The notes under the pieces: model-generated
Seen by the model: only the letters and a program-made list of their open reading frames with translations
Database searches by the model: none
Told to the model about the DNA's origin: nothing
Source: a virus
DNA: 10,874 nucleotides
Reading direction: 5' to 3' (one strand)
Virus genome (UHGV): UHGV-0126855
Shown here: positions 1-10,874 of the stretch, piece by piece
How positions within the stretch are numbered: position 1 is the first letter of the stretch
Layout: every line of letters starts with the position of its first letter
Made by a program: the position numbers and the translations under genes

Positions 1-16
1 GCTTGTAATGGGTTAA

Positions 17-457
17 GTGATAACAGATGTCTGGAAATATAGGGGCAAATCCAGGAACCCAGAAATACTTCCAGATCACTGGATGTATTACGCGATGCTT
101 TTGTGTATCAGTTATGTTCTGAACAGGGTGATGGAGTTTATATTTCTGGCATCTTCAGACAGATATAAAAAATATCTCAGTAAGAGAGATGAGGCTAAAG
201 TAATTGTGGAGACTGAGCGCCTGTTCAATTCTCTGAGTATTCAGGAAAAAGAGGTTTTAGCATTTGCTGTTATGGCAAATAACAAAATCGTACTTAAGCA
301 CGGCGATCCGGTCGCTTTATCTCTTATGAGAAAAGGCCTTCTCCATCGCTCAGGTGTGACTTACAGCGCGTCAGGTAAAGAGAAATTTGTTATACCTGAC
401 GTCTGGTTCCATGAGTGTTATATGCGCTTTGCTGGTAAAGCTGATGAGCTAATTTAG
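17..457 (+). CDS. Hypothetical protein (146 aa), convergent with the N-like gene; start codon uncertain
   Basis: Complete ORF in the six-frame track, followed by a hairpin and T-run at 464-507. It begins at GTG 17 without a convincing SD, and the next in-frame Met is at nt 83. No motif recognised. Confidence 0.45.
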   Translation: MITDVWKYRGKSRNPEILPDHWMYYAMLLCISYVLNRVMEFIFLASSDRYKKYLSKRDEAKVIVETERLFNSLSIQEKEVLAFAVMANNKIVLKHGDPVALSLMRKGLLHRSGVTYSASGKEKFVIPDVWFHECYMRFAGKADELI

Positions 458-463
458 TTCCTC

Positions 464-507
464 GACGGCGGGGGATCGTCATCTCGCCGTCAGTTGTTTT
501 GATTTCC
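464..507 (+). terminator. Putative intrinsic terminator after the 17..457 gene
   Basis: Inverted repeat gacggcgg (464-472) / ctcgccgtc (483-491) gives a ~9-bp stem with one G-T pair and a ~10-nt loop, followed by the T-rich agttgttttgatttcc. It overlaps the 3' end of the minus-strand N-like ORF. Confidence 0.4.
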
Positions 508-862
508 GGTATCCTGCTGCGTAAAGAGCTACATCTGGAAGACATACACCAGTTTCTGGTTGCTTATGTCCAAACTCATTCGCGTACACAATGGCCGCTC
601 TCTCCAGATTGCGTCTGTATTCTTTCTGTTGCCAGATCACGTCCTGTGCCATGAACTTAATTGGCTTAGCGTCTTCTATGCGCTCAGGCGTTTCGTGTTT
701 ACCTTTAGCCTGAATCTGTGCCCGACTGAGGGTAGGGCGATGAAGTTTCTCTGAACTGATAACCTCTTCACGAGCTTCAACACCATGTGCAATGGCTTGC
801 GCCTTTAAACGTTCACGGCGACGAGCTGCTGATGAACCTTTGAAAGCTGTTCTGCGTGTCAT
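479..862 (-). CDS. N-like transcription antiterminator (about 127 aa from ATG 862; the ORF track extends it to GTG 910)
   Basis: The N-terminus MTRRTAFKGSSAARRRERLKAQA is an arginine-rich motif resembling lambda N (…TRRRERRAEKQAQ…). SD AGGAGG (plus-strand cctcct 869-874) sits 6 nt upstream of ATG 862. The gene lies immediately downstream of pL, as N does in lambda. Confidence 0.6.
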   Translation of the reverse strand: MTRRTAFKGSSAARRRERLKAQAIAHGVEAREEVISSEKLHRPTLSRAQIQAKGKHETPERIEDAKPIKFMAQDVIWQQKEYRRNLERAAIVYANEFGHKQPETGVCLPDVALYAAGYRKSKQLTAR

Positions 863-977
863 GGTGACCTCCTGATGAACTTTGGTGATGTGGGCGGTAA
901 CCAGCCGCACAAGTCAGGGCCATCTTCACGTTTTACCCTTTCTCGCTTGCCACATCCCAAAGTTCACTTTGGTTATC

Positions 978-999
978 GCGCTTTGTCAGCGCCGTAGAT
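978..999 (-). promoter_or_regulatory. Candidate nutL (boxB-like hairpin)
   Basis: The minus-strand transcript reads CUACG-GCGCU-GACAA-AGCGC, a 5-bp stem with a 5-nt loop in the pL leader. The same CUACG-(N)CGCU-GACAA-AGCG(N) element recurs downstream of cro at 3651-3671. Confidence 0.45.
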
Positions 1000-1060
1000 T
1001 CATATTCGAATCGTTGTATATTCACCGCCCTGGTGAGTAGTGCGTCCTGCTGATGTGTTT

Positions 1061-1123
1061 AGTATCACCGCTAGTGGTATTTATGTCAACACCGCTAGAG
1101 ATAATTCATCACCGCAGATGGTT
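1061..1123 (-). promoter_or_regulatory. pL promoter with oL1-oL2-oL3 operators (lambda-type)
   Basis: The plus strand carries tatcaccgctagtggta (1063-1079), caacaccgctagagata (1087-1103) and catcaccgcagatggtt (1107-1123), each within about 1 nt of lambda OL1/OL2/OL3 as I recall them. On the minus strand this gives -35 TTGACA (1084-1089) and -10 GATACT (1061-1066), transcribing leftward into the N-like gene. Confidence 0.8.
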
Positions 1124-1270
1124 ATCTGTATGTTTTTTATATGAATTTATTTTTTGCAGGGGTGCATTGTTTGGTAGGTGAGAGATCTGAATTGCTATGT
1201 TTAGTGAGTTGTATCTATTAATTTTCAAATAAATACAATTGGTTATGTGTTTTTTTTGGGGGGGTTAGGC

Positions 1271-1300
1271 AAAGAAAACCCGGCGCTGAGGCCGGGTTCT
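1271..1300 (-). terminator. Intrinsic terminator after the ParA-like gene (possibly bidirectional)
   Basis: Stem cccggc (1279-1284) / gccggg (1291-1296) with loop gctgag. The minus-strand RNA follows it with UUUUCUUU and the plus strand with ttcttgctt. It lies 4 nt beyond the ORF stop at 1304. Confidence 0.6.
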
Positions 1301-1303
1301 TGC

Positions 1304-2347
1304 TTAAAGAATACTTGCCAGATACTTAAGTTGTCTTTGATATCGAGTAACCGACTGGTTAACTTGTAACCTTTTCCCTTCACTTACTGTATGGAAGCGA
1401 CCAACTTTTAGCTGTGATATTGGTATGCTTTCAGCCCCACTAATTTGCCCGCTTGATACAAAATCATCTGTAACCACAATTGCTTTGCTAACATCTTCAT
1501 CGGCAAAGAGATGACTGTATTTTTCAGCGATTTTTACAGCTCTCTCTATGTACATTTGAGATGCGCGACCTGGTGTTGATGATTTACGGCTTTTTGAACC
1601 AGCCATTGTCATTACGATCGCTGCTACTTTTGGAGCCCCAAGCCCACCCGCACGCTCATTCCATAATACAAAATCTTTTGATTTATTTGCCAGCATTTCC
1701 ATTGTGAGATGAAGTGACTCAATTGAGTGTTCATCTACGCGTACAGGGATAATCAATGCCTCAGACGCGCACCATGCTAGGTGTGTTCCTCCAGCATAGA
1801 AGGGGCTTGTATCCATCAATAAAATTTCGCATTTTTTGTCTTTCGCTTCATCGTTCATTATTGCGCGAAGAGAATTTAATAGTGTTGATACTGCTTTTGG
1901 TTCTCCGCGAGATAGCGCTACTTGTAGTTGTTGATACATGCTTGATGGGAAAGCGAATAGCTCAGGATCACCTGGAATCGCATAACATGCCTTACCACCT
2001 TTAAAATCTGGGCAGAAATTACTTACTCGATATGAAATATCTTCTGGCTGCTCACCAAAAGCTGGACCCAGCATTTTTGGTGTCAGTGCATTAGCTATTG
2101 TTACAACCGGTTTTTCACCACGCAATAGTGTCTCCGTTAAATTACATTGCGGGCATAAGTCAGCCACTAATACGGAGTTACGTCGTGACAGCTCATAGGC
2201 GAGGTTGAATGTCATCGTGGACTTACCAACACCACCGCGCAGATTGGAAACTGCATAACTTTTGAATTTTGGCCCGCCATCTACGACGTAACCTTCCTCA
2301 ACAACTTGTGCATAGCGTGCCATTACTGACTCAACTACAGTGCTCAT
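1304..2347 (-). CDS. ParA/MinD/Soj-family P-loop ATPase (347 aa) with a ~100-aa uncharacterised C-terminal extension; orphan, with no ParB partner
   Basis: Deviant Walker A RGGVGKST (aa 37-44), A' motif VLVADLCPQCNLT (aa 59-71) and Walker B-like EILLMDTSP (aa 174-182). Strong SD AAGGAGG (plus-strand cctcct 2355-2360) sits 7 nt from ATG. It has its own promoter region and is flanked by terminators. Confidence 0.8.
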   Translation of the reverse strand: MSTVVESVMARYAQVVEEGYVVDGGPKFKSYAVSNLRGGVGKSTMTFNLAYELSRRNSVLVADLCPQCNLTETLLRGEKPVVTIANALTPKMLGPAFGEQPEDISYRVSNFCPDFKGGKACYAIPGDPELFAFPSSMYQQLQVALSRGEPKAVSTLLNSLRAIMNDEAKDKKCEILLMDTSPFYAGGTHLAWCASEALIIPVRVDEHSIESLHLTMEMLANKSKDFVLWNERAGGLGAPKVAAIVMTMAGSKSRKSSTPGRASQMYIERAVKIAEKYSHLFADEDVSKAIVVTDDFVSSGQISGAESIPISQLKVGRFHTVSEGKRLQVNQSVTRYQRQLKYLASIL

Positions 2348-2371
2348 ATGAATTCCTCCTTTAAATTTTGA

Positions 2372-2402
2372 ATATTAAAGCACCACAATGATGCAGGAGC
2401 AA
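2372..2402 (-). promoter_or_regulatory. Putative sigma-70 promoter for the ParA-like gene
   Basis: Minus strand reads TTGCTC (-35; plus 2397-2402), a 17-nt spacer, then TTTAAT (-10; plus 2374-2379). The -35 overlaps the promoter-proximal copy of the 19-bp repeat. Confidence 0.4.
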
Positions 2403-2476
2403 TAAAAAAGTGCAGGAGAATGTAAAATTAGCAGGTGAATTAAAAATGCGCAGGAGATGTGATGTTTTGCAGGTTG
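2392..2476. repeat. Five direct repeats of GCAGG(A/T)(G/T) at exact 19-bp phasing
   Basis: Core starts at 2393, 2412, 2431, 2450 and 2469 (gcaggag, gcaggag, gcaggtg, gcaggag, gcaggtt), separated by AT-rich spacers, upstream of the ParA-like gene. Confidence 0.7.
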
Positions 2477-2570
2477 ACTGAACAAATGCTGATGTATACC
2501 TCGTTTGTAGATAGGTATGTTAATTGCTATATAACATGCTTATGTTATTGATATTTATATATATTAATCA

Positions 2571-2598
2571 TAAAAAAAGGCCGCACTTCTGTGCGACC
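2571..2598 (-). terminator. Intrinsic terminator immediately downstream of cI
   Basis: Minus-strand RNA GGUCGCAC-AGAA-GUGCGGCC has an 8-bp stem with one G-U pair, followed by U7 (plus-strand A-run 2572-2578). It separates cI from the ParA-like gene. Confidence 0.65.
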
Positions 2599-2603
2599 TT
2601 TCA

Positions 2604-3320
<717 letters not shown>

Positions 3321-3327
3321 TTAAATC

Positions 3328-3393
3328 TATCACCGCAAGGGATAAACTTCTAACACCGTGCGTGTTGACTATTTTACCTCTAGCGGTGATAAT
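3328..3393. promoter_or_regulatory. oR3-oR2-oR1 operators with divergent pRM and pR
   Basis: tatcaccgcaagggata (3328-3344), taacaccgtgcgtgttg (3351-3367) and tacctctagcggtgata (3375-3391) match lambda OR3/OR2/OR1 closely. pR has -35 ttgact (3365-3370) and -10 gataat (3388-3393). The cro SD is taaggagg, followed by ATG 3418. Confidence 0.9.
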
Positions 3394-3417
3394 GATTACC
3401 TGTACTAAGGAGGTTGT

Positions 3418-3618
3418 ATGGAACAACGCATAACCCTGAAAGATTATGCAATACGCTTTGGGCAAACCAAGACGGCTAAAGATCTCGGCGTATATCAAAG
3501 CGCGATTAACAAGGCCATTCATGCAGGCCGAAAGATTTTTTTAACTATAAACGCTGATGGAAGCGTTTATGCGGAAGAAATAAAGCCCTTCCCAAGTAAC
3601 AAAAAAACAGCTGCATAA
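3418..3618 (+). CDS. cro: Cro repressor (lambda-type, 66 aa)
   Basis: Translation [42 protein letters not shown]… is near-identical to lambda Cro from memory. Confidence 0.95.
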
Positions 3619-3625
3619 GTAACAC

Positions 3626-3671
3626 CGTTCTTTTCACAATGGACATTCGTCCTACGTCGCTGACAAAGCGA
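3626..3671 (+). promoter_or_regulatory. Candidate nutR (boxA-like plus boxB hairpin)
   Basis: cgttcttttcaca (3626-3638) resembles boxA (CGCTCTTACACA). The hairpin tcgct-gacaa-agcga (3657-3671) is preceded by ctacg, the same element found in the pL leader. Confidence 0.5.
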
Positions 3672-3755
3672 GCCCCAAGATATCTGACCAACTAAGGCCA
3701 TATGCGTTTCAACGCATACCTTTCAACTAACTATTCACTATTGGAAAATTAACAA

Positions 3756-4052
3756 ATGACACAAGCAAGTTACAGCAAGCCAACACAGCGAGAAATTGAT
3801 CGCGCAGAAACTGATTTACTCATCAACCTGTCAACGCTTACCCAGCGTGGTCTGGCAAAGATGATTGGCTGTCATGAATCGAAGATAAGCAGAACGGACT
3901 GGAGATTTATTGCTTCGGTCTTGTGTGCTTTCGGAATGGCATCAGACATCAGTCCGATTAGCAGGGCTTTTAAGTATGCGCTTGATGAAATCACAAAGAA
4001 AAAATCCCCGGCCGCCACCGAGGATTTTAAGCAAATTGATATGCAATTCTGA
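3756..4052 (+). CDS. cII: CII-like transcriptional activator (98 aa)
   Basis: It sits in the cII position after cro and nutR. The C-terminus [18 protein letters not shown] resembles lambda CII (…KKRPAATERSEQIQMEF); the N-terminal part is divergent. Confidence 0.7.
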
Positions 4053-4084
4053 GGTCATTACTGGATCAATCCACAGGAGTAATT

Positions 4085-4231
4085 ATGACAAAACAACTCA
4101 GTCCTTACCAGGACAAAATTCACAAACACATACTACGTGATCGCTTCCTGTCCAGCTTCAAGCAGCCTGGTCGATTCCGGGCTGAGTTGGAAAAAGTGAA
4201 GCTGATGCAGAAGGAGAAAGGTCATGAGTAA
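4085..4231 (+). CDS. Small hypothetical protein (48 aa) between cII and the O-like gene
   Basis: ATG 4085 is preceded by SD aggag (4075-4079). The [51 protein letters not shown] overlaps the O-like start by 8 nt. It is absent from the ORF track (presumably below its length cutoff). Confidence 0.4.
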
Positions 4232-5123
4232 CATATCTAATCTAGCCGAAGCCAGAGAGGCCAGAAGGCTACAACAACCGCATCAAAGCAGCGGTAAGGG
4301 GTATGCCTTGCTGCACCGTAAAATTATGGATGTGCCGTTTTACAAGGACGCAGAAGCAGCGCATCTGTGGGTTCACTTAATCCTCAAAGCAAAGCATACG
4401 CCTGAGTATGTAATGACTGACGCAGGAGAAATTCTGGTAGGCAGAGGGAAGCTACTTGGCGGTAGAAACTCTCTGGCGTTTGAAACAGGACTCAAACCAG
4501 ATCGCGTTCAGTACCTGCTTAGAAAGTTCAAAAAACTCGGCATGATTGACTGGGTTTCACACGGTAAATTCTCAGTTTTCTCGGTAGAGAAATATGACGA
4601 TTATCAGTCAAATTTTGTACCAGCAGATTACCAGCAAATTACCACCTCAAAGCCAGCAATACCAATGCCTGCAAGCAATACTGTACCAGCAGATTACCAG
4701 CAAATTACCACAGATAAAGAATATAATAATATTATCTCTAATACTGACGTATTAGAGAGTGCCACAGCAGACAAAAAGTCTGACAAGAAAAAACCTTCCG
4801 TCAGCTGTCAGGATGTTGTCGATGCTTACCACGAAATCCTTCCTGAAGCGCCAAGAATCCGCGCACTGAATGACAAGCGTAAAAACCAGATCCGAACGTT
4901 CTGGCGCAAAGCCGGAGTGATAACCCGCCAGCTTGACGGGCATGGGTTCACGATGCAGGACTGGAGAAATTATTTGAGCTACGTAGGCGAAAATTGCCGA
5001 TGGATGTTCGAAGAACGCCCAAACCATCAACGCGGAACCGTCTGGCACAAAAAGGGATTTGATTTCCTGCTTAACGACAATACCTACCTGAAAGTTCGTG
5101 AGGGTGAACACGATGACCGATAA
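4224..5123 (+). CDS. O-like replication initiator (299 aa) with the origin embedded in its coding sequence
   Basis: It occupies the O position upstream of the helicase. SD aaggag (4211-4216) precedes ATG 4224. Internal iteron DNA encodes the repeated peptide [10 protein letters not shown]. The stop overlaps the helicase start. Confidence 0.7.
4616..4745. repeat. Putative replication origin: iterons plus an AT-rich tract
   Basis: Identical 30-bp direct repeats tgtaccagcagattaccagcaaattaccac lie at 4616-4645 and 4682-4711. Each holds two ~13-bp sub-iterons CCAGCA(G/A)ATTACC, with a degenerate copy ccagcaatacc between them. The AT-rich agataaagaatataataatattatctctaatact follows. Confidence 0.6.
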
Positions 5124-7578
5124 TTTTTATGCGCCGCCCCATAGCATCGAGGCAGAGCAGGCGGTGATTGGTGGATTGCTTCTGGATGATGACAGCAGTG
5201 AGCGCGTCCAGAAAGTTCTGGCGATGCTGAAGCCTGATTCATTTTACAGCCGACCACACAAAATCCTTTTCGAAGAAATAACCAGAATGCACCGGGAGCA
5301 AAAGCCAGTAGATGGCCTGACGCTTTTCGATGAACTGGAGCGTAAATCGTTAACGGCGTCTGTTGGCGGTTTTGCTTATATCTCTGAGATCGCAAAGAAC
5401 ACGCCAAGCGCAGCAAACATCGTTGCCTATGCAATGCAGGTTCGTGAAACCGCAATGGAACGCTACGCCATCAACCGCATGACTGAAGCGACGGAATTGC
5501 TCTATTCCCGCAACGGAATGACTGCAACGCAGAAGTACGAAGCTATTCAGGCGATTTTCACGCAACTGACAGATCATGCAAAAACCGGATCGCGTCGCGG
5601 CCTTCGTTCATTTGGTGAGGTCATGGAAGACTGGGTTAGCGACCTTGAGAAGCGATTTGACCCGTCAGGCGAACAACGAGGAATGAGCACAGGGATCCCA
5701 TCGCTGGACAGGATGCTGTCACCGAAAGGTCTGGTGAAAGGCTCTCTGTTTGTCATTGGCGCTCGCCCTAAGATGGGGAAAGCGCAACCGCTTAATTCAC
5801 GCATTTTGCTTGCTGATGGTTCATGGACAACATTTCGTGACGTATGTGTTGGAGATTCCCTAGCATCAGTGGATGGACAACCATCATTCGTGTCTGGAGT
5901 TTTTCCTCAAGGGGAGCGAGATATTTACCGAGTTACGTTCTCTGACGGAAGAACCGTTGATTGCGCGGATGATCATTTGTGGGAAATTCATAGTAACCGT
6001 ATTACCGGTGGCGTTGATGTTGTAGACACCTGCCGCCTACGGGACATGATGGAATGCGTTCGCTATCAAAGCCGCATTCATGTTCCTGGTATTAGCGGTG
6101 ACTTCGGATTGCCTGTTGATTTAGGGATTAGCCCATGGCTGTTAGGTGCGTTACTTGGCGATGGAAATCTTGCAGGTACGCCACGAATCAGCATGACGGA
6201 ACCATACATCATTGAGCGAGTAAGATCTGAAGTGGGTGACGATATTGAAGTCAGACATGTTTCTGGCTGCGATTACTCCCTATCTCACAAGTTTAGCCGC
6301 AAATTATCTCTTACGCGGGTTATGCAACGGATTGGTATCTACGGCCGGATGTCAGAGATTAAAATTATCCCGGATATTATTTTTTCTGCTGATAAGCAAA
6401 CTCGTATTGATGTTCTATGCGGATTACTTGAAACCGATGGTTGGGTTGAAGGAAATAATGCCCTGCGCTTTAGCTCGGCAAGCAAGTTCCTGTCAGATGG
6501 TGTAAAGCGGCTGGTGCATTCTCTTGGTGGCGTGTGTCGTATGACAACCAAACAGGAGCCGAAATTCAGTTATAAGGGAGAAATGCGCAAAGGTATGGAT
6601 GCCCATATTTGCGCAATCAGGTTGCCTGATGAGGTTCTATCACACATAAAATCTCCACGCCTGAAGCAAAAATTCACTGCAAAACGCATCAAAACAAGTG
6701 CGCCTGTTATCACGTCGGTTGAGTATATTGGACGTGAAGAGTGCATTTGCATCATGGTATCCCACGAGAGACATTTGTATGCAACTGACGGATACATTCT
6801 AACCCACAACACCACGCTATACAGCCAGATGGCAATCAACTGCGCAGTGTATGAGAAAAAGCCCGCTCTGATATTCAGCCTTGAAATGCCAGGTGATCAG
6901 ATACTGGAAAAACTGGTAGGGCAGAAGTCTGGTGTTAACCCGAATATTTTTTACCTTCCGGCGACAAATGACGCCGATGACGGCTATCAGGGTGATTACG
7001 ATGGTGACTTCAACAGGGCGATCGAAACAGCCAATCGCTTGAGTGAAATCGACATGCTTTACATCGACGACACGCCGGGATTATCTCTGGCTCAAATCGT
7101 CAGCGAAAGCCGTCGAATCAAGCGAGAAAAAGGATGTGTTGGCATGATTCTGGTCGATTACCTGACACTAATGACCGCTGAGAAGGCCGATCGCAACGAC
7201 CTTGCTTACGGCATGATCACCAAAGGACTGAAGAACCTTGCCAAAGAGCTTGATTGCGTTGTTGTGCTTCTGACGCAGCTTAACCGCGCACTGGAAAGCC
7301 GAACCAATAAACGCCCATTACCAAGTGACTCGCGCGATACAGGGCAGATTGAACAGGATTGCGATTATTGGGTGGGGATCCATCGTGAAGGTGCTTTTGA
7401 TGACAGTGTTCCACCTGGTGAAACCGAACTAATCCTTCGTCTCAATCGTCATGGCAATACCGGCACGGTGTATTGCATTCAGGCAAATGGCGCTATTTAT
7501 GACACAGACCAACAGTCTGCTGAAATGCGCCGCCGTGAACGCGAGGAGCCGCAGTCCAAGAAGAAAGGAGGATTCTGA
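5113..7578 (+). CDS. DnaB-family replicative helicase, intein-containing (alternative start GTG 5098)
   Basis: N-terminus PPHSIEAEQAVIGGLLLD and the C-terminal half (KPALIFSLEMPGDQ…LTQLNRALESR…) align with E. coli DnaB from memory. The Walker A GARPKMGK|TT is split by a 343-aa insertion. Excluding the insert, the protein is about 470 aa. Confidence 0.9.
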   Translation: MTDNFYAPPHSIEAEQAVIGGLLLDDDSSERVQKVLAMLKPDSFYSRPHKILFEEITRMHREQKPVDGLTLFDELERKSLTASVGGFAYISEIAKNTPSAANIVAYAMQVRETAMERYAINRMTEATELLYSRNGMTATQKYEAIQAIFTQLTDHAKTGSRRGLRSFGEVMEDWVSDLEKRFDPSGEQRGMSTGIPSLDRMLSPKGLVKGSLFVIGARPKMGKAQPLNSRILLADGSWTTFRDVCVGDSLASVDGQPSFVSGVFPQGERDIYRVTFSDGRTVDCADDHLWEIHSNRITGGVDVVDTCRLRDMMECVRYQSRIHVPGISGDFGLPVDLGISPWLLGALLGDGNLAGTPRISMTEPYIIERVRSEVGDDIEVRHVSGCDYSLSHKFSRKLSLTRVMQRIGIYGRMSEIKIIPDIIFSADKQTRIDVLCGLLETDGWVEGNNALRFSSASKFLSDGVKRLVHSLGGVCRMTTKQEPKFSYKGEMRKGMDAHICAIRLPDEVLSHIKSPRLKQKFTAKRIKTSAPVITSVEYIGREECICIMVSHERHLYATDGYILTHNTTLYSQMAINCAVYEKKPALIFSLEMPGDQILEKLVGQKSGVNPNIFYLPATNDADDGYQGDYDGDFNRAIETANRLSEIDMLYIDDTPGLSLAQIVSESRRIKREKGCVGMILVDYLTLMTAEKADRNDLAYGMITKGLKNLAKELDCVVVLLTQLNRALESRTNKRPLPSDSRDTGQIEQDCDYWVGIHREGAFDDSVPPGETELILRLNRHGNTGTVYCIQANGAIYDTDQQSAEMRRREREEPQSKKKGGF
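5782..6810 (+). other. Intein (~343 aa) with a LAGLIDADG homing endonuclease domain, inserted in the helicase P-loop
   Basis: The insert lies between GARPKMGK and TT(LYSQMAINCAV). It ends in THN followed by Thr +1 (nt 6802-6813). Two LAGLIDADG-type motifs are present: LLGALLGDGNL (aa 348-358) and LCGLLETDGWV (aa 440-450). The N-terminal boundary at Ala229 is inferred to within a few residues. Confidence 0.75.
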
Positions 7579-7670
7579 TGACCATCTACATCACTGAGCT
7601 AATAACAGGCCTGCTGGTAATCGCAGGCCTTTTTATTTGGTGGAGAGTAATTGGAGGATTTAAGAAATGA
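7578..7670 (+). CDS. Small hydrophobic peptide (30 aa, single predicted transmembrane helix)
   Basis: ATG 7578 overlaps the helicase stop (tgATGa). A strong SD aaggagg (7565-7571) precedes it. Translation is MTIYITELITGLLVIAGLFIWWRVIGGFKK. Its stop overlaps the next start (aATGAg at 7667-7670). Not in the ORF track. Confidence 0.45.
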   Translation: MTIYITELITGLLVIAGLFIWWRVIGGFKK

Positions 7671-7882
7671 GTACGATAGCTGAGCTTGTCAGGGCTAATT
7701 TTCGTGAAGAGTTGGTGCGTTGGTATCGGTATCGTTCATCGTCAAGTTTGCCGCTTGATGAGTTGTATGAGCATTCACCTGCCGCACGACGCTATCCGCG
7801 TGACCGTGTTCTTCGGCGGTTGTTCAGACTCAACAATGAGTTTCAGCGCAACAGAATTATCCGGAGTCTGGATTTAAAGTGA
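7667..7882 (+). CDS. Hypothetical protein (71 aa)
   Basis: ORF translationally coupled to the upstream peptide gene through an ATGA overlap. Basic and Arg-rich, with no recognised motif. The overlapping alternative frame 7686..7877 is less likely. Confidence 0.5.
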   Translation: MSTIAELVRANFREELVRWYRYRSSSSLPLDELYEHSPAARRYPRDRVLRRLFRLNNEFQRNRIIRSLDLK

Positions 7883-7892
7883 AGGAGTGAGC

Positions 7893-8129
7893 ATGAGCGA
7901 CCTATCATTGACCCAGCCAAAGCTAAAAGAATGTCCGTTTTGCGGCGGTAATGCTCGTCTGTGGGTTGAGGCCGGAATAAATATTGATGTGTGGGGCTAT
8001 GCAGAATGTGACCTCTGTGAAGCCAGGGGGGCATGGGCACCATCAGTTGCTGCGGCGGCTGAAAAATGGAACCGGAGAGCAGGAGATGAAGCAAACCTTT
8101 CTGCTTCGCAACGAAGCAATCAGAAATAA
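7893..8129 (+). CDS. Lar-family restriction-alleviation-like zinc-ribbon protein (about 78 aa)
   Basis: SD aaggag (7882-7887) sits 5 nt before ATG 7893. The CPFCGG…CDLC four-cysteine motif is typical of Lar-family proteins. The 3' end overlaps the ninB start out of frame. Confidence 0.5.
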   Translation: MSDLSLTQPKLKECPFCGGNARLWVEAGINIDVWGYAECDLCEARGAWAPSVAAAAEKWNRRAGDEANLSASQRSNQK

Positions 8130-8532
8130 CGCCATAGACGCCATTCTCTCACTACCCATCGACGACAAGTCACCCCACGAAGTCCACGTTAAAGAACCCA
8201 AGCGCAGCAAAGCGCAGAATGACCGTATGTGGCCGATGCTGAACGATGTTTCGCGTCAGGTGCTATGGCATGGTCAACGGCTGGCACCGGAAGACTGGAA
8301 AGACCTGTTCACTGCCCTGTGGCTTAAGACCAAAAAACTGGAGCAAAGAAGTGTGCCTGGTATCGACGGTGGCGTTGTCATGCTTGGCGTGCGTACCAGC
8401 AAAATGCGAAAGGCCAGCATGACTGAGCTTATCGAAATCATGTTCTGGTTCGGCTCAGAGCGCAACGTGCGGTGGAGTGATGACTCCCGGCGAGAGTATG
8501 AATGGTCACAACGAAAAGGGAAGGCTGCATGA
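8086..8532 (+). CDS. ninB: NinB (Orf) recombination protein (about 148 aa)
   Basis: Translation from the internal Met, MKQTFLLRNEAIRNNAIDAIL…[19 protein letters not shown], resembles lambda NinB (…WSDEARLALEWKARWGDRAA) from memory. Confidence 0.8.
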   Translation: MKQTFLLRNEAIRNNAIDAILSLPIDDKSPHEVHVKEPKRSKAQNDRMWPMLNDVSRQVLWHGQRLAPEDWKDLFTALWLKTKKLEQRSVPGIDGGVVMLGVRTSKMRKASMTELIEIMFWFGSERNVRWSDDSRREYEWSQRKGKAA

Positions 8533-9056
8533 CTATCAAATCAAATACGCCAGCACACGACAAGGACTGCTGGCAAACGCCGCTTTGGCTTTTTGATGCA
8601 CTGGATATTGAGTTTGGATTCTGGCTGGATTCGGCAGCGAGCGACAAAAATGCTCTGTGTGCTCACTGGCTAACTGAGGCCGACGACGCGCTCAATTCTG
8701 AGTGGGTAAGCCACGGTGCAATCTGGAATAACCCACCGTACAGCAATATCAGGCCGTGGGTGGAAAAAGCCGCTGAGCAGTGCATACAACAGCGACAGAC
8801 GGTAGTGATGCTTGTGCCAGAGGATATGTCAGTCGGATGGTTCAGCAAGGCTCTGGAGAGTGTCGACGAAGTTCGCATTATCACTGATGGACGGATTAAT
8901 TTTATCGAACCATCGACAGGGCTGGAGAAGAAGGGAAACAGCAAAGGCTCAATGCTGCTGATTTGGCGACCGTTCATCAGTCATCGACGGATGTTTACTA
9001 CCGTATCCAAAGCGGCATTGATGGCGATCGGGCAGGGCGTCAGGAGGGCGGCATGA
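8529..9056 (+). CDS. Phage Dam-like DNA N6-adenine methyltransferase (orphan, about 175 aa)
   Basis: Start ATG 8529 overlaps the ninB stop (ATGA). It carries the NPPY catalytic motif (…[10 protein letters not shown]…) typical of N6-adenine methyltransferases. No restriction enzyme partner is present. Confidence 0.75.
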
Positions 9057-9235
9057 GACGACAGCGACGAAGTATCACCGACATCATCTGCGAAAACTGC
9101 AAATACCTTCCAACGAAACGCTCCAGAAATAAACGCAAGCCAATCCCAAAAGAATCTGATGTAAAAACCTTCAACTACACGGCTCACCTGTGGGATATCC
9201 GGTGGCTTAGAGAACGTGCGAGGAAAACAAGGTGA
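9053..9235 (+). CDS. ninE: NinE (60 aa)
   Basis: ATG 9053 overlaps the methyltransferase stop (ATGA). Translation [52 protein letters not shown]… matches lambda NinE as recalled. Confidence 0.8.
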
Positions 9236-9402
9236 TTGACCAAAATCGAAGTTACGAACAAGAAAGCGTCGAGCGAGCTTTAACGTGCGCTAACTGCGGT
9301 CAGAAGCTGCATGTGCTGGAAGTTCACGTGTGTGAGCTCTGCTGTGCAGAACTGATGAGCGATCCGAATAGCTCAATGTACGAGGAAGAAGACGATGGCT
9401 AA
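9232..9402 (+). CDS. ninF: NinF (56 aa, GTG start)
   Basis: GTG 9232 overlaps the ninE stop (GTGA). Translation (M)[55 protein letters not shown] matches lambda NinF as recalled. Not in the ORF track (presumably below its length cutoff). Confidence 0.7.
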
Positions 9403-10006
9403 ACCAGCGCGAAGACGATGTAAAAACGATGAATGTCGGGAATGGTTTCACCCTGCATTCGCCAATCAGTGGTGGTGCTCTCCAGAGTGTGGAACCAAGA
9501 TAGCACTCGAACGACGAAGCAAAGAACGCGAAAAAGCGGAAAAAGCAGCAGAGAAGAAACGACGACGAGAGGAGCAGAAACAGAAAGATAAACTTAAGAT
9601 TCGAAAACTCGCCTTAAAGCCCCGCAGTTACTGGATTAAACAAGCCCAACAAGCCGTAAACGCCTTCATCAGAGAAAGAGACCGCGACTTACCATGTATC
9701 TCGTGCGGAACGCTCACGTCTGCTCAGTGGGATGCCGGGCATTACCGGACAACTGCTGCGGCACCTCAACTCCGATTTGATGAACGCAATATTCACAAGC
9801 AATGCGTGGTGTGCAACCAGCACAAAAGCGGAAATCTCGTTCTGTATCGCGTCGAACTGATTAGCCGCATCGGGCAGGAAGCAGTAGACGAAATCGAATC
9901 AAACCATAACCGCCATCGCTGGACTGTCGAAGAGTGCAAGGCGATCAAGGCAGAGTACCAACAGAAACTCAAAGACCTGCGAAACAGCAGAAGTGAGGCC
10001 GCATGA
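9395..10006 (+). CDS. ninG: NinG (Rap) recombination-associated protein (203 aa)
   Basis: Its position, length and Cys-rich N-terminus ([10 protein letters not shown]…CSPECG) are consistent with lambda NinG. The start overlaps the ninF stop. Confidence 0.8.
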
Positions 10007-10209
10007 CGTTCTCAGTAAAAACCATTCCAGACATGCTCGTTGAAGCATACGGAAACCAGACAGAAGTAGCACGCAGACTGAAATGTAGTCGCGTTACGGT
10101 CAGAAAATACGTTGATGATAAAGACGGGAAAATGCACGCCATCGTCAACGACGTTCTCATGGTTCATCGCGGATGGAGTGAAAGAGATGCGCTATTACGA
10201 AAAAATTGA
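10003..10209 (+). CDS. ninH: NinH (68 aa)
   Basis: Translation [68 protein letters not shown] is near-identical to lambda NinH as recalled. ATGA overlap with ninG. Confidence 0.85.
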
Positions 10210-10874
10210 TGGCAGCAAATACCGAAATATTTGGGTAGTTGGCGATCTGCACGGATGCTACACGAACCTGATGAAAAAACTGGAGACGATAGGATTCGAC
10301 ACCAAAAAAGACCTTCTTATCTCGGTTGGCGATTTGGTCGATCGCGGTACAGAGAACGTTGAATGCCTGGAATTAATCACATTCCCCTGGTTCAGAGCTG
10401 TACGTGGAAACCATGAGCAAATGATGATTGATGGCTTATCAGAGCGTGGAAACGTTAATCACTGGCTGCTTAATGGCGGTGGCTGGTTCTTTAATCTCGA
10501 TTACGACAAAGAAATTCTGGCTAAAGCTCTTGCCCATAAAGCAGATGAACTTCCGTTAATCATCGAACTGGTGAGTAAAGGAAAAAAATATGTCATCTGC
10601 CACGCCGATTATCCTTGTGATAAATACGAGTTTGGAAAGCCAGTTGATCATCAGCAGGTAATCTGGAACCGCGAACGAATCAGCAACTCACAAGACGGGA
10701 TCGTAAAAGAAATCAAAGGAGCGGACACGTTCATCTTTGGTCATACGCCAGCAGTGAAACCACTCAAATTTGCCAACCAGATGTATATCGATACCGGCGC
10801 AGTGTTCTGCGGAAACCTCACATTGAACCGCCCCGGGTTTCCTGGAGAGTGTTTTATCTGTGAACTCAGGCTGC
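10187..10874 (+). CDS. Ser/Thr protein phosphatase (lambda PPase-like), 3' end not reached in window
   Basis: Translation [28 protein letters not shown]…GNHE… shows the calcineurin-like metallophosphatase motifs GDLHG, GDLVDRG and GNHE and is near-identical to lambda PPase as recalled. There is no in-frame stop before nt 10874. Confidence 0.85.

Follow-up and report, generated by a model that had tools for sequence, protein, structure and literature searches.

The ATPases of the ParA family are understood to work with a second component, an adaptor of the ParB type that sits on a centromere and drives the ATPase; in type Ib plasmids, the centromere is a repeat array that lies upstream of parA and overlaps its promoter. 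In lambda, the slot between cI and pL is occupied by rexAB, which is co-transcribed with cI. One orphan ParA protein, ParI, has an N-terminal HTH domain of the Xre type. It is encoded on a genomic island of Pseudomonas putida KT2440 by a gene of about 1.1 kb (PMC7324555) and causes the loss of IncP-7 plasmids, for which its Walker A motif is required (PMC9178275). Another orphan ParA-like protein without a ParB is encoded in the immunity region of the lambdoid prophage Gifsy-1 of Salmonella Typhimurium 14028s by STM14_3218, a gene of 840 bp (about 279 amino acids); its region is expressed steadily in the lysogen and is unaffected by mitomycin C, this three-gene region is needed for activation of RtcR, and when it is deleted, phage titres after induction are two- to four-fold higher (PMC9879122).

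The window analysed here, the whole stretch of 10,874 nucleotides of phage DNA, encodes an orphan ParA-like ATPase in company with SieB, N, cI, Cro, CII, an O-like protein, DnaB, NinB, Dam and NinG (Table 1). Translation of the open reading frame confirmed the predicted 347-amino-acid product, which matches Pfam AAA_31 (2.8e-13) and CbiA (1.4e-9) as well as PHROG_164, “ParA-like partition protein” (1.8e-42). The original prediction placed this gene in the rexAB slot, and the mapping agrees with it: pL (TTGACA-17-GATACT) spans 1089..1061, pR spans 3365..3393, and bases 1100-1305 match lambda 35628-35832. The gene takes the place of rexAB, with a cI of the lambda type on one side and pL on the other; in related phages of lambda immunity, this slot holds either rexAB or different genes. 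The slot and the Timm terminator are the same as in lambda and in phages with other cI-pL cargo (HK542, HK544, and CL707), whereas the protein is unrelated; in contrast to rexAB, the cargo described here is preceded by a terminator after cI and has a predicted promoter of its own.

Table 1. Features of the cI-pL segment, in coordinates of the 10.9-kb window
Feature	Position	Strand	Remarks
Intrinsic terminator directly 3′ of the cI stop	2575..2602	minus	12-pair stem followed by a T-run (terminator scan)
A/T-rich spacer, terminator to array	2476..2574		about 100 bp; short inverted repeats
Iteron array, five direct CCTGC cores	2393..2473	minus	cores exactly 19 bp apart
Predicted sigma-70-type promoter	2374..2402	minus	read by eye
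Shine-Dalgarno AGGAGG	2355..2360	minus	7 nt upstream of the ATG at 2347
Gene for orphan ATPase of predicted ParA/Soj fold	1304..2347	minus	ORF, 347 aa
Walker A RGGVGKST	2216-2239 (aa 37-44)		Arg37 at the signature-Lys position; P-loop Lys42
A′ motif VLVADLCPQCNLT	2135-2173 (aa 59-71)		contains Asp63
Walker B EILLMDTSP	1802-1828 (aa 174-182)		contains Asp179
Family-specific beta-hairpin FHTVSEGKRLQVN	1358-1396		
Intrinsic terminator, homologue of lambda Timm	1271..1300	minus	

The hairpin after cI folds with -21.0 kcal/mol (RNA of 2565-2612; z -6.2, none of 200 shuffles as good), and a near-identical hairpin (GGTCGCAGAGATGCGGCC and a T-run) precedes the array in other enteric loci of the family. 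It probably insulates the cassette from the pRM and pRE transcripts. The hairpin at the opposite end folds with -19.2 kcal/mol (RNA of 1262-1310; z -4.1) and is shared, by alignment, with phage HK542, in which it is annotated as Timm and accompanies different cargo. Homology to other lambda-immunity phages stops just past this hairpin, at the stop codon of the cargo, and the Timm terminator is part of the phage backbone, at the left junction of the cargo. The gene had been described as insulated by terminators on both sides; both structures do fold far better than their shuffled counterparts, but the downstream one is lambda Timm. The A/T-rich spacer holds short inverted repeats (I1-I8), such as 2511-2522 with 2532-2543. 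The predicted promoter consists of a -35 element TTGCTC (2402-2397), a 17-nt spacer, and an extended -10 element TGcTTTAAT (2382-2374); a consensus promoter scanner missed it, as the -35 element matches at three of six positions only. Its layout, TTG(A/C)TCCTGCA-N-GTGGTGnTTTAAT, is conserved in the enteric relatives, and both the promoter and the strong Shine-Dalgarno sequence of the original prediction can be read in the DNA. A predicted promoter, terminators, insertion into a phage backbone, and variable presence are, as far as sequence goes, the attributes of a prophage moron, and the 1.3-kb segment from the cI stop to Timm appears to be a self-contained, insulated cassette of this kind.

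With the type Ib ATPases (Soj, pSM19035 delta, TP228 ParF, and pB171 ParA), the protein shares a predicted ParA/Soj fold without an N-terminal HTH, the P-loop Lys, the A′ Asp, and the Walker B Asp, and its gene shares with theirs an upstream array of direct repeats that overlaps the promoter. By contrast, the prophage family lacks a ParB, ParG, or omega adaptor, has an Arg in place of the signature Lys, is about 100 amino acids longer by virtue of insertions, and resides in integrated prophages rather than plasmids. The Walker A motif had been taken for the deviant form of ParA; ParA motifs are indeed present, but the canonical signature Lys (KGGxxK[ST]) is absent and is replaced by Arg37. This Arg is invariant in all 42 aligned family members (mean column identity 69%), and RGG[VI]GK[ST] is present in 133 of the 143 retrieved relatives longer than 300 amino acids. 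According to a review table, the signature residue is Lys in ParA, Soj, MinD, and ParI, and Arg only in BcsQ (PMC9178275). In the same 42-sequence alignment, K42, D63, and D179 are invariant and S43 is nearly so, and the P-loop Lys and Ser/Thr, the A′ Asp, and the Walker B Asp align with the corresponding residues of Soj. The nucleotide-binding site (Lys42, Ser43, Asp63, and Asp179) is intact, and the Arg-for-Lys substitution in RGGVGK[ST] is the hallmark of a distinct, horizontally spread family. No published account of such a family was found in the literature on prophage or defence ParA-like proteins or on the ParA of RsoM1USA, or under the motif itself.

An AlphaFold2 model of the ATPase (pLDDT 88, pTM 0.90) has its best Foldseek matches in the PDB among Soj, McdA, ParA, and delta, with a probability of 1.00 and target-normalised TM-scores of 0.64-0.73 over about 325 columns, at a sequence identity to solved ParA proteins of only 14-20%. 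In hhalign, residues 30-255 align onto residues 4-192 of Soj, and a basic loop of the ATPase falls on the Soj segment that holds Arg189, the DNA-binding residue of Soj. The last 100 or so amino acids had been regarded as a C-terminal extension that could not be assigned; the model, the fold search, and hhalign instead give a continuous ParA fold, which rules out a separate C-terminal domain, and this part of the protein corresponds to the last third of the ParA/Soj fold, with small insertions. The extra length is distributed in the model over an N-terminal helix (residues 4-18), about 35 residues inserted between A′ and Walker B, and a disordered loop (residues 251-254) together with a beta-hairpin (residues 318-328). 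The absence of an N-terminal HTH holds, as none is detected by Pfam and the model has a single helix at this end. Neither a recognisable effector domain in the protein nor an evident membrane-targeting helix or partner in the model was found, and a search of the BFVD viral structures returned no close match.

The most distinctive element of the cassette is the iteron array, which lies within the region that the original prediction designated the gene's own promoter and was overlooked there. In gene-strand order, its cores read CCTGCA, CCTGCG, CCTGCT, CCTGCA, and CCTGCA, separated by T-rich spacers (plus-strand GCAGG starts at 2393, 2412, 2431, 2450, and 2469), and the final core (2397-2393) overlaps the -35 element and the promoter spacer. 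Tandem Repeats Finder reports a period of 19 at this site; four consecutive 19-bp pairs are observed against 0.03 expected by chance, and the 10.9-kb window contains no second cluster of this type. Upstream of family members, each of the 46 distinct regions examined, from Enterobacteria, Pseudomonas, Burkholderiales, and Sorangium, has an array of 4-12 cores, whereas clusters of at least four cores occur in only 9 of 3518 control pieces; copies at chromosomal sites outside prophages have the array as well. Of 247 gaps, 175 measure 19 bp and 55 measure 9 bp, and each whole phage genome has one array. The gene is strictly linked to the CCTGC array across phyla, but the reverse does not hold. About 11 sequence clusters contain arrays of this design, with CCTGC every 19 bp and T-rich spacers, but not the gene; among them are sites inside ORFs of Pseudomonas phi297-like phages and in the EaA gene of a Klebsiella phage, as well as three intergenic cases. 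One position in the phi297-like phages is the interval between the Rz-like and lipobox genes. Core conservation in the X2 cluster is not usable as a measure because the gene-less loci were chosen by requiring intact cores. A reading of the repeats as sigma-54 promoters was rejected by eye, as neither the spacing nor the GG/GC elements fit.

The family recurs in prophage accessory slots across bacterial phyla. It is rare in Escherichia coli, where the gene was found in 5 of 5426 complete genomes; the sole flank inspected in detail, that of H35, has it in the same cI-pL slot. A survey of homologues, which the original prediction had proposed, placed a repressor next to the gene in 25 of 50 family loci: a cI/LexA-like repressor is encoded on the same strand no more than two ORFs upstream in 20, and adjacent downstream on the opposite strand in another 5. 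These repressors are of unrelated types. In four loci, the upstream neighbour is the Q antiterminator; in the Ralstonia phage RsoM1USA and a Cupriavidus prophage, the gene is near int/att, the RsoM1USA copy standing near att with a DUF3800 gene and further cargo alongside; and some copies occupy chromosomal sites without a prophage. Among hosts as far apart as E. coli and Sorangium, the core does not vary, and no gene other than that of the ATPase is conserved.

Our preferred reading, which is put forward tentatively, is that this segment is a moron, insulated and probably under its own control, and that its ATPase would bind DNA and act in competition with other mobile elements instead of partitioning the prophage. 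By analogy with other ParA proteins, the ATPase may form ATP-dependent dimers or oligomers on DNA; it would recognise its own iterons and thereby repress its own promoter, and autorepression would keep its level in the lysogen steady and independent of cI. The benefit to the prophage would be competition with other mobile DNA, in the form of exclusion of incoming phages or, as for the orphan ParI, of destabilisation of plasmids or phage-plasmids, and the integrated prophage itself would not be partitioned by the ATPase. Occlusion of DNA, a transcriptional roadblock at CCTGCA arrays in other phages, and poisoning of foreign ParABS systems are possible effector steps. The reading is favoured by the missing partner gene, by the lack of close members on plasmids, by the placement beside repressors, after Q, or near att, by the terminators on both sides, and by the precedents of ParI and Gifsy-1; the lack of a recognisable effector domain and the rarity of the family in E. 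coli weigh against it. Autorepression is favoured by the position of the cores, on or next to the -35 element and in the promoter spacer, which is that of a repressor site. A binder that travels with its site is favoured because the hosts are diverse, the core is invariant, and the ATPase is the sole conserved gene; nevertheless, the binder is not settled by this argument, since similar arrays also occur without the gene, and direct repeats, in place of the dyad expected for a symmetric ParA sandwich dimer, argue against reading of the iterons by the ATPase. As for the exclusion, defence, or accessory function originally proposed, the orphan gene does reside in accessory slots, but defence is a proposal drawn from its position. 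A PADLOC-DB v2 scan gave no defence match, its only hit being PDC-M28B (E 1.1e-3) over 36 P-loop residues, and this negative scan rejects a known defence system.

The ParI and Gifsy-1 proteins share some features with this ATPase and differ from it in others. ParI is likewise an orphan encoded on an element acquired by horizontal transfer, but it has a canonical KGGVGKS (PMC9178275), and its termini, as given by PCR primers (MSPLAA... and ...VDLRL; PMC7324555), differ from those of the family. It was also absent from the 270 retrieved proteins, and on these two grounds it was set aside as a probable non-member of the family. The Gifsy-1 protein STM14_3218 is shorter, belongs to a three-gene region, and was not among the homologues retrieved here.

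It is tempting to extend the preferred reading, although with a low probability of being right, to a one-component ParA that reads sequence by itself, polymerises on the 19-bp CCTGCA iterons without a ParB, sets its own level, and seizes the arrays of other temperate phages, such as those between the Rz-like and lipobox genes of phi297-like phages or in the Klebsiella phage EaA gene, so that the outcome would be exclusion or incompatibility between phages. More generally, the family has lost its adaptor and changed the signature Lys while retaining a phased, centromere-like array on its own promoter, and prophages of several phyla carry it in slots usual for exclusion and defence genes. Should the ATPase itself read the array, it would locate specific DNA by a means new for ParA proteins. 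If phages or plasmids are excluded, the fold would be newly counted among defence or incompatibility factors, which would explain the scattered “ParA family protein” annotations beside prophage repressors. A single-gene cassette of 1.3 kb is straightforward to clone and test.

An alternative considered unlikely is tethering or partition by one protein, with the array as centromere and the ParA-like protein bound to both array and nucleoid, such that an extrachromosomal phage genome is segregated or retained, for example prior to integration, following excision, or as a carrier. The layout copies the type Ib par loci, with direct-repeat arrays upstream of parA that overlap the promoter; up to 12 cores exceed the need of a simple operator; there is exactly one array per genome; the nucleotide site is intact; and the basic loop aligns with the Arg189 segment of Soj. 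However, family members reside in integrated prophages or elsewhere in the chromosome, not on replicons that need segregation, and the partner that a ParABS system requires is missing. The orphan status claimed for the gene stands: there is no ParB in the window, and the 100 distinct neighbour ORFs collected at about 46 loci include no ParB_N, ribbon-helix-helix, or ParG family. A phased repeat array, which may or may not be a centromere, always lies upstream; no ATPase-activating adaptor is encoded nearby, and none is known for the family. Among 72,556 plasmids, no close member and no match above 32% identity was found. Aeromonas plasmids with a distant relative already have a ParA and ParG-type pair of their own, and the repeats near that relative look like replication iterons and were rejected as a CCTGC array. 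Neither a nearby ParB partner in a plasmid-prophage setting nor a confinement of homologues to partition operons, either of which would have spoken against the original prediction, was encountered. Its denial of a partition role was too firm in view of the centromere-like array upstream, which makes a cis-acting role in DNA positioning harder to dismiss.

The array may instead be read by another factor, of the host or of another phage, with the ATPase as regulated cargo whose target lies elsewhere; in one variant, the ATPase positions or inhibits a host structure, as do MinD, BcsQ, or FlhG. Arrays of the same design without the gene, including those in phages that lack a close ParA-like gene (phi297-like), are in line with this view, and BcsQ likewise has Arg at the signature position (PMC9178275). 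On the other hand, the core is invariant over several phyla, which would hardly have one host factor in common, no second conserved gene accompanies the array, and the model is without an evident membrane-targeting helix or partner, which leaves this explanation a slim chance.

A protein that acts on the phage's own regulatory region to modulate induction or the choice between lysis and lysogeny, for which RexA, with its reported DNA-binding role, is the comparison, would fit a gene that adjoins repressors of unrelated types in half of the loci, as well as the altered induced titres after deletion of the Gifsy-1 ParA-like region, but it is very improbable, as the cassette is also found after Q, near att, and at chromosomal sites without a prophage, and no other CCTGC array exists in the E. 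coli prophage or RsoM1USA. The idea of a second array as a target in the same phage was rejected as well, since RsoM1USA and the E. coli prophage (49 kb) both lack one.

In a low-GC subgroup of distant relatives without CCTGC (loci L087, L089, and L090), pairs of other short motifs stand 19 bp apart around the -35 element; co-variation of the operator in this subgroup was set aside as too weak to count as evidence. More distant ParA-like proteins of about 350 amino acids and the same overall architecture are encoded by phi297 (gp27), the Klebsiella phage ST11-VIM1phi8.2, and IncY elements. The IncY elements are P1-like phage-plasmids, and the P1 family has its own parAB. The three share with the family a CPQxN A′ motif and a C-terminal QVN...RYQ segment, but are only 24-27% identical to it, have a canonical NKGGVGKT, and have no CCTGC array upstream. 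In the Pseudomonas phage phi297 and the Klebsiella phage, the gene lies directly downstream of cI, and in the IncY phage-plasmids it lies in the icd/ant immunity region, after a gene for an HTH-domain protein.

The ATPase gene is preceded by an array that the original prediction had missed: between the cI terminator and the ATPase promoter, CCTGC occurs five times on the gene strand at intervals of exactly 19 bp, and the last core abuts the -35 element. The window holds four consecutive 19-bp CCTGC pairs, compared with 0.03 expected by chance. The gene has the predicted promoter of its own (-35 TTGCTC, 17-nt spacer, extended -10 TGcTTTAAT, as read from the sequence) and the strong Shine-Dalgarno sequence that had been proposed, AGGAGG, 7 nt 5′ of the ATG. 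An array of 4-12 cores was found in 46/46 distinct family upstream regions, which were taken from three genome loci and the 46 IMG/VR loci whose upstream sequence could be read. Among 3518 control pieces of these loci, just 9 contain a cluster of at least four cores. Across the family the core reads CCTGCA, the A at +5 being present in 73% of units; of 247 gaps between cores, 175 measure 19 bp and 55 measure 9 bp. The cores lie at or inside the core promoter, the array is also present upstream of gene copies at chromosomal sites without a prophage, and each whole phage genome checked contains one array only. Because the hosts span phyla, the core is unchanged and the ATPase is the sole constant companion gene, the simplest reading of these sequences would be that the ATPase recognizes the array directly and acts as the repressor of its own promoter.

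Similar arrays also occur without the gene. When IMG/VR was scanned for runs of four CCTGC cores spaced by 19 bp, at least 120 stretches matched; 80 of them were analysed and fell into 37 sequence clusters: eight are gene-linked, about 14 are plain tandem repeats, and about 11 resemble the iteron array but have no nearby ParA-like gene. Eight of these 11 are on the antisense strand of ORFs, and three are intergenic (L150, L208 and L225 type), one lying before a 38-codon ORF, one between two terminator-like hairpins and one without a downstream gene; the intergenic arrays may be cassettes whose gene has been lost or exchanged. One of the eight is in phage phi297 (L270), where four to five GCAGG cores at 19-bp spacing fill the interval that separates an Rz-like gene from a lipobox ORF, the real start of which is probably just after the array; this site is common to JBD44, DO4, Marin and other Pseudomonas phages, most of which lack a ParA-like gene. 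Another of the eight is inside a Klebsiella phage EaA gene. Since the gene-less loci were picked by their intact cores, core conservation among them is not readable as function. The ATPase could target such arrays in trans, or they could be cassette remnants, sites of other factors or partly chance, and their existence lowers our confidence in the ATPase as the sole binder. They count for the alternative that another factor binds the array, which we nevertheless consider unlikely. In the replication region of a Sodalis prophage (L010), six GCAGG cores packed into 35 bp of a 255-aa ORF are probably a coding repeat.

The window is the immunity region of a lambdoid prophage of lambda immunity, which, in addition to the features in the table, encodes Cro, CII, NinB, Dam and NinG. 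The ATPase ORF occupies the exact position of lambda rexAB, as originally predicted: lambda 35628-35832 matches window bases 1100-1305, and the remainder of the segment has no lambda match. The presence of a SieB-family ORF means that the region already has one exclusion gene. The terminators described on both sides of the gene are real by folding, after cI (-21.0 kcal/mol, z -6.2) and after the ATPase ORF (-19.2 kcal/mol, z -4.1), but the latter is the lambda Timm terminator and hence part of the phage backbone, not of the ATPase gene. HK542 and related lambda-immunity phages contain other genes in the slot, with the same Timm terminator at the end. This anatomy supports a moron-type cassette that is insulated, autonomous and made up of a single gene. 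The product, linked to a phased DNA array, is probably an active ATPase with a ParA fold. The hairpin that precedes the array (GGTCGCAGAGATGCGGCC followed by a run of T) is near-identical in the upstream regions of the enteric loci L016, L020-L022, L030, L031 and L058, where the ParA-like proteins are just 61-86% identical and the upstream repressor-sized ORFs vary in length; the hairpin may move together with the cassette, or it may be where recombination has its boundary. An A/T-rich stretch of 100 bp separates the cI terminator from the array and contains several short inverted repeats, such as 2511-2522 with 2532-2543.

Features of the window and of compared loci (L150, L208 and L225 in oriented coordinates)
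Locus	Feature	Coordinates	Strand	Remark
Window	SieB-like ORF	17-457	+	Pfam SieB, 1.8e-13; superinfection-exclusion family; just past N
Window	N	479-910	minus	
Window	pL	1089..1061		TTGACA-17-GATACT
Window	ATPase ORF	1304..2347	minus	347 aa
Window	CCTGC array	2393-2473		
Window	A/T-rich stretch	2476-2574		
Window	Hairpin before array	2575-2602		
Window	cI	2604-3317	minus	
Window	pR	3365..3393		
Window	O-like gene	4224-5123		
Window	11-bp tandem repeat blocks	4618-4644; 4684-4715		TACCAGCAAAT / TACCAGCAGAT
Window	DnaB-type replicative helicase	5098-7578	+	
L150	CCTGCA/19-bp array	9578-9658		Intergenic, no ATPase gene
L208	CCTGCA/19-bp array	4571-4632		Intergenic, no ATPase gene
L225	CCTGCA/19-bp array	10567-10628		Intergenic, no ATPase gene
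L270	GCAGG array	46788-46849		
L010	GCAGG cluster	7925-7959	minus	
L062	Cargo region	350-2914; 37103-38962		att-proximal end
L147	Two orphan ParA-like genes	7898-8911; 10001-11089		

All the ParA-type motifs originally named are present in the ATPase, which matches Pfam AAA_31 and CbiA, PHROG_164 "ParA-like partition protein" (1.8e-42) and, weakly, NCBIfam partition models. An AlphaFold2 model built with 42 homologues as input is confident (pLDDT 88, pTM 0.90), and its closest solved structures are Soj, McdA, ParA and pSM19035 delta. As these align over about 325 columns and residues 30-255 map to Soj 4-192 in a profile comparison, the model indicates one continuous ParA fold from end to end, without the C-terminal extension of about 100 aa that had been proposed. 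Four elements account for the extra length instead: a helix at the N terminus (aa 4-18), an insertion of about 35 residues located between A′ and Walker B, a loop that is disordered (aa 251-254) and a beta-hairpin (aa 318-328, FHTVSEGKRLQ). The ParA/MinD group is defined by a "signature" lysine in Walker A. The deviant Walker A motif is there as described, but arginine replaces this lysine; the arginine is invariant in the family alignment, and 133 of 143 longer relatives contain RGG[VI]GK[ST]. In the list of a recent review, BcsQ alone has arginine at this position (PMC9178275). In the alignment the P-loop Lys42, Asp63 and Asp179 do not vary and Ser43 hardly does, so that the nucleotide site is likely to be active.

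A search of 5.8 billion proteins identified 997 relatives, the best 120 of which have 344-380 aa (mostly 345-347) and 61-100% identity to the query; their named sources include E. coli, Pantoea, Franconibacter, Sodalis, Rugamonas, Chromobacterium, Cupriavidus, Pseudomonas and Sorangium, along with metagenome-assembled Verrucomicrobia and Bryobacteraceae genomes. When 1.84 billion cluster representatives were searched exhaustively without a profile, just 35 clusters scored below 1e-30, and the RGG motif is mostly retained in remoter full-length relatives (30-55% identity). By sequence, the family is compact and clearly distinct from ordinary ParAs. The gene is rare in E. coli (5/5426 complete genomes, all copies chromosomal) and occupies the same slot in the one flank looked at in detail. 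The sole cultured phage with a close copy is Ralstonia phage RsoM1USA (62% identity), in which the gene lies 400 bp from attP and adjoins a DUF3800 gene and other cargo. The att-proximal cargo region of this P2-like phage (L062) also contains PAAR, DUF4123 and immunity-52 protein genes. On the metagenomic contig L147, two different orphan ParA-like genes, one of the phi297 type (NKGGVGKS) and one of the RGGVGKS family, stand side by side with an IS transposase gene between them. The ParA fold and orphan ParAs are already known; a literature search found no description of the combination seen here, namely an arginine as signature residue, the absence of an adaptor protein, a 19-bp-phased CCTGCA array that is obligatory on the gene's own promoter, cross-phyla spread and residence in prophage accessory slots. 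The interest rests on this conserved gene-array module, which is easy to test.

The repressor-adjacent placement recurs in 25 of 50 loci and in distant relatives: a cI/LexA-type repressor is at most two ORFs upstream on the same strand in 20 loci and adjacent downstream on the opposite strand in five more. The upstream neighbor is a Q antiterminator in four loci of this survey, and the gene is near int/att in RsoM1USA and a Cupriavidus prophage. Relatives of 24-27% identity directly follow cI in Pseudomonas phage phi297 and a Klebsiella phage, and P1-like IncY phage-plasmids carry one of 24% in their icd/ant immunity region. Homologs do not lie in partition operons: no ParB, ribbon-helix-helix or ParG family member was found among 100 distinct neighbor ORFs of family loci, and no close family member on 72,556 plasmids. 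Together with the recurring placement beside repressors, this is the outcome that the original prediction called for. Small Aeromonas plasmids, which have a normal ParA and ParG-type pair as well, carry the closest plasmid relatives (32% identity); L144 (A. veronii, 5.9 kb) and L145 encode a 345-aa relative together with a 214-aa ParA and an 80-aa ParG-type partner, and the orphan takes up 17% of L144.

By analogy and slot context, the ATPase would most likely compete with other mobile DNA in the lysogen, because partitioning an integrated prophage has no point, related orphans are found alongside bona fide par systems, occupied slots typically house exclusion genes, and there are two precedents. 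ParI, likewise an orphan ParA, is encoded on a genomic island and expels IncP-7 plasmids in a manner that requires its Walker A motif (PMC9178275). The Gifsy-1 STM14_3218 region, which similarly has a ParA-like gene in a prophage immunity region, is steadily expressed and reduces phage yield (PMC9879122). Defence against phages in particular, one of the roles originally suggested, would be a more speculative reading: PADLOC gives a single hit, at the level of the P-loop (PDC-M28B, E 1e-3). One-protein tethering or partition by the ATPase is improbable for an integrated element, and modulation of the lysis-lysogeny switch, beside whose repressor the gene often lies, is more doubtful still; competition with other mobile DNA is the preferred reading.

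Two further features of the window concern replication. The repeat blocks of the O-like gene encode a duplicated 10-residue peptide and, by analogy with lambda, where origin iterons are embedded in the initiator gene, are probably origin iterons. The DnaB-type helicase is 826 aa long because of an intein-like insert that interrupts the DnaB_C domain and has a LAGLIDADG match at aa 439-485 (E 1.6e-4, below Pfam's cutoff); in an otherwise similar E. coli prophage (L003), DnaB is uninterrupted and has 478 aa.

What the first reader, a model, noticed from the sequence alone, without database searches (positions are those of the whole stretch)
2392..2476. Five copies of GCAGG(A/T)(G/T) at exact 19-bp phasing upstream of the ParA-like gene
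Core starts at 2393, 2412, 2431, 2450 and 2469 are each exactly 19 bp apart, separated by AT-rich spacers. The promoter-proximal copy overlaps the predicted -35 (TTGCTC) of the ParA-like gene. This looks like an ordered protein-binding array: an operator for autoregulation, a centromere-like site for the ATPase, or a sensing site. The 19-bp period is off the helical repeat, so successive sites rotate around the helix, as in some parC/iteron arrays.
Basis: seen in the sequence. Interest (0 to 1): 0.6.

Follow-up and report, generated by a model that had tools for sequence, protein, structure and literature searches.

The report
Conserved CCTGCA repeat array before ParA-like gene
The five evenly spaced repeats are real. 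They belong to a strictly spaced DNA motif array that sits on the promoter of an unusual ParA-like ATPase gene in bacteria of at least seven phyla and in their phages and transposons, so it is almost certainly a protein-binding control site that has not been described.

Summary
In detail: five GCAGG cores start at 2393, 2412, 2431, 2450 and 2469, exactly 19 bp apart. No 5-mer reached a phased run above 3 in 300 shuffles of the window.

On the gene's own (-) strand the motif reads CCTGC(A). The proximal copy overlaps a predicted -35.

The array is conserved far beyond E. coli. It is present in 45 of 47 genome loci and 45 of 45 viral loci that encode this ParA-like protein (57-100% identity, at least 7 phyla). 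These loci carry 3-12 sense-oriented CCTGC(A) cores with gaps of almost only 9 or 19 bp. Cores stay invariant while spacers drift.

The cassette (array plus gene) sits next to CI repressors in temperate phages, in the position of lambda rexAB. In a P2-like phage it lies after int/attP. In other genomes it lies inside IS1-family transposons with 8-bp target duplications. The ParA-like gene is the only partner present in every case.

My best explanation is a cooperative operator or nucleation lattice bound by the ParA-like ATPase itself, which represses its own promoter. The array's conservation and position are shown. The identity of the binder is inferred.

One thing is unexplained. The same 9/19 lattice occurs without the gene inside reading frames of many unrelated phages.

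No curated family, defence model, Rfam family or paper matched.

The parts
2392..2476 (-). The whole array: five CCTGC(A) cores at a 19-bp period, in the same sense as the ParA-like gene
2469..2473 (-). Core 1 (distal), CCTGC followed by A
   Evidence: invariant in 5 E. coli prophages
2450..2454 (-). Core 2, CCTGC followed by G
2431..2435 (-). Core 3, CCTGC followed by T
2412..2416 (-). Core 4, CCTGC followed by A
2393..2397 (-). Core 5 (promoter-proximal), CCTGC followed by A; overlaps the last base of the -35
2397..2402 (-). Predicted -35, TTGCTC. This is weak (3 of 6 matches to TTGACA) and was not called by the consensus scan
   Evidence: TTG(A/C)TC is conserved at this register in 11 distinct enterobacterial arrays. 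TTGnnC abutting a core recurs in other phyla. Not called
2374..2382 (-). Predicted extended -10, TGcTTTAAT, 17 bp after the -35. It is atypical because it lacks A at position 2
   Evidence: TTTGTGGTGnTTnAAT is conserved in the clade; inference
2355..2360 (-). Shine-Dalgarno sequence AGGAGG of the ParA-like gene
1304..2347 (-). ParA-like orphan ATPase gene, 347 aa, Walker A RGGVGKS. It is the only gene always linked to the array
2477..2571 (-). AT-rich filler (GC 0.24) between the cI terminator and the array. It is absent in Pseudescherichia and Rahnella relatives, where the terminator abuts the array
2572..2602 (-). Intrinsic terminator of the upstream cI gene. It marks the upstream boundary of the cassette

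Best explanation
The array is the cis-acting control region of a self-contained mobile cassette made of the array plus the ParA-like ATPase gene. It is a one-orientation lattice of CCTGC(A) sites separated by 9 or 19 bp, with a T-tract in each 19-bp gap. It runs for about 85-170 bp from the upstream boundary into the -35, spacer and -10 of the gene's promoter. A protein binds it cooperatively, probably wrapping or coating the DNA, because a rise of about 9.5 bp per site is off the 10.5-bp helical repeat. This occludes the promoter and holds expression of the ATPase at a set level. By elimination the binder is the ParA-like protein itself, since it is the only product encoded in every cassette. 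That would make the array an autorepression operator and possibly also a loading site. What is shown: the array exists; it is far beyond chance; cores, spacing, orientation and promoter overlap are conserved across phyla; it acts as DNA and not as leader RNA; and it is linked to this gene whatever the neighbours are. What is inferred: that a protein binds it, that the protein is the ATPase, and that the effect is repression.
For: Sense-strand CCTGC occurs at 26.3 per kb in the 220 nt upstream of the gene, against 1.9 per kb elsewhere in the loci and 3.0 per kb on the antisense strand upstream. Gaps between cores are 9 (65 cases), 19 (111) or 28 (19) out of 215. Every 28-bp gap holds a degenerate CCAGCA at +19. 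Viral loci give gaps of 9 (50 cases) and 19 (177) out of 244. The array is present in 45 of 47 genome loci and 45 of 45 viral loci with 57-100% protein identity. The two exceptions are genes truncated at the 5' end, and a relative at 32% identity has no array. In two E. coli prophages about 3% diverged across the cassette, all 7 substitutions within the array fall in spacers. Across 11 distinct enterobacterial arrays, cores are 100% conserved and spacers 68%. Cores start at +5 and +14, or at +7 and +26, from the first base of the best -35-like hexamer (sequences). An upstream terminator abuts the array in L005, L006 and L023, so the array is not a transcribed leader. Folded as RNA, the region gives z = -0.98. 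Neighbours differ between loci (CI repressors, IS1 transposase, int/attP) while only the ParA-like gene is constant. From established knowledge: ParA/MinD ATPases bind DNA as ATP dimers, and partition operons are typically autoregulated through iterated sites at their promoters.
Against: No binding data exist. The AlphaFold model (pLDDT 87) shows only a ParA/Soj fold plus a short C-terminal hairpin and helix. It has no recognisable sequence-specific DNA-binding domain such as the HTH of type Ia ParA. Symmetric ParA dimers would be expected to favour inverted repeats, not direct repeats. Arrays with the same grammar occur in about 20 independent phage families that have no ParA-like gene in the fetched DNA, so some other binder may exist. 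The window's predicted promoter is weak and atypical and was not called by the consensus scan.
Confidence: 0.55

Rival explanations
1. The array is bound by a different trans-acting protein, encoded by a phage, another mobile element or the host. In this reading the array is a sensing or regulatory site shared with the look-alike arrays in other phage genomes, and the ParA-like gene is a regulated target.
For: Arrays with the same 9/19 grammar, the same CCTGCA core and the same T-tract occur without the gene in about 20 independent phage families. In these families nothing homologous to the ParA-like protein or to its termini was found in the fetched DNA. A small basic ORF family accompanies the cassette in 17 genome loci and sits next to a ParA-less array in L073. 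The ParA-like model has no obvious specific DNA-binding domain.
Against: The cassette keeps its array in at least 7 phyla and in contexts that share no other gene. An external binder would therefore need to be universal with unchanging specificity, and no known universal factor recognises CCTGCA. The small basic ORF is absent from the window and from most phage cassettes. Sites inside the -35/-10 spacer fit repression better than activation by an invader.
Confidence: 0.2
2. The array is a centromere-like site. The ATPase acts on the DNA that carries it to position or segregate the element, in an adaptor-less partition system, and any promoter control is secondary.
For: The protein has a ParA/Soj fold. 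Iterated sites upstream of parA are the usual centromere layout in type Ib and type II systems (established knowledge). The PHROGs match is to 'ParA-like partition protein'.
Against: The cassette sits in integrated prophages and in small IS elements that do not need partition. There is no ParB/ParG/ParR-type gene in the window or in most loci. The protein scores far below the curated cut-off of the ParA_partition model, 36.7 bits against 180.
Confidence: 0.1
3. No dedicated binder exists. The repeats are stacked promoter, UP-element or curved-DNA modules that recruit RNA polymerase.
For: T-tracts and TTG occur in the 19-bp units, and the proximal unit supplies the -35.
Against: The invariant part is CCTGC, which is not an RNA polymerase contact. 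TTG is only weakly conserved in the distal units. The motif is the same in phyla with different promoter consensus, such as Bacteroidota.
Confidence: 0.05
4. The element acts as RNA. Either it is a leader with CUCCU anti-Shine-Dalgarno repeats, or it is an antisense RNA on the + strand with CsrB-like GCAGGA repeats.
For: In the window the - strand motif CUCCUGC is complementary to the AGGAGG Shine-Dalgarno sequence. The + strand motif GCAGGAG resembles CsrA sites (sequence; own knowledge).
Against: Terminators abut the array and the promoter lies inside it. The RNA fold gives z = -0.98. Rfam gave no credible hit. No + strand promoter was found. Across phyla the base after GCAGG is mostly T, not A, so there is no GGA. 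The array occurs in phyla that lack CsrA or typical Shine-Dalgarno use.
Confidence: 0.03
5. The repeats are binding sites for the IS1-family transposase that accompanies the cassette in many genomes.
For: In at least 10 loci the array lies between divergent tnp and ParA-like genes inside one IS, and its distal end abuts the tnp start.
Against: The array is internal to the element, not terminal. The true terminal inverted repeats have a different sequence, GGTAGTGGGTCAGTTTGAA. The array is fully conserved where no transposase or inverted repeat exists, including this window.
Confidence: 0.03

Closest known systems
pSM19035 delta/omega system: 7-bp heptad arrays upstream of the ParA-type delta gene (own knowledge)
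   Same: Arrays of a short 6-7 bp motif lie upstream of a Walker-type ParA gene and cover its promoter. They serve as operator and centromere and are bound cooperatively.
   Different: In pSM19035 a separate ribbon-helix-helix protein (omega) reads contiguous 7-bp heptads. Here no adaptor gene is present, the sites are 9 or 19 bp apart and all in one orientation, and the element is a prophage or IS cassette, not a plasmid.
R1 parC/ParR, pSK41 parC and TP228 parH/ParG iterated centromeres (own knowledge)
   Same: Phased direct repeats (11-bp, 20-bp, tetramer boxes) surround the promoter of the partition operon. The off-helical period leads to wrapped or superhelical complexes and to autoregulation.
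   Different: The binder in those systems is ParR or ParG, not the NTPase. Here the motif, the spacing and the lack of a second gene all differ.
Type Ia ParA autorepressors (P1 ParA, F SopA) (own knowledge)
   Same: The ParA ATPase itself binds its operator and represses its own promoter. This is the function proposed here.
   Different: Those proteins have an N-terminal HTH domain of about 100 aa and an inverted-repeat operator. This protein has only one helix (residues 4-18) before the P-loop, and its sites are direct repeats.
Accessory-gene (moron) slots of temperate phages: lambda rexAB, BstA, P2 hotspots (own knowledge; PMC9122126 abstract for the P2/P4 hotspots)
   Same: The position is the same, immediately downstream of cI and upstream of pL/N. 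In other E. coli prophages this slot holds BstA-C-terminal-domain, P63C-domain or hypothetical genes. In RsoM1USA the gene lies after int/attP.
   Different: No defence phenotype is known for this gene, and no PADLOC model matches it.
MraZ boxes (own knowledge)
   Same: A short 5-bp motif in same-orientation repeats at a fixed period of about 10 bp covers a promoter, is conserved across phyla, and is bound by a multimer that represses its own operon.
   Different: The motif is different (GTGGG) and so is the protein fold. MraZ is chromosomal and vertically inherited.
Lambda, P1 and F 19-bp iterons (own knowledge)
   Same: Direct repeats with a unit of about 19 bp. Lambda's iterons lie inside an ORF, as the ParA-less phage arrays do.
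   Different: Iterons are conserved along their full length and bound by a neighbouring Rep or O protein at an origin. Here only 6 bp are conserved and there is no Rep gene. This prophage's own iterons are elsewhere, at 4618-4715.

Membership tests
Type I (Walker-type) ParABS partition cassette | ATPase with ParA/MinD fold and deviant Walker A | tested here: met
   Pfam AAA_31 at 2.8e-13 and CbiA at 1.4e-09. Foldseek top hits are Soj, ParA and McdA, with TM 0.45-0.57 normalised to the query. The signature Lys is replaced by an invariant Arg, RGGVGKS.
Type I (Walker-type) ParABS partition cassette | Reaches the curated ParA partition family threshold | tested here: not met
   NCBIfam ParA_partition scores 36.7 bits against a cut-off of 180. 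No NCBIfam model is passed.
Type I (Walker-type) ParABS partition cassette | Adjacent gene for a centromere-binding adaptor (ParB, ParG, omega or ParR) | tested here: not met
   In the window the gene is flanked by cI with its terminator on one side and by pL/N on the other. No partner gene is conserved across loci. A small basic ORF is present only in a subset.
Type I (Walker-type) ParABS partition cassette | Iterated cis site at or upstream of the parA promoter | tested here: met
   The array at 2392-2476 is conserved in 90 of 92 loci. Its function as a centromere cannot be tested here.
Type I (Walker-type) ParABS partition cassette | Resides on a replicon that needs active partition | tested here: not met
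   All five full-length E. coli matches are chromosomal, and the four fetched lie in integrated lambdoid prophages. Elsewhere the cassette lies in 2.4-3.3 kb IS1-family elements with target site duplications.
Type Ia ParA autorepressor | N-terminal winged-HTH domain that binds the operator | tested here: not met
   The model has a single helix at residues 4-18 and then the P-loop strand at residue 30. There is no HTH Pfam hit.
Iteron-type replication origin | Adjacent initiator gene, full-length conserved iterons, AT-rich unwinding element | tested here: not met
   There is no Rep gene in the cassette. Only 6 of 19 bp are conserved. The prophage's own O-like gene carries separate 11-bp repeats at 4618-4715.
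CsrB/RsmZ-like GGA-repeat RNA or other Rfam family | Transcribed RNA with GGA motifs in loops, or a match to a covariance model | tested here: not met
   No Rfam match came near its gathering score. The fold z-score is -0.98. The cross-phylum consensus after GCAGG is T.
Known anti-phage defence systems (PADLOC 2.0) | Match to a defence protein model | tested here: not met
   The only hit is PDC-M28B at E = 0.0011, over the P-loop alone.
IS1-family transposon cargo | IS1-type DDE transposase, terminal inverted repeats and an 8-9 bp target duplication around the cassette | tested here: not met
   This is not met in the window, where no inverted-repeat match was found and there is no transposase. 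It is met in relatives: L033, L018 and L034 have inverted repeats GG(T/C)AGTGGGTCAGTTTGAA and 8-bp target duplications.

The most novel reading that the evidence does not exclude
The ParA-like ATPase reads the phased CCTGCA lattice directly, even though it has no classical DNA-binding domain. The look-alike lattices embedded in reading frames of many unrelated phages are then its targets, or decoys against it. That would make the cassette an array-sensing conflict system between mobile elements, either an anti-phage system or a regulator of transposition and immunity. It has been spread across phyla by IS1-family transposons and placed in the defence slots of lambdoid and P2-like prophages.
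Probability: 0.15. Interest if true: 0.9.

Novelty: new variant of a known kind. Interest (0 to 1): 0.72.

Why it matters
If the inference holds, this is a one-gene ParA-family module that carries its own sequence-specific, strictly phased DNA lattice. The protein has stayed 57-100% identical and the motif unchanged while the cassette moved between at least seven bacterial phyla on transposons and prophages.

It would extend what ParA-type ATPases are known to do, because adaptor-less specific DNA recognition is not established for short ParAs. It would give a defined cis element for testing how such ATPases assemble on DNA.

It would also point to an uncharacterised cargo function, such as defence, exclusion or transposon control, in the classic rexAB slot.

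The same lattice hidden in three reading frames inside phage genes suggests a wider DNA signal in phage genomes that has not been recognised.

Tried and rejected
- **Rfam search of 1200-2700:** only sub-threshold hits driven by the terminator.
- **RNA fold of the leader:** not significant.
- **PADLOC, NCBIfam and Pfam:** nothing for the ATPase beyond a generic ParA/CbiA assignment.
- **PDB searches by sequence and by fold:** only generic Soj, ParA, McdA and MinD.
- **Literature:** seven searches (the protein accession, ParA plus IS1 or passenger gene, CCTGCA with iterons, ISMhu11, ParA-like defence, RsoM1USA) found no description. The RsoM1USA paper only lists ORF57 as 'ParA family protein'.
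- **IS1 inverted-repeat remnants in the window:** none found.
- **HMMs of the whole protein and of its N- and C-termini against the ParA-less phage array loci:** no hits.
- **Clustering of neighbours of the ParA-less arrays:** only general temperate-phage early genes such as CI-like repressors, integrases and replication proteins, with no candidate binder.
- **Control scan at 21-bp spacing:** mostly in-frame coding repeats with no bias toward CCTGCA.
- **Ideas rejected:**
  - A CsrA-sponge RNA and a dnaX-like frameshift cassette were rejected because the required bases are not conserved across loci.
  - Lambda CII (TTGC-N6-TTGC) does not fit the sequence.
- **Naive promoter scoring:** it is noisy and does not call the window's own TTGCTC-17-TTTAAT.

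Full report
**What the window is.** It is the immunity region of a lambdoid E. coli prophage. The features are:
- a sieB-like gene at 17-457 (+);
- N at 479-910 (-);
- pL at 1089-1061 (-);
- a 347-aa ParA-like gene at 1304-2347 (-);
- cI at 2604-3317 (-), with its terminator at 2602-2572;
- cro, cII and an O-like gene;
- a DnaB-like helicase.

The ParA-like gene sits where lambda carries rexAB. In other E. coli prophages with the same flanks, this slot holds BstA-C-terminal-domain, P63C-domain or hypothetical genes. The full cassette occurs in only 5 of 5,426 complete E. coli genomes.

**The observation.** Five GCAGG cores start at 2393, 2412, 2431, 2450 and 2469, each exactly 19 bp after the last. 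TRF reports period 19. In 300 dinucleotide-preserving shuffles of the window, no 5-mer gave a phased run longer than 3, against the observed 5. On the gene's sense (-) strand the motif is CCTGC, followed by A in 3 of 5 copies. The proximal core (2397->2393) overlaps TTGCTC (2402->2397). Seventeen bp further on lies TGcTTTAAT (2382->2374), then AGGAGG (2360->2355) and the ATG at 2347. The simple consensus scan does not call this promoter. It is weak at the -35, and its -10 lacks the usual A at position 2.

**Conservation in close relatives.** Two of the five E. coli prophages that hold the cassette are about 3% diverged. All 7 substitutions inside the array fall in spacers, and all 25 core positions are unchanged. 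Across 11 distinct arrays of the enterobacterial clade (84-100% protein identity), cores are 100% conserved and spacers 68%. The block TTG(A/C)TC-CTGCAnnTTTGTGGTGnTTnAAT next to the gene is nearly invariant.

**Conservation in distant relatives.**
- *The protein family.* It is a tight family of 345-347 aa, with about 1,000 database relatives at E <= 0.001. It remains 57-70% identical across Pseudomonadota, Verrucomicrobiota, Acidobacteriota, Actinomycetota (including Mycobacterium), Myxococcota, Planctomycetota and Bacteroidota/Chlorobia.
- *Presence of the array.* In 45 of 47 genome loci with upstream DNA, and in 45 of 45 viral loci, the 200 nt before the start codon hold 3-12 sense-strand CCTGC cores. 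The two exceptions are genes truncated at the 5' end. The one relative at 32% identity has no array.
- *Density.* Sense-strand density is 26.3 per kb, against 1.9 per kb in the rest of the loci and 3.0 per kb antisense.
- *Spacing.* Gaps are 9 (65 cases), 19 (111) or 28 (19) out of 215 in genomes, and 9 (50) or 19 (177) out of 244 in viral loci. Every 28-bp gap contains a degenerate CCAGCA at +19.

The rule is therefore a single-orientation lattice with steps of 9 or 19 bp. The consensus is CCTGCA-n-TTTTT-n6-a for the 19-bp step and CCTGCAtcaCCTGCA for the 9-bp step. The window uses only 19-bp steps.

**DNA or RNA?** In the Pseudescherichia and Rahnella loci, the terminator of the upstream gene abuts the first core. 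The array is therefore the whole upstream region, not a leader. In many loci a canonical TTGnnC-17-TAnnnT is evident, with one core starting at +5 of the -35 and a second core filling the spacer at +14. A second register has cores at +7 and +26. Folded as RNA the region is unremarkable (z = -0.98), and Rfam finds nothing. The element acts as DNA, on and upstream of the promoter.

**Who is always there?** The neighbours vary.
- In about 20 viral loci a CI-like (HTH plus S24) repressor lies directly upstream on the same strand.
- In Ralstonia phage RsoM1USA, the only isolated phage with the gene, it follows int/attP, and the published paper only names it 'ParA family protein'.
- In at least 10 genome loci the array and gene lie inside an IS1-family element. 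It has a divergent DDE transposase, terminal inverted repeats GG(T/C)AGTGGGTCAGTTTGAA and 8-bp target duplications: CATATTCC in L033, GTCAAAAC in L018 and TCCGTAGG in L034.
- Seventeen genome loci (16 of them with E <= 1e-11) add a small basic ORF of about 80 aa after the gene, convergent with it. It is absent from the window and from most phage cassettes.

The only constant partner of the array is the ParA-like gene.

**The protein.** The AlphaFold model (pLDDT 87, pTM 0.89) has a ParA/Soj fold. It has one N-terminal helix, a conserved flexible loop at 294-305, and a C-terminal hairpin plus helix carrying an invariant R326, N330, S332, R335 and Y336. It has no HTH. The Walker A motif is RGGVGKS, with Arg replacing the ParA/MinD signature Lys in all 38 aligned sequences. 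It passes no curated NCBIfam threshold and matches no PADLOC defence model.

**Interpretation.** Four properties are what a cooperative protein-binding operator looks like: invariant cores, a strict 9/19 spacing, a single orientation and overlap with the promoter. They were kept while the cassette moved among phyla on different vehicles. A rise of about 9.5 bp per site is shorter than the helical repeat, so successive sites spiral around the DNA. With the phased T-tracts, this suggests a wrapped or coated complex.

An external binder would have to exist with the same specificity in every recipient phylum. The most economical candidate is therefore the cassette's own product, which would make the array an autorepression and nucleation site. 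I put this at about 0.55. The weak points are the lack of a recognisable specific DNA-binding domain and the direct-repeat geometry. The other readings are an external binder or sensing site (0.2), a centromere-like function (0.1), promoter or UP stacking (0.05), an RNA function (0.03) and transposase sites (0.03). The reasons are given under the rival explanations.

**An unexplained extension.**
My rough estimate of the chance expectation for 20 specified bases is below 1. Of the 120, 79 to 92 are not simple tandem repeats, depending on the cut-off used, and only 22 have the ParA-like gene.
- *Same grammar.* The rest fall into about 20 independent families that share the full pattern: CCTGCA, T-tract spacers and 9-bp doublets at the edges.
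- *Position in genes.* Most lie inside ORFs on the opposite strand. The ORFs include EaA/Ea22-like proteins of Klebsiella and enteric phages, a spanin junction in P. aeruginosa phages such as JBD44 and phi297, DUF968-like proteins, primase-like proteins and a 1,060-aa protein.
- *Read in three frames.* In these ORFs TGCAGG is read successively in all three frames, giving linkers of the form ...LQE...SAG...CRS...VQV.... A peptide constraint cannot produce this, so the signal is at the nucleic-acid level.
- *Strand bias.* In 12 of 12 intragenic cases TGCAGG is on the coding strand. One explanation is that the A-rich strand encodes tolerable K/E/Q-rich linkers.
- *Control.* A scan at 21-bp spacing gave mostly in-frame coding repeats with no preference for CCTGCA.
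- *No binder found.* No ParA-like homologue and no common candidate binder was found near these arrays.

Whether they are targets, decoys or sites for another protein is open.

**Comparison and novelty.** The layout works like the iterated operator/centromeres of type Ib and type II partition systems (omega heptads, parC, parH), and the proposed logic is like type Ia ParA autorepression. Membership in those families fails on tested features: there is no adaptor gene, no HTH, no plasmid context, and the protein scores below the curated thresholds. I found no description in the paper library, in Rfam, PADLOC or NCBIfam. I rate it a new variant of a known kind, with real potential to be more than that.

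Noticed in passing
L054-L173 (for example L072:688-749, L069:560-640, L076, L090, L114, L136); annotated phages KY271396.1 at 29672-30023 and KU199710.1 (JBD44) at gp43/gp44: Arrays with the same 9/19-bp CCTGCA grammar occur without the ParA-like gene in about 20 independent phage families. Most lie inside ORFs on the opposite strand, where TGCAGG is read in all three frames as an inter-domain linker. The function and the binder are unknown.
   Followed up: partly
L033:25-2413; L018:2672-5923; L034:2812-5916: In many non-enteric genomes the array plus the ParA-like gene is cargo of an IS1-family element. The element has a divergent DDE transposase, inverted repeats GG(T/C)AGTGGGTCAGTTTGAA and 8-bp target duplications. 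The distal end of the array abuts the apparently leaderless tnp start, so one binder could control both genes.
   Followed up: partly
L014:5031-5285(-), L015:5038-5280(-), L033:2108-2368(-); also L073:2885-3118(-): A conserved small basic ORF of about 80 aa, with C-terminus LGRKGGxKGGxARAxxLTPExRxEIAxKAAxxRW, lies after the ParA-like gene and convergent with it in 17 genome loci. In L073 it sits right next to a ParA-less array. It has no Pfam or NCBIfam family and only a partial hit to phrog_2384. It is absent from the window.
   Followed up: partly
window 1304-2347 (protein residues 36-43): The Walker A motif is LRGGVGKS. The ParA/MinD signature lysine is replaced by an arginine in all 38 aligned sequences, as in BcsQ. 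The protein is 57-70% identical across at least 7 phyla, with almost no change in length.
   Followed up: partly
window 4618-4644 and 4684-4715: Two blocks of 11-bp tandem repeats, TACCAGCA(A/G)AT, lie inside the O-like replication gene (4224-5123). They are probably this prophage's own origin iterons and are unrelated to the CCTGCA array.
   Followed up: no
window 5098-7578: The DnaB-like helicase is 826 aa. It has a weak LAGLIDADG hit at residues 439-485, between the DnaB N-terminal and C-terminal domains. The same gene is about 478 aa in related prophages (L002-L004). This suggests an intein or homing-endonuclease insertion.
   Followed up: no
window 1304-1089: No terminator-like site was found between the stop codon of the ParA-like gene and pL/OL. 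Transcripts from the ParA-like promoter might therefore read into the pL-N region.
   Followed up: no
MG747435.1 (Ralstonia phage RsoM1USA) 37106-38146; L193: This is the only isolated phage among 50,697 records that encodes this ParA-like protein (62% identity). The gene lies after int/attP of a P2-like phage. Its array is compressed and irregular, with gaps of 9, 13, 6 and 9 bp.
   Followed up: partly

What the first reader, a model, noticed from the sequence alone, without database searches (positions are those of the whole stretch)
3626..3671. Candidate nutR: boxA-like element plus a GACAA-loop boxB hairpin, duplicated in the pL leader
Downstream of cro, cgttcttttcaca (boxA-like) is followed by ctacg-tcgct-gacaa-agcga. 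Nearly the same ctacg-(N)cgct-gacaa-agcg(N) hairpin occurs in the pL leader at 978-999. Two matching 5-bp-stem, 5-nt-loop hairpins in the two early leaders is what paired nut sites look like. The loop GACAA differs from lambda's GAAGA/GAAAA, which fits the non-lambda arginine-rich motif of the N-like protein.
Basis: partly seen in the sequence, partly recalled or inferred. Interest (0 to 1): 0.45.

Follow-up and report, generated by a model that had tools for sequence, protein, structure and literature searches.

The report
Known H-19B/P22-type nut sites

Summary

- **What is there.** UCGCU-GACAA-AGCGA (3657-3671, + strand) lies downstream of pR and cro. GCGCU-GACAA-AGCGC (992-978, - strand) lies downstream of pL and upstream of an N gene (862-479).
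- **Not chance.** The shared 19-nt motif CTACGNCGCTGACAAAGCG occurs exactly twice, once in each early leader, against 0 in 200 shuffles.
- **Identity with known sites.** From the spacer hairpin through boxB, nutR is identical to the experimentally used H-19B nutR. GenBank records for mEp234, HK106 and 933W annotate the same sequences as nut sites. The nutL boxB is base-for-base the 15-mer RNA solved with the P22 N peptide (PDB 1A4T).
- **Comparative support.** In about 320 related loci the boxB loop tracks the N arginine-rich motif (ARM). H-19B and P22 types have GACAA; lambda-like ARM types have GAAA. The stem shows compensatory changes (96.9% of cells paired; 3 of 5 pairs change on both sides).
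Each site has a conserved spacer hairpin just 5' of boxB. The GACAA loop is not unusual. The boxA match is partial in nutR, and no boxA lies at the canonical position in nutL.
- **Likely mechanism.** The N ARM binds boxB on the nascent RNA and, with NusA and NusG, makes RNA polymerase resistant to tR1 and later terminators.

The parts
3365..3393 (+). pR promoter (TTGACT-17-GATAAT)
   Evidence: Consensus scan, 10 of 12 matches. Homologous to the annotated pR of mEp234 and lambda.
3418..3618 (+). cro (lambda-type)
   Evidence: Pfam Cro PF09048, E = 7.9e-34.
3626..3638 (+). nutR boxA-like element CGUUCUUUUCACA (partial match)
   Evidence: Aligns with lambda's boxA CGCUCUUA. mEp234 annotators call CGCTCTTTT here 'putative nutR boxA'. 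Variable in relatives: CGCUAUUUU, CGCUCUUUU, CCACUUCC.
3641..3652 (+). nutR spacer hairpin GGAC-AUUC-GUCC
   Evidence: Part of the MFE fold. Conserved in all nutR sites surveyed, with a free loop and only a G.U variant in the stem. The H-19B nutR is reported to have two hairpins, with the spacer protected by NusA and Rho.
3652..3656 (+). conserved CUACG linker immediately 5' of boxB
   Evidence: Invariant in nutL and nutR of the H-19B, eps34 and Nil2 classes.
3657..3671 (+). nutR boxB UCGCU-GACAA-AGCGA
   Evidence: Identical to H-19B, 933W and mEp234. Annotated as boxB in EF120460. Stem covariation.
3701..3718 (+). hairpin UAUGCGU-UUCA-ACGCAUA in the tR1 region between nutR and cII
   Evidence: The homologous hairpin is annotated as putative tR1 in epsilon34. 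H-19B nutR/tR1 is a Rho-dependent terminator that overlaps the nut site.
3756..4052 (+). cII, the first gene that needs read-through of tR1
   Evidence: Pfam Phage_CII, E = 4.1e-33.
1061..1089 (-). pL promoter (TTGACA-17-GATACT)
   Evidence: Consensus scan, 10 of 12 matches. Near-identical to lambda pL/oL.
1022..1036 (-). pL leader hairpin UCACC-AGGGC-GGUGA, shared with lambda
997..1012 (-). nutL spacer hairpin GAUUC-GAAUAU-GAAUC
   Evidence: The stem is kept while the loop varies freely in relatives. The Nil2 class has a different stem, GUCGA/UCGAC, at the same place.
978..992 (-). nutL boxB GCGCU-GACAA-AGCGC
   Evidence: Identical to H-19B nutL and to the P22 boxB 15-mer of PDB 1A4T. Annotated as boxB in EF120460.
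875..967 (-). long N-leader stem that brings nutL next to the N ribosome-binding site
   Evidence: Fold of 1054-855 (-): -67.3 kcal/mol, z = -4.0, 0 of 200 shuffles. Lambda has the analogous complementary arms.
479..862 (-). N antiterminator (127 aa), ARM MTRRTAFKGSSAARRRERLKAQAIAHG
   Evidence: Pfam N_peptide. 89% identical to H-19B N. At most 90.6% identical to any deposited phage N. R3, S11, R15 and R18, whose mutation abolishes H-19B N function, are conserved.

Best explanation
These are the nutL and nutR sites of an H-19B/HK97-type N antitermination module carried by a lambda-immunity E. coli prophage.

Proposed mechanism:
1. RNA polymerase starting at pL or pR transcribes the site, and the nascent RNA folds into a small spacer hairpin followed by the boxB hairpin (5-bp stem, GACAA loop).
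2. The N-terminal arginine-rich motif of the phage N protein binds boxB, while NusA contacts the spacer.
3. The N-NusA(-NusG) complex stays tethered by the RNA loop to the elongating polymerase.
4. The polymerase becomes resistant to Rho at tR1, immediately downstream of nutR, and to later terminators. This switches on cII-O-P-Q rightward and the recombination and cIII genes leftward.

What is shown here:
- the sequence, position and orientation of both sites;
- identity to characterised sites;
- structural covariation of the stem;
- co-variation of the loop with the ARM class.

What is inferred from H-19B, P22 and lambda work:
- binding of N to boxB and read-through of terminators;
- the role of the degenerate boxA-like element, which is uncertain and probably minor.
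For: - **Position and orientation.** Both hairpins lie in the sense strand of the two early leaders, downstream of pL and pR.
- **Cognate protein.** An N_peptide-family protein with an ARM is encoded 116 nt downstream of nutL boxB.
- **Identity to characterised sites.** From the spacer hairpin through boxB, nutR is 100% identical to H-19B and 933W. nutL is identical to H-19B from the leader through boxB.
- **Experimental support in H-19B.** H-19B nutR supports N-dependent read-through of tR1 and other terminators in vivo and in vitro. N plus NusA and NusG protect its spacer and boxB. ARM mutants R3H, S11F, R15C/P and R18P are defective, and those four residues are conserved in the window's N.
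- **Structural precedent.** nutL boxB equals the 15-mer RNA in the P22 N-peptide complex, PDB 1A4T.
- **Prior annotation.** GenBank annotators marked the same sequences as nut sites.
- **Survey of about 320 loci.** ARM class predicts the boxB loop at both sites without exception.
- **Covariation.** The stem has four pair types at the basal pair, 96.9% of cells paired, and 0 of 500 shuffles reach the covariation score; slid controls collapse.
- **RNA, not DNA.** G.U variants occur in both boxB and the spacer stems.
- **Mosaic joints.** Compared with lambda, the junctions fall exactly where lambda's own boxA-boxB lie.
Against: - No experiment was done on this particular sequence.
- The window's N differs from H-19B N at 8 ARM-region positions (Q6A, N10S, R12A, S13A, K22Q, L24I, N26H, L29E) and loses two basic residues, so its affinity is untested.
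- boxA is degenerate in nutR (CGUUCUUU against CGCUCUUA/U). It is absent from the canonical position in nutL, where the mEp234 annotators' 'boxA' CGCACUACU lies upstream of the leader hairpin and is homologous to non-boxA lambda leader sequence.
- Rfam has no nut model, so no independent covariance-model hit exists.
- The PDB sequence search found no relative of this N.
Confidence: 0.93

Rival explanations
1. The inverted repeats act at the DNA level, as binding sites for a repressor, Cro-like or other dimeric DNA-binding protein, rather than as RNA hairpins.
For: They are short perfect inverted repeats near the immunity region.
Against: - The asymmetric loop always reads GACAA (or GAAA) in the sense of the early transcript, on opposite DNA strands for the left and right sites, in about 320 loci.
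- Stem changes are compensatory and include G.U wobbles, which pair only in RNA.
- The true operators (oL, oR) lie elsewhere and are lambda-like.
Confidence: 0.01
2. The hairpins are terminator or attenuator structures, or only part of the Rho-loading (rut) region of tR1, with no role in N recruitment.
For: In H-19B the nutR region overlaps the Rho-binding site of tR1, and Rho alone protects the spacer.
Against: - No U-tract follows either hairpin, and the terminator scan does not flag them.
- The same hairpin occurs in the pL leader, 116 nt upstream of the N start codon.
- The boxB loop co-varies with the N ARM, which a pure rut or terminator role does not predict.
- N plus NusA and NusG protect boxB in H-19B.
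- Overlap with rut is better seen as an additional function than as an alternative.
Confidence: 0.04
3. The site is a nut site, but it works in a fully lambda-like way: the boxA-like element recruits NusB and NusE (S10) and is essential.
For: CGUUCUUU sits at the position homologous to lambda boxA. Nil2-class relatives have a good boxA, GCUCUUUAAACAA or CGCUCUUUGUAACAA.
Against: - The boxA region is the least conserved part of these nut sites: CGCUAUUUU, CGUUCUUUU, CCACUUCC, CCACUCAC.
- nutL of this class has none at the canonical place.
- H-19B N works in vitro with NusA and NusG only.
[quoted passage not shown] From my own memory of its abstract, BOXA, NusB and S10 are dispensable for H-19B N. 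The paper was not held.
Confidence: 0.15

Closest known systems
nutR and nutL of Shiga-toxin phage H-19B (also 933W, HK97, mEp234, HK106)
   Same: - nutR from the spacer hairpin through boxB is 100% identical, and nutL from the leader through boxB is identical.
- Same layout: degenerate boxA, spacer stem-loop, CUACG, boxB.
- Same N family, 89% identity.
- Same tR1-region hairpin downstream.
   Different: - Two substitutions in boxA relative to H-19B (CGUUCUUUU against CGCUAUUUU).
- One nucleotide differs just after each boxB.
- The N ARM region carries 8 substitutions. This variant was seen in only one other locus (L010) among about 114 loci of this class.
- The immunity module is lambda-type, as in HK97 and mEp234, not H-19B-type.
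Phage P22 boxB / gene 24 (N) peptide complex, PDB 1A4T
   Same: - nutL boxB GCGCUGACAAAGCGC is identical to the 15-mer in the solved complex.
- P22-like phages carry (U)GCGCU-GACAA-AGCGC(G) upstream of gene 24.
- The C-terminal about 20 residues of N are shared.
   Different: - The ARM sequence differs: NAKTRRHERRRKLAIER against SSAARRRERLKAQAIAH.
- P22-type nut sites have a good boxA (GCUCUUUAAC) and no spacer hairpin.
- P22-type nutR boxB is CCGCc-GACAA-cGCGG.
Phage lambda nutL and nutR
   Same: Same genomic positions, the same pL/pR leaders up to the nut site, and the same logic of boxA, spacer, then a 5-bp boxB stem with a G...A purine-rich loop.
   Different: - Lambda boxB is GCCCU-GAAGA/GAAAA-AGGGC.
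- Lambda has no spacer hairpin.
- Lambda N is only 27% identical in the alignment and has a different C-terminus.

Membership tests
Lambdoid N-utilisation (nut) site | Lies in the sense strand of both early transcripts: downstream of pL before N, and downstream of pR/cro before the first terminator. | tested here: met
   pL 1089-1061 (-) then boxB 992-978 then N 862-479. pR 3365-3393 then cro then boxB 3657-3671 then tR1-region hairpin then cII.
Lambdoid N-utilisation (nut) site | boxB: a short G+C-rich stem with a purine-rich 4-5 nt loop starting with G and ending with A. | tested here: met
   5-bp stems with a GACAA loop, and the MFE structure in both cases. Stem covariation in relatives.
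Lambdoid N-utilisation (nut) site | boxA (CGCUCUUA / GCUCUUUAACAA) a few nucleotides 5' of boxB. | tested here: inconclusive
   nutR has CGUUCUUUUCACAA at the position homologous to lambda boxA, with one mismatch in the first 7 nt. nutL has nothing boxA-like between the leader hairpin and the spacer hairpin. The region is poorly conserved in the family.
Lambdoid N-utilisation (nut) site | [quoted passage not shown] | tested here: met
   PF25694 N_peptide, 56.6 bits against a cutoff of 27.9. ARM RRRERLK, with the functionally required R3, S11, R15 and R18 conserved.
Lambdoid N-utilisation (nut) site | N-dependent read-through of downstream terminators. | not testable with these tools
   Shown experimentally for the H-19B nutR, whose spacer and boxB are identical.
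P22/H-19B-class boxB (GACAA pentaloop) | Hairpin sequence NCGCU-GACAA-AGCGN, matching the RNA bound by the P22 N peptide. | tested here: met
   nutL matches the 1A4T RNA at 15 of 15 positions. nutR differs only by a compensated basal pair, U-A in place of G-C.
P22/H-19B-class boxB (GACAA pentaloop) | The loop type co-occurs with the matching ARM class at both nut sites of a phage. | tested here: met
   The H-19B class (about 114 loci including the window type) and the P22 class (80 loci) have GACAA. The eps34 (41 loci) and Nil2 (80 loci) classes with lambda-like ARMs have GAAA. There are no exceptions once longer leaders are allowed for.
P22/H-19B-class boxB (GACAA pentaloop) | GNRA-like loop fold with one extruded base when bound by the ARM helix. 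| not testable with these tools
   Known only from the NMR structure of the identical RNA with the P22 peptide. The window's ARM differs.
H-19B-type nut site with spacer stem-loop | Dyad symmetry (a small stem-loop) in the spacer between boxA and boxB, in both nutL and nutR. | tested here: met
   GGAC-AUUC-GUCC (3641-3652) and GAUUC-GAAUAU-GAAUC (1012-997). In relatives the stems are kept or change only to G.U, the loops vary freely, and the Nil2 class has a different stem, GUCGA/UCGAC. Two hairpins are reported for H-19B nutR.

The most novel reading that the evidence does not exclude
Within this one N family, the boxB loop may act as a one-nucleotide specificity switch. nutR of H-19B-type phages (including this window) and nutR of Nil2/epsilon34-type phages are otherwise nearly identical, but they carry GACAA and a true 4-nt GAAA tetraloop respectively, each strictly paired with its own ARM class. 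If the two classes do not cross-react, co-resident lambdoid or Stx prophages in one E. coli cell would have mutually insulated early antitermination. The window's rarer ARM variant, with two fewer basic residues, would then show how far the ARM can drift on a fixed GACAA boxB.
Probability: 0.4. Interest if true: 0.3.

Novelty: already known. Interest (0 to 1): 0.1.

Why it matters
It matters little beyond correct annotation. The result places the early-gene switch of this prophage in the H-19B/933W/HK97 N-nut class, the class used by many Shiga-toxin phages, where N-dependent read-through ultimately controls late genes and toxin expression.

The comparative table built here (ARM class against boxB loop at both nut sites, about 320 loci) is a tidy natural-variation data set for ARM-RNA recognition. 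It extends known principles rather than overturning any.

Tried and rejected
- **Rfam.** A scan of the whole window at E up to 1 gave no hit. There is no curated nut or boxB family, so this says nothing either way.
- **PDB.** A sequence search with N gave only chance matches; the ARM peptides are too short or divergent.
- **Primary paper.** Neely and Friedman 2000 on H-19B NUT structures is not held. What I say about BOXA, NusB and S10 independence rests on its title as cited, on in vitro systems that use only NusA and NusG, and on my memory of the abstract.
- **Literature search.** The search with 'reducer' and 'dyad symmetry' returned only irrelevant nutrition papers.
- **Spacer alignment.** MAFFT did not put the spacer hairpins of the three stem types in register, so I did not run a formal pair count on the spacer helix. 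I judged it by inspecting the unique sequences.
- **Long-range pairing.** The 141-nt fold predicts pairing between the boxA region (3627-3640) and the region just upstream of the cII start (about 3735-3752). I did not pursue it, because the boxA-side sequence is not conserved in Nil2-class nutR sites that keep the same downstream sequence.
- **Apparent exceptions.** N genes without an upstream boxB within 260 nt turned out to have longer leaders, with boxB at -281 to -369.
- **False positive.** One CTACG...GACAA match inside a coding region was discarded.
- **Coordinate correction.** My first notebook entry gave nutL boxB as 977-991. The correct coordinates are 978-992.

Full report
**1. The observation**

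The window is the early regulatory region of a lambdoid prophage:

| Coordinates | Strand | Feature |
|---|---|---|
| 17-457 | + | sieB-like gene |
| 862-479 | - | N-family gene, Pfam N_peptide |
| 1089-1061 | - | pL |
| 2347-1304 | - | ParA-like gene |
| 3317-2604 | - | lambda-type cI |
| 3365-3393 | + | pR |
| 3418-3618 | + | lambda-type cro |
| 3756-4052 | + | cII |
| 4224 onward | + | O-like and DnaB-like replication genes |

An almost identical arrangement (99.5% identity over 98% of the query, window 400-4100) is present in an E. coli chromosome, NZ_LR883012.1.

- nutR side: CGTTCTTTTCACA at 3626-3638, CTACG at 3652-3656, TCGCT-GACAA-AGCGA at 3657-3671.
- nutL side, minus strand: CTACG at 997-993, GCGCT-GACAA-AGCGC at 992-978.

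Both hairpins are the minimum-energy folds of the local RNA.

The shared 19-mer CTACGNCGCTGACAAAGCG occurs exactly twice, once on each strand, and never in 200 shuffles. A GACAA hairpin with a stem of at least 5 bp is expected 0.21 times per window. Two or more arise in 1.8% of simulated windows, and there is no third one here.

Each copy reads GACAA in the sense of the transcript from the nearest early promoter.

**2. What it is**

*Identity to known sites.* The cro-cII spacer matches about 150 deposited phages, including HK97, mEp234, HK106, H-19B, 933W and many Stx-converting phages. The pL leader matches 89.

From the spacer hairpin through boxB, nutR is identical to H-19B, 933W and mEp234. 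The differences fall in the boxA-like element, where the window has CGTTCTTTT, mEp234 has CGCTCTTTT, and H-19B and 933W have CGCTATTTT. nutL is identical to H-19B from the transcript start through boxB.

The depositors of mEp234 and HK106 annotated exactly these hairpins as 'putative nutR/nutL boxB'. The 933W record annotates the region as nutR.

*Experimental work on H-19B.* H-19B nutR/tR1 is a standard system for N-dependent antitermination.
- It supports N-dependent read-through in vivo and in vitro.
- Its RNA is described as having two hairpins, spacer and boxB.
- N plus NusA and NusG protect the spacer and boxB.
- ARM mutants R3H, S11F, R15C/P and R18P lose antitermination at nutR/tR1.

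All four of those residues are present in the window's N.

*Link to P22.* The nutL boxB, GCGCUGACAAAGCGC, is the same 15-mer whose complex with the P22 N peptide was solved (PDB 1A4T), as quoted in PMC11480772.

**3. Comparative test**

I collected about 320 loci encoding N relatives. They came from IMG/VR and GenBank, using the window's N, epsilon34 N, PhiR11_1 N and a P22-type gene 24 as queries. The loop type at both nut sites follows the ARM class without exception:

| ARM class | Loci | nutL boxB | nutR boxB |
|---|---|---|---|
| H-19B type, RRRERLKAKALANG (includes the window's variant) | about 114 | GCGCU-GACAA-AGCGC | UCGCU-GACAA-AGCGA |
| SPN9CC subtype | 7 | GCUCc-GUCAA-cGAGC | UCGCU-GACAA-GGCGA |
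| epsilon34 type, RRRERRAALQ | 41 | (C/A)GGCU-GAAA-AGCC(G/U) | UCGCU-GAAA-AGCGA |
| Nil2/PhiR11_1 type, RRRARRANLQ | 80 | UGGCU-GAAA-AGCCA | UCGCU-GAAA-AGCGA |
| P22 type, NAKTRRHERRRKLA | 80 | (U)GCGCU-GACAA-AGCGC(G) | CCGCc-GACAA-cGCGG |

The few apparent exceptions simply have longer leaders.

On the 14 distinct boxB sequences:
- 96.9% of cells form standard pairs.
- 3 of 5 pairs change on both sides; the basal pair is U-A, G-C, C-G or A-U.
- 0 of 500 shuffles reach the observed covariation score.
- Sliding the partner by 1-3 columns collapses pairing to 25-43%.

G.U variants occur in boxB (U.G in SPN9CC nutR and in L287 nutL), and they pair only in RNA.

The spacer hairpin is likewise maintained:
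- GGAC/GUCC, with a GGGC/GUCC variant.
- GAUUC/GAAUC, with a GAGUC variant.
- A different stem, GUCGA/UCGAC, in Nil2-class nutL.
- Freely varying loops throughout.

I judged this by inspection, because MAFFT did not align the three stem types in register.

**4. Relation to lambda**

Aligned with lambda itself, the window shares lambda's pL/oL and the first ~38 nt of the leader, including the leader hairpin. It diverges exactly where lambda has boxA-spacer-boxB.

On the right it shares lambda's cro and the first bases of boxA (CCGCTCT in lambda, CCGTTCT here) and then diverges. The nut elements therefore travel functionally with N rather than with the immunity module that separates them. HK97 and mEp234 show the same arrangement.

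This alignment also shows that nutL of this class has nothing boxA-like at the canonical place. The 'boxA' that the mEp234 annotators chose (CGCACUACU, window 1044-1036) is homologous to ordinary lambda leader sequence upstream of the leader hairpin. In nutR the boxA-like element is at the right place but is the least conserved part of the site across the family.

**5. Mechanism**

Established for the H-19B, P22 and lambda relatives, and inferred for this copy:
1. The nascent pL and pR transcripts fold into the spacer hairpin and boxB.
2. The N ARM binds boxB and NusA binds the spacer.
3. The complex, with NusG, modifies the elongating polymerase.
4. The polymerase reads through the Rho-dependent tR1 that overlaps and follows nutR, and through later terminators.

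The hairpin at 3701-3718 lies in the tR1 region, and its homologue is annotated as putative tR1 in epsilon34.

A requirement for boxA, NusB and NusE is doubtful. H-19B N works in vitro with NusA and NusG only. [quoted passage not shown] That paper was not available to me.

**6. Rivals**

- *DNA-level operator sites.* Excluded by transcript-sense asymmetry of the loop, compensatory and wobble changes, and the presence of the true lambda-like operators elsewhere.
- *Intrinsic terminators.* Excluded by the lack of U-tracts and by the terminator scan.
- *A pure rut role.* This does not explain the left copy or the co-variation with the ARM. Overlap with rut is a known additional property of H-19B nutR.

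**7. Novelty and verdict**

This is an already known kind of element in an already known sequence form, so interest is low.

The only particular features of this copy are a C-to-U change in the boxA-like element and a rarer N ARM variant (Q6A, N10S, R12A, S13A, K22Q, L24I, N26H, L29E relative to H-19B). That variant has at most 90.6% identity to any deposited phage N and is shared with one IMG/VR locus, L010.

The most novel reading left open is that GACAA against GAAA on an otherwise near-identical nutR is a one-nucleotide specificity switch that insulates co-resident prophages. The strict co-variation is compatible with this, but I did not test it.

Noticed in passing
window 875-967 (- strand), within the N leader 1054-855: After boxB the pL leader folds into a long irregular stem: GAACUUUGGGAUGUGG pairs with CCACAUCACCAAAGUUC, ending about 2 nt 5' of the N Shine-Dalgarno. 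The fold is -67.3 kcal/mol, z = -4.0, 0 of 200 shuffles. Lambda has analogous complementary arms. In lambda this is the RNase III-sensitive stem involved in N translational control (my own knowledge).
   Followed up: partly
L007, L009 and about 120 other loci (eps34 and Nil2/PhiR11_1 classes); compare window 3657-3671: N relatives with lambda-like ARMs (RRRERRAALQ, RRRARRANLQ) use a boxB with a true 4-nt GAAA loop. Their nutR differs from the H-19B-type nutR essentially by deletion of the single C of GACAA. The co-variation of ARM and loop is strict at both nut sites.
   Followed up: partly
L006 and 6 related loci (SPN9CC subclass): These phages have an H-19B-like ARM but a nutL boxB (GCUCc-GUCAA-cGAGC, with a C.C flanking the loop as in P22-type nutR) that differs from their own nutR (UCGCU-GACAA-GGCGA). 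One N apparently serves two rather different hairpins.
   Followed up: no
window 1304-2347 (- strand) and upstream 2348-2480: A 347-aa ParA/MinD-like P-loop ATPase (Pfam AAA_31, CbiA) sits between cI and pL, where lambda has rexA and rexB. PADLOC gave only a marginal, partial hit (PDC-M28B, E = 0.0011, 16 bits, residues 29-64). Its upstream region carries GCAGGAG three times, plus GCAGGTG and GCAGGTT variants, at about 19-nt spacing, which could be a regulator-binding array. The same gene is annotated 'ParA family protein' in a few E. coli prophages.
   Followed up: partly
window 5098-7578 (+ strand): The DnaB-type replicative helicase is interrupted inside its Walker A motif (GARPKMGK|AQPL...LTHN|TT) by an intein of about 340 aa with a LAGLIDADG homing-endonuclease domain. 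The intein starts with Ala rather than Cys and has HLW, ECICI and THN motifs. This suggests a class 3 (Trp-Cys-Thr) intein (my own knowledge; not tested).
   Followed up: no
window 4600-4720 (+ strand), inside the O-like gene 4224-5123: The direct repeat GTACCAGCAGATTACCAGCAAATTACCAC occurs twice, encoding [10 protein letters not shown] twice. It looks like origin iterons inside the O-like gene, as in lambdoid ori.
   Followed up: no
window 3627-3640 with about 3735-3752 (+ strand): The 141-nt fold pairs the boxA-like U-rich segment with the region just upstream of the cII start codon (z = -2.7). The boxA-side sequence is not conserved in Nil2-class relatives, so this may be fortuitous.
   Followed up: partly
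window 1036-1044 (- strand); EF120460 nutL 'boxA' annotation: The GenBank 'putative nutL boxA' of mEp234 and HK106 (CGCACUACU) aligns with ordinary lambda pL-leader sequence (CGCACUGAC) upstream of the leader hairpin, not with lambda's boxA. The annotation is probably wrong.
   Followed up: partly

Follow-up and report, generated by a model that had tools for sequence, protein, structure and literature searches.

A putative iteron-type replication origin inside the O-like initiator gene of a lambdoid prophage

The direct repeats carried inside the O-like gene described here are, with high probability, the replication origin of a lambdoid prophage of the HK022/HK620/VT2-Sakai type and the sites at which its initiator would bind. 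This reading comes from the comparison of sequences, and our confidence in it does not extend in equal measure to its details: we are much less sure of the stoichiometry of initiator binding and of the role played by the palindrome that accompanies the repeats. The element itself is already known, and GenBank records of near-identical O genes present it as a putative origin; consequently, its value as a discovery is small. What this analysis adds is the observation that the repeats are built of units of 11 bp, translated in three frames, a link between the N-terminal domain of the initiator and the sequence of these units, a co-varying palindrome, and the variation in the number of repeat blocks. 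The value that remains is that of an origin type whose iterons are built otherwise than those of ori-lambda and whose function is putative.

Why should such an element attract interest? The replication module to which it belongs drives many prophages of E. coli and Salmonella, including Shiga-toxin phages such as VT2-Sakai, the Stx1 converting phage and the PA series, and it is common in Shiga-toxin and P22-like prophages. The stretch that covers the O and helicase genes matches, at least partly, 410 of 5,426 complete E. coli genomes. Replication of Stx phages has been reported to be necessary for efficient toxin production (PMC7466680). The published biochemistry that could be found deals with lambda-type O proteins only (those of lambda, P27 and 933W), and the searchable literature yielded no experiment on an HK022-type origin. 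An experimentally defined origin of this type would fill this gap.

Anatomy and annotation of the repeats

The window, i.e., the whole 10.9-kb stretch of DNA that was analysed, comes from a lambdoid prophage and represents its early-right region. Its left part holds a sieB-like gene and then a gene for a ParA-like ATPase. These are followed by cI (2604-3317, minus strand), cro (3418-3618), cII (3756-4052), a small orf48-like gene, the O-like replication initiator gene (4224-5123, plus strand, 299 aa), a gene for a DnaB-type helicase and finally the nin genes, with ninB, dam and ninG placed after the helicase gene. The helicase gene (5113-7578, plus strand) encodes a phage helicase of the DnaB family, the analogue of P22 gene 12 and HK022 P. 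It gives Pfam matches to DnaB, DnaB_C, Hint and LAGLIDADG, and it scores 554 bits against the NCBIfam model TIGR03600 phage_DnaB (cut-off 498.65). The gene is split by an intein of 343 aa (nt 5782-6810); this insertion aside, 475 of the 478 residues aligned with HK620 P are identical.

An earlier description of this DNA, made from its letters alone (hereafter the sequence-only reading), had placed two identical 30-bp direct repeats inside the O-like gene, and both the repeats and their location are confirmed. The exact 30-mer TGTACCAGCAGATTACCAGCAAATTACCAC occurs twice on the plus strand, at 4616-4645 (block 1) and 4682-4711 (block 2), with a start-to-start distance of 66 bp and a 36-bp spacer (4646-4681, plus strand) in between. 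Both blocks lie within 4224-5123, in the part of the gene that encodes the interdomain linker. The 30-mer is the longest exact direct repeat of the window, and the runner-up measures 14 bp; when the window was simulated 200 times with a first-order Markov model, the longest repeat had a mean length of 12.6 bp and was at most 17 bp long.

Each repeat had also been described as two sub-iterons of ~13 bp, and this part of the description has to be replaced. Tandem Repeats Finder detects a period of 11 bp in both blocks, with 2.5 copies at 4618-4644 and 3.0 copies at 4684-4715 and the consensus TACCAGCARAT, and the proposed 13-mers overlap by 2 nt. Each block is made of about three head-to-tail 11-bp units, the third of which is imperfect. 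In block 1 the units are TACCAGCAGAT (4618-4628), TACCAGCAAAT (4629-4639) and TACCACCTCAA (4640-4650), this last one extending 5 nt beyond the 30-mer; in block 2 they are TACCAGCAGAT (4684-4694), TACCAGCAAAT (4695-4705) and TACCACAGATA (4706-4716). The spacing of the blocks equals 6 x 11 bp, and all of the units stand in one common 11-bp phase. A search for dyad symmetry detected no inverted repeat within the blocks; the 11-bp units are asymmetric direct repeats.

The octamer TACCAGCA occurs seven times in the window, compared with an expectation of 0.24, and four of these occurrences fall within the repeat blocks. The three that lie outside the origin were taken as chance occurrences; one of them sits inside the terminator hairpin after the helicase gene. 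The sequence-only reading had further placed a degenerate copy, CCAGCAATACC, between the two blocks. This copy is indeed present in the window (~4653-4663), but it is not conserved in the relatives and sits in the most variable stretch of the gene. It was rejected as an iteron for this lack of conservation; the spacer that holds it contains the lowest-identity windows of the gene.

The gene and its repeats have close counterparts in annotated phages. Over all 900 bp, the DNA of the O gene is 98.8-99.4% identical to that of HK022, HK620, VT2-Sakai and mEp235 (99.3% for HK620 and 99.2% for VT2-Sakai), and the identity to the gene annotated as replication protein O in many Stx phages falls in this range too. 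HK022, HK620 and VT2-Sakai have the same gene order and the same origin without any meaningful difference, whereas their helicase genes are free of the intein that the helicase gene of the window carries. The two-piece 'rep_origin' of the HK620 record (AF335538, 10369..10464) coincides base for base with both 30-mers, and so do the features 'ori iteron 1' and 'ori iteron 2' of the VT2-Sakai record (AP000422), which are the counterparts of block 1 and block 2, respectively. These two records mark the 30-mers only, and not the 11-bp units, the AT-rich tract or the palindrome. The homologous repeats are labelled a putative origin in the Sf6 record and a "putative origin of replication" in that of phage L. 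In the genome paper of phage L, TGTCCAACGGA is given as an 11-bp repeat present in six imprecise copies, and these copies are read as the likely origin. All of the database labels are worded as 'putative' or 'by similarity', i.e., they are inferences in their turn.

Repeats as DNA, the encoded peptide and the initiator

A first question is whether the repetition is a matter of the DNA or of the protein. The sequence-only reading had pointed to a repeated decapeptide in the protein linker, and this is found at residues 132-141 and 154-163. It is conceivable that the repeat is merely a duplicated peptide in a flexible linker, kept or tolerated there while its DNA has no cis-acting role. The repeat is in frame and encodes the same decapeptide twice, and the linker, which is modelled with very low confidence, seems tolerant of changes in length, given the natural variants with one, three or four blocks. 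However, the length of the unit is 11 bp, which is not a multiple of 3, so that each of the three units of a block falls in a frame of its own; the repetition is therefore a property of the DNA alone. Successive units are translated as PA, YQQ and ITT in the window and as CPT, VQR and LSN in Sf6. In every homolog the units give unrelated residues in this way, an outcome that a constraint on the peptide cannot yield.

The homologous gene was gathered from 12 annotated phages and 80 viral contigs. All of these relatives share the block-and-unit design, the usual form being two blocks ~66 bp apart with about three 11-bp units each, and in the two-block relatives an Asn-rich, AT-rich stretch comes after the blocks. 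The best repeat has a spacing of 66 bp in 10 of 13 phage genes; the other three contain imperfect copies in the same aligned layout. The sequence of the unit varies by group. Its core is TACCAGCA in the clade of the window, TACCAACA in Pantoea phage PA-1 and at locus L061, TGTCCAGCC in the Enterobacter CobraSix clade, TGTCCAACG in Sf6, L and ENT47670, and TGCCAACA in phages of Klebsiella, Erwinia and Yersinia.

The number of blocks varies as well, and alleles with one, three or four of them occur in both the TACCAGCA and the TGCCAACA types. One block is present in L050 (a reading frame of 283 aa), three in L048, P0002 and P0121 (321 aa), and four in P0001 (343 aa) and in P0127 (327 aa, with an N-terminus that is 16 residues shorter). 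The alleles differ in steps of 66 bp, or 22 aa, as would be expected of unequal recombination between blocks.

How strongly is each part of the gene conserved? Segment identities were computed on ten relatives of the TACCAGCA type. At third codon positions the identity is 0.67 in the N-domain, 0.87 in block 1, 0.57 in the spacer, 0.98 in block 2, 1.00 in the AT tract and 0.54 in the C-domain; the amino-acid identities of the same segments are, in this order, 0.86, 0.89, 0.38, 0.98, 0.81 and 0.70. Third codon positions hardly vary in the blocks, yet the peptide of the spacer between them drifts freely, and this again argues against a repeat maintained for its peptide. Codons 155-179, which span block 2, the AT tract and the palindrome, hold 11 of the 12 most synonymously conserved 11-codon windows of the gene. 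The least conserved windows of this size make up the spacer, whose length of 36 bp is nevertheless kept. Such a pattern favours purifying selection that would act on the DNA of the blocks and of the AT tract.

A last point against a mere duplicated peptide is that the sequence of the unit follows the DNA-binding domain of the protein. AlphaFold predicts an N-terminal winged-helix domain (residues ~25-128, pLDDT ~80-89), in which a helix-turn-helix is formed by helices 81-88 and 92-104 and accompanied by a beta-hairpin wing. Residues 129-190 form a linker of very low confidence (pLDDT 26-33), which is probably disordered, and residues 195-295 form a helical C-terminal domain. The protein databases gave mostly near-identical clusters from E. 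coli; the model therefore derives from a shallow alignment of 10 sequences (mean pLDDT 65, pTM 0.39) and is trustworthy within each domain only. Residues 131-179, which the origin DNA (4616-4758) encodes, belong to this linker, the least structurally constrained part of the protein.

Searches with Pfam, NCBIfam and PDB sequences left the O-like protein unnamed, giving only a weak match to DUF7376 and sub-threshold winged-helix matches, with no helpful hit in PDB; the Pfam family Phage_rep_org_N matched residues 75-127 below its threshold (E = 0.21, 12 bits, cut-off 23.3). A Foldseek search against viral models returned two-domain proteins named "replisome organizer", "DnaD domain-containing" and "replication initiator". 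The succession of an N-terminal winged helix, a linker and a helical C-domain is that of replisome-organiser or DnaD-like initiators.

The relation between this protein and the repeats was evaluated on 19 representatives. The distance between iteron cores correlates with the distance between N-domains (Mantel r = 0.62, p = 0.0002) and not with the distance between C-domains (r = -0.09, p = 0.80), and the N-domain and C-domain distances are themselves uncorrelated. Physical linkage alone could account for part of the association between N-domain and iterons. The predicted recognition helix also varies with the type of unit: DRVKSLLRKF occurs with TGTCCAGCC, NKVKSLLRSF with TGTCCAACG and DRVKYLLNKF with TGCCAACA, and the protein of the window, whose units are of the TACCA type, contains DRVQYLLR in this position. 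The match between the differences in this predicted helix and the iteron type is suggestive only.

Recombinant genes add to this picture. For Sf6, mEp234, HK106, HK633 and other phages, the match to the window (~98% identity) begins only at nt 4714, and the recombination junction is thus located 3 bp after block 2. So sharp a junction at the boundary between block 2 and the AT tract suggests that only such recombinants may be viable. The Erwinia phage Eho59 combines the N-domain, iterons, AT tract and palindrome of the window's family with a C-domain of the lambda-O type, which is 70% identical to lambda O residues 178-299, and its next gene encodes a lambda-P-like loader in place of the DnaB-type helicase. 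The comparison supports the idea that the N-domain and the iterons would constitute a specificity module, separate from the C-domain, according to the two-module logic of lambda O, whose N-domain binds the origin and whose C-domain deals with the helicase system. Altogether, the comparative evidence favours a function of the repeats that would be exerted at the DNA level and linked to the initiator, and a duplicated peptide devoid of any role in cis is scarcely credible.

The AT-rich tract and the palindrome

According to the sequence-only reading, the repeats are followed by an AT-rich tract of 34 bp. The stretch in question, 4712-4745, does contain 85% A+T, compared with 54% window-wide, and it is the sole such tract within a gene in the window; its last 11 nt, however, are the left arm of a palindrome, which adjoins the AT tract on the right and was absent from that reading. 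The AT-rich tract can be delimited as AGATAAAGAATATAATAATATTA (4712-4734, plus strand), where 21 of the 23 bases are A or T, and is proposed to be a DNA-unwinding element. At this position every homolog has an Asn-rich AAT/ATA stretch.

The palindrome, TCTCTAATAC-TGAC-GTATTAGAGA, is 24 bp long (4735-4758) and has perfect arms of 10 nt (4735-4744 and 4749-4758). Folded as single-stranded DNA, it yields -7.8 kcal/mol for the plus strand and -8.4 kcal/mol for the minus strand, with z = -4.1 and -5.2, respectively. It is kept in all of the relatives reached by the scan, with perfect arms of 9-11 nt and at least eight different arm sequences. In 14 distinct sequences, pairing is found in 91.6% of the cells; shuffled sequences reach 62%, and sliding the partner gives 36-50%. 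In the same set, 9 of the 11 pairs are altered on both sides, one-sided changes of the G-U type number zero, and all 39 cells with a both-side change are Watson-Crick. This pattern of covariation fits better with a DNA palindrome, be it a hairpin or a cruciform, than with an RNA stem. We propose that the palindrome belongs to the origin element, and infer for it a role as an extruding structure.

Could the AT tract and the palindrome act instead in RNA or in transcription, as a leftward (antisense) intrinsic terminator or as an mRNA hairpin that affects the translation or stability of O? Read on the minus strand, the hairpin has TAATATTATT after it, so that a simple terminator pattern is satisfied, and the phage L record labels the homologous site as a minus-strand terminator. 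However, the stem is weak, only 3 of its 10 pairs being G-C, Rfam gave no family match, and a palindrome stands at the equivalent position of the origin in both lambda and P22. In addition, the scan returned one terminator-like site when 1.1 were expected from shuffles, and no promoter-like site for a leftward transcript was found in 4200-5200. Because the covariation is strictly Watson-Crick, with none of the one-sided changes that an RNA stem would admit, because the search for a leftward promoter nearby gave none and because the match is at chance level, a terminator is judged very unlikely.

Related to this is the question of whether replication starts at the repeats at all. They might bind the O-like protein, or another factor, for the sake of regulation (autoregulation, copy control or handcuffing, exclusion of related phages), with replication starting elsewhere. 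The repeats of iteron plasmids serve for the initiation of replication as well as for its limitation. Phages with the lambda replication module are inhibited in their replication by cloned lambda iterons along with oop transcription (PMC3349717), and nothing computed here demonstrates strand opening. Against a regulatory role of this kind, the repeats adjoin an AT tract and a palindrome that are equally conserved, in the order that is found in the experimentally defined ori-lambda. No other cluster of the 11-bp units occurs elsewhere in the 10.9-kb window. DnaA boxes are absent near the repeats, their total in the window is below the chance expectation, and they form no cluster that would hint at another origin. 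We give a solely regulatory role a small chance of being correct, and continue with the repeats as the probable origin.

Proposed mechanism and relation to known origins

How might this origin work? Binding, unwinding, helicase recruitment and the role of the palindrome are modelled here on the analogy of lambda O and ori-lambda (PMC7466680) and of SPP1 G38P and oriL. The N-terminal winged-helix domain of the O-like protein would bind the head-to-tail 11-bp units through the core TACCAGCA. About three units per block, in two blocks 66 bp apart, would present these sites in a common 11-bp phase, roughly one helix turn. Contacts among the bound initiators would deform the DNA, and on supercoiled DNA this deformation would open the neighbouring 23-bp AT-rich tract. 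The 24-bp palindrome may then extrude as hairpins, stabilising or marking the opened region. The C-terminal domain would bring the phage's own DnaB-type helicase, the product of the next gene, and host primase and polymerase would come after the helicase.

The units have no dyad symmetry, and for this reason the mode of binding to the dyad iterons of lambda and P22 cannot simply be transferred to them. One may go a step further and suppose that this origin works unlike ori-lambda, with head-to-tail arrays of the initiator on 11-bp units in two in-phase triplets rather than dimers on dyad iterons, and with the palindrome as a structural signal (a hairpin for helicase loading or priming) rather than a sequence-specific site. 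We offer this last proposal tentatively, as a possibility that falls somewhat short of being probable.

Several known systems can be set beside this element. The origins of iteron plasmids are served by Rep proteins with tandem winged helices and have iterons of 17-22 bp, spaced by ~22 bp, outside the rep gene. They are not matched by the window, where the units are 11 bp long, grouped 3+3 and placed inside the gene. SPP1 G38P with oriL and the staphylococcal pSK41 RepA come closer in plan, as replisome organisers whose origin is inside their own gene; for SPP1, oriL has been described as embedded in the gene of the initiator G38P (PMC5737612). However, the match to their family profile (Pfam Phage_rep_org_N) stays below the threshold, their hosts are other ones and the anatomy of their repeats is different, and SPP1 uses a separate helicase loader, G39P.

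Phages L, ST64T and Sf6 (gene 18 / gene 43) encode homologous proteins, with 65-66% identity overall. Their C-domain, AT tract and palindrome are nearly identical to those of the window, and the architecture is the same, with two blocks of three 11-bp units and a spacing of 66 bp. The differences concern the units, TGTCCAACG instead of TACCAGCA, and the predicted recognition helix, ..NKVKSLLR.. instead of ..DRVQYLLR..

P22 is lambdoid too, and like the window it pairs an initiator with its own DnaB-type helicase (gene 12). Its annotated origin is inside gene 18 and consists of repeats, an AT-rich tract and a short palindrome, CCCCCT-AA-AGGGGG, located after this tract. In contrast to the units of the window, the four ~20-bp repeats of P22 have internal dyad symmetry (TTTACCnnATCGGTAAA), as in lambda. 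The phage L protein, which is a close relative of the window's, is only 25% identical to P22 gp18 (phage L genome paper).

With regard to lambda itself, the sequence-only reading had recognised the layout of ori-lambda in this gene, and the comparison with the relatives, with lambda (NC_001416) and with P22 supports the resemblance. The proteins are distinct: lambda O and the O-like protein have no detectable sequence similarity, Pfam Phage_rep_O gives no match to the O-like protein even at E<=5, and hhalign against lambda O, with the chimeric Eho59 left out, returns a probability of 0.3%. A 91% hhalign match of the C-domain to lambda O was discarded, as it was caused by the chimeric Eho59 sequence in the alignment. 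The iterons and the partners are distinct as well. Lambda has four iterons of 18-19 bp that are imperfect inverted repeats, each a site for an O dimer, whereas the window has asymmetric 11-bp direct repeats in two triplets 66 bp apart; the partner of lambda O is P, which loads host DnaB, whereas the partner here is a DnaB-type helicase of the phage.

What the two have in common is the plan. In ori-lambda, as in the window, the origin occupies the interdomain part of the initiator gene, and its initiator-specific repeats come first, an AT-rich tract second and a palindrome with a 4-nt spacer third (NC_001416). The lambda palindrome, at 39162-39189, has 12-nt arms and comes directly after the AT-rich tract. 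In lambda O, origin binding resides in the 162 N-terminal residues (cited in PMC2629481), and there, too, the N-domain and the repeats are exchanged as one specificity module, apart from the C-domain. Iterons, AT-rich tract and palindrome make up a three-part layout that the window has in common with lambda and P22.

Repeat blocks and iteron cores around the probable origin

The number of iteron blocks in the O-like gene is not fixed in nature. The usual number is two, yet natural alleles (viral loci L050 and L048; O-like proteins P0001, P0002, P0121 and P0127) carry one, three or four, and this variation is present in two different iteron types. The step is 66 bp (22 aa), i.e., one block plus its spacer. 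A 321-aa form of the protein accounts for 26 of the protein clusters listed, almost all of which come from E. coli.

Another conserved patch of the same gene lies outside the origin: at codons 23–33 (4290–4322), third-codon-position identity reaches 100% in the ten-member clade sharing the window's iteron type. The patch may represent a further cis element, or it may mark a recombination boundary that the members have in common.

The iteron core TACCAGCA occurs seven times in the window, against 0.24 copies expected by chance. Three of these copies are isolated outside the origin, at 430 (− strand), 7612 (− strand, within the terminator hairpin 3′ of the helicase gene) and 8394 (+ strand), and they are probably coincidental.

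A natural chimera is found in Erwinia phage vB_EhrS_59 (L009, 830–1780). Its N-domain, iterons (TGCCAACA/TGCCATCA), AT tract and palindrome are of the HK022 family, while the C-domain is of lambda-O type, with 70% identity to lambda O residues 178–299; the next gene encodes a lambda-P-like loader in place of the DnaB-type helicase.

The helicase intein and its distribution

The DnaB-type helicase gene (5113–7578) is interrupted at about 5782–6810 by an intein of 343 aa, with matches to Hint and LAGLIDADG homing-endonuclease. The insertion falls in the Walker A loop (GARPKMGK/AQPLNS...YILTHN/TTLY), and the intein starts with Ala and is directly followed by Thr. The flanking helicase parts are 99.4% identical to the intein-free P protein of phage HK620 (478 aa).

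A megablast search with the intein DNA against 50,697 phage records returned no match. Among 5,426 complete E. coli genomes, the full-length stretch of O and intein-helicase is present in 16, for which RefSeq holds the N-domain and C-domain helicase proteins as separate entries.

A ParA-like gene beside cI

Downstream of cI, a gene on the − strand (1304–2347) encodes a ParA-like P-loop ATPase of 347 aa, whose match to a candidate defence-system model, PDC-M28B, is no more than marginal (E = 0.0011). The gene is preceded by about 3.5 tandem copies of a 19-bp repeat with a GCAGGAG core (2392–2457), which could serve as an operator or a centromere-like site. In lambda, by contrast, the position of this ATPase gene is taken by rexAB.

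Follow-up and report, generated by a model that had tools for sequence, protein, structure and literature searches.

It is already established that class 3 inteins occur in helicase P-loops, and so is the phage origin proposed for them; the locus described here changes no concept in that respect. The closest analogues by insertion site are the mycobacterial class 3 inteins of the DnaB P-loop, i.e. Msm DnaBi1 (6BS8), Mle DnaB and MchDnaB1 (6RIX/6RIY). They interrupt a replicative DnaB after the Gly-Lys of Walker A and before the P-loop Ser/Thr, begin with Ala, and carry the block B His and Trp, the block F Cys and a terminal Thr-His-Asn (PMC6195587, PMC7664689); their insertion point is site 'b' of Kelley et al. 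2018 (PMC6195587). The residues characteristic of class 3 were defined experimentally both in Msm DnaBi1 (W67, C118 and T137; PMC6195587) and in MP-Be, the class 3 prototype of mycobacteriophage Bethlehem (W67, C320 and T339; PMC2807308). MP-Be is a full-length, phage-borne intein of 341 aa with two LAGLIDADG motifs, which ends in T339-H340-N341 and is followed by Thr+1 (PMC2807308), and its endonuclease was shown to be active (PMC5050341). Mutants of the block F Cys and trapping of the branched intermediate have been reported both for MP-Be and for Dra Snf2 (PMC2807308).

As regards lambdoid and Stx-phage helicases, the only intein that we found in the literature is that of the phi24B/Min27 primase–helicase (PMC3430580). 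It, too, interrupts a replication protein encoded by a lambdoid phage of E. coli, but that protein joins a TOPRIM primase to a gp4d-type helicase; the intein occupies its residues 372–702. A second insert lies in the 'DNA helicase' of Stx2a-converting phages (TL-2011a, Stx2a F578 and others); no paper that we found calls it an intein.

We analysed the 10,874-nt virus genome UHGV-0126855, hereafter the window, in which the P-loop of a DnaB-type helicase of a lambdoid prophage is split by what is very probably a full-length class 3 intein with a LAGLIDADG homing endonuclease. The mycobacterial DnaB inteins are chromosomal mini-inteins devoid of endonuclease, whereas the window intein has 343 aa, an apparently functional LAGLIDADG domain, as judged from its sequence, and an enterobacterial prophage as its host; similarity to them is confined to the splicing blocks (E 1e-6). 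MP-Be resembles it in size and in architecture but shares only 26% identity with it across 267 aligned residues and starts with Pro instead of Ala. The Stx2a-phage insert, also from E. coli lambdoid hosts, is 46–47% identical over its full length and shares the P-loop site (AARPGMGK/A...VTHN/T, slashes marking the junctions), Ala1, HLW, a C-x-C block F and THN; it nevertheless belongs to another lineage (AMAL... instead of AQPL... at the start), and its exteins are only 30–35% identical to those of the window.

What is new here is that a near-identical copy of the intein occupies another helicase family and an 81% identical one a third family, and that a junction marker is linked to the intein. 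A class 3 intein that is complete, endonuclease included, and apparently active is thereby placed in lambda-like prophages whose hosts are E. coli, Salmonella and Shigella, bacteria from which, according to what a 2016 review reportedly stated, inteins appear to be absent. These prophages are the most tractable phage–host systems, so that splicing, homing, co-conversion and conditional control would be amenable to standard lambda genetics.

The helicase gene and the limits of the insert

The mechanical ORF of the helicase runs from 5098 to 7578 on the + strand and encodes 826 aa from a GTG. The ATG at 5113, which is also the RefSeq start, is the more likely beginning of the helicase precursor (821 aa): the 826-aa protein had no exact match in the protein collection, whereas the 821-aa version matched a protein present in NCBI under the name 'helicase DnaB', whose 90% cluster has 449 members. 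The predicted features, all on the + strand, are as follows.

5113..7578, +: phage DnaB-family replicative helicase precursor, at the gene P position of the lambdoid replication module (TIGR03600 match; 821-aa NCBI match)
5113..5781, +: N-extein of 223 aa that closes with GARPKMGK, the initial portion of Walker A
5782..6810, +: intein, 343 aa, from Ala1 (GCG) to Asn343 (AAC) (1029-nt presence/absence relative to VT2-Sakai P; AT skew)
5782..6060, +: N-terminal part of the HINT splicing domain with blocks A and B, about intein residues 1–93, limits approximate (AF2 beta-strand region; alignment to Msm DnaBi1, MchDnaB1 and gp41-1)
5974..5982, +: block B His65-Leu66-Trp67, the His being B:10 and the Trp B:12, the 'W' of WCT (both invariant in 136/136 relatives)
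6100..6690, +: putative LAGLIDADG homing-endonuclease domain including Lys194, about intein residues 107–303, approximate (AF2 model; PADLOC HEase; dN/dS 0.076 relative to L028)
6139..6171, +: LAGLIDADG motif 1, LLGALLGDGNL, intein residues 120–130, acidic residue Asp127 (motif; AF2 helix)
6415..6447, +: LAGLIDADG motif 2, LCGLLETDGWV, intein residues 212–222, acidic residue Asp219 (motif; Pfam LAGLIDADG_3)
6748..6750, +: Cys323, block F position 4, predicted initiating nucleophile of class 3 (aligns to Msm DnaBi1 Cys118; invariant in 136/136)
6802..6810, +: block G Thr341-His342-Asn343, comprising the Thr of WCT, the penultimate His and the last residue, an Asn predicted to cyclise (alignment; relatives)
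6811..6813, +: Thr+1 (ACC), first C-extein residue and P-loop Thr (comparison with empty sites)
6811..7578, +: C-extein, 255 aa and stop codon, rest of the DnaB C-terminal ATPase domain

The helicase matched NCBIfam phage_DnaB (TIGR03600) with 554 bits, above the cut-off, in two stretches that are broken around the insert and the second of which begins at residue 567, the +1 Thr. A phmmer search returned 2760 representative clusters at E<=1e-30. Taken together, the splitting of the TIGR03600 match and the number of matching clusters rule out a chance origin of the insert. (We used this exhaustive search of representatives because a word-indexed protein search gave 28 matches only and under-represents the family.) An earlier note, made from the DNA letters of the window, had described an 826-aa helicase ORF whose Walker A, GARPKMGK/TT, is split by 343 aa at 5782–6810, and we reproduced these coordinates exactly, GARPKMGK corresponding to residues 221–228 and LTHN to residues 568–571 of the 826-aa ORF. 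The insertion point thus lies between the Walker A Lys and Thr, i.e. at the P-loop site of DnaB. Note that the same interval is overlapped by three short ORFs (6236–6505 on the + strand, 6339–6551 and 6570–6839 on the - strand), which we treated as mechanical.

Both junctions are set by intein-less alleles, which are 98.6–98.8% identical to the window exteins. Relative to the intein-less VT2-Sakai P, the intein is an in-frame insertion of 1029 nt, the exteins differing at 20/1452 nt. The empty site of VT2-Sakai P reads ATGGGGAAA/ACGACG, and the window AAA/GCG...CACAAC/ACCACG; the empty-site sequence of helicase family 1 contains ATGGGGAAAACGACGCTATAC, and that of family 2 contains ATGGGTAAAACCACGCTGTAT. 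The boundary cannot be shifted by a single nucleotide; the intein therefore starts with Ala and ends with Asn, and the +1 residue is Thr. What the earlier note had deduced from the protein, namely Ala rather than Cys or Ser at the start and a terminal His-Asn followed by Thr, is hence fixed at the DNA level, and a Cys or Ser at the N-terminal junction with no WCT equivalents is excluded, Ala1 and WCT having been found instead. The AT skew changes sign within the intein (-0.10, compared to +0.15 in the flanks). An intron was rejected: the window had no Rfam match at gathering thresholds, and the insert is a single continuous in-frame ORF.

Splicing residues and class assignment

Intein blocks A, B, F and G, the terminal Asn343 and a nucleophilic Thr+1 are all present. 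W67, C323 and T341 align to W67, C118 and T137 of Msm DnaBi1 and to the class 3 residues of MchDnaB1, and they agree with W67, C320 and T339 of MP-Be, so that the insert combines a residue 1 other than Cys, Ser or Thr with the WCT triplet at B:12, F:4 and G:5 and with Thr+1, a combination that supports its assignment to class 3. The Trp belongs to DDHLW (intein residues 63–67), Trp67 being W295 in the 826-aa numbering. The earlier note had recognized a WCT pattern in this Trp, a block F Cys and the Thr before His-Asn; indeed, all three occupy class 3 positions, and the 136/136 related intein copies all keep H, W, C, T and N. Its block F Cys was placed in EECICIMV (intein residues 319–326), which holds both C321 and C323; the Cys is there, but the catalytic position, F:4, corresponds to the second one, C323, and not to C321, whose position is not conserved (Ala in 54, Cys in 29 and Thr in 27 of the 136 relatives).

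The same set of relatives shows how typical the intein is. Residue 1 is devoid of a nucleophile in 130/136 and is Ala in 107; 118/136 come directly after the GK of a P-loop; and the +1 residue, which in class 3 is Ser or Thr and rarely Cys, is Thr in 124, Ser in 11 and Cys in one. Within this very large and already known family, the intein is unmistakable as a member but unremarkable. Position 7 of block B is Ala in the window intein, a feature common to its nearest relatives only: this residue is Thr in class 1 inteins, and in Msm DnaBi1, which also differs by Ser at +1, it is an Asp proposed to matter (PMC6195587).

Two other classes were considered and rejected. A class 1 intein needs Cys, Ser or Thr at residue 1, whereas the insert has Ala1, with no alternative boundary. 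Class 2 inteins are defined by a non-nucleophilic residue 1 and the lack of WCT, Mja KlbA using Cys+1 for direct attack (PMC2807308); here Ala1 is accompanied by a complete WCT and Thr+1. WCT alone does not prove activity, because its grafting onto a class 1 intein gave no splicing (PMC7664689). The top PDB sequence match, 6RIZ, is an engineered protein, gp41-1_WCT (PMC7664689), whose matches at HLW and Cys do not count as natural evidence. In the literature we found no expression, splicing or cleavage data for this intein or for relatives at least 46% identical to it.

The likeness to a 'Bethlehem DnaB' intein drawn in the earlier note holds for the class 3 pattern but not for the host gene. 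The MP-Be prototype maps to Bethlehem gp11, a 903-aa 'hypothetical protein' in the GenBank record, and not to the annotated DnaB-like gp62. Kelley 2016 assigns the Bethlehem intein to the terminase site TerL1-c and situates the -c and -d sites outside the P-loop, in a helix of poor conservation (PMC5050341). As a candidate host of MP-Be, gp62 (273 aa) was discarded, since it contains no intein and tblastn of the 30–52 kb half gave nothing.

Endonuclease domain and movement between helicase families

The AlphaFold (AF2) model of the intein (pLDDT 89.7, pTM 0.90) predicts a HINT fold joined to a monomeric LAGLIDADG domain of the double alpha-beta-beta-alpha-beta-beta-alpha fold, with two motifs and an acidic residue in each helix. 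Its best Foldseek matches were PI-SceI (TMq 0.70), TliVMA and PI-PfuI; the HINT part matched the class 3 inteins MchDnaB1 and Msm DnaBi1 (TMt 0.81–0.85), and the endonuclease part matched I-DmoI and the endonuclease domain of PI-SceI. Both LAGLIDADG motifs announced by the earlier note were found, each with its acidic residue, and the predicted fold agrees with them. PADLOC HEase models matched the domain at 1e-6, and the Pfam scores stayed under the gathering cut-offs (22.3 for a cut-off of 22.5 with LAGLIDADG_3; 19.2 for 32.1 with Hom_end_hint). Asp127, Asp219 and Lys194 are all kept. Among the 136 relatives, the first acidic residue is Asp in 106 and Asn in 28, and the second is Asp in 133.

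The window copy has an uninterrupted reading frame, and no stops were present in the 20 other intein copies examined. Compared with the 81% identical copy of the third helicase family (L028), dN/dS was 0.062 overall, 0.053 and 0.031 in the two splicing segments and 0.076 in the endonuclease, at a dS of ~1.2. The splicing and endonuclease segments are thus under purifying selection, and their function appears to have been maintained.

In the second helicase family, the intein differs at no more than 5/1029 nt, whereas the exteins are ~65% identical in nucleotides and 61–68% in amino acids; the loss of identity between the two helicase families sets in within ~12 nt of the upstream end of the intein and within 8 nt of its downstream end. 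Intein similarity is incongruent with extein similarity, and the comparison indicates that the intein was transferred recently between unrelated helicase genes. Its presence is polymorphic, with 18/389 carrier genomes in family 1 and 2/9 in family 2. All 16 intein-carrying copies of family 1 that were examined have the synonymous ACC at +1, while the ACG junction of the empty site was matched exactly in 349/357 family 1 records, and no empty site had the ACC junction. Similarly, the -1 codon in family 2 is GGT in empty sites and GGG in intein-carrying copies. A synonymous junction marker therefore travels with the intein, in a short co-conversion-like tract. Taken together, the low dN/dS, the near-identical intein in diverged helicases and the linked marker argue for active splicing and recent homing. 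With the intein in three helicase families and its junction markers linked, the locus would provide an unusually clean natural snapshot of such homing.

The intein was detected in 18/5426 complete E. coli genomes (~0.3%), and the prophages carrying it differ in their flanking modules. A scan of the GTDB species-representative genomes revealed no close copy, a result of little weight as only ~0.3% of E. coli have the intein. A search of 50,697 deposited phage records yielded no copy, which counts against the reading favoured here, as a viable phage with the intein is so far only presumed.

Proposed course of splicing and homing, and rival readings

By homology to MP-Be and Msm DnaBi1, the 821-aa precursor would be translated with a split and presumably ATPase-dead P-loop. 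As residue 1 is Ala, Cys323, at F:4 and together with His65, Trp67 and Thr341, would attack the Lys-Ala bond to form a branched intermediate with a block F thioester; the N-extein would then be transferred to the hydroxyl of Thr+1, cyclisation of Asn343 would release the intein, and an O-to-N shift would restore GARPKMGKTT in a helicase of ~478 aa, on which phage replication would depend. The freed intein, acting as an endonuclease through Asp127, Asp219 and Lys194, may cut intein-less helicase alleles in the sequence coding for the P-loop, and repair off the intein-carrying copy would install the intein.

It is very improbable, in our view, that the insert is a dead remnant that does not splice, the helicase being a pseudogene and the prophage unable to replicate. 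This is effectively the RefSeq reading, since PGAP calls the helicase as two incomplete pseudogene halves in the 8/8 intein copies inspected, and it would fit with the failure to find the insert in any isolated phage of the phage collection, with the existence of a truncated, fused derivative (P0002), and with the precedent of Arth_1007, a non-splicing class 3-like pseudo-intein with a WDT triplet (PMC3196547). However, the PGAP label arises because homology breaks at the intein, not from any lesion: the frame is unbroken in the window as well as in 20 other copies, the protein cluster is large, every catalytic residue is intact, dN/dS is 0.03–0.08 over the splicing and endonuclease segments, and the replication and nin genes adjoining the helicase in the window are intact. 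Even less credible is an intein that functions but follows a different splicing pathway, be it direct attack by the +1 residue as in class 2 (KlbA-like) or a class 1-like reaction with another nucleophile. KlbA inteins also have Ala at residue 1 (PMC2807308), and a second Cys, C321, precedes C323 by two residues; but the WCT triplet, which is absent from class 2 inteins (PMC2807308), is complete here and associated with Thr+1, position 1 is devoid of Cys, Ser or Thr at a boundary fixed in the DNA, and C321 varies among the relatives whereas C323 does not.

We also regard as improbable that the intein splices but has an inactive endonuclease, its presence or absence reflecting ordinary mosaic recombination of prophages and not homing. 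Recombination among lambdoid phages is extensive, the flanking modules vary among the intein-carrying prophages, and the replacement of the first catalytic Asp by Asn in 28/136 relatives implies that endonuclease decay occurs in the family. Nevertheless, general recombination at 65% identity would not produce a break in identity so close to both ends of the intein, the synonymous junction markers delineate a short co-conversion-like tract, and the endonuclease domain combines a dN/dS of 0.076 with the retention of Asp127, Asp219 and Lys194. A class 3 intein with a LAGLIDADG homing endonuclease remains the reading that we favour.

That such an intein would be more than a passive parasite is a doubtful, speculative extension. 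Its endonuclease might be used as a weapon when lambdoid phages are co-resident or co-infect, in which case cutting of the helicase gene of intein-less rivals would lead to their exclusion or conversion, and its splicing might be conditional, through redox or zinc control of the C321-x-C323 pair by analogy with the control of Msm DnaBi1, in which case prophage replication after induction would hinge on the cellular state. On a more practical level, the double-pseudogene label attached by RefSeq to an apparently intact and essential phage gene would bias prophage-intactness calls.

Helicase gene and boundaries of the insert

The window covers the immunity and replication genes of a lambdoid prophage, among them a DnaB-type helicase in the P position.

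Genes of the window
minus strand: N
2604-3317, minus strand: lambda-like cI
after cI and before the O-like initiator: cro, cII
4224-5123: O-like initiator
5098-7578: DnaB-type helicase, following the O-like initiator (ORF of 826 aa from GTG)
after the helicase, in this order: Lar, NinB, Dam, NinG, NinH

The helicase probably starts at ATG 5113, which gives a protein of 821 aa and is also the choice of RefSeq. The same 821-aa helicase lies in an identical gene order on contigs from human-gut and other metagenomes. NCBI also lists it, as 'helicase DnaB', for E. coli, Salmonella enterica serovar Alachua and Shigella boydii; its cluster at 90% identity has 449 members. It matches Pfam DnaB and DnaB_C strongly, and NCBIfam phage_DnaB with 554 bits, above the cut-off; the phage_DnaB match falls into two parts on either side of the insert, the second beginning at the +1 Thr (the first C-extein residue).

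The boundaries of the insert were fixed with 87 phage records of the same helicase (98.6-98.8% identical), which show a clean 1029-nt gap and include the intein-less VT2-Sakai, Stx1/Stx2 phages and PA series. Compared base by base (slashes mark junctions), the empty site of VT2-Sakai P reads ATGGGGAAA/ACGACG and the window ATGGGGAAA/GCG...CACAAC/ACCACG. The boundary cannot slide; the intein therefore extends from Ala1 to Asn343, with Thr at +1. The earlier note had placed the insert at 5782-6810, and these coordinates are exact: 343 residues, the last four being LTHN, separate GARPKMGK from TT. All the motifs it quoted were found in place, and its first residue, Ala rather than Cys or Ser, is settled by the VT2-Sakai P comparison. 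AT skew reverses sign at the intein (window 5750-6750), being about -0.10 within it and +0.15 in the helicase segments on either side, and GC drops from about 0.50 to about 0.45-0.48, consistent with a foreign origin. Pfam LAGLIDADG_3 and Hom_end_hint scored just below their thresholds on the insert, and Rfam detected no intron or other RNA family in the window.

A 347-aa ParA/CbiA-like ATPase (1304-2347, minus strand; Pfam CbiA/AAA_31) adjoins cI downstream, the position of rexAB in lambda. NCBIfam ParA models match it weakly, over the N-terminal P-loop only, and PADLOC gave no meaningful match; a moron or exclusion gene expressed in the lysogen is one possibility. Other homing-endonuclease-like genes are found in intein-carrying prophages, one an HNH endonuclease gene directly downstream of the helicase in strain AMSCJX03 (L012 3379-3990), another an HNH_3/AP2 ORF after the Q gene of a metagenome contig (L003 14450-14962).

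Class 3 signature and predicted fold

Class 3 inteins are defined by a co-varying signature, namely WCT (Trp B:12, Cys F:4, Thr G:5) together with a non-nucleophilic residue 1 (PMC2807308). By sequence comparison with solved structures, the ends of the insert align to two class 3 DnaB inteins, from M. smegmatis (6BS8) and M. chimaera (6RIX/6RIY): HLW (His65, Trp67) corresponds to their HQW, C323, the second Cys of EECICIMV, to the catalytic Cys118, and THN to THN. The top structure-sequence match, 6RIZ, was discarded as natural evidence, being the engineered gp41-1_WCT (PMC7664689).

HMMER, run exhaustively against 1.84 billion representatives, returned 2760 clusters at E<=1e-30. The best 150 of these are mostly proteins of about 780-840 aa matched near residue 200-230, as expected of a DnaB helicase with an intein in its P-loop, and they yielded 136 full-length aligned intein copies. 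The block B His, Trp B:12, Cys F:4, Thr G:5 and the terminal Asn are present in 136/136 copies, and the penultimate His in 135. At residue 1, 130 copies have a non-nucleophilic amino acid (Ala in 107); GK directly precedes the intein in 118, and the +1 residue is Thr (124), Ser (11) or Cys (1). The window intein shows all elements of the class 3 signature, as the earlier note had proposed, and WCT is invariant among the relatives. In a set of metagenomic proteins (P0049, P0051, P0052, P0075, P0116, P0155, P0191, P0193), several carry two copies of the intein family per polypeptide, some copies occupy PhoH-like (after YMRGR) or other non-GK sites, and a few have Cys or Ser at residue 1 with the full WCT kept.

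The AlphaFold2 model of the insert (23-sequence alignment) has a pLDDT of 89.7 and a pTM of 0.90. In Foldseek searches of the PDB, its first matches are endonuclease-containing inteins, PI-SceI (TMq 0.70), TliVMA, PhoVMA and PI-PfuI; the predicted splicing domain matches the class 3 mini-inteins MchDnaB1 and Msm DnaBi1 (TMt 0.81-0.85), and the predicted endonuclease domain matches I-DmoI. Both LAGLIDADG motifs are indeed present, with their acidic residues Asp127 and Asp219 kept (Asp in 106/136 and 133/136 relatives, respectively), as is Lys194 (Lys in 134/136).

The intein's splicing, its use of Cys323 and its endonuclease activity are predictions from these data. In the mechanism proposed from the homologous MP-Be and Msm DnaBi1 inteins, which have been dissected by experiment (PMC2807308, PMC6195587), Cys323 would attack the Lys-Ala1 bond, the N-extein would be transferred to Thr+1, and Asn343 would cyclise, restoring the P-loop GARPKMGKTT. 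Analogy with other P-loop inteins (PMC6195587) suggests that the precursor, whose Walker A Lys is parted from the Thr by the intein, would lack ATPase activity until spliced, and that the phage would need splicing to replicate.

In site and mechanism class, the window intein comes closest to the mycobacterial DnaB P-loop class 3 mini-intein; unlike that mini-intein, it keeps an endonuclease and is carried by a phage of enterobacteria. The 'Bethlehem DnaB' intein (MP-Be), to which the earlier note likened it, is the class 3 prototype. It maps to the 903-aa gp11 (L009 7260-9971), a 'hypothetical protein' in the GenBank record, and Kelley 2016 (PMC5050341) lists the Bethlehem intein at terminase site TerL1-c, giving the gene as gp10. 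As the annotated DnaB-like gp62 (273 aa) contains no intein, the name 'MP-Be DnaB intein' is misleading. The Bethlehem intein begins with Pro and is 26% identical to the window intein; the Stx2a-phage intein, at the same site of an unrelated DnaB-type helicase, is 46-47% identical. An intein in the phi24B/Min27 primase-helicase has been published (PMC3430580), and a 2016 paper states that inteins appear absent in E. coli and Salmonella (PMC5050341); we found no published description of the present intein in the literature.

The insert is real, and its class 3 assignment is supported by sequence, predicted fold and population comparisons. It belongs to a very large, well-characterised family and so holds little surprise for a specialist; what it contributes is evidence for recent homing among three helicase families, the tractability that E. 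coli and lambda lend to class 3 intein biology, and a systematic annotation error.

Mobility between helicase families

The window's helicase family (family 1) occurs in 389 of 5426 complete E. coli genomes, 18 of which carry the intein (>=99.5% identity). The same intein, differing at 5 of 1029 nt, resides in a different helicase (family 2) in strains ET791 and ET846 and on two IMG/VR contigs. The exteins of the two families share about 65% nt and 61-68% aa identity, and identity between them is lost within about 12 nt of the upstream intein end and 8 nt of the downstream one. Family 2 is itself polymorphic (two genomes with the intein, seven without). Intein and extein similarities are incongruent beyond family 2 too: protein P0001 shares 80% of the N-extein with the window and only 50% of the intein, and its intein and that of the Stx2a phages are 65% identical, while the exteins of these phages are 30% identical.

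Family-1 empty sites read GGGAAA/ACG exactly in 349/357 records, an intein-less ACC version being absent (0/351), whereas all 16 intein-carrying copies, window included, have ACC. In family 2, the two empty sites examined read GGTAAA/ACC and the four intein-carrying copies GGGAAA/ACC. These junction markers are the expected trace of short co-conversion tracts from a GGGAAA/intein/ACC donor, and they speak for gain of the intein, over its precise loss, as the source of the polymorphism. E. coli ET846 (NZ_CP100895.1) contains two intein copies and two family-2 helicase copies; ET896, a related isolate from frog faeces at the same site, has a family-2 helicase free of the intein at a similar chromosomal position, and the two strains may form a natural before-and-after pair for homing.

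Signs of maintained function

The reading frame is intact in 20/20 other copies (8 RefSeq E. coli genomes and 12 IMG/VR). Nine near-identical alleles (the window and eight RefSeq) differ by 6 synonymous and 5 conservative non-synonymous changes, none at catalytic positions. A diverged copy in a third helicase family (IMG/VR contig L028; 81% nt, 87% aa identity) gave a dN/dS of 0.062 overall (dS about 1.2), and of 0.053, 0.076 and 0.031 for residues 1-105, 106-300 (endonuclease) and 301-343. Given the intact frames and low dN/dS, both the putative splicing and endonuclease functions look maintained by selection. RefSeq/PGAP nevertheless records the helicase as two 'incomplete; partial in the middle of a contig' pseudogene halves in 8/8 copies inspected (L001 5332-7797; L010-L016), the 1029-nt intein lying unannotated between them and the frame of the gene being intact. 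In P0002, a 565-aa chimeric ORF (contig of 235,726 bp, NCBI/Logan), part of the N-extein and some 110 residues from the start of the intein (99% identical) run directly into a PF11134-domain protein; this looks like a prophage deletion with its breakpoint inside the intein.

Follow-up and report, generated by a model that had tools for sequence, protein, structure and literature searches.

The ninA-tR2 junction of a prophage as a probable translated bridge between the replication and nin genes

Introduction

In phage lambda, the interval between ren and ninB (40567-40647) holds a short open reading frame (ORF), ninA, together with the terminator tR2. Neither element is new: ninA was named in lambda in 1982, descriptions of both go back to the early 1980s, and hundreds of sequenced phages as well as thousands of E. 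coli prophages carry ninA/tR2. In lambda, read-through of tR2 is achieved by N antitermination. The start of lambda ninA overlaps the upstream stop and its ATGA stop overlaps the next gene. The nin genes are ATGA-linked, according to Kroger and Hobom as cited in PMC8022706.

Work on the lambda copy (Li et al., NAR 2016, PMC4824070) showed activity of the ninA start in E. coli, where mutation of its ribosome-binding site (RBS) or AUG changed reporter output. The start site halved upstream reporter expression and lowered tR2 termination by only ~10%. In the same study, the first ribosome seldom caught RNA polymerase within 100 nt; thus, ninA translation has little effect on termination. In vivo termination at tR2 was ~0.9 with a stop codon 28-30 bp upstream and <10% with the stop at 5 bp, the terminator being suppressed where a ribosome can come nearer than ~28 bp, and the native sequence preceding tR2 favoured termination. 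Finally, tR2-terminated transcripts carrying the ninA start become non-stop messages (PMC4824070).

The same cassette lies directly after a DnaB-type helicase gene in P22 (ninA), Sf6 (gene 45) and Nil2 (ninA). In Sf6, gene 45 is annotated as “similar to phage 21 NinA”, with tR2 and a “boundary sequence bsq6”. In pyrBI-type leader-peptide attenuators, too, an intrinsic terminator lies within or immediately behind a short ORF that is translated, and the position of the ribosome can mask the hairpin. Type I toxins and other small membrane proteins of enterobacteria, such as Hok, Ldr, TisB, Ibs and ShoB, are 19-50 aa long and consist of one hydrophobic helix with charged ends.

Here, we analyzed a ninA-like ORF in a 10,874-nucleotide stretch of the virus genome UHGV-0126855 (hereafter, the window). 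A first-pass annotation had presented it as an unannotated, translationally linked gene for a 30-aa hydrophobic peptide resembling small membrane-active toxins or regulators.

Results

The features of the locus are collected in Table 1. Genes follow in the order helicase, ninA, DUF7301, Lar and NinB, which matches the placement of ninA in P22, Sf6, Nil2 and HK544. The helicase start (true ATG at 5113) and end were set by aligning the 478-aa homologue from E. coli M15. At both junctions, the overlaps that the first-pass annotation had claimed are present: the helicase TGA (7576-7578) and the ninA ATG (7578-7580) have one base in common within TGATG (7576-7580), behind the near-consensus Shine-Dalgarno (SD) sequence it had noticed, and the ninA TGA (7668-7670) overlaps the DUF7301 ATG (7667-7669) within ATGA (7667-7670).

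Table 1 Features of the helicase-ninA-DUF7301 junction (positions in the window)
Feature	Position	Strand	Details and basis
DnaB-type replicative helicase gene (upstream link)	5113..7578	+	Pfam DnaB and DnaB_C
Shine-Dalgarno AAGGAGG of the ninA start	7565..7571	+	6 nt before ATG, within helicase coding sequence
ninA ORF	7578..7670	+	30 codons plus stop, MTIYITELITGLLVIAGLFIWWRVIGGFKK; PHROG 5907, E = 2e-16
Conserved spacer, codons 1-10, upstream stop to terminator stem	7578..7606	+	Alignment of 77 distinct cassettes
tR2 stem-loop, AGGCCTGC-TGGTAATC-GCAGGCCT	7607..7630	+	Terminator scan; 8-bp stem (6 G-C), 8-nt loop
U-tract of tR2, TTTTTATTT, codons F-I-W	7631..7639	+	Terminator scan; lambda identity
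GGAGG ribosome-binding site of the DUF7301 gene	7653..7657	+	9 nt before ATG 7667; encodes part of the ORF tail
DUF7301 gene, 71 aa (downstream link)	7667..7882	+	Pfam DUF7301, E = 7e-26; RefSeq annotation in E. coli M15

Residues 1-26 of the product matched phrog_5907 (E = 2.1e-16), the family to which the lambda (1.6e-19) and HK97 (1.4e-17) versions also belong; a Pfam search returned no family for the 30-aa peptide. Judged by its sequence, 7578..7670 is the ninA ORF of lambda-like phages, which many phage records annotate. Its first 21 residues are identical to those of lambda ninA; two bases differ in the first 70 nt, one of them a synonymous change within the first 21 codons, and the hairpin and U-tract are the same. 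Unlike lambda, which has ren upstream, ninB downstream and the tail GRGKS (26 aa), this prophage carries an HK022-type DnaB helicase upstream, DUF7301 downstream and the tail WRVIGGFKK (30 aa), with the mosaic joint just past the U-tract. The Sf6 helicase ends exactly as the one here (aaaggaggattcTGATG), whereas P22, Sf6 and Nil2 all differ in their downstream genes and tails, and P22 ninA additionally in several synonymous changes and I9V. A more distant version, HK97 gp56/HK544_048 (32 aa, PHROG 5907, often mislabelled “histone H1”), has the same position and first 11 residues. It differs in its hairpin (GGGCTAT-TTACACA-GTAGCCC plus T6ATT) and in overlapping the next gene by 14 nt, out of frame.

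A textbook intrinsic terminator, overlooked in the first-pass annotation, spans ninA codons 10-21 and begins 29 nt downstream of the ATG. The region 7590-7650 folds at -20.9 kcal/mol (z = -2.8), and the hairpin alone at -15.7 kcal/mol. Positions 7607-7630 are identical to lambda 40596-40619, and 7596-7640 to lambda L003 1186-1230; the Sf6 and Nil2 records label the homologous site “tR2”. On this identity, the terminator at 7607-7639 is phage lambda tR2.

The terminator bears directly on the composition of the peptide. The tR2 stem-loop encodes residues 10-18 (TGLLVIAGL), the U-tract encodes FIW, and the R/K-rich tail is read from the purine-rich RBS region of the next gene. A frame written across a G+C stem, a U-tract and a purine-rich RBS yields a hydrophobic, basic-tailed sequence, so we infer that these properties are largely a by-product of the translated terminator and RBS. 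The single transmembrane helix with a basic tail that had been claimed is therefore there as a sequence (Kyte-Doolittle maximum of 2.04 in a 19-residue window), although the terminator and RBS explain its composition and a membrane function is not needed. The HK97-type peptide is only borderline hydrophobic (1.52).

The window contains 148 ORFs of at least 25 aa, so a lone 30-codon ORF means little. We examined 230 related IMG/VR loci (phage contigs), and the conservation of the frame that the first-pass annotation had proposed to look for was found: 219 of them have a ninA frame that stays open across the terminator. The ATG is the exact upstream boundary of the conserved cassette, which occurs behind at least seven unrelated upstream gene ends. 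An SD core precedes this ATG in 6/7 unrelated upstream contexts, compared with 8.3% of all ATGs in the same loci. Among 105 distinct cassettes, the upstream stop overlaps or abuts the ninA ATG in 103, and the ninA stop overlaps the downstream start in 87, with several unrelated downstream genes. Given the open frame and the recurrent SD core, the start and stop overlaps with their SD are not due to chance. The 30-codon frame is real, and it is probably translated in this prophage. The earlier claim of a short ORF linked to both neighbours is thus supported, the ORF is conserved, and the start of the lambda copy is active in E. coli (PMC4824070).

The terminator is conserved along with the frame. 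A hairpin plus T-run directly follows the ninA N-terminus in 130/134 N-terminus matches; the remaining four comprise three endonuclease insertions and one unrelated match. Where other hairpins follow the same N-terminus, their folding energies are still -12.6 to -14.6 kcal/mol, and pair-preserving changes distinguish them. The lambda-type and HK97-type stems lie in different registers (i+j = 29 versus 30), making them replacements, not covarying versions of each other; consequently, counting of covariation was dropped, and pair-preserving changes were read directly and complemented by folding. The terminator is also kept in five frameshifted copies and one nonsense copy.

The ORF ranges from 20 to 34 aa across cassettes, and its tail is not conserved, changing with the downstream gene (GRGKS, GRGK, GRVNRG, GRGKCG, GGEK, W/GRVIGGFKK, CIRNRVR); in one form, TGG>TGA cuts the ORF to 20 aa. 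A Leu>Gln replacement in the hairpin loop falls in the middle of the supposed helix. Every replacement at residues 2-10 is conservative (I/V/M/L/A; T/S/A), one nonsense allele apart. The peptides of two other hairpin versions and of the endonuclease-insertion frame are still hydrophobic, the insertion frame ending in a KK tail. Synonymous-site constraint, which had also been put forward as a check, did not hold up. Synonymous changes were in excess in our first sample (8 versus 6 non-synonymous, p = 0.013), but addition of the HK97-type sequences left 9 versus 11 (p = 0.05; +1 frame control, p = 0.13; transitions only, p = 0.45). As the excess faded in the larger sample, we do not claim selection at the amino-acid level.

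Complete E. coli genomes contained roughly 3,000 copies. A scan of genome contigs returned 44 matches, mostly uninformative. Some were identical to lambda, several of these on short, low-coverage contigs of unrelated taxa and probably lambda DNA contamination, and further ones proved to be unrelated terminators with the common GGCCTGC...GCAGGCC stem. Informative non-lambda copies were found only in Escherichia, E. albertii, Shimwellia and two probably mis-binned MAGs.

Discussion

We propose that 7565-7670 constitutes a ninA-tR2 junction cassette, that is, a translated bridge carrying coupling across tR2 with codons 1-10 as its spacer, and we give this reading a probability of roughly 0.78. 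The module, ~90 bp in length, leads from the replication genes to the nin genes, and three signals overlap in it: an SD with its ATG where the last replication gene stops, tR2 as intrinsic terminator 29 nt past this ATG, and the RBS and start of the first nin-region gene at the stop of the ORF. Codons 1-10 would serve mainly as a spacer, putting a conserved 28 nt between the helicase stop and the hairpin and keeping a ribosome that finishes the helicase gene from blocking hairpin formation. Read-through transcripts would arise by N-type antitermination, as in lambda. On these transcripts, ribosomes would restart at ATG 7578, translate through the ORF, melt the hairpin and terminate on ATGA, and translation would carry over into the DUF7301 gene, so that ninA would head the nin region's “chain of interlinked genes”. 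The coupling to the DUF7301 gene would follow from the overlap; however, this gene has a good SD of its own (GGAGG, 9 nt), so coupling may not be needed. The conservative variation of the first ten residues, the nonsense allele aside, is another counterpoint to a bridge. Translation of ninA could serve to couple genes across the terminator, to bring about non-stop decay of terminated transcripts, or to make a real peptide.

If the peptide itself were the purpose, NinA would be a genuine small single-pass membrane protein (a toxin, an exclusion factor or a regulator of a host membrane protein) sharing its DNA with the terminator, which we consider unlikely. The ORF resembles Hok, Ldr, TisB, Ibs and ShoB in size, in its hydrophobic helix and in its charged ends, the lambda copy has an active start site (PMC4824070), and the frame is open through the terminator in nearly all loci; yet both the hydrophobic core and the basic tail follow from nucleic-acid signals, namely the hairpin, the U-tract and the SD of the next gene, and frameshift and nonsense alleles exist with the terminator intact. 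Conservative replacements throughout residues 2-10 would fit a functional peptide, as did the synonymous excess until it was lost in the larger sample. The HK97-type hairpin version retains a G-x6-LF-x-W pattern, although its peptide is only borderline hydrophobic, and the endonuclease-insertion frame is again hydrophobic with a KK tail; hydrophobic peptides from other hairpins and from the insertion frame are also what one would expect of a real small membrane protein. The unconserved tail and the mid-helix Leu>Gln speak against it, and since tR2-terminated ORFs lack a stop codon, tmRNA would be expected to tag a large part of the product for degradation. For the toxin role suggested by the first-pass annotation, no support emerged. 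Rfam gave no family at E <= 1 in 7000-8200, and the antisense promoter scan gave one weak minus-strand site (9 of 12) where shuffles expect 1.3. Neither an antisense RNA nor a promoter of its own, as in type I toxin-antitoxin systems, was therefore found. Unlike type I toxins, ninA is one member of an operon chain joined by translational coupling, known deletions remove it, and some phages carry naturally disrupted copies. Specifically, ninA is located in the lambda nin5 deletion (PMC3349717), and a P22 ninA-ninH deletion lysogen is listed among constructed strains (PMC11016777). These deletions and the natural null alleles indicate dispensability, not absence of toxicity.

Less probable still is that ninA acts like a leader-peptide attenuator, the position of the ribosome deciding termination at tR2. 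The geometry is suggestive, with a terminator 29 nt past the start of a short ORF, as in the pyrBI-type arrangement discussed by Li et al., and moving the stop codon to 5 bp from tR2 brought termination below 10%; nevertheless, silencing the ninA start of the lambda copy changed tR2 efficiency by only ~10% (PMC4824070). When a 146-nt region was folded, no antiterminator structure that would compete with the terminator appeared: the MFE fold and the centroid fold both centre on the terminator hairpin, lengthened by pairing of the A-tract with the U-tract, and the region folds no better than shuffles (z = 0.08). Unlike pyrBI-type attenuators, then, ninA has no alternative RNA structure and no run of regulatory codons, and it is under N-type antitermination control, the known source of lambda tR2 read-through. 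Least credible of all is that the ORF has no meaning of its own and arises as a by-product where a terminator and recombination “boundary sequence” is conserved, unselected for translation. A nucleotide sequence that is near-identical everywhere is what a recombination linker would show, Sf6 labels it bsq6, and codon-level selection is not robust, but such a by-product would not account for an SD core at the ends of 6/7 unrelated upstream genes when 8.3% of all ATGs have one, for a stop overlapping the next start in 87/105 cassettes with several unrelated downstream genes, or for the experimentally active start site of the lambda copy (PMC4824070).

Two readings that do not exclude each other strike us as rather unlikely: a real tiny inner-membrane protein whose gene doubles as a terminator, and an active ninA start serving as a deliberate non-stop device. 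In the latter case, without N antitermination, ribosomes would run off the tR2-terminated 3' ends, recruit tmRNA and destabilise the cII-O-helicase message. If true, the level of replication proteins would be tied to the antitermination state.

The locus also carries a caution for the annotation of small genes. A hydrophobic ORF that is short and perfectly coupled at its start and stop can turn out to be an intrinsic terminator seen in translation, because a G+C stem, a U-tract and the RBS of the next gene are read as Gly/Leu/Ala, then Phe/Ile, then Arg/Lys.

The description of the ORF as unannotated holds in part. It is unannotated in the RefSeq record of E. coli M15 (100% match, window 7300-8000) and in Stx2a_F451. 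On the other hand, a near-identical 30-aa version is annotated in phage Dewey, and the exact 30-aa protein is a “hypothetical protein” in GenBank/UniRef, from 27 contigs; database names within the ninA family are “NinA protein” and “HK97 gp56”. Annotation pipelines are thus inconsistent: RefSeq PGAP records lack the ORF, others call it “NinA” or “hypothetical”, and the HK97-type version goes under “histone H1”.

An ORF of the ninA family encloses tR2

Sequence comparison identifies the 30-codon ORF between the helicase and DUF7301 genes as already known: it belongs to the ninA/PHROG 5907 family and encloses the lambda terminator tR2, with every sequence-level feature tested for this membership present. 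The features described in the first-pass annotation were all found in the sequence, namely the ATG sharing its A with the helicase TGA, the AAGGAGG, the 30-codon frame and the overlap of the ninA TGA with the ATG of the 71-aa gene. That annotation had overlooked that codons 10-21 are an intrinsic terminator. It is base-for-base equal to lambda tR2 (...aaaagATGACCATCTACATTACTGAGCTAATAACAGGCCTGCTGGTAATCGCAGGCCTTTTTATTTGGGGGAGAGGGAAGTCATGA..., located between ren and ninB); the corresponding ATG there forms an ATGA overlap with the stop of ren, and the lambda frame, MTIYITELITGLLVIAGLFIWGRGKS, terminates in an ATGA on ninB. The 61-nt region around the terminator folds at -20.9 kcal/mol (z = -2.8), and the hairpin alone at -15.7 kcal/mol.

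Read in the ORF frame, the hairpin gives T-G-L-L-V-I-A-G-L, the U-tract gives F-I-W, and the Arg/Lys/Gly tail comes from the purine-rich ribosome-binding region ahead of the following gene; each part of the predicted peptide corresponds to a nucleic-acid signal. The remaining two hairpin frames give a stop and RPAGNRRPFYL.

Features of the ninA-tR2 junction and of variant loci
Feature	Position or loci	Strand	Details	Source
DnaB-type helicase gene	5113-7578	+	stop TGA 7576-7578	sequence
Shine-Dalgarno AAGGAGG	7565-7571	+	6 nt before ATG 7578	sequence
ninA ORF	ATG 7578-7580 to TGA 7668-7670	+	30 codons, MTIYITELITGLLVIAGLFIWWRVIGGFKK	sequence
tR2 stem-loop	7607-7630	+	AGGCCTGC-TGGTAATC-GCAGGCCT; 8 pairs, 6 G-C	terminator scan
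tR2 U-tract	7631-7639	+	TTTTTATTT	terminator scan
Downstream 71-aa gene	ATG 7667-7669	+	Pfam DUF7301, E = 7e-26	Pfam
Codon-2 deletion copies	L213, L217, L252, L256, L274		ATGACATCTAC...	IMG/VR
Endonuclease-like insertion	L012 6334-7061; also L087, L115, L067, L078			IMG/VR

The window, a lambdoid prophage of E. coli, is 100% identical to E. coli M15 over positions 7300-8000; gene order in M15 is cII, O-like, DnaB-like helicase, DUF7301, Lar, NinB and methyltransferase, followed by NinE/F/G/H, phosphatase and a Q-like antiterminator. The frame is without annotation in the M15 record, and the description of it as unannotated is right only in part. In a tblastn search, 402 of 50,697 phage records matched the peptide, most at residues 1-23 with at least 95% identity, and the peptide also matches PHROG 5907 (E = 2e-16). 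The site is annotated as 'ninA' and 'terminator' in P22, as 'ninA' and 'tR2 terminator' in Nil2, and in Sf6 as 'gene 45, similar to phage 21 NinA', together with 'bsq6; boundary sequence' and 'terminator, homology to lambda tR2'. HK544 has a 32-aa protein 'similar to HK97 Gp56' at the site, and phage Dewey a 30-aa hypothetical protein. Public protein sets contain the exact 30-aa sequence on 27 contigs as 'hypothetical protein', its Gly22 version on hundreds, and the lambda version under the name 'NinA protein'. The window's Trp22, the rarer form, arises from the T at 7641; in most relatives sharing the downstream gene this base is G (TGG TGG vs TGG GGG). GenBank records of E. coli, Salmonella and Shigella widely label HK97-type NinA (gp56-type, 32 aa) as 'histone H1', evidently a propagated misannotation.

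In the literature, ninA counts among the nin-region genes that are non-essential in lambda and P22; it lies inside the nin5 deletion (lambda 40,503-43,307; PMC3349717), and homologues are listed for the epsilon34 nin region (PMC2629481). For the ATGA-linked nin genes, PMC8022706 refers to Kroger and Hobom 1982.

The terminator is conserved more robustly than the frame

Across the collected loci, the terminator is the more robust partner. A hairpin and T-run directly follow the N-terminal pattern in 130 of 134 matches; of the four exceptions, three are loci where an inserted HNH-endonuclease-like gene separates codon 10 from the hairpin, and one is an unrelated match arising by chance. Stem changes are C>U substitutions that keep G-U pairs, or a change at the stem base, and all hairpin variants fold at -11.6 to -15.8 kcal/mol. 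The same N-terminus is also followed by the HK97-type hairpin (GGGCTAT-TTACACA-GTAGCCC) and by versions of it with pair-preserving changes. Several copies carry Leu>Gln in the hairpin loop.

Conservation of the reading frame in related phages, proposed earlier as a check, was borne out: it is open through the terminator in 219 of 230 hairpin-anchored loci. These 230 include five identical copies with a 1-nt deletion in codon 2 (giving MTSTSLR*) and one with GAG>TAG, all with the terminator intact, and five with the endonuclease insertion. The deletion copies keep the SD, a spacer 1 nt shorter and an HK97-type terminator; being ninA-null by nature, these phages could be used as controls.

The cassette boundaries coincide with start and stop signals

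IMG/VR loci were gathered by three anchors: the tR2 hairpin, the N-terminal codons and the HK97-type hairpin. The left edge of the conserved block is exactly the ATG, preceded by at least seven unrelated gene ends, including ren, the HK022-type helicase and P22 gene 12. The upstream stop overlaps or abuts this ATG in 103 of 105 distinct cassettes (ATGA 70, TGATG 20, abutting 13). A core SD (GGAG, GAGG or AGGA at -16 to -5) is present in six of the seven upstream contexts, the seventh having AAGGGG. For all ATGs of these loci taken together, the figure is just 8.3%. Because stop-ATG linkage and a core SD recur across unrelated contexts, initiation at the ninA ATG looks selected.

At the right edge, sequences diverge just past the U-tract, depending on which gene comes next. 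The ninA stop overlaps the next start in 87 of 105 cassettes (53 ATGA, 34 GTGGCTGA), and the tail is unconserved (GRGKS, GRGK, GRVNRG, GRGKCG, GGEK, W/GRVIGGFKK, CIRNRVR). One copy with the window's downstream sequence has TGG>TGA, shortening the ORF to 20 aa; in another the tail is frameshifted by a +1 T within the U-tract, and in a third the ORF is fused in frame with the next gene.

A proposed spacing and coupling model, and a possible role of the peptide

In lambda, tR2 stops ~90% of transcripts if the upstream stop codon is at least about 28-30 bp away and <10% if it is at 5 bp, since a ribosome terminating there prevents the hairpin from folding; the native preceding sequence favours termination over random sequence (0.8 at 18 bp vs 0.12 at 17 bp) (Li et al., NAR 2016, PMC4824070). 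Mutating the NinA RBS or AUG restored an upstream reporter expression that had been halved; the authors ascribe the halving to non-stop mRNA and trans-translation. From these mutants it also emerged that NinA translation reduces termination by only about 10% (PMC4824070).

In the window, the helicase stop lies 28 nt from the stem. The embedding of tR2 in ninA, the strong SD and the chain of overlapping starts and stops are established. Our model suggests that codons 1-10 are chiefly a spacer, which would allow tR2 to function with the translated helicase gene so close by. When antitermination lets transcripts read through, translation would resume at 7578, the ribosomes would open the hairpin, and the ATGA would pass them on to the DUF7301 gene. 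On terminated transcripts this start would yield stop-less messages. Fold analysis of the region gave no alternative antiterminator structure, and a classical attenuator was rejected for this reason.

Selection at the amino-acid level is unproven, because the codon test gave p = 0.05, with p = 0.13 in the +1 frame control and 0.45 for transitions alone. This sample comprised 238 hairpin-anchored loci (23 haplotypes, codons 2-10), with 20 distinct variants, nine synonymous and 11 not, 26% synonymous being expected. The synonymous-site constraint suggested as a check was apparent in a smaller earlier sample (p = 0.013) and not firmly in the larger one. Replacements are conservative (I/V/M/L/A, T/S/A), apart from one nonsense allele. 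The proposed resemblance to small membrane-active toxins gained no further support: the likeness to type I toxins is limited to size and hydrophobicity, Rfam and a promoter scan found no antisense RNA or private promoter for ninA, and the gene falls within known deletions, with naturally disrupted copies in some phages. A role of the peptide, or of its translation, beyond linkage, as a genuine membrane peptide or a deliberate non-stop-decay switch, is considered improbable.

Neighbouring insertions and stray copies

The helicase gene carries a 343-aa insertion (about 5782-6810) that looks like an intein, exactly inside the Walker A motif (GARPKMGK / AQPLNSRILLADGS ... YILTHN / TTLYSQ). Both flanks share 99-100% identity with the E. 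coli M15 homologue, a 478-aa protein that lacks the intein. Pfam matches of the insertion, to Hom_end_hint and LAGLIDADG_3, are weak; it begins with Ala, not Cys or Ser, and ends in HN, followed by Thr. The insertion is possibly an intein of class-3 type with a homing endonuclease, carried by a lambdoid prophage of E. coli, and may deserve more attention than the ninA finding.

The insertion between ninA codon 10 and the tR2 hairpin is an HNH-type homing-endonuclease-like gene of 203 aa (IDHVNGNRLDNRISNLRLATEEQN), which leaves a chimeric 34-aa hydrophobic ORF (MTIYITELIAGLSLLMVLTVYIIKYILYANKKTN). A single nucleotide separates its TAA from the hairpin that follows, an arrangement in which tR2 should be suppressed, going by Li et al. 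(PMC4824070). The conserved cassette may be the homing target of this endonuclease.

Finally, lambda-identical ren-ninA-tR2-ninB was found among the matches of a genome contig scan (L150-L193) in assemblies of unrelated organisms, including Psychrobacter, Pseudoxanthomonas, Oceanobacillus, Neobacillus, Nocardioides, Bradyrhizobium and Paenibacillus. Several of these contigs are short, with about 1x coverage, and the sequence is most likely lambda DNA contamination.

Follow-up and report, generated by a model that had tools for sequence, protein, structure and literature searches.

The stretch of DNA that we analyzed, hereafter referred to as the window, comprises the 10,874 nt of UHGV-0126855 and is the part of a lambdoid E. 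coli prophage that carries the genes for immunity and replication and the nin genes. The order is sieB-like, then N on the minus strand, a ParA-like gene at the position of rex, lambda-type cI, cro, cII, an O-like initiator, a DnaB-type helicase, and the nin genes (Table 1). The interval 7893–9056, which is the subject of this study, extends exactly from the ATG of a lar-like gene to the stop codon of dam, with ninB in between, as read from the open reading frames.

The nin genes are preceded by an intrinsic terminator, which in a terminator scan consists of an 8-bp stem, 6 pairs of which are GC, and then TTTTTATTT. The 32-nt terminator sequence is an exact match to lambda 40596–40627, just upstream of lambda ninB, and relative to lambda, the DUF7301 and lar genes are inserted between tR2 and ninB. 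Since lar and dam lie downstream of an exact copy of tR2, they would be delayed-early genes that are read from pR only after N-dependent read-through. Their products would thus appear only once the DNA has entered the cell, and could benefit replicated or progeny DNA to a greater extent than the genome that is entering. The lar-like ATG has an AAGGAG upstream at a spacing of 5 nt, the last 44 nt of the lar-like gene overlap ninB, and both the ninB/dam and the dam/ninE junctions are ATGA overlaps; DUF7301, lar-like, ninB, dam, and ninE are packed tightly and are probably translationally coupled.

Table 1. Coordinates of the features of the window (position 1 is its first nucleotide)
Feature	Coordinates	Strand	Product	Matches or position
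SieB-like superinfection exclusion gene	17..457	+		PF14163, 1.8e-13
ParA/MinD-like P-loop ATPase gene	1304..2347	-	347 aa	AAA_31, 2.8e-13; between N and cI
DnaB-type helicase gene	5098..7578	+	826 aa	
Helicase insert	about 5790..6835		~345 aa	Weak matches to Hint and LAGLIDADG_3
tR2-identical intrinsic terminator	7607..7638	+		Just 3′ of the helicase gene, 5′ of the nin genes
DUF7301 gene	7667..7882	+	71 aa	PF23975, 6.7e-26; phrog_1785, 3.9e-33
Lar-like gene	7893..8129	+	78 aa	PF14354; TIGR03655; phrog_599
ninB	8086..8532	+	148 aa, orf-family recombination mediator	PF05772, 9.1e-49, full length; phrog_72, 4.2e-61
dam	8529..9056	+	175 aa, orphan phage N6-adenine DNA methyltransferase	PF05869; TIGR01712
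dam codon 152	8982..8984	+	His	
ninE	9053..9235	+		PF05322, 3.2e-43; downstream edge of the dam module

The remainder of the window holds several further features. The DnaB-type helicase is considerably longer than its counterparts in VT2-Sakai, mEp234, and E. coli M15 (478–483 aa), due to an insert located right after the Walker A motif, GARPKMGK. Judged by its sequence, the insert is an intein with a homing endonuclease. A search of 5426 complete E. coli genomes recovered the insert DNA, at 99% identity or more, in 18 of them, and a search of 50,697 phage records recovered it in none. The ParA-like gene occupies a position where lambda has rexAB and mEp234 has hicAB; its product has no match among the PADLOC models, and the gene is possibly a lysogen-expressed moron or exclusion gene. 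Lastly, the SieB-like gene is apparently truncated at the edge of the window when compared to the 540-nt gene of E. coli M15.

The Lar-like, ninB, and dam genes, as well as their order and names, are already known from public annotation. Approximately 1.7 kb around the region is 97–98.5% identical in many Stx-converting phages (VT2-Sakai, phi24B, Stx2 II, and the PA series), and E. coli M15 is 100% identical at the DNA level over the region, with the same PGAP names, including “Lar family restriction alleviation protein” for the Lar-like gene. The phi24B annotation reads “lar, ninB, hypothetical DAM, ninE”. The trio is covered to at least 80% in 624 of the 5426 complete E. coli genomes and in 114 phage records. 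In the literature, lar already figures among the accessory genes of Stx phages, and the methyltransferase among the anti-restriction functions that EHEC phages carry (PMC3430580, PMC12502783).

The sequence-only reading had recognized the CPFCGG…CDLC protein as a member of the Lar family and the NPPY protein as an N6-adenine methyltransferase, and HMM searches for both families had been set beforehand as the refuting test. Both families were recovered above their curated thresholds. The Lar-like protein matches PF14354 (Lar_restr_allev) at 41.3 bits (E 1.8e-10; cut-off 28.6) over profile positions 2–58 of 58, and TIGR03655 at 62.3 bits (E 4e-17; cut-off 39.6) over positions 1–55 of 55; a further match, at 9.3e-39, is to PHROG 599, “Lar-like restriction alleviation protein”. 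The CPFCGG motif (residues 14–19) and the CDLC motif (residues 41–44) provide the C14-P-F-C17 and C41-D-L-C44 pairs of a CxxC…CxxC arrangement, and these cysteines align with those of RalR. These matches identify the protein as a Lar-family member with a four-cysteine zinc ribbon. A sequence search against the PDB revealed a weak zinc-ribbon similarity to eL43 and otherwise chance-level matches, and a single-sequence AF2 model (pLDDT 54) was too poor to inform the fold. The protein is 100% identical to H0103/orf30 of VT2-Sakai, where the neighboring DUF7301 gene corresponds to H0102. It is from the family name that the anti-restriction role conventionally ascribed to such a protein would derive, and in the literature we found no experiment on this Lar-like protein.

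That family name covers a contested activity. Lar of the Rac prophage was reported to alleviate type I (EcoKI) restriction and to enhance modification (King & Murray 1995, as summarized in PMC4041452). Rac RalR was, however, later reported to be a non-specific DNase toxin that does not inhibit restriction–modification, that is neutralized by the antisense RNA RalA, and that is inactive as a K52Q mutant (PMC4041452). The function of the founding and sole studied member of the family (Rac Lar/RalR) is thus disputed, between restriction alleviation on the one hand and a DNase toxin on the other. The activity that has been proposed for the Lar family resembles that of lambda Ral, in that type I restriction is alleviated and modification is enhanced (PMC4041452), but Ral belongs to a separate sequence family, and ral is located in the pL operon. 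Ral and RalR share 24% identity and have been called unrelated (PMC4041452), and the Lar-like protein matches no Ral family.

The Lar-like protein and Rac RalR of E. coli K-12 belong to the same Pfam and TIGRFAM family, are similar in size (78 and 64 aa, respectively), and share a CPFCG…C..CE zinc ribbon followed by a C-terminal E(K/R)WN(K/R)R motif. Since RalR has been described as a non-specific DNA cleaver, and since the two proteins align over the zinc ribbon and the WN(K/R)R motif, with an arginine opposite K52 of RalR, it could be argued that the Lar-like protein is not an anti-restriction protein at all, but the non-specific DNase toxin of a type I toxin–antitoxin pair. We consider this quite improbable. 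The two proteins are only 36% identical, and the Lar-like protein scores 27.6 bits against the RalR equivalog model, NF007260, where the cut-off is 113 bits, which rules it out as a RalR orthologue. The Lar-like protein also has an extra C-terminal tail that is encoded within the ninB overlap. The genetic setting differs too: the lar-like gene is part of the pR nin operon, whereas ralR lies downstream of recET in the pL arm of Rac, and the former is an ordinary early gene in intact, plaque-forming Stx phages. Nor does the window encode a RalA-like antisense RNA; a blastn search with K-12 ralA found no significant similarity in the window (the best match being 16 nt, E 0.09, and far from lar), exact antisense k-mers showed that no stretch of lar of 11 nt or longer recurs in the 10.9-kb window as its reverse complement, a scan of 7400–9300 identified no inverted repeats involving lar, and Rfam returned no matches over the whole window at E values up to 1.

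The dam product matches PF05869 at 215.8 bits (E 4.1e-64; cut-off 28.1) over positions 1–167 of 169, and the TIGR01712 equivalog, phage_N6A_met, at 264.3 bits (E 3e-79; cut-off 97) over positions 1–165 of 165, and is by these measures an intact, full-length member of the family. It also matches the PHROGs entry “DNA methyltransferase” (1.3e-87), and its top PADLOC models are “orphan methyltransferase”. A motif I-like LDSAAS (residues 33–38) follows the first strand of the fold, and NPPY (residues 68–71) follows the fourth; N68-P-P-Y71, D34, and A36 are invariant across 48 homologues. Residue 152 of the window protein is a histidine, where 44 of the 48 homologues have proline and the other 3 have serine. 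This histidine is rare (2 of 149 IMG/VR copies, and 0 of 95 homologous proteins) and is also found in E. coli M15.

An AF2 model built from the 48 homologues (pLDDT 89, pTM 0.87) consists of a single compact Rossmann-type domain, with no second domain. Its fold is closest to gamma-class enzymes, and the nearest solved structure identified by Foldseek is PCIF1, a eukaryotic cap m6A enzyme; a PDB sequence search returned no relative of the dam product. The model therefore predicts a bare gamma-class-like SAM-dependent core, with motif I followed by NPPY, that lacks a separate target-recognition domain. The enzyme resembles the alpha-class proteins E. coli Dam, T4 Dam, and DpnM (PF02086) in its reported GATC target, in forming N6-methyladenine, in its orphan status, and in its Rossmann-type SAM fold. 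In contrast to these proteins, it has no match to PF02086 (MethyltransfD12) in a profile search, its motif order is that of the gamma class (I before IV, with NPPY), and at 175 aa it lacks a separate target-recognition domain; it thus falls outside the alpha-class Dam family, which is characterized by PF02086, DPPY, and an inserted target-recognition domain. The description “Dam-like” consequently holds for the reported target, and not for the family: the protein is called Dam here because of its reported GATC target, rather than any kinship with the E. coli Dam family.

Two other groups of adenine methyltransferases were considered and rejected. M.EcoGII and M.EcoGI are likewise orphan adenine methyltransferases of E. 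coli prophages that are silent in the lysogen, but they are 349-aa beta-class enzymes (DPPY, target-recognition domain, and FxGxG) that modify adenine in any context (PMC5778455). A non-specific methyltransferase of the M.EcoGII type is therefore ruled out, as it belongs to another family than the 175-aa dam product, and so are enzymes of the Hia5/Hin1523 type, which are DPPY/FxGxG proteins with a target-recognition region.

The dam product is identical to that of VT2-Sakai (BAA94133/NP_050531) at 174 of 175 residues (99.4%), with P152H as the one difference. The M.EcoVT2Dam enzyme was reportedly cloned by Radlinska and Bujnicki in 2001, and we take it to be the product of the nin-region dam of VT2-Sakai, given the gene name in the record and the fact that the first 50 kb of VT2-Sakai have no other gene with a methyltransferase annotation. 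PMC6602927, which cites Radlinska & Bujnicki (2001), gives the target of M.EcoVT2Dam as GATC. Together with the 99.4% identity, this reported target leads us to infer that the window enzyme would methylate GATC. The gene that we equate with M.EcoVT2Dam occupies the same ninB-dam-ninE position, has the same DUF7301 and Lar-like genes upstream, and also occurs in 933W (L0094), phi24B, and HK97. Unlike VT2-Sakai, the window prophage has lambda-type cI/cro and the intein-bearing helicase. The AF2 model does not, as it stands, explain how GATC would be read out.

The immediate neighbors of dam are ninB and ninE, and every open reading frame of the window was assigned to a family of phage regulators, replication proteins, or nin genes. 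The window itself encodes no restriction endonuclease, nor is one annotated within ±12 kb in the 100%-matching prophage of E. coli M15 or over the first 50 kb of VT2-Sakai, in agreement with the proposal that the methyltransferase has no cognate endonuclease. It had also been proposed that the Lar-like gene is located two genes upstream of the methyltransferase gene, and that the latter occupies the place of lambda ninC/ninD. Both statements are borne out by the order lar, ninB, dam, and by the comparison of ninB-dam-ninE in the window with ninB-ninC-ninD-ninE in lambda. In Vibrio phage 44E38.1 (H112) and Salmonella phage Oslo (H101), the Dam homologue is annotated as a fusion with a PAPS-reductase (NinC-like) domain, or lies beside ninC, which hints that the Dam and NinC modules can combine in this slot and do not only replace one another.

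To what extent lar and dam travel together was assessed using the top-scoring 80 IMG/VR loci for each protein, the flanks of which were searched; this sample includes many near-clonal prophages. Among the best 80 loci encoding a 99%-identical Dam, lar is present in only 13. Most of the Dam loci without lar (59 of 67) carry a different ninB allele (~44% identity), upstream of which Ren- and lambda-P-type genes are the commonest, the others being helicase, primase, and small unknown open reading frames. On the other side of dam, ninE follows in the sampled loci. When the search is reversed, dam is found in 65 of the 67 lar loci with enough downstream sequence, and is absent from two, one of which reads lar-ninB-ninE directly. 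DUF7301, by comparison, is beside lar in all 79 loci with enough upstream sequence, and was encountered without lar in none of the sampled Dam loci. The constant partner of lar is hence the upstream DUF7301 rather than dam, and the real “pair” at this locus consists of DUF7301 and lar.

The two genes also differ in their distribution. The Lar-like allele occurs in 119 phage records, which without exception come from E. coli or Stx phages and almost without exception reach 95% identity. The Dam family is found in 1911 phage records (from Escherichia, Klebsiella, Vibrio, Lactococcus, and others), 244 of which are at 95% identity or higher. A large part of the window recurs in phage mEp234, which reads ninA-ninB-ninE, without lar and dam. 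As the lar allele is essentially confined to a near-clonal E. coli/Stx lineage, shared descent in a single lineage of phages, together with linkage, offers the best explanation for the association of lar with dam. Other proteins are encountered in the slot of lar. A 70-aa Cys-rich protein that ends in …TEWNNL is encoded just 5′ of ninB in one IMG/VR locus (L039:2371-2583). Such a protein, which was considered as a candidate divergent Lar but matches no Pfam family, occupies the lar slot in four of the Dam loci without lar. One sampled IMG/VR locus (L010:2272-2601) encodes a 109-aa protein 5′ of ninB whose last residues, …ASQRSNQK, are also those of the Lar-like protein. The tail is common to both because it is encoded inside the ninB overlap, which places the mosaic joint there.

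When all of these observations are considered, we find it very probable that the interval is where the delayed-early, pR-transcribed nin genes of a lambdoid E. coli prophage begin, and that lar and dam are independent modules there. More specifically, and with the same degree of confidence, they would represent separate mosaic cassettes, [DUF7301-lar-ninB 5′ end] and [dam-ninE], which are neighbors and not a system. Upon infection or induction, N-mediated read-through of tR2 would allow the expression of both genes. Dam would then ensure full GATC methylation of the phage DNA during its rapid replication, thereby blocking GATC-cutting, methylation-sensitive enzymes and supplementing a limiting supply of host Dam. 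The Lar-like protein, were it to act like the originally described Rac Lar, would dampen type I restriction and favor the modification of unmodified DNA. The two proteins would thus act on different targets. The window is too short to judge site avoidance from its 33 GATC sites (42–56 expected) or from its 0 EcoKI sites (about 1 expected by chance, as a rough estimate), and the same limit applies to EcoBI sites, which were also counted.

It had originally been suggested that the Lar-like protein and Dam form a coordinated anti-restriction pair, co-selected for the escape of an infecting or induced genome from host restriction. In favor of this suggestion, both families are conventionally annotated as anti-restriction (by PHROG for Lar, and by the DefenseFinder-style anti-RM calls that PMC12502783 gives for methyltransferases of EHEC phages), the two genes share one operon, and dam accompanies lar at all but two of the lar loci described above. 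The last of these points loses its force, however, given that the lar allele is near-clonal, so that linkage and descent suffice to account for it, and that the converse does not hold: Dam is mostly found without lar, and what lies upstream of it varies freely, with the divergent ninB allele and genes of the Ren/P type among its partners. In addition, ninB stands between the two genes, both are expressed only after read-through of tR2, and their products would act on unrelated classes of enzyme. We therefore give little credence to a functional pairing of lar and dam, which is the part of the sequence-only reading that the analysis did not support, and prefer to regard them as independent cassettes. 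We are just as reluctant to accept two further readings. In the first, DUF7301 and the Lar-like protein, which are co-inherited and joined by the 44-nt overlap to one ninB allele, would have no Ral-like role in anti-restriction, and could constitute a two-protein module that acts with NinB on DNA ends or is directed against some other defence system. In the second, Dam, which lacks a target-recognition domain and has PCIF1 as its nearest solved fold, would achieve GATC specificity by means such as dimerisation or the loops at residues 38–63 and 121–140, or would in reality have a broader specificity.

A less remote, though still doubtful, alternative is that the main role of dam lies in phage and host physiology, and not in the evasion of defences. 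According to this idea, dam would make up for the limited supply of host Dam when replication runs away and may, at a similarly tentative level, serve GATC-dependent processes such as SeqA/MutH handling, gene regulation, and the stability of lysogeny or the timing of induction. The hosts are Dam+, so that protection of GATC sites would be largely redundant, and the GATC sites counted in the window provide the substrate. Stable lysogeny by 933W has, moreover, been reported to require host Dam, and the authors of the phi24B study suggested that the dam gene of the phage plays a supplementary role (PMC3342100). In that same study, however, expression of the phi24B copy of dam increased upon prophage induction, like that of a lytic gene (PMC3342100); dam lies behind tR2, and should therefore be silent in a repressed lysogen; and orphan phage methyltransferases are generally taken to be anti-restriction functions (PMC12502783). 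A physiological role is compatible with the independent-cassette explanation that we favor, and does not exclude it. What can be said of anti-restriction at this locus is accordingly weaker than had been claimed: both roles agree with the conventional reading of the families, but the activity of RalR is disputed (PMC4041452), and methylation of GATC duplicates what a Dam+ host already provides.

As a discovery, the locus matters little, given that hundreds of E. coli prophages and Stx phages have already been annotated in this way, and that the methyltransferase was reportedly cloned in 2001. Its value lies rather in how such annotations are to be read. “Lar” is a family label over a contested activity, and the Pfam name “Dam” refers to a reported target and not to kinship with E. 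coli Dam. Likewise, the adjacency of two such genes in the nin region of a lambdoid phage would very probably reflect the exchange of mosaic cassettes, rather than functional coupling.
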